Shown here: positions 1-11,238 of the stretch, piece after piece
Position numbering within the stretch: position 1 is the stretch's first letter
Layout of the letters: the number at the start of each line of letters is the position of its first letter
Assembly (NCBI GenBank): GCA_037917675.1
Contig: JAVCBW010000047.1
Span: 1-11,238, forward strand
DNA: 11,238 bases
Source of the DNA: Thermoproteota archaeon
GTDB lineage: Archaea > Korarchaeota > Korarchaeia > B14-G2
Direction: 5' to 3'
Program-made: the position numbers and the translations under genes
The notes under the pieces: generated by a model
Database searches by the model: none
What the model was told of the DNA's origin: nothing
The model's input: only the letters and a program-made list of their open reading frames with translations

Positions 1-594
1 CATCACGTGCTCTATCCAGAACACAGTGATCCCCAGCTCCTTCCTTATTCTCCTTATCAACTCCATTGCCTCTATAGTTTCCGTGGGATTTAAGCCTGCT
101 ATCACTTCATCAAGAAGCACTACTTCAGGCCCTGTAGCTAGAGCTGTAGCTACTTCAAGCATTTTCCTCTCAACTAGGGTTAGACTCCTAGCTAGCATAT
201 CTCTCTTCTCTGACAGCCCCACGAACTCAAGGTAGTATTTTGCCTCCTTCTTAGCTTCCTGGACGCTGATGGAGCTTTTACCCCCGAATAAGACGCCACA
301 TACAACGTTGTCTAAAGCTGACATATCTAGGAATGGACGTACTATCTGGAAGGTTCTTGCTATCCCGAGCTTACAGATTTCATGTGGGCTAAGCCCAGTT
401 ATATCTCTACCCTTGAACAATACTTTACCAGACTCAGGTCTGTAAACGCCTGTAATAACGTTAAAGAGAGTGGTCTTACCTGCTCCATTTGGCCCTATTA
501 ACCCGACTATCTCGTCTCTTCTGACCTCAAAATCTACATCCCTCAGCGCAGCTAGCCCTCCGAAGTATTTGGTCAGCTTTATCCCCTCTAGCAT
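1..594 (-). CDS. livG: HAAT/branched-chain amino acid ABC transporter ATP-binding subunit, LivG-type (3' end runs off the window)
   Basis: Not in the ORF track; hand translation from ATG 594: MLEGIKLTKYFGGLAALRDVDF..., Walker A GPNGAGKTT, Q-loop IARTFQIVRPF, Walker B/D-loop VLLDEVIAGLN, H-loop FWIEHVM at the window edge. Open for 198 codons; SD-like AGGAGGGTG at 610-602. Confidence 0.95.
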   Translation of the reverse strand, partial: MLEGIKLTKYFGGLAALRDVDFEVRRDEIVGLIGPNGAGKTTLFNVITGVYRPESGKVLFKGRDITGLSPHEICKLGIARTFQIVRPFLDMSALDNVVCGVLFGGKSSISVQEAKKEAKYYLEFVGLSEKRDMLARSLTLVERKMLEVATALATGPEVVLLDEVIAGLNPTETIEAMELIRRIRKELGITVFWIEHVM

Positions 595-656
595 CTATAT
601 ACACCCTCCTTGTAAGGCTCCTAGGTAGAGATAGTTTAGTGCCTGAGTGGGTATCG

Positions 657-664
657 TTTATAAA
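657..664. promoter_or_regulatory. Palindromic TATA box TTTATAAA between divergent livG and livH
   Basis: Exact match to the archaeal TATA consensus, self-complementary, 26 nt upstream of ATG 691; the best TATA candidate in the 96-nt intergenic gap. Confidence 0.65.
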
Positions 665-690
665 TGCATCTACTTAAGCCTGGAGATAAC

Positions 691-1566
691 ATGGTTCCAT
701 GGGATTATATTGTGAGACAGCTGTTCTATGGGCTTGTATCTGGGTGCATGTATGCCTTGATGGCAGCTGGACTCTCTTTGATATTCGGTGTGATGAAGAT
801 GTTGAACTTTGCACATGGAGAGTTCTATATGATAGGGGGTTATGTCATCTACTTTCTGGTTGTTAAATTCGGAGTAGACCCTATGCTGTCAATTTTCTCT
901 GCTTTGATAGCTGCCTTCCTGACAGGCATGCTAATTGAGAGAGTATTCTTAAGGCCTCTGTTTGGGAGGCCTGCCTGGGATCTAAGCGCTCTCACGGTCA
1001 CGATAGGGCTATCGATATTCCTCCAGAACTTCGCCTTAGTCTTTTGGGGAGAGAAGTATAAGAGAATTCCAGAGTATATTGCTGGGACAGTCAGCATATA
1101 TGGTATACCTATTAGCCTACAGAGGGTGCTCGTTGTAGTTGGCTCGCTTTGTCTGATAGCTGTACTATGGGGAGTACTCCATAGGACCATGTTTGGGAAA
1201 GCTATAAGGGCTGTTGCACAGGATCCTGATGCAGCTTCCTTGATGGGGATAAATCCGAGGAAGATATTTATGCTGACATATGCGATAAGCTGCATGCTTG
1301 CTGCATTCGCGGGAGCATTGCTCTCTCCTATATTCATGGTCTATCCTACGATGGGGGCATCTCCATTTCTTAAGGGGTTCTGTGTAGCGATATTCGGTGG
1401 GCTTGGGAGCTTCGAGGGAGCTGTATTAGGTGGTATGTTGCTTGGGTTAGCTGAGGTAGCAGGGATAGCCTTATTTGGTGCTGAGTGGAGGGATGTCATC
1501 GCTTTCACCTTGCTTATACTTACACTAGTTTTCAAGCCATCTGGGTTGCTTGGGCGTGGTGAGTAG
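691..1566 (+). CDS. livH: HAAT ABC transporter permease, LivH-type
   Basis: Motifs YALMAAGLSLIFGVMKMLNFAHGEF, GKAIRAVAQDPDAASLMGIN, FGGLGS, KPSGLLG; multiple hydrophobic helices. Start placed at ATG 691 (GGAGA at 682-686) because the ORF-track ATG 664 overlaps the TATA box. Confidence 0.93.
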   Translation: MVPWDYIVRQLFYGLVSGCMYALMAAGLSLIFGVMKMLNFAHGEFYMIGGYVIYFLVVKFGVDPMLSIFSALIAAFLTGMLIERVFLRPLFGRPAWDLSALTVTIGLSIFLQNFALVFWGEKYKRIPEYIAGTVSIYGIPISLQRVLVVVGSLCLIAVLWGVLHRTMFGKAIRAVAQDPDAASLMGINPRKIFMLTYAISCMLAAFAGALLSPIFMVYPTMGASPFLKGFCVAIFGGLGSFEGAVLGGMLLGLAEVAGIALFGAEWRDVIAFTLLILTLVFKPSGLLGRGE

Positions 1567-1567
1567 T

Positions 1568-2563
1568 ATGAGCATCTATGGTGGTGTCTCTAAGCTTAAG
1601 TCTGCTGTCAGAGAGTACCCGAGAGCAATCCTGCTGTTATTTGCATTGTATCTCATACCTCTGTTCATCAGAAGCCCCTACATACTGCACCTCATGGTGT
1701 TAGGCTACATATATGCGATCTTGACTACTAGCTGGGATCTCGTATGTGGGTATACAGGGATATTCAGCTTTGCTCACGCTGCATTCTGTGGCATCGGAGC
1801 ATACACGTCATCACTCCTCTCCATGAGAATGGGAATAAACCCTTGGCTAACAATTTTAGTTGGGAGCTTAACTTCAACAGGCATAGGATTTCTCATAGCT
1901 CTCCCATGTCTTAGGCTGAGAGGGCCGTATATAGTGATTGTGACTCTAGCCTTCAGTGAGATAGCTAGGATAACATGCTCGAACCTAGTGGATATAACAA
2001 GGGGAGAGCTTGGCTTATGGGGGATCCCTCCTCTTCTGCAGGTTAGTGGGCGTAGAGAATACTACTATCTCATAGCTCTAAGCTTCTTTGCAGCCACATT
2101 ACTGTCTCTATATGCTTTAATAAGATCGAAGATGGGGTATGCTCTCTCAGCTATAGGGCAGGATGAGCTTAAGGCTAGGAGCATAGGGATAAATGTCACA
2201 GAGTATAAGCTGCTTGCATTCTCTATTAGTGCCTTCTTCGCAGGGCTAGCTGGAGGGCTTTATGCCCATTATGTGCTCCTCCTGGTACCAAGTGCCATAT
2301 TGAGCTTAGGGCTCATGGTTGAAATCATGACGATGAGCCTTATAGGAGGTTTAAAGTCTCTTGTAGGACCAGCTATAGGATCTTTTCTCCTCGTCTTTAT
2401 CTCAGAGTACCTGAGAGCTATAGGGCCATATAGGTTCTTGATATATGGCTTACTCATCATGGTTATCGTTATTTGGGCTCCTAGTGGCATGGTGCTGGCG
2501 GTAAGGAAGGTAGGTGACCTGATTGGGCTGACTAAGCCCATAGTGTGGAAGGGTCAAAAATAG
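1568..2563 (+). CDS. livM: HAAT ABC transporter permease, LivM-type
   Basis: Motifs GYTGIFSFAHAAFCGIGAY, LRLRGPYIVIVTLAFSE, DELKARSIGIN, AGLAGGLYAHY, IGGLKSLVGP. Start placed at ATG 1568, 1 nt after the livH stop and preceded by GGTGA (1558-1562), rather than TTG 1550. Confidence 0.93.
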   Translation: MSIYGGVSKLKSAVREYPRAILLLFALYLIPLFIRSPYILHLMVLGYIYAILTTSWDLVCGYTGIFSFAHAAFCGIGAYTSSLLSMRMGINPWLTILVGSLTSTGIGFLIALPCLRLRGPYIVIVTLAFSEIARITCSNLVDITRGELGLWGIPPLLQVSGRREYYYLIALSFFAATLLSLYALIRSKMGYALSAIGQDELKARSIGINVTEYKLLAFSISAFFAGLAGGLYAHYVLLLVPSAILSLGLMVEIMTMSLIGGLKSLVGPAIGSFLLVFISEYLRAIGPYRFLIYGLLIMVIVIWAPSGMVLAVRKVGDLIGLTKPIVWKGQK

Positions 2564-2575
2564 TGGGAGGAAGAG
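2556..2575 (-). terminator. Possible archaeal pyrimidine/oligo-T terminator for the binding-protein gene
   Basis: On the minus strand CTCTTCCTCCCACTATTTTT directly follows the stop at 2576; the T5 run overlaps the livM 3' end. Weak signal. Confidence 0.3.
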
Positions 2576-3856
2576 CTAAAGCCAGGGGGGTACTTTCCAT
2601 TCAGCTTGCTTACACCATTCAGGCCATACTACTACGTTCTTTCCACCCACTATCTGATACATTAGCTGGGGCATGTACTCTGGACCTGGGAGCACTTCAT
2701 GGTTGTCTTTACCGAACACAAACTTCCCTAGCGGGCCTACATACTCCATGGTTAGCAGGGTTTCAGCTATTTTATCCTTATCTAGAGTCCCAGCTTTCTC
2801 TATAGCTTCGAATAGCATCATTAGAGGAGCATACCCATATGCAGCGTCTGCTGTAGCCTTTTCTCCAGGCCACCTTTTCTCGTAGTCTCTTATGAACTGC
2901 TCTGATGGAGGGTGGCCTGGGATCAGCGCCATTGAAGAGCACCAGGTCACGTACTCAGCTGCTTCTCCACACTGGGGTATGTACTCTGCCTTAACTGGAT
3001 AGTAGTTCCCATAGAAAACTGCTTTAACCTTAGCTTCCTTAAACTGCTTTGTTAGAGCTACACCTGATGCTAGAGATGTCAGTATGGACCAGACCATATC
3101 AGGTTTCTTCTCTGCTATGTCAGCAAGAACCGGGTAGAAGTCGGTCTCCCCAACGGGTACTACGTGCTTAGCTACGACTTTGAACCCTATCTTCTCGAAT
3201 TCCTTAGCTACAGCTTCACTAACAGTCCTACCATAGTCTGTATCCTCTAGGATCAGAGCTATCGTCTTTGTCTTAGGCTTAAACAGGCCCTTTTCTATTA
3301 TGTACTTTGTGAAGGAGGCGAAGGCTATCCCATAAGCTGATCCATTGACGTCGCATTTGAAGAAGTACTTGTACTTCTCTGGGTTCTCAAGCACCTTCTT
3401 TGATATAGCTGAGCTGACTGGCTGCATGCTTATCGCGAGGATCCCGTATTTCGCGTAGACTTCCATTGCAGCCAAGGTTACTGAGGAGTGTAGGTGTCCA
3501 CATATGAAGTCTACTTTCTCCTTTGTAATGAGCATCTCAGCTACGCTGACTCCGACCTCAGGCTTTGACTGAGTGTCTGCGAACACGAGCTCGACTTTCA
3601 GCCTCCTTCCGAGCTCCTTTACATAGATCCCGCCCTTCTCATTTACTTGCTCCATGGCGAGTATAGCTCCTCTCTTCATGGCTAAGCCTGTCTCGGCAGC
3701 TGGACCTGTCAGTGGAAGTGGTACACCTATCTTTATAACCTCCTTCGGTGGGGGACGTGTAGTTAACCAGGCATAGTAGCCGCCTACAGCCACTACTATA
3801 ATGACTATTACAGCGAGGACTACAGCTTGCACCTTCGTCAAAGCTCTCCTAGACAT
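2576..3856 (-). CDS. HAAT ABC transporter substrate-binding protein (LivJ/LivK-like type I fold), membrane-anchored
   Basis: IKIGVPLPLTGPAAETG, ADTQSKPE, GHLHSS, EDTDYGR, GETDFYPVL, AIEKAGTLD are typical of the family; N-terminal hydrophobic anchor followed by a PPP linker. Start is ATG 3856 (MSRRA...) or upstream at 3871/3877; the ligand is unknown. Confidence 0.9.
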   Translation of the reverse strand: MSRRALTKVQAVVLAVIVIIVVAVGGYYAWLTTRPPPKEVIKIGVPLPLTGPAAETGLAMKRGAILAMEQVNEKGGIYVKELGRRLKVELVFADTQSKPEVGVSVAEMLITKEKVDFICGHLHSSVTLAAMEVYAKYGILAISMQPVSSAISKKVLENPEKYKYFFKCDVNGSAYGIAFASFTKYIIEKGLFKPKTKTIALILEDTDYGRTVSEAVAKEFEKIGFKVVAKHVVPVGETDFYPVLADIAEKKPDMVWSILTSLASGVALTKQFKEAKVKAVFYGNYYPVKAEYIPQCGEAAEYVTWCSSMALIPGHPPSEQFIRDYEKRWPGEKATADAAYGYAPLMMLFEAIEKAGTLDKDKIAETLLTMEYVGPLGKFVFGKDNHEVLPGPEYMPQLMYQIVGGKNVVVWPEWCKQAEWKVPPWL

Positions 3857-3898
3857 TTTTATCCATCTCATATGCATCCTGTGTCTCCACCAGTACTT

Positions 3899-3908
3899 GC
3901 TTTTTAAG
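3899..3908 (-). promoter_or_regulatory. TATA-like box CTTAAAAAGC upstream of the binding-protein gene
   Basis: AT-rich box in the intergenic gap, 21 nt upstream of ATG 3877; the identical 10-mer precedes the aminotransferase (6320-6329). Confidence 0.5.
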
Positions 3909-3954
3909 CCTTACCTTGGGAGCCCTTATTTACCTGTGCCTGTTGAGAAGCTCT

Positions 3955-5226
3955 TTACACAGGAATTACTTCGAGTATGTTTGCTATGGATGTAGCTAGC
4001 ACTTTAGTGTAGAGTATGAGGTCTTGTATGCTCACGTACTCATCAGTAGTGTGTGCTAGCGCAGGGAGGCCAGGGCCATACACTACGCACTCTGAAAGAT
4101 TGAGTTTGCTCAATACGAATTTCATATCGCATGTGGCTGGGAGCAGGAATAATTCAGGCTTCATTCCTGTCAAGCTCCTTATTTTAGAGCATATGACTCT
4201 AGCTAGCTTTGAGTCTGGTGATGTATGCAGTGGGGGGACAGACATGACCTCTACGACCTCGCAGTCGACTCCAGCTTCCCTTTTAGCTGATTCTAGGGCC
4301 TCCATGAACTCTCTTCTGACATCACTCAAATCTTCTTCAGGTATCACACGTCTATCCAGGGATGCGATGCATAGGTCTGGTATTATGTTTCGTGCATAGC
4401 CTCCACTTATCATGTTTACAGAGATTGATGGGGTTCTACACTCCTCTGGAAGTATGGGCCAGGTTGACCTCCTGCTCTCGACTTTCGGCTTTAACCTATT
4501 GAGCACCCTAGTTAGTATATATAGCATTTTTTCGACAGCATTCTCTCCTAAGTGCGGCTGGGCACCATGTGACTTTATGCCTCTTGTAATTAGCTCCCAC
4601 CAGATGACTCCTCTATGCCCTATACAAACTCTTCCTACAGATGATACATCTGCTATTATGCAGTAATCACCAAACTTCCTCTTTTTGAAGTAGTTCTCTA
4701 TGAGATAACCAAGCCCAGCGAATCCGCCAGTCTCCTCATCTACTGTGAGGGTCTGTATTATAGTGCCTTTTAACGCTGCTCCGCTGCCTCTAATAGCTTC
4801 TATGGCATATATCTGAGCTGCAATGCCAGCTTTCATATCGCTAGCTCCTCTCCCATAGATTCTACCATCCTCCTCTATGGCTCCGAATGGAGGCTTACTC
4901 CAGCCTGATCCGGCTGGAACAACGTCAAAGTGTCCATTTAAGTGTAGAGCTCTCTCGCTGCCTCTAAGCTGGGCTACTACATTGACTCTGGGCAGTGATT
5001 CTCCATGTGGAGCAAGCTTTTCAGCTAGGGAAGCCGGCACCTCAACTAGCTCGACTTCGTAGTCTAGCTTCTCTAGCATATCAGCAAGTAGCTCTGCACA
5101 CTTCCTGTAGTTTCTGCCTGGCGGGTTCTCGGTAGGTATTCTGATCAGATCCTTTGTAAGCTCTATTATCTTACTCTTCAGCCTGTCTACTTCCTCTATT
5201 ATATTCTCCTCAGCTTTTGTGAGCAT
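3955..5226 (-). CDS. M20 family metallo-amidohydrolase, ArgE/DapE-like; substrate unknown
   Basis: LNGHFDVVP (H99), YGRGASDMK (D130), VDEETGG (E164/E165), SHGAQPHLGENA, LAHTTDEYV (H392). Starts 11 nt after the transcarbamylase stop, so probably co-transcribed. Confidence 0.92.
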   Translation of the reverse strand: MLTKAEENIIEEVDRLKSKIIELTKDLIRIPTENPPGRNYRKCAELLADMLEKLDYEVELVEVPASLAEKLAPHGESLPRVNVVAQLRGSERALHLNGHFDVVPAGSGWSKPPFGAIEEDGRIYGRGASDMKAGIAAQIYAIEAIRGSGAALKGTIIQTLTVDEETGGFAGLGYLIENYFKKRKFGDYCIIADVSSVGRVCIGHRGVIWWELITRGIKSHGAQPHLGENAVEKMLYILTRVLNRLKPKVESRRSTWPILPEECRTPSISVNMISGGYARNIIPDLCIASLDRRVIPEEDLSDVRREFMEALESAKREAGVDCEVVEVMSVPPLHTSPDSKLARVICSKIRSLTGMKPELFLLPATCDMKFVLSKLNLSECVVYGPGLPALAHTTDEYVSIQDLILYTKVLATSIANILEVIPV

Positions 5227-5237
5227 GACCAGACCTG

Positions 5238-6176
5238 CTATGGTACTACCAGCGCTAGAACCGCTTTCTCAGTATGCATTCTGTTCTCAGCTTGATCCCA
5301 GACTACTGAGTGGGGGCCTTCTATGATGTCATCAGTTATTTCCTCGCCTCTATAGCATGGGAGACAGTGCATGAATATGAAGTCTTCTTTAGCAAACTTT
5401 ACTACCTCAGAGTTTATCTGATATGGGGCGAAGTCTCTTATCCTCTTCTCCTTTTCCCTCTCAGGCCCACCCATGCTATGCCATGTGTTGGCGTATATCA
5501 CGTCAGCTCCCTTTAAGGCTTCTTCTAGGTCTTCTGTTATCACTACCTCAGCTCCACTCCTCTTAGCTTGATCTTCTGCAAACTCCATTATCCTCTTATC
5601 AGGGTCATATCCCTTTGGTCTAGCAACGTAGATGTTTATCCCAAACATGCTTGATGCTACGATTAGGCTGTGACAGACATTCCATATGTCTCCAGCGTAA
5701 GCGAGTTTTATGCCCCTTAACCTCCCCTTCTTCTCTCTTATTGTGAGCAGGTCTGCTAGAGCCTGACATGGATGTGTCAGGTCTGTTAGAGCATTTATCA
5801 CAGGGCCCTTCATGTATCTAGCGTACTCCTCTACCCTCTCCTGCTCAAATGTTCTTATCACGAGCGCATCGCAGTATCTGTCTATTACCCTAGCAGTGTC
5901 CTTGATAGGCTCTCCTCTAGCAAGCTGCATCTCATCAGGCCTCATGTAGAAGCTTTGGGCTCCGAGGTGGGCTATTGCAGCCTGGAAGGACGTTCTAGTC
6001 CTGGTTGAAGGCTTCTCGAATATCATGGCGATAGTCCTCCCCTTCAGGTATTCGTGAGGAGTTCTACTAGCCCATAGCCTCTTAAACTCACTTGAGACAT
6101 CAAGCATATACTCTACTTCCTCTCTAGTATAGTCCATGAGAGTTAGGAAATCTCTACCTCTGAACTTCCATCTCAA
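5238..6176 (-). CDS. Ornithine carbamoyltransferase-family transcarbamylase with a variant acceptor site
   Basis: Carbamoyl-phosphate motifs FEKPSTRTR, HPCQALAD, MHCLP and QAENR are intact; the SMG loop reads YANTWHSMG. Start placed at TTG 6176 (GAGGGTG at 6188-6182), giving 312 aa. Pipelines would call it argF; the symbol is withheld because of the Asp-to-Asn change. Confidence 0.9.
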   Translation of the reverse strand: MRWKFRGRDFLTLMDYTREEVEYMLDVSSEFKRLWASRTPHEYLKGRTIAMIFEKPSTRTRTSFQAAIAHLGAQSFYMRPDEMQLARGEPIKDTARVIDRYCDALVIRTFEQERVEEYARYMKGPVINALTDLTHPCQALADLLTIREKKGRLRGIKLAYAGDIWNVCHSLIVASSMFGINIYVARPKGYDPDKRIMEFAEDQAKRSGAEVVITEDLEEALKGADVIYANTWHSMGGPEREKEKRIRDFAPYQINSEVVKFAKEDFIFMHCLPCYRGEEITDDIIEGPHSVVWDQAENRMHTEKAVLALVVP

Positions 6177-6206
6177 GCTGCCACCCTCACATCTGAGAAG
6201 AATGCC

Positions 6207-6215
6207 TATTAAAAA
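6207..6215 (-). promoter_or_regulatory. TATA-like box TTTTTAATA for the transcarbamylase-M20 unit
   Basis: AT-rich box 30 nt upstream of TTG 6176 in the divergent intergenic region; lies inside the ORF-track N-terminal extension, which argues against the 6227 start. Confidence 0.45.
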
Positions 6216-6319
6216 GATATCCCTCATCCTTCTGAAGAACCCGTCTCTTAGCCGGCTTTTCTCGCTCTAGCCGTTTTAGCTTCCACTAGCACTTACAGTG
6301 AGCCATTAAGCTAGTTACT

Positions 6320-6329
6320 CTTAAAAAGC
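6320..6329 (+). promoter_or_regulatory. TATA-like box CTTAAAAAGC upstream of the aminotransferase
   Basis: 27 nt upstream of ATG 6357; identical to the box at 3908-3899 on the minus strand. Confidence 0.5.
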
Positions 6330-6356
6330 TAGATGTCTTGAGGGAGCTGTGGGAGC

Positions 6357-7726
6357 ATGGAGTTTTCAGATATGCATTTCTCTGAAGCTCCTCTGATAAA
6401 GGTCGACCCTCCTGGGCCAAGAGCTAGGGAGCTTATTGAGATGCAGCTGAAGCTTGAAAGCAATGCTGTCCTTTACCCTAGGAAGGTTCCCCTAGTAATT
6501 GATGAAGCTAAGGGAGCAACAATCAGGGATGTAGATGGGAACATCTACATAGATTTCTTTAGTGGGATTTCAGTGCTCAACTTCGGGCATTCAAATCCTG
6601 TTATAGTTGAGGCAGCTAGAAGGCAGCTAGAGAAGCTAGCTCACGCATTAGACTTCCCAACTGAGCCTAGACTAGAGCTTACAAAGCTCCTTAGAGATAT
6701 AGCTCCATTAGGCCTTAAGGGTAGATGTAAGGTCTTATATGGTGGGCCGACAGGATCAGATGCTATTGAAGCAGCTGTTAAGCTTGCTAAGTATAACACA
6801 AGGAAGCATGGGCTACTAGCCTTTGAGGGCTCCTATCATGGCCAGACAGCAGCAGCTCTCTCACTAACAAGCAGCAGAAGCTTCAAGGACAAGTACATAC
6901 CTATGCTACCTGAAGTCCACTTCTCACCTTATGCTTATTGCTATAGATGCCCACTAGGCTTAAGCTATCCTGAGTGTAGCATACAATGTGTCCGCTACCT
7001 GGAGAAGAGGCTGAAAGACCCATACTCAGGGCTACCTGATTTAGCTGCGATCATCGTAGAGCCTGTGCAAGGTGAAGGAGGGGTAATAGTCCCACCAGAC
7101 GAGTTCCTGAAGGAGGTGAGGAGGATAGCAAGCGAGCACTCAATCCCCTTAGTTATTGACGAGATACAAGCAGGTCTCTGCCGCACTGGAAAGATATTTG
7201 CATGTGAGCACTATGAAACTACGCCAGATGTAATGACATTAGCAAAGTCTCTCGGGGGTGGGATGCCGCTAGCAGCTTGCCTCTATAGAGAAGACTTAGA
7301 TACATGGGAGCCAGGAAGCCATCTTGGGACGTTCAGAGGACATGCAGTAGCTATGGCAGCAGGGGTAGCTGCTATGAAGTTCATGTTAGACTATAAGCTG
7401 TGGGAGCATACAGCTTCTCTAGGAGAGTTAGCTATCAAGAGACTAGAGGAAGTGGCTAGTGAGAGCGAGGTAGTAGGTGATGTTAGAGGAAAGGGGCTTA
7501 TGCTAGCGTTAGAGCTTGTAAAGGACACGAGGACAAAGGAACCTTGGCCTGATGGGGTGAAGAGAGTCCAGAGAGAGTGCTTTAGAAGGGGAGTCATAGT
7601 CTGGACAGCAGGACACTATGGAAATGTAGTGAGGCTGCTTCCACCACTCGTGATAACGAGGATCTCTTAGAAAAGGGGCTAGACATCCTTTCAGAAGTCA
7701 TCAGGTCGGTGGAGCATGAGATCTAA
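6357..7726 (+). CDS. Class III PLP aminotransferase, diaminobutyrate-2-oxoglutarate transaminase (Dat/EctB)-like; frameshifted near the 3' end
   Basis: DVDGNIYIDFFSG, GPTGSDAIEAAVKLAK, FEGSYHGQT, EPVQGEGG, DEIQAGLCRTG, PLP lysine in TLAKSLGGG (K297), WEPGSHLGTFRGH. As given, the frame stops at 7670; the expected terminal helix EDLLEKGLDILSEVIRSVEHEI continues in the -1 frame from 7658 to TAA 7724-7726. Confidence 0.88.
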
Positions 7727-7848
7727 TAGCTACATGCGTCAGATTCTAATCTGCTGAGCAGGATAGCCTATTCCAGCAGGTAGAAGTTGGGAGCTGTAGC
7801 CAGCCCTCTACTAGCTTAGCTATCCTCTGCCTCCCATAGACTTCTCCT

Positions 7849-10800
7849 CTAGAATGACTCCTCCCTGTCAGCAACCGTTGATTTGCTGTCAACTGTATAT
7901 GATGGCTTGATGCAGCTGCTACAGAGCCTCCAGTACTCTCTCAGCTCAGCTACCTTGAGGCTGCTAGGGTACTTCAGGGCTTCAGCTATGGCCTTAGCCT
8001 GCTCTAGGGTTGTTATGACCGGGATCCCGAGCTCAGCTGCCCTCCTGCGTATCTCCCTGCTATCCTCTAGCATCTGAGAGTACTTCTCAAGTGTAGTGCT
8101 CCATGGTATGTTTATTACGAGAGCTATGCTGTCTCTAGCTATGAGGTCAGCTATGTTAGGATGCCTGCTTGGCTCACTGACCTTATAGGCTGTCTCAGCT
8201 GGGATCCCAGCTGCCTTGAAGGCTAGCGTGGTGTGTTCTGTTGACAGTATCTTGAAGCCATGCTCATGTAGTGCTCTAGCTATAGGCAGTATCTTGGACT
8301 TAAGCTCTACTCCACCTACTGTGATCAGCACAGAGCTGCCCTTGAGGTCTATGCCTGATGCCTTGAGAGCCTTCACATAAGCCTCATGCATAGACTCACC
8401 TAGGCAGCATACCTCTCCAGTGCTCATCATCTCAACTCCTAGCATGGGGTCTATGCCAGGTAGCTGCCTGAAGCTGAACTGAGGCGCCTTAACCGCGTAG
8501 TAACGCATCTCTGGTGGCCCTCTGACCCCAGTGAACCCTAAGCTCTCGCCTAAGATCGTGTCTACAGCTAGCTTCACGAGGTTAACTCCAGTTGCCTTAC
8601 TGACATACGGCATTGACCTGCTGGCTCTGAGATTGCACTCTATCACGTAGACCTCGTCTTTGACTAGGAACTGTATGTTTAGGGGGCCTTTAGCACCTAG
8701 TGCTCTCGCTATCTGTAGGGTGTACTCTCTCATCTTGCTCACAGCCCACTCTGGTAGAGAGTATGGTGGGATGGCCATCGTTGAGTCACCGCTGTGGACT
8801 CCAGCGTTCTCTATGTGTTCTATGACAGCTCCAATGTAGGCTGAGTAGCCATCTGAGACAGCATCGACCTCAGCTTCTCTTGCTCCCATGATGAACCTAG
8901 ATACAACTACAGGATGCTCTTCAGAGACTTCAGCAGCCTGCTTCAGGTACCTCTTGAGCTCGCTTCTGCTGTAAGCGACCCGCATAGCCTGCCCACTCAA
9001 GACGTAGCTTGGCCTCACTATCACAGGATACCTGCCTTCAGCAAACTCCAGAGCTTCTCCTATGCTTGAAGCTGAAGCCCACTCTGGCTGAGGGATGCCA
9101 AGCGAGTCTAGCAGGCTACTGAACTTCTCTCTGTCTTCTGCCATGTCTATGCTCTCAGCACTTGAGCCGATCAGCCTGACACCAGCCTCATGGAGGGGGA
9201 CTGCAAGGTTGTTTGCAGTCTGCCCTCCAAATGACACCACAACTCCCTCTGGGCTCTCAGCCTCATATATGTCGAGTACACGCTCGAGGGTAAGCTCTTC
9301 GAAATAGAGCTTATCGCTCACGTCATAGTCTGTTGAAACAGTCTCAGGGTTACAGTTCACGACTATGGCCTCAAAGCCACGAGCTCTAAGCTCCCTGACA
9401 GCATTGACACAGCACCAGTCAAACTCTACTGAGCTGCCAACCCTATAGCAGCCGCTCCCGAGCACAACTACCTTCCTACGCCTGCTTTCCTCTATGTCGC
9501 TCTCCACGCCTCCATACGTCACGTAGAGGTAGTTTGTCTGAGCAGGCCACTCTGCAGCTAGGGTATCAATCTGCTTGACACAAGGCCTGACATCAAGCTT
9601 CTTCCTCAGCCTCCTGACCTCATCCTCTGATAGGCCAGTGCACATGGCTATCTGCCTATCTGAGAAGCCGAGCCTCTTAGCTTCCCTTAGCAGAGCTGGC
9701 TTCAACCCCTCCTTCCTGAGCTTCTCCTCTAGCCTAACTATGTTCTCCACCTTACTGATGTAGAACCTGTCTATCTTAGATGCCTCAGCTACCTCACTCA
9801 CACTAGCTCCAAGCTTTAGTGCCTCAGCTATCTCAAGGACCCTATTGTCCTTAGGGGTCCTCAGGGACTCGAGGACCTCAGCTAGAGGCCTACCTGAAAG
9901 CTTTACACAGGCTACACCAGGGTATCCCTTGTCAAGCATCCTGAAGGCCTTCTGTAAGGCTTCCTCAAAGCACCTTCCAATAGCCATGACCTCGCCTATG
10001 CTCTTCATTCCAGTACCAAGCTCCCTTGCTGCCCCAGGGAACTTCTCAAAATCCCATCTCGGCACCTTAACCACTATGTAGTCTAGTGCAGGCTCGAATG
10101 CCGCCGTGGTAACACAAGTAACCTTGTTCTTAAGCTCAGGGAGCAGGTAGCCTATAGCTAGCTTGGCAGCTACATAGGCTAGAGGGTAGCCTGTAGCCTT
10201 GCTTGCTAGAGCTGAGCTCCTCGACATCCTAGCATTAACCTCTATCACACGGTACTCCTCCCCTTCAGGGTGTAGTGCAAACTGCACGTTGCACTCTCCG
10301 ATGACACCTACAGCCTCAGCTACACGCAAGCTAGCTTGCCTGAGCATGTGGTACTCTCTGTCAGTCAGTGTCTGAGATGGAGCTACCACTATGCTGTCTC
10401 CAGTGTGTACGCCCATGGGGTCAACATTCTCCATGTTACATACTGTGATGCAGTTCCCAGCATAGTCTCTTACCACCTCATACTCGATCTCCTTCCAGCC
10501 TCCAAGGTACTCCTCAACCTGAACTGAGTCAGACTTAGCTAGAGCTCTCCTAGCAACCTCCCTGAGCTCTCCCTTAGACCAAGCGACTCCGCTTCCACCA
10601 CCACCAAGCATGAACTGAGCCTTGACTACGACAGGGTAGCCTAAGCTATCTGCAGCCTCAAGGGCGTCTTCGACTGTGAAGGCCTTCCTAGACCTTGGGA
10701 CAGGGATGTTGGCGTCCTCCATCGCCCTCCTGAAGAGCTCCCTATCCTCGGTCTTCTCTATAGCCTCCACTGGGCTGCCTAGGACCACGACGCCGTTCTC

Positions 10801-11127
10801 CTCTAGCACACCAGACCTAGCTAAGGCTACTCCACAGTTGAGTGCTGTCTGGCCTCCGAAGCCTAGCAGTATGCCCTGAGGCCTCTCTCTCCTAATGACC
10901 TCAGCGACATACTCTGGTGTGACTGGAGCCAGGTAGATTTTGTCAGCCATGGTAGGGTCAGTCTGTATTGTAGCTATGTTCGGGTTCACAAGCACGGTTT
11001 CAATGCCCTCCTCTGAGAGAGCTTTGAGAGCCTGGCTACCACTATAGTCGAACTCCCCAGCTTCACCTATCTTTATGCCGCCACTTCCTAGCACTAGAGC
11101 TTTGCTTAGCCAGCTGAACTTAGGCAC
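7849..11127 (-). CDS. carB: Carbamoyl-phosphate synthase large subunit
   Basis: LVLGSGGIKIGEAGEFDYSGSQA, ENVDPMGVHTGDS, IEVNARMSRSSALASKATGYP, IDTLAAEWPA, NCNPETVSTDYD, RPSYVLSG, AGVHSGDS, IECNLRASRS, and a C-terminal MGS-like domain. Start placed at GTG 11127 (AGGAGG at 11140-11135), giving 1092 aa. Confidence 0.97.
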   Translation of the reverse strand: MPKFSWLSKALVLGSGGIKIGEAGEFDYSGSQALKALSEEGIETVLVNPNIATIQTDPTMADKIYLAPVTPEYVAEVIRRERPQGILLGFGGQTALNCGVALARSGVLEENGVVVLGSPVEAIEKTEDRELFRRAMEDANIPVPRSRKAFTVEDALEAADSLGYPVVVKAQFMLGGGGSGVAWSKGELREVARRALAKSDSVQVEEYLGGWKEIEYEVVRDYAGNCITVCNMENVDPMGVHTGDSIVVAPSQTLTDREYHMLRQASLRVAEAVGVIGECNVQFALHPEGEEYRVIEVNARMSRSSALASKATGYPLAYVAAKLAIGYLLPELKNKVTCVTTAAFEPALDYIVVKVPRWDFEKFPGAARELGTGMKSIGEVMAIGRCFEEALQKAFRMLDKGYPGVACVKLSGRPLAEVLESLRTPKDNRVLEIAEALKLGASVSEVAEASKIDRFYISKVENIVRLEEKLRKEGLKPALLREAKRLGFSDRQIAMCTGLSEDEVRRLRKKLDVRPCVKQIDTLAAEWPAQTNYLYVTYGGVESDIEESRRRKVVVLGSGCYRVGSSVEFDWCCVNAVRELRARGFEAIVVNCNPETVSTDYDVSDKLYFEELTLERVLDIYEAESPEGVVVSFGGQTANNLAVPLHEAGVRLIGSSAESIDMAEDREKFSSLLDSLGIPQPEWASASSIGEALEFAEGRYPVIVRPSYVLSGQAMRVAYSRSELKRYLKQAAEVSEEHPVVVSRFIMGAREAEVDAVSDGYSAYIGAVIEHIENAGVHSGDSTMAIPPYSLPEWAVSKMREYTLQIARALGAKGPLNIQFLVKDEVYVIECNLRASRSMPYVSKATGVNLVKLAVDTILGESLGFTGVRGPPEMRYYAVKAPQFSFRQLPGIDPMLGVEMMSTGEVCCLGESMHEAYVKALKASGIDLKGSSVLITVGGVELKSKILPIARALHEHGFKILSTEHTTLAFKAAGIPAETAYKVSEPSRHPNIADLIARDSIALVINIPWSTTLEKYSQMLEDSREIRRRAAELGIPVITTLEQAKAIAEALKYPSSLKVAELREYWRLCSSCIKPSYTVDSKSTVADREESF

Positions 11128-11238
11128 ATAAGACCCTCCTCGTGAACATGTCGAACACGAAGCTGCAGTCAAGTGGGCCAGGAGAAGCCTCAGGGTGGAA
11201 CTGCACCCCAAGAGCCCTCCCCTCAAGCCCCCAAAGCC
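11120..11238 (-). CDS. carA: Carbamoyl-phosphate synthase small (glutaminase) subunit, 3' end only
   Basis: Not in the ORF track; the frame from 11236 reads LWGLEGRALGVQFHPEASPGPLDCSFVFDMFTRRVLCA* (TAA 11122-11120). QFHPEASPGPxD is the CarA catalytic His-x-Glu motif; overlaps the carB start by 8 nt. Confidence 0.93.
   Translation of the reverse strand, partial: LWGLEGRALGVQFHPEASPGPLDCSFVFDMFTRRVLCA

What the first reader, a model, noticed from the sequence alone, without database searches (positions are those of the whole stretch)
1..7726. Candidate uncharacterised diaminobutyrate / ureido- or N-acyl-amino acid pathway resembling an arginine cluster
Seen: a dedicated HAAT importer, an M20 amidohydrolase, a transcarbamylase and a class III aminotransferase cluster beside carAB, and each of the three enzymes departs from ArgE/ArgF/ArgD diagnostics. 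Known: arginine biosynthesis operons do not need an importer; transcarbamylase plus M20 pairs occur in non-arginine pathways (YgeW/YgeY; N-acetylornithine transcarbamylase with an acetylcitrulline deacetylase); Dat/EctB enzymes interconvert aspartate semialdehyde and 2,4-diaminobutyrate (DABA). Inference, catabolic model: import of an N-acyl and/or N-carbamoyl diamino acid, phosphorolysis to carbamoyl phosphate, deacylation, then transamination of DABA to aspartate semialdehyde. Inference, anabolic model: CarAB-fed carbamoylation of DABA or an N-acyl derivative. Direction cannot be determined here; no carbamate kinase is in the window.
Basis: partly seen in the sequence, partly recalled or inferred. 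Interest (0 to 1): 0.78.

Follow-up and report, generated by a model that had tools for sequence, protein, structure and literature searches.

The report
Accessory catabolic carbamoyltransferase island beside carAB
A strain-variable block of genes (an amino-acid importer, a deacylase, an unusual ornithine-carbamoyltransferase relative and an aminotransferase) has been inserted into an archaeon's arginine-synthesis locus and most likely breaks down a citrulline-like compound for energy rather than making arginine.

Summary
The genes are there, but the window holds only the tail of carA and one of the two transporter ATPases. The block at 1-7726 is an insertion. In the sister genome carB is followed directly by a GNAT-like gene, argG and argH. 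The genome has its own vertically inherited OTC, a LysW cluster with lysJ and lysK, and a carbamate kinase elsewhere.

The window's transcarbamylase belongs to one well-supported clade marked by ANTWHSMG, GD(I/L/V)WNV and HCLPGY. In 72 loci of this clade, none lies within 6 kb of arginine-synthesis genes. Within that distance, 21 have an arginine-deiminase-superfamily gene, 16 carbamate kinase, 14 a class III aminotransferase and 13 HAAT transporter genes. All five genomes checked also carry a canonical OTC.

My reading is a catabolic module: import, phosphorolysis to carbamoyl phosphate, and transamination of the released amine. Citrulline is the likeliest substrate, but the Asp-to-Asn change leaves another ureido compound possible.

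The diaminobutyrate idea fails the published motif tests. The M20 link is unique to this window. The aminotransferase carries a frameshift near its 3' end.

The parts
1..594 (-). LivG-like ABC ATPase of the HAAT importer. Its 3' end continues into contig C47. No LivF partner follows.
   Evidence: PF00005 and LivG NF008449 hits. 77-bp exact overlap with C47, where the frame stops near C47:200.
664..1566 (+). HAAT permease, LivH/UrtB-like
   Evidence: PF02653, 150 bits. UrtB and LivH models score below their cut-offs.
1550..2563 (+). HAAT permease, LivM/UrtC-like
   Evidence: PF02653, 166 bits.
2576..3877 (-). Membrane-anchored HAAT substrate-binding protein; ligand unknown
   Evidence: PF13458, 212 bits. 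Nearest solved chains are amino-acid and urea binders at E 1e-25 or weaker. 27-37% identity to binding proteins beside the same OTC clade elsewhere.
3955..5226 (-). M20 ArgE/DapE-family deacylase. It starts 11 bp after the OTC stop, so it is probably co-transcribed.
   Evidence: TIGR01910 315.5 above 217.6. ArgE, DapE, LysK and YgeY models all score below cut-off. Nearest of 5.8 billion proteins are only 45-48% identical.
5238..6227 (-). N-type ornithine-carbamoyltransferase-family enzyme (ANTWHSMG, GDIWNV, HCLPCY). The database copy of this protein is 312 aa, so the start is probably about 17 codons inside the ORF.
6228..6356 (.). Intergenic region between the divergently oriented OTC and aminotransferase genes
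   Evidence: ORF coordinates. No promoter test was run.
6357..7670 (+). Class III aminotransferase, nearest to the archaeal ornithine omega-aminotransferase/racemase group; frame broken near 7657
   Evidence: PF00202, 338 bits. Best solved chain 7vno, 305 bits. Frameshift seen.
7658..7726 (+). Displaced last 22 codons and stop of the aminotransferase, in another frame
   Evidence: The three-frame translation matches the C-termini of homologues. No indel against independent contigs of runs X1 and X2.
7849..11226 (-). carB, a flanking core gene rather than part of the island. The true start is probably near 11125.
   Evidence: TIGR01369, 1461 bits. 88% DNA identity to the sister genome.
11132..11238 (-). 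3' tail of carA; the rest is at the end of contig C51
   Evidence: TIGR01368 positions 331-359 match here and positions 2-324 match at C51:93164-94141.

Best explanation
Window 1-7726 is an accessory, horizontally acquired gene block. It is inserted between carAB and a GNAT-like gene, argG and argH in an archaeon of the phylum Thermoproteota.

Its core is an 'N-type' member of the ornithine carbamoyltransferase family. I propose that this enzyme works in the catabolic direction. The proposed steps are:
1. The HAAT system imports a ureido amino acid. Citrulline is most likely (my odds about 2 in 3 within this model).
2. The N-type enzyme phosphorolyses it to carbamoyl phosphate plus the amine, ornithine.
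3. The genome's unlinked carbamate kinase (C22) turns carbamoyl phosphate into ATP, or it is used for pyrimidines or arginine.
4. The class III aminotransferase converts ornithine to glutamate semialdehyde.
5. The co-transcribed M20 enzyme probably frees the substrate from an N-acyl or peptide-bound form.

Shown:
- gene content
- the insertion
- the clade and its motifs
- the clade's neighbourhoods in other genomes
- a second, vertically inherited OTC, the LysW cluster and a carbamate kinase in the same genome.

Inferred: the direction of the reaction, the substrate, and the roles of the M20 enzyme, the aminotransferase and the transporter.
For: Insertion:
- The sister genome G001 has carB, two small ORFs, the GNAT-like gene, argG and argH on one strand.
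- Window 1-7880 has no counterpart in G001, only 59-498-bp matches at 64-85% identity to other ABC-transporter genes. carB is 88% identical at the DNA level.
- The C13-C47 overlap is an exact 77 bp.

The genome does not need this block to make arginine:
- OTC2 on C56 (TDTWFSMG; TIGR00658 343 bits against 281) sits between ftsY- and ftsZ-like genes (recognised from the translations, not scanned). It is 83% identical in the same synteny in G001.
- OTC2 groups with the class's other D-type OTCs.
- The LysW cluster with lysJ and lysK is on C39.

The clade:
- 109 of the 120 best homologues carry YANTWHSMG.
- The 67 N-type rows form one clade with SH-aLRT 100 (quick tree).
- The window's copy sits among Bathyarchaeia and deltaproteobacterial sequences (75% identity), not with its own class's N-type copies (57-59%).

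Neighbourhoods:
- Among 72 N-type loci with at least 6 kb of flank (one is a duplicate), counts within 6 kb are: ArgG, ArgH, CarB or LysX/Y/Z/K 0; ADI-superfamily 21; carbamate kinase 16; class III aminotransferase 14; HAAT binding protein or permease 13; M20 4.
- 33 of the 72 have at least one of a deiminase, carbamate kinase or an ArcE-like gene.
- As a control, the same queries found arg genes beside D-type OTCs in L086, L088 and L090-L092.
- In 9 loci from one genus of the same class, arcC is adjacent in 9 and a five-gene HAAT system in 8.
- Bathyarchaeia loci place the gene with an ECF transporter, an ADI-family gene and a class III aminotransferase.

Other points:
- 5 of 5 N-type genomes examined also have a canonical OTC (GDGNNV, HCLPAH).
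- The own genome has carbamate kinase (TIGR00746, 377 bits against 358).
- It also has a candidate arginine synthetase (ArcE-like) at C54:1985-3334. This is 61% identical to a gene next to an N-type OTC in L066, with a weak match to cyclic-diphosphoglycerate synthetase. PMC11032458 (sections 6 and 15 read) describes such weak similarity for ArcE.
- The aminotransferase's best solved relative is 7vno. I recall this entry as P. horikoshii PH1423. PMC9986279 (passages) lists PH1423 as an ornithine delta-aminotransferase.
Against: - In this genome the block lies between carAB and argGH. OTC, M20, the binding protein and LivG are on the same strand as those genes.
- The enzyme passes the OTC equivalog model.
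- No deiminase is in the window, and no PF02274 gene was found in the 92.7%-complete genome. Carbamate kinase is on another contig, and it is also present in relatives that lack the N-type gene.
- The effect of the Asp-to-Asn change is unknown. That Asp binds ornithine directly (PMC4581275), so ornithine and citrulline may not be the true pair.
- The M20 partner is unexplained and is not conserved.
- There is no LivF in cis, and the aminotransferase is frameshifted.
- The aminotransferases and HAAT genes beside N-type OTCs elsewhere are only 27-43% identical to the window's (LivG up to 57%). That is no closer than the window's own paralogues, so the linkage is at family level only.
- The loci were found with peptide patterns that included YANTWHSM. 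Many are close kin (9 from one genus, about 20 Thermoleophilia or Actinomycetes).
- The careful tree did not finish, so the quick tree was used.
Confidence: 0.55

Rival explanations
1. The architecture is the same catabolic one, but the N-type enzyme does not act on citrulline. Loss of the Asp that binds ornithine's alpha-amino group, together with Asn166 to Trp and His to Tyr after HCLP, would retune the pocket. It would then fit a ureido compound without a free alpha-amino group, or one with a modified group. Candidates are 5-ureidovalerate, 4-ureidobutyrate, N-alpha-acyl-citrulline and homocitrulline. The reader's ureido-diaminobutyrate is the least likely member of this set.
For: - The Asp-to-Asn change and the accompanying changes are conserved across archaeal and bacterial phyla.
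- A canonical OTC coexists in 5 of 5 genomes checked.
- The linked deiminase-superfamily genes are non-canonical: 287-aa DDAH-like and 451-aa forms that score far below the arcA cut-off.
- The M20 deacylase starts 11 bp after the OTC.
- PH1423-type aminotransferases also accept 5-aminovalerate and GABA weakly (PMC9986279 table).
- There is precedent for specificity switching at this Asp in DBTCase and DPTCase (PMC4581275).
Against: - Lys53, Asn167, Ser-Met-Gly and HCLP are all kept, and the OTC equivalog score is high.
- The DBTCase marks (Thr/Ser for the Asp, HDLP) are absent.
- There is no chemistry data.
- M20 linkage is rare (4 of 72).
Confidence: 0.22
2. The block is anabolic or a salvage route. 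It imports ornithine or an N-acyl-ornithine, the M20 enzyme deacylates it, and the extra OTC uses CarAB's carbamoyl phosphate to make citrulline for the adjacent ArgG and ArgH.
For: - Position and strand between carAB and argGH.
- TIGR00658, 412 bits.
- The M20 belongs to the ArgE/DapE family.
Against: - 0 of 72 N-type loci elsewhere lie near arg genes.
- The sister genome keeps carB and argGH without the block.
- The genome already has OTC2 and the LysW route.
- The clade is linked to carbamate kinase and deiminases.
Confidence: 0.13
3. The block is a decaying remnant in this population and has no current function.
For: - The aminotransferase is frameshifted. The frameshift is reproduced in contigs of runs X1 and X2, which may be the source sample.
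- No LivF is present.
- Contigs covering 48-7306 have depths of 105-147, against 356-412 for the flanks, in X1. The tool warns that contig depth is no share of cells.
Against: - The other six genes have full-length open frames with end-to-end family matches.
- The frameshift removes only the last 22 residues.
- LivF paralogues exist elsewhere in the genome.
Confidence: 0.1

Closest known systems
Catabolic OTC (ArcB) with carbamate kinase, in the arginine deiminase pathway and in the arginine synthetase pathway (ArcE-OTC-CK; Michimori et al. 2024, PMC11032458; abstract and sections 6, 8, 15 read)
   Same: An OTC-family enzyme linked in other genomes to deiminase-superfamily genes, carbamate kinase and transporters. 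The own genome has carbamate kinase and an ArcE-like candidate.
   Different: Every D-type OTC in my set keeps DxxxSMG. That the characterised ArcB enzymes do so is recalled, not tested. This clade has Asn there, plus Trp and Tyr changes. The window holds no deiminase or carbamate kinase, and it uses a HAAT ABC importer rather than an ArcD-type antiporter (antiporter not searched for).
Pyrococcus furiosus OTC (PDB 1a1s, 1pvv)
   Same: Best solved relative (365 bits), with end-to-end alignment. STRTR, HPxQ, HCLP and SMG are shared.
   Different: GDGNNV becomes GDIWNV, TDVWASMG becomes ANTWHSMG, and HCLPAH becomes HCLPCY. There is one extra residue after SMG.
L-2,4-diaminobutyrate and L-2,3-diaminopropionate transcarbamylases (review PMC4581275, passages)
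   Same: They belong to the OTC branch, and the conserved Asp of DxxxSMG is replaced.
   Different: Those enzymes have TRWQSMG or (T/S)RWQTTG and HDLP, and they sit in antibiotic biosynthesis clusters. Here the motifs are ANTWHSMG and HCLP.
N-acetylornithine transcarbamylase with acetylcitrulline deacetylase (recalled from Xanthomonas; mentioned in PMC11032458 and PMC4581275)
   Same: A transcarbamylase next to an M20 deacylase.
   Different: The AOTCase model NF003384 scores 191.5 against a cut-off of 288. AOTCases belong to the knotted group per the review. The M20 pairing is not conserved here.
Archaeal ornithine omega/delta-aminotransferases TK2101 and PH1423 (PMC9986279 table; PMC11032458)
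   Same: The window's aminotransferase scores best against the P. horikoshii chain 7vno. These enzymes remove ornithine made from citrulline.
   Different: That 7vno is PH1423 is recalled, not shown by a call. Racemases of the same group score almost as well (285 bits). The window gene is frameshifted.
Putrescine transcarbamylase of the agmatine deiminase pathway (PMC3282769, listing; PMC4581275, passages)
   Same: A catabolic OTC-branch enzyme that feeds carbamate kinase.
   Different: PTCase lacks SMG, has Gln in FxQxSxRT and has a C-terminal extension. Here SMG and Lys are present, and TIGR04384 scores 299 against 500.

Membership tests
Ornithine carbamoyltransferase (EC 2.1.3.3) | Carbamoyl-phosphate motifs STRTR and HPxQ, and HCLP | tested here: met
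   FEKPSTRTR, HPCQ and HCLPCYRGEE in the translation.
Ornithine carbamoyltransferase (EC 2.1.3.3) | DxxxSMG, whose Asp (Asp231 in E. coli) binds ornithine | tested here: not met
   The motif reads ANTWHSMG; Ser-Met-Gly is kept and the Asp is Asn. The role of the motif is from PMC4581275 and PMC8517447.
Ornithine carbamoyltransferase (EC 2.1.3.3) | Asn167 and the Lys of FxKxSxRT | tested here: met
   GDIWNV aligns to GDGNNV of 1a1s with the second Asn kept, and FEKPSTRT keeps the Lys. The mapping of Asn167 onto the second Asn rests on recalled E. coli numbering.
Ornithine carbamoyltransferase (EC 2.1.3.3) | Score above the curated equivalog cut-off | tested here: met
   TIGR00658 412.1 against 280.85.
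Ornithine carbamoyltransferase (EC 2.1.3.3) | Activity on ornithine and citrulline | not testable with these tools
   Needs an enzyme assay.
Diaminobutyrate/diaminopropionate transcarbamylase | TRWQSMG or (T/S)RWQTTG in place of DxxxSMG, and HDLP | tested here: not met
   ANTWHSMG and HCLP; the criteria are from PMC4581275.
Putrescine transcarbamylase | No SMG, with a (Y/W)(G/W)(V/L/I)x loop; Gln in FxQxSxRT; model TIGR04384 | tested here: not met
   SMG and Lys are present; 298.7 bits against 500.
N-acetylornithine transcarbamylase / YgeW (knotted group) | Curated model scores | tested here: not met
   NF003384 191.5 against 288; YgeW 97 against 453.
ArgE, DapE, LysK or YgeY (specific M20 enzymes) | Equivalog model scores | tested here: not met
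   TIGR01892 155 against 298; PRK13009 175 against 284; LysK NF003367 91 against 363; YgeY 140 against 321. Only the family model TIGR01910 passes (315.5 against 217.6).
Diaminobutyrate-2-oxoglutarate transaminase (Dat/EctB) | Curated model scores | tested here: not met
   PRK06938 452 against 671; TIGR00709 352.5 against 401.6; TIGR02407 305.6 against 552.2. The DABA transaminase structure 6rl5 scores 228 bits against 305 for 7vno.
ADI / arginine synthetase pathway | A deiminase (ArcA) or ArcE, plus an OTC, plus carbamate kinase in the genome | tested here: inconclusive
   Carbamate kinase is present. No PF02274 gene was found at 92.7% completeness. The ArcE-like candidate at C54:1985-3334 rests on weak similarity only. 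None of these is linked to the window.
HAAT (LivJHMGF-type) ABC importer | A binding protein, two permeases and two ATPases in one locus | tested here: not met
   The binding protein, two permeases and LivG are present. No LivF follows LivG on C47.

The most novel reading that the evidence does not exclude
The N-type clade (Asn for the ornithine-binding Asp, Trp for Asn166, Tyr after HCLP) would be a new transcarbamylase specificity, currently annotated everywhere as OTC. It would phosphorolyse a ureido acid other than citrulline, for example 5-ureidovalerate, 4-ureidobutyrate or an N-alpha-modified citrulline. Non-canonical deiminase-superfamily enzymes would make that substrate. The result would be an unrecognised ATP-yielding guanidino- or ureido-acid fermentation, spread across Bathyarchaeia, other Thermoproteota, Chloroflexota, Bacillota and Actinomycetota.
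Probability: 0.22. Interest if true: 0.8.

Novelty: new variant of a known kind. Interest (0 to 1): 0.5.

Why it matters
Automated annotation names every member of this clade 'ornithine carbamoyltransferase', and metabolic reconstructions then read it as arginine synthesis. The neighbourhood data say it is a separate, probably energy-yielding catabolic enzyme. It occurs in many uncultured anaerobes from sediments and the subsurface.

If the Asn variant also changes the substrate, it would add a member to a small, well-studied enzyme family and a new route for substrate-level phosphorylation. For this genome, it shows that lying next to carAB and argGH can be an accident of insertion.

Tried and rejected
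- **M20 in metagenome contigs:** the 80 kept loci were only 39-43% identical. None had an OTC, and 15 had a distant class III aminotransferase, so they say nothing about this M20's partners.
- **M20 in the class:** 2 of 39 other genomes had a match, both at 35% identity.
- **Composition:** the block is 46.8% G+C against 49.7% for the genome, the 18th percentile of windows. That is too weak to argue for transfer on its own.
- **Repeats:** no direct or inverted repeats mark the block's ends, and I saw no integrase or tRNA. No tRNA scan was run.
- **ArcE-like protein:** NCBIfam gave no family for it.
- **G001's two small ORFs between carB and the GNAT-like gene:** no family found.
- **Closest aminotransferase relatives:** they are 63% and 52% identical, in G051 and G053, and sit in unrelated contexts.
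- **Binding-protein relatives in ten genomes carrying the closest N-type OTCs:** at most 37% identical.
- **RNA:** no RNA holder was listed for the window, so there is no information on expression.
- **Tree:** treekit's careful search did not finish in the time allowed, so I report the quick tree (SH-aLRT only). I dropped five rows beforehand: L069_13151, L094_18332, L094_17201, L078_10161 and L120_1. They were a non-OTC ORF, distant paralogues or fragments.
- **Literature on the Asn variant:** I did not find it described. The only search on this was 'DxxxSMG'/'transcarbamylase', plus passages of two reviews. That is thin ground for 'not in print'.
- **Supplements:** the supplements of PMC11032458 (Table S1, Fig. 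S2B, on arcE/arcB/arcC neighbourhoods) were closed and may bear on the clade's known context.
- **Not run:** structure prediction, complex prediction, the atlas search and the representative-protein search. None would decide the substrate.

Full report
**What is in the window.** The window is a whole 11,238-bp contig (C13) of a 1.78-Mb, 62-contig archaeal genome that is 92.7% complete. ORF listing and Pfam/NCBIfam scans give:
- a LivG-like ATPase at 1-594 (-), running off the end
- two HAAT permeases at 664-1566 and 1550-2563 (+)
- a membrane-anchored HAAT binding protein at 2576-3877 (-)
- an M20 ArgE/DapE-family deacylase at 3955-5226 (-)
- an OTC-family gene at 5238-6227 (-)
- a class III aminotransferase at 6357-7670 (+)
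- carB at 7849-11226 (-).

Only the last ~30 codons of carA are present (11132-11218). The rest of carA ends contig C51.

The reverse complement of the window's first 77 bases is identical to the start of contig C47. There the ATPase frame ends after about 65 more codons. It is followed by a GNAT-like ORF, argG and argH, not by a LivF gene.

**The block is an insertion.** The only other species of the genus in the collection is G001 (91% complete). Its contig has carB, ORFs of 133 and 276 aa with no family hit, the GNAT-like gene (87% identity), argG (91%) and argH (81%), all on one strand.
- At the DNA level, G001 matches window 7881-11163 at 88%. It has no counterpart of 1-7880; the only matches there are 59-498-bp stretches at 64-85% identity to other ABC-transporter genes.
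- This confirms the C13-C47 join. It also shows that the seven genes from LivG to the aminotransferase are accessory.
- The block's G+C (46.8%) is lower than that of carB (52.6%) and argGH (53.1%), but it is unremarkable for the genome.
- I laid independent contigs of two runs that hold the window; both may be its source. The pieces covering 48-7306 have depths of 105-147 in X1 (62-104 in X2). The pieces covering carB and the C47 side have 356-412 (233-275 in X2). The contigs break at 48-77, 4755-4763 and 7277-7306.
- The tool warns that contig depth is not a share of cells. I take this only as a hint that the block is strain-variable.

**The genome's arginine genes lie elsewhere.** Three OTCace genes exist.
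- C23 is pyrB followed by a pyrI-like ORF. I named these by eye from the translations; they were not scanned.
- C56 ('OTC2') reads TDTWFSMG and passes TIGR00658 (343 bits against 281). It lies between ftsY- and ftsZ-like genes, which I recognised from the translations. It is 83% identical in the same synteny in G001.
- In the tree, OTC2 groups with the D-type OTCs of the other members of the class. It is therefore the vertically inherited OTC.
- C39 carries lysX, lysY, lysZ, lysW, lysX, lysJ and lysK.
- A true carbamate kinase is at C22:13884-14855 (TIGR00746, 377 bits against 358). It lies about 6-12 kb from a paralogous HAAT system and a paralogous class III aminotransferase (44% identity).

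**The transcarbamylase clade.** The window enzyme keeps FEKPSTRTR, HPCQ, HCLP and Ser-Met-Gly. Three sites differ from canonical OTCs:

| Site | Canonical OTC | Window enzyme |
|---|---|---|
| DxxxSMG loop | TDVWASMG | ANTWHSMG |
| Asn166-Asn167 region | GDGNNV | GDIWNV |
| After HCLP | HCLPAH | HCLPCY |

- The comparison is an alignment to P. furiosus OTC, the best solved relative at 365 bits.
- According to Shi et al. 2015 (PMC4581275, passages) and PMC8517447, OTC binds ornithine through Asp231, Ser235, Met236, Asn167 and Lys53. Only the Asp is lost here.
- 109 of the 120 best homologues among 5.8 billion proteins carry YANTWHSMG. All 120 are 70-78% identical to the query.
- In a quick maximum-likelihood tree of 103 OTC-family rows, the 67 N-type rows form one clade (SH-aLRT 100) nested in the OTC branch.
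- The window's copy sits with Bathyarchaeia and deltaproteobacterial sequences (75%). Its own class's N-type copies are only 57-59% identical. Together with its absence from G001, this points to horizontal acquisition.

**What the clade keeps company with.** I scored 72 N-type loci that had at least 6 kb of flank. L144 duplicates L031, so 71 are distinct. Counts within 6 kb of the gene:

| Neighbour within 6 kb | Loci (of 72) |
|---|---|
| ArgG, ArgH, CarB, LysX, LysY, LysZ or LysK | 0 |
| Arginine-deiminase-superfamily gene | 21 |
| Carbamate kinase | 16 |
| Class III aminotransferase | 14 |
| HAAT binding protein or permease | 13 |
| M20 | 4 |
| At least one of deiminase, carbamate kinase, ArcE-like | 33 |

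- The deiminase-superfamily genes are PF02274, in 287-aa DDAH-like and 451-aa forms.
- As a control, the same queries did find arg genes beside D-type OTCs in L086, L088 and L090-L092.
- In nine loci from one genus of the window's class, arcC follows the N-type gene in all nine. A five-gene HAAT system is divergently adjacent in eight.
- Three Bathyarchaeia-like loci (L020-L022; L022's record is titled only 'archaeon') share one ORF order. In L021, where I scanned it, the operon is: saccharopine-dehydrogenase-like, N-type OTC, ADP-forming acyl-CoA synthetase, ECF transporter, SDR, ADI-family gene, class III aminotransferase.
- All five further N-type genomes examined also encode a canonical OTC (GDGNNV, HCLPAH).
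- Caveats:
  - The loci were retrieved with peptide patterns that included the motif itself.
  - Many loci are close kin.
  - The neighbouring aminotransferases and HAAT genes are only 27-43% identical to the window's (LivG up to 57%), so the linkage holds for families, not orthologues.

**The other two enzymes.**
- The aminotransferase is below every NCBIfam cut-off. It scores best against the P. horikoshii chain 7vno (305 bits), then an alanine/serine racemase (285) and GABA transaminases (275 and lower). A DABA transaminase scores 228.
- I recall 7vno as PH1423. PMC9986279 lists PH1423 and TK2101 as ornithine omega/delta-aminotransferases.
- The aminotransferase frame breaks near 7657. The last 22 codons, which match homologues' C-termini, lie in another frame and end at 7726. 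The independent contigs show no indel there.
- The M20 gene starts 11 bp after the OTC stop, so the two are probably co-transcribed. Yet its nearest relatives anywhere are only 45-48% identical, and none in its class exceeds 35%. Of 80 metagenomic relatives (39-43% identity), none is beside an OTC. Its role is the weakest part of any model.

**Mechanism proposed.** The best fit is a catabolic module:
1. A ureido amino acid is imported.
2. The N-type enzyme phosphorolyses it to carbamoyl phosphate and an amine.
3. The unlinked carbamate kinase makes ATP from the carbamoyl phosphate.
4. The amine is transaminated.

Citrulline and ornithine are the simplest substrate pair, for three reasons:
- Four of the five ornithine-binding residues are kept.
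- The OTC model score is high.
- The partners (deiminase-superfamily genes, carbamate kinase, an ornithine-aminotransferase-like enzyme) are those of the ADI and arginine synthetase pathways (PMC11032458).

The genome lacks a PF02274 gene. It does have an ArcE-like candidate at C54:1985-3334, supported only by 61% identity to a gene beside an N-type OTC and a weak match to cyclic-diphosphoglycerate synthetase.

A substrate other than citrulline remains a live possibility (about 0.22), for these reasons:
- The clade-wide loss of the Asp that binds ornithine's alpha-amino group.
- The Trp and Tyr changes that accompany it.
- Coexistence with a canonical OTC.
- The non-canonical deiminase partners.

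The published diaminobutyrate enzymes are not the model, because their marks (TRWQSMG, HDLP) are absent. The anabolic reading rests mainly on adjacency to carAB and argGH, which the insertion explains.

**Verdict.**
- It is wrong or unsupported on diaminobutyrate and on a conserved M20 partnership.
- The broader result is an unrecognised, widely distributed OTC subfamily with catabolic neighbourhoods. I rate it a new variant of a known kind and of moderate interest until the substrate is measured.

Noticed in passing
window 7640-7726: The class III aminotransferase has a one-base frame break near 7657. RIS-stop replaces the last 22 residues, which are encoded intact in another frame and end at 7726. 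Independent contigs of runs X1 and X2 show no indel here.
   Followed up: partly
window 1-11238 (runs X1, X2): Contigs covering 48-7306 have about a third of the depth of those covering carB and the argG side. Contigs break at 48-77, 4755-4763 (inside the M20 gene) and 7277-7306 (inside the aminotransferase). This suggests strain variants that share the 3' ends of LivG and the aminotransferase but differ in between.
   Followed up: partly
G000:C56:5391-6344 (L016) and class relatives L121-L129, L139: The vertically inherited OTC of this class reads HCQPWFLGQE instead of HCLPAHRGEE (10 of 11 rows) and GDG(S/A/G)ANT instead of GDGNNV. This is a lineage-specific departure in the core enzyme.
   Followed up: partly
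G000:C54:1171-3334 (L264): A 449-aa P-loop protein with weak similarity to cyclic 2,3-diphosphoglycerate synthetase is a candidate arginine synthetase (ArcE). It overlaps a nitrilase-superfamily gene by 8 bp.
   Followed up: partly
G000:C22:2144-14855 (L015): A paralogous cluster holds a complete HAAT system, a class III aminotransferase (44% identical to the window's), an epimerase, a PLP-dependent decarboxylase, a RidA-like protein, a large amidohydrolase and carbamate kinase. G001 has a carbamate kinase gene and a LivG-like DNA match on one contig (C24); the rest of the cluster was not checked there.
   Followed up: partly
C47:366-1067 (L013) and L138:2782-3486: A GNAT-like ORF (weak PF00583 hit, no NCBIfam family) lies directly upstream of argG and overlaps it. 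It is 87% conserved in the sister genome and may be a short N-acetyltransferase tied to arginine synthesis.
   Followed up: no
L079, L081, L083, L084, L087: Thermodesulfobacteriota-type loci pair a D-type OTC with a second transcarbamylase of the aspartate branch (about 46% identical to the genome's PyrB). Carbamate kinase is present in four of the five; L079 is a short contig without it. This is a different two-transcarbamylase catabolic cluster.
   Followed up: no
L119 (G028), L120 (G027): Class relatives carry an OTC-branch gene with TDLWWW(V/I)GQE in place of the SMG loop. This resembles the published putrescine transcarbamylase loop motif.
   Followed up: no
L059-L074, L085, L089 and other Thermoleophilia/Actinomycetes loci: In these lineages the N-type gene reads GNTWHSMA. 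It sits with a PucR-type regulator, a cyclase/arylformamidase-like gene, a metallophosphoesterase-like gene and a nitrilase-superfamily amidase. This context differs from the archaeal one.
   Followed up: no
window 594-2576; L267: The permease pair is on the opposite strand to the binding protein and ATPase genes. A Bathyarchaeia locus (L267) shows a similar divergent HAAT layout, but with both ATPases present.
   Followed up: no

What the first reader, a model, noticed from the sequence alone, without database searches (positions are those of the whole stretch)
5469..5693. Transcarbamylase lacks the conserved ornithine-binding Asp (NTWHSMG) and has GDIWN for GDGNN
Seen: YANTWHSMG (Asn codon 5489-5487, residue 230 from the TTG start), YAGDIWNV (Trp codon 5684-5682) and HCLPCYRG, with all carbamoyl-phosphate motifs intact. 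Known: OTCs have DxxxSMG, whose Asp binds the ornithine alpha-amino group, and changes in this loop mark other specificities (N-acetyl/N-succinyl-ornithine, putrescine, YgeW types). I do not recognise this combination as any of those types. Inference: the acceptor has a neutral, acylated or missing alpha-amine, or a shorter chain such as DABA; possibly a new transcarbamylase subfamily.
Basis: partly seen in the sequence, partly recalled or inferred. Interest (0 to 1): 0.72.

Follow-up and report, generated by a model that had tools for sequence, protein, structure and literature searches.

The report
Asp-less ornithine-transcarbamylase-like catabolic enzyme family
This gene is labelled ornithine carbamoyltransferase but belongs to a large, unstudied sister family, found in sediment archaea and bacteria, that has lost the residue gripping ornithine's alpha-amino group and probably splits a citrulline-like compound to make ATP.

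Summary
The gene at 5238-6176(-) encodes N230 (AAC), W165 and HCLPCYRG with intact carbamoyl-phosphate motifs, and contigs of two public runs read the same.

It is not an error. 239 of 243 relatives in hand carry NTxxSMG, and they form a clade (support 100) sister to canonical OTCs plus putrescine carbamoyltransferases.

Of the five published ornithine ligands, only the alpha-amino-binding Asp is changed. The Asn of GDIWN that binds ornithine is kept.

Genomes with this type usually also hold a canonical OTC, and some hold a putrescine type as well.

In 123 related loci the gene lies near:
- non-canonical deiminases of the arginine-deiminase/DDAH fold (55 loci);
- carbamate kinase (19);
- class-III aminotransferases (39);
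- Liv-type ABC importers (at least 20).

The short deiminases keep both carboxylate-binding Arg residues. They have Tyr or Lys where DDAH has its alpha-amino-binding Asp.

Best reading: a catabolic carbamoyltransferase for a citrulline-like ureido acid whose alpha-amine is missing or blocked. In this genome the substrate is probably imported. It remains unidentified.

Earlier scan notes on other DNA called similar modules ordinary citrulline or agmatine pathways; I could not check that they are the same family, and my tests disagree with both readings.

The parts
5238..6176 (-). Carbamoyltransferase of the Asp-less ('N-type') OTC-sister clade, 312 aa from the TTG start (the ORF extends to an ATG at 6227)
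   Evidence: PF02729+PF00185; TIGR00658 412 bits (cut-off 280.85). Clade membership.
5487..5489 (-). Asn230 codon (AAC), in place of the ornithine alpha-amino-binding Asp (E. coli D231) of DxxxSMG
   Evidence: Role of D231 from PMC4581275 (passages read).
5679..5684 (-). Trp165-Asn166 of GDIWN. Asn166 aligns with the ornithine ligand Asn167 of E. coli OTC and is retained. Trp165 replaces the preceding Asn.
   Evidence: N168 by Met-inclusive numbering is invariant in A2.
5346..5369 (-). HCLPCYRG (residues 270-277). Clade signature is HCLP[GAC]Y[RW]G against HCLPAHRG in canonical OTCs.
   Evidence: This loop is part of the active centre in PTC/OTC (PMC3282769).
5994..6014 (-). K55-P-STRTR. The carbamoyl-phosphate motif is intact, and so is the Lys two residues before it that pairs with the ornithine carboxylate.
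   Evidence: PMC3282769 and PMC4581275.
3955..5226 (-). ArgE/DapE-family M20 deacylase, 11 bases downstream of the carbamoyltransferase on the same strand (probably co-transcribed)
   Evidence: PF01546+PF07687; TIGR01910 315 bits (cut-off 217.6); NF009558 372 bits (below its 428 cut-off).
2576..3877 (-). Liv/UrtA-type substrate-binding protein (Peripla_BP_6), same strand, with an N-terminal membrane anchor
   Evidence: PF13458 212 bits. No NCBIfam model reaches its cut-off.
664..2563 (+). Two Liv-type ABC permease genes (664-1566 and 1550-2563)
   Evidence: 37-43% identical to permeases next to N-type genes in L007, L013 and L043. Those are PF02653.
1..594 (-). Liv-type ABC ATPase, cut by the window end
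   Evidence: 47-52% identical to the ATPases of the same transporters in L007, L013, L043 and L053. No family scan was run on it.
6357..7670 (+). Class-III (omega-amine) aminotransferase, divergent from the carbamoyltransferase across 6228-6356
   Evidence: PF00202 338 bits. Best NCBIfam hits (DABA and acetylornithine aminotransferase families) are below their cut-offs.

Best explanation
The gene encodes a member of an unstudied clade, sister to ornithine plus putrescine carbamoyltransferases, that databases name ornithine carbamoyltransferase. It keeps the whole carbamoyl-phosphate site and the parts that hold the substrate's carboxylate (Lys55, Asn166, Ser-Met-Gly). It has replaced the Asp that salt-bridges the alpha-ammonium of ornithine with Asn, and it has co-varying bulky or aromatic changes in three active-site loops (GD[IV]WN, NTW[HW]SMG[GK]PE, HCLP[GA]YRG).

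Inferred mechanism: it works in the catabolic direction. It phosphorolyses a citrulline-like omega-ureido carboxylic acid whose alpha-amino group is absent or blocked. Candidates are 5-ureidovalerate or 4-ureidobutyrate (absent), or an N-alpha-acyl- or N-alpha-carbamoyl-citrulline (blocked). The products are an omega-amine and carbamoyl phosphate, and carbamate kinase turns the latter into ATP.

In many relatives the ureido acid is made next door from the matching guanidino acid by a non-canonical deiminase. In this genome no such deiminase is found, and the substrate is probably imported by the adjacent Liv-type ABC transporter. The amine product would then be handled by the divergent class-III aminotransferase. 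The co-transcribed M20 deacylase would remove a blocking or second group.

Shown: the sequence features, the clade, the coexisting paralogues and the gene neighbourhoods. Inferred: the direction of the reaction, the nature of the substrate, and the roles of the M20 enzyme and the aminotransferase.
For: 1. Active site. Of the published E. coli OTC ornithine ligands K53, N167, D231, S235 and M236 (PMC4581275), four are kept and only D231 is changed to Asn. 119 of the 150 best 50%-cluster representatives carry D-x-x-x-SMG.
2. Clade. 43 N-type sequences plus 4 further Asp-less variants form one clade (SH-aLRT 100). All 37 D..SMG OTCs and 3 PTC-like sequences fall in the sister clade (SH-aLRT 95, 91 rows, ATCase root).
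3. Extra paralogue. The window's genome also has an OTC with DTWFSMG (343 bits), plus argG and an argH-like gene. The same-genus genome G001 has that OTC but no N-type. Class relatives carry N-type, OTC, PTC-like and ATCase together. 4 of 5 other N-type genomes hold a canonical OTC that scores higher.
4. Catabolic context over 123 N-type loci: a deiminase of the arginine-deiminase/DDAH fold in 55 (adjacent in 38), carbamate kinase in 19, class-III aminotransferase in 39, Liv-type binding protein in at least 20, aldehyde-oxidising or -reducing enzymes in 21. Deiminase and Liv importer never occur together (0 of 123). In the complete genome G004 the N-type gene is directly followed by carbamate kinase (436 bits, cut-off 358) and faces a Liv-type transporter. 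The window's genome has a carbamate kinase (377 bits).
5. Partner deiminases are non-canonical. The 451-aa type scores 91-98 bits against arcA (cut-off 489). The roughly 285-aa type reaches no equivalog cut-off.
6. Two-enzyme signature. All 14 aligned short deiminases keep the catalytic Cys and His, the guanidine-binding Asp and both carboxylate-binding Arg residues. They have Tyr (10) or Lys (4) at the position of human DDAH1 Asp73, which binds the alpha-amino group (PMC10958460).
7. ArgE/DapE-type M20 genes from several subfamilies recur in 11 of 123 loci as well as in the window. YgeW with YgeY is a published precedent for a carbamoyltransferase and an M20 enzyme sharing a di-ureido acid (PMC12990295).
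Against: - No assay exists, so the substrate is entirely inferred.
- Four of five ornithine ligands are kept, and Asn could still hydrogen-bond an alpha-amine, so citrulline/ornithine is not excluded.
- The protein scores well above NCBI's OTC cut-off (412 against 281).
- The nearest characterised relatives of the partner deiminases act on arginine derivatives.
- An aminotransferase plus an aldehyde dehydrogenase would also fit ornithine breakdown.
- In the window itself there is no deiminase and no adjacent carbamate kinase. A carbamoyl-phosphate synthetase gene lies 1.7 kb away, which could hint at a biosynthetic role.
- 31 of 123 loci show none of the four marker genes.
- Neighbourhood labels rest on my own ORF calling and on BLAST to Pfam-annotated representatives. 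Loci are not independent: some are near-duplicates, and many are cut by contig ends.
- The transporters and aminotransferase subtypes beside the gene are heterogeneous, so the clade may not have one single substrate.
Confidence: 0.6

Rival explanations
1. It is simply a catabolic (or second anabolic) ornithine carbamoyltransferase. Citrulline is imported or made by a divergent arginine deiminase and is split to ornithine plus carbamoyl phosphate. Asn230, with the nearby Trp, His and Tyr, still holds the alpha-amine.
For: TIGR00658 scores 412 bits, above its cut-off. K53, N167, S235 and M236 equivalents are kept. The deiminase, carbamoyltransferase and carbamate kinase layout is that of the arginine deiminase pathway. 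Class-III aminotransferase with ALDH fits ornithine to glutamate (L036). An earlier scan note (e1-969816) read a similar module as an ordinary citrulline-to-ATP module.
Against: The Asp is replaced in 239 of 243 clade members (the other 4 gave no motif match), whereas 119 of the 150 nearest cluster representatives outside keep it. The clade is separate from all D..SMG OTCs sampled. Canonical OTCs coexist in the same genomes. The partner deiminases are far below the arcA cut-off and lack the alpha-amino-binding Asp.
Confidence: 0.2
2. It is a biosynthetic enzyme. With the neighbouring CarB it would carbamoylate an N-alpha-acylated ornithine, made by the acetylornithine-aminotransferase-like gene. 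The M20 enzyme would then deacylate the product to citrulline. This would be a convergent copy of the Xanthomonas/Bacteroides acyl-ornithine route (that route is recalled, apart from the family names in PMC4581275).
For: The window holds, within 8 kb, a class-III aminotransferase whose second-best NCBIfam hit is the acetylornithine aminotransferase family, an ArgE/DapE deacylase, the carbamoyltransferase and CarB. Loss of the alpha-amine ligand would suit an acylated amine.
Against: CarB is on the same strand but is separated from the carbamoyltransferase by the opposite-strand aminotransferase gene, and it accompanies none of the other 123 N-type loci. Carbamate kinase, deiminases and importers are the recurrent partners. 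The genome already has an OTC plus argG and an argH-like gene. The same-genus genome lacks the N-type gene. NF003384 (AOTC) scores 191 bits, below its 288 cut-off.
Confidence: 0.1
3. It is a putrescine carbamoyltransferase of an agmatine-deiminase-type pathway with a swapped deiminase, as an earlier scan note (e1-354217) read a deiminase, carbamoyltransferase and permease cluster.
For: TIGR04384 (PTC) is the third-best NCBIfam hit at 299 bits. Deiminase, carbamoyltransferase and permease trios are common among relatives.
Against: All three published PTC signature traits fail (PMC3282769): the Lys before STRT is present, SMG is present instead of (Y/W)(G/W)(V/L/I)X, and there is no C-terminal helix extension. 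299 bits is below the 500 cut-off. Genuine PTC-like paralogues (FEEPSTRTR, DLWWWVG) coexist with N-type in the same genomes. The partner deiminases keep both carboxylate-binding Arg residues.
Confidence: 0.03

Closest known systems
Ornithine carbamoyltransferase (EC 2.1.3.3; closest solved structure Pyrococcus furiosus OTC, 1PVV/1A1S)
   Same: Same two-domain fold family (PF02729+PF00185). Matched at 365 bits over residues 23-328 of the 329-aa ORF. STRTR, HPxQ, HCLP, Lys53, Asn167 and SMG equivalents are all present. It scores above the TIGR00658 cut-off.
   Different: The alpha-amino-binding Asp of DxxxSMG is Asn. GDGNN becomes GD[IV]WN, xSMG becomes [HW]SMG, and HCLPAHRG becomes HCLP[GAC]YRG. 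It forms a separate sister clade. It occurs as an extra paralogue beside a canonical OTC. Its context is non-canonical deiminases, carbamate kinase and importers rather than arginine biosynthesis or arcABC.
Putrescine carbamoyltransferase of the agmatine deiminase pathway (Enterococcus faecalis PTC)
   Same: An OTC-derived enzyme that runs catabolically after a deiminase and feeds carbamate kinase. Its specificity was changed through the SMG/230 loop (PMC3282769, abstract and passages read).
   Different: PTC drops the carboxylate grip (no Lys, and YGLY instead of SMG) but keeps the Asp. This clade does the opposite: it keeps the carboxylate grip and drops the Asp. It has no C-terminal helix 13.
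N-acetyl- and N-succinyl-ornithine carbamoyltransferases (AOTC/SOTC)
   Same: Carbamoyltransferases for ornithine with a blocked alpha-amine, paired with an ArgE-type M20 deacylase. That pairing is recalled. The families themselves are described in PMC4581275.
   Different: Those are knotted enzymes with a different 240s loop, and they are distant in sequence (NF003384 191 bits, below its 288 cut-off; PDB AOTC hits at about 140 bits). They are biosynthetic. If this clade takes N-acyl substrates, it does so by convergence from the OTC side.
YgeW carbamoyltransferase, YgeY M20 hydrolase and YqeA carbamate kinase of reductive urate breakdown
   Same: A carbamoyltransferase and an M20 amidohydrolase share a ureido acid whose second nitrogen is blocked (2,3-diureidopropanoate), and one carbamoyl group goes to ATP (PMC12990295, passages read).
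   Different: YgeW is a knotted, distant family (83-97 bits here, cut-offs 453-500). The ring-opening enzymes of the urate pathway are not recurrent neighbours of this clade.

Membership tests
Ornithine carbamoyltransferase (OTC) | Carbamoyl-phosphate site motifs STRTR, HPxQ and HCLP | tested here: met
   STRTR at 57, HPCQ at 135, HCLP at 270. These columns are invariant in alignment A2.
Ornithine carbamoyltransferase (OTC) | DxxxSMG motif whose Asp (E. coli D231) binds ornithine | tested here: not met
   NTWHSMG, with Asn230 at the Asp column. 239 of 243 clade members are the same; the other 4 gave no motif match. Motif and role from PMC4581275.
Ornithine carbamoyltransferase (OTC) | The other ornithine ligands: Lys53, Asn167, Ser235, Met236 | tested here: met
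   all four columns are conserved in the window protein.
Ornithine carbamoyltransferase (OTC) | Curated HMM score (TIGR00658) | tested here: met
   412.1 bits against a cut-off of 280.85. This is why databases name it OTC.
Ornithine carbamoyltransferase (OTC) | Groups with known OTCs in a tree | tested here: not met
   the N-type clade (SH-aLRT 100) is sister to the clade that holds E. coli ArgI, all D..SMG sequences and the PTC-like ones. This was a quick search with limited sampling.
Ornithine carbamoyltransferase (OTC) | Activity with ornithine or citrulline | not testable with these tools
   Needs an enzyme assay or complementation.
Putrescine carbamoyltransferase (PTC) | No Lys two residues before STRT | tested here: not met
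   FEKPSTRTR. The Lys is present in all 235 clade sequences that cover the site. Criterion from PMC3282769.
Putrescine carbamoyltransferase (PTC) | (Y/W)(G/W)(V/L/I)X in place of xSMG, and a C-terminal helix extension of about 20 residues | tested here: not met
   SMG is present and the protein ends level with canonical OTCs. TIGR04384 scores 298.7 bits, below its 500 cut-off.
N-acetylornithine / N-succinylornithine carbamoyltransferase | Curated HMM (NF003384); knotted fold with a proline-rich loop | tested here: not met
   191.5 bits, below the 288 cut-off. The fold was not modelled.
Deiminase-type ATP-yielding pathway (deiminase + carbamoyltransferase + carbamate kinase) | All three genes together | tested here: inconclusive
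   Met in relatives: L006, L026, L047, L059 and L108 have all three in one locus. In the window's genome the carbamoyltransferase is here and carbamate kinase is on another contig. No PF02274 gene was found in a genome that is 92.7% complete.

The most novel reading that the evidence does not exclude
The clade is the carbamoyltransferase of an undescribed, widespread anaerobic 'guanidino-acid deiminase pathway'. In this reading a guanidino carboxylic acid without a free alpha-amine (for example 4-guanidinobutyrate or 5-guanidinovalerate) is deiminated by a new type of deiminase. The ureido acid is then phosphorolysed by this enzyme to GABA or 5-aminovalerate plus carbamoyl phosphate, giving one ATP. 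The amine goes on through an omega-aminotransferase and an aldehyde oxidoreductase. That would make it the first omega-amino-acid carbamoyltransferase and a third substrate-level ATP route of the arginine/agmatine-deiminase kind, used by Bathyarchaeia, Nitrososphaeria relatives, Chloroflexota, Desulfobacterota and Bacillota in sediments.
Probability: 0.33. Interest if true: 0.8.

Novelty: new variant of a known kind. Interest (0 to 1): 0.68.

Why it matters
Hundreds of sequences from sediment, peat and hot-spring archaea and bacteria are annotated as ornithine carbamoyltransferase and pass NCBI's curated cut-off. Yet they lack the Asp that defines ornithine recognition, and they sit in catabolic, ATP-yielding gene sets. 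If the substrate is a new ureido or guanidino acid, three things follow. Metabolic reconstructions of abundant uncultured lineages such as Bathyarchaeia and Chloroflexota would mis-assign arginine metabolism. A further fermentative ATP source from nitrogen-rich detritus would have been overlooked. The transcarbamylase family would gain a new specificity class that is the mirror image of the putrescine enzyme. The matching loss of the alpha-amine ligand in two consecutive enzymes gives a directly testable, short list of candidate substrates.

Tried and rejected
- Sequencing error at 5489: rejected. The motif is conserved in relatives, and contigs of two runs, possibly the source, are identical.
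- RNA evidence: no RNA holder was listed, so nothing can be said on expression.
- PTC identity: rejected on the three published signature traits.
- AOTC and YgeW identity: below their cut-offs.
- Conserved synteny with the window's own neighbours: the first look showed M20, CarB and the binding protein are not generally conserved next to relatives. An unbiased clustering of neighbours was needed.
- CarB linkage: seen only beside canonical OTCs of Bacillaceae-type loci (L054-L057).
- Link to the reductive urate pathway: its ring-opening enzymes are not recurrent neighbours. It is kept only as a precedent for a carbamoyltransferase paired with an M20 enzyme.
- Literature: searches for 4-ureidobutyrate, ureidovalerate, GABA or aminobutyrate carbamoyltransferase and guanidinobutyrate deiminase, guanidino acids with deiminase and carbamoyltransferase, and acetylcitrulline or acetylarginine with carbamate kinase and deiminase found no description of such a pathway in the held library. 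Subscription papers were not searched.
- PMC6022934 held none of my terms.
- The role of P. aeruginosa ADI Asn160 could not be checked (one search found nothing). It is recalled only, so the argument from the 451-aa deiminase type is weaker.
- ESM Atlas: all neighbouring clusters are auto-named OTC, which is uninformative.
- The 50%-identity representative library collapses the clade to a few rows, so it gives no family size.
- NCBIfam and Pfam on recurrent unknown neighbours: nothing useful.
- No structure was predicted. The tools return no coordinates and offer no relevant ligand, so pocket geometry and chain length remain untested.
- Dropped rows: 3 of 80 metagenome loci (L157, L160, L163), where my ORF filter did not pick the carbamoyltransferase. 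Also L060 (29% identity) and the 10 canonical-OTC loci among the 57 genome loci.
Full report
**Observation**

The minus-strand ORF 5238-6227 is a two-domain aspartate/ornithine carbamoyltransferase (PF02729 + PF00185). Counting from the TTG at 6176, which is the start of the 312-aa form on record (P0002) and the start that fits relatives:
- residue 230 is Asn (AAC, 5489-5487) in YANTWHSMG;
- residue 165 is Trp (TGG, 5684-5682) in YAGDIWNV;
- HCLPCYRG begins at 270;
- FEKPSTRTR (S57) and HPCQ (135) are intact.

Contigs of two public DNA runs cover the gene without a differing letter. They may be the source of this DNA, so the real proof that this is not an error comes from relatives. All 120 best homologues (70-78% identity) have NT[WFYS]HSMG. 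Of 243 clade sequences collected from three searches, which may overlap, 239 have N-T-x-x-SMG and the other 4 gave no motif match.

**What exactly is changed**

A review of the family names K53, N167, D231, S235 and M236 (E. coli numbering) as the ornithine ligands, with D231 in the DxxxSMG motif (PMC4581275, passages read). I fetched E. coli argI from the annotated K-12 record and aligned it with the window protein, other clade members and canonical OTCs (A2).

Lys, the ligand Asn, Ser and Met are all conserved in the window protein. Only D231 is replaced, by Asn.

The clade has co-varying changes in three active-centre loops (counts are out of the 243 sequences):
- GD[IVLP][WYF]N: 223.
- NT[WF][HW]SMG, followed by GPE (127) or AAE (62).
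- HCLP[GAC]Y[RW]G: 202 HCLPGYRG, against HCLPAHRG in canonical OTCs.

The Lys two residues before STRTR is present in all 235 sequences that cover it. The putrescine enzyme paper states that this Lys pairs with the ornithine carboxylate and is absent from PTC, where SMG is replaced by (Y/W)(G/W)(V/L/I)X and a C-terminal helix is added (PMC3282769). None of these three PTC traits is present here.

The pattern is thus the mirror image of PTC: the carboxylate grip is kept and the alpha-ammonium grip is lost.

**A separate clade and an extra paralogue**

Among 57 loci from reference genomes there is a sharp break:
- 46 loci at 56% identity or more all have the Asn form.
- 10 loci at 52% or less have DVW[AT]SMG with HCLPAHR[GE].
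- One remote hit (L060, 29% identity) was set aside.

In a maximum-likelihood tree of 91 rows rooted on ATCases (quick search, LG+G4), 43 Asn-type sequences plus four further Asp-less variants (P0122-P0125) form one clade (SH-aLRT 100). All 37 D..SMG sequences, including E. coli ArgI, and three PTC-like sequences form the sister clade (SH-aLRT 95). Archaea and bacteria are interleaved inside the Asn clade. The window's protein is closest to Bathyarchaeia and deltaproteobacterial sequences (about 75% identity). The Asn-type genes of its own class are only 58% identical (NTWWSMG/HCLPAYRG). This suggests horizontal transfer.

The window's genome (1.78 Mb, 92.7% complete) has a second OTC-like gene with DTWFSMG next to housekeeping genes, plus argG and an argH-like gene. 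The same-genus genome G001 has that OTC but no Asn type. Class relatives carry the Asn type, an OTC type, a PTC-like type (FEEPSTRTR, DLWWWVG) and an ATCase side by side. In 4 of 5 other Asn-type genomes a canonical OTC is present and scores higher against TIGR00658. Every search here labels the family OTC: it scores 412 bits against a cut-off of 281, the source names are OTC, and the Atlas cluster names are OTC.

**Gene neighbourhoods**

The window's own neighbours are not generally conserved. I therefore clustered all ORFs within 6 kb of the gene in the 46 genome loci and annotated representatives. I then labelled 77 of 80 metagenome loci by similarity to these. Three loci were dropped because my ORF filter missed the gene.

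Over 123 loci:

| Neighbour | Loci | Notes |
|---|---|---|
| Deiminase of the arginine-deiminase/DDAH ("pentein") fold | 55 | adjacent in 38 |
| Class-III aminotransferase | 39 | |
| Aldehyde:ferredoxin oxidoreductase, ALDH or Fe-ADH | 21 | |
| Liv-type binding protein with its ABC transporter | at least 20 | |
| Carbamate kinase | 19 | TIGR00746 394-436 bits, cut-off 358 |
| Saccharopine-dehydrogenase-like | 14 | |
| ArgE/DapE M20 | 11 | |

Deiminase and Liv importer never share a locus (0 of 123). This suggests two supply modes: make the ureido compound from a guanidino compound, or import it.

Among the 68 loci with at least two ORFs on each side, 36 have a deiminase and 56 have at least one of deiminase, carbamate kinase, aminotransferase or Liv binding protein. 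In the complete genome G004 the Asn-type gene is immediately followed by carbamate kinase and faces a Liv/UrtA-type transporter.

In the window's genome:
- carbamate kinase lies on another contig (377 bits);
- no PF02274 gene is found;
- tblastn with the short deiminase finds nothing.

The window therefore belongs to the import mode. The carbamoyltransferase, the M20 gene and the binding protein are on one strand. The two permease genes and an ATPase gene lie beyond the binding protein, and a class-III aminotransferase is transcribed divergently from the carbamoyltransferase.

These counts rest on simple ORF calling and BLAST labels. Some loci are near-duplicates and many are truncated.

**The partner deiminases**

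There are two types, and neither is a known enzyme.
- The 451-aa type scores 91-98 bits against arcA (cut-off 489).
- The roughly 285-aa type hits ADI and DDAH models far below their cut-offs.

In human DDAH1 the alpha-amino group is held by Asp73 and two backbone carbonyls, the guanidine by Asp79, and the carboxylate by Arg145 with Arg98 nearby (PMC10958460, passages read). P. aeruginosa DDAH has the same residues at a constant offset of 13: D60, D66, R85 and R132, counted on the alignment.

In the 14 aligned short deiminases (A1), the equivalents of Asp79, Arg98, Arg145, the catalytic His and the catalytic Cys are invariant. The Asp73 position is Tyr in 10 and Lys in 4.

The 451-aa type also keeps the TRD motif and both Arg residues when aligned with P. 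aeruginosa ADI. It has no Asp or Asn at the position of ADI Asn160. The role of Asn160 is recalled from memory, because my search for it found nothing.

So two consecutive enzymes keep their carboxylate ligands and have both lost the acidic or polar ligand of the alpha-ammonium. This is the strongest indirect evidence that the pathway's substrate is an arginine/citrulline-like acid without a free alpha-amine.

**Which substrate**

This is not settled.

For a missing alpha-amine (5-ureidovalerate or 4-ureidobutyrate, giving 5-aminovalerate or GABA):
- the pocket changes add bulk rather than room;
- the frequent partners are GABA-type aminotransferases, aldehyde oxidoreductases, Fe-ADH, an ALDH (L036) and a CoA-transferase (L011), which is the classic route for omega-amino acids.

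For a blocked alpha-amine (N-alpha-acyl, aminoacyl or carbamoyl):
- ArgE/DapE-type M20 deacylases from several unrelated subfamilies have been recruited repeatedly, including the co-transcribed one in the window;
- one pair of loci adds a Dpp-type binding protein (L137, L139);
- YgeW with YgeY is a published precedent for a carbamoyltransferase and an M20 enzyme dividing a di-ureido acid (PMC12990295).

My rough odds:

| Substrate class | Odds |
|---|---|
| Alpha-amine missing | 0.35 |
| Alpha-amine blocked | 0.25 |
| Plain citrulline | 0.2 |
| Something else (homocitrulline, D-isomer, methylated amine, or several substrates across the clade) | 0.2 |

Transporter types and aminotransferase subfamilies vary between lineages, so a single substrate for the whole clade is not assured.

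**Comparison with what is known, and novelty**

The architecture is that of the arginine and agmatine deiminase pathways: deiminase, carbamoyltransferase, carbamate kinase. The enzyme is an OTC relative. New here are the specificity class, the two deiminase types and the apparent substrate.

I found no description of such a pathway or enzyme in the searchable library. Subscription literature was not covered. No solved structure belongs to the clade; the best PDB hits are all Asp-bearing OTCs.

Earlier notes of this scan on other DNA described similar modules. One was read as an "ordinary citrulline-to-ATP module" (e1-969816). Another was read as an agmatine pathway with a swapped deiminase and an altered ornithine loop (e1-354217). 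I could not confirm that these are the same clade, and my tests speak against both readings for this family.

**Verdict**

This is a real, widespread, mis-annotated transcarbamylase subfamily, most likely catabolic, with an unidentified citrulline-like substrate.

Noticed in passing
Own genome G000:C56:5391-6344(+) (L092); relatives L075, L078, L079, L082, L086, L089: The lineage's apparent housekeeping OTC keeps DTW[KVF]SMG. It has HC[QL]PW[YF][IL]G instead of HCLPAHRG, and GDG[SAG]AN with one extra residue. It lies among FtsY, prefoldin and FtsZ genes rather than arginine genes.
   Followed up: partly
L074 (G004), L077 (G006), L083 (G028): Class relatives carry a paralogue that fits the published putrescine carbamoyltransferase signature (FEEPSTRTR, DLWWWVG, HCLPA[AG]RGM). 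These archaea probably also run an agmatine-deiminase-type pathway.
   Followed up: partly
L006:6470-7474(+). By similarity labels also L026, L108, L130, L146, L148.: In L006 a second, ATCase-like carbamoyltransferase (TIGR00670 261 bits) sits between carbamate kinase and the short deiminase, beside the Asn-type gene. Two different carbamoyltransferases share one kinase. In the other loci the second gene was labelled by BLAST only. This resembles the twin-transferase modules noted earlier in the scan.
   Followed up: partly
L031:876-6806: A Dehalococcoidales locus lines up three paralogous short deiminases, an arginase-family gene and a DUF1989 gene directly upstream of the Asn-type carbamoyltransferase. 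It looks like a hub for guanidino compounds.
   Followed up: no
L125:3830-5284(-), L150, L151; L007:1618-2259; L149:239-1414: MttB-family methyltransferase, B12-binding and URO-D/MtaA-like genes recur near some Asn-type loci. An earlier scan note also paired an MttB homologue with a similar module. A methylated amine on the substrate is conceivable.
   Followed up: no
L143:6062-6862(+) and 7 more loci (L124, L125, L133, L134, L136, L168, L170): A protein of about 266 aa with no Pfam or NCBIfam match recurs in 8 of 77 metagenome loci, in 7 of them alongside the carbamoyltransferase/451-aa deiminase pair (L168 shows no deiminase). A 318-aa unknown follows the amino-acid permease in 6 loci.
   Followed up: partly
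P0122-P0125, P0127 (50%-identity cluster representatives): P0122-P0125 fall inside the Asn clade in the tree. Their loops have diverged further (NTFHSMA with HCGPAYVG; GITFVSMT; ALTWYAMG; GNTFHP). P0127 (GNTWHSIG), a 228-aa fragment left out of the tree, looks similar. The Asp-less radiation is broader than the NTWHSMG core.
   Followed up: partly
window 5238-6176 compared with G001 and genus g2: The window's gene is about 75% identical to Bathyarchaeia and deltaproteobacterial copies but only 58% to the copies in its own class. It is absent from the same-genus genome. This points to recent horizontal acquisition.
   Followed up: partly
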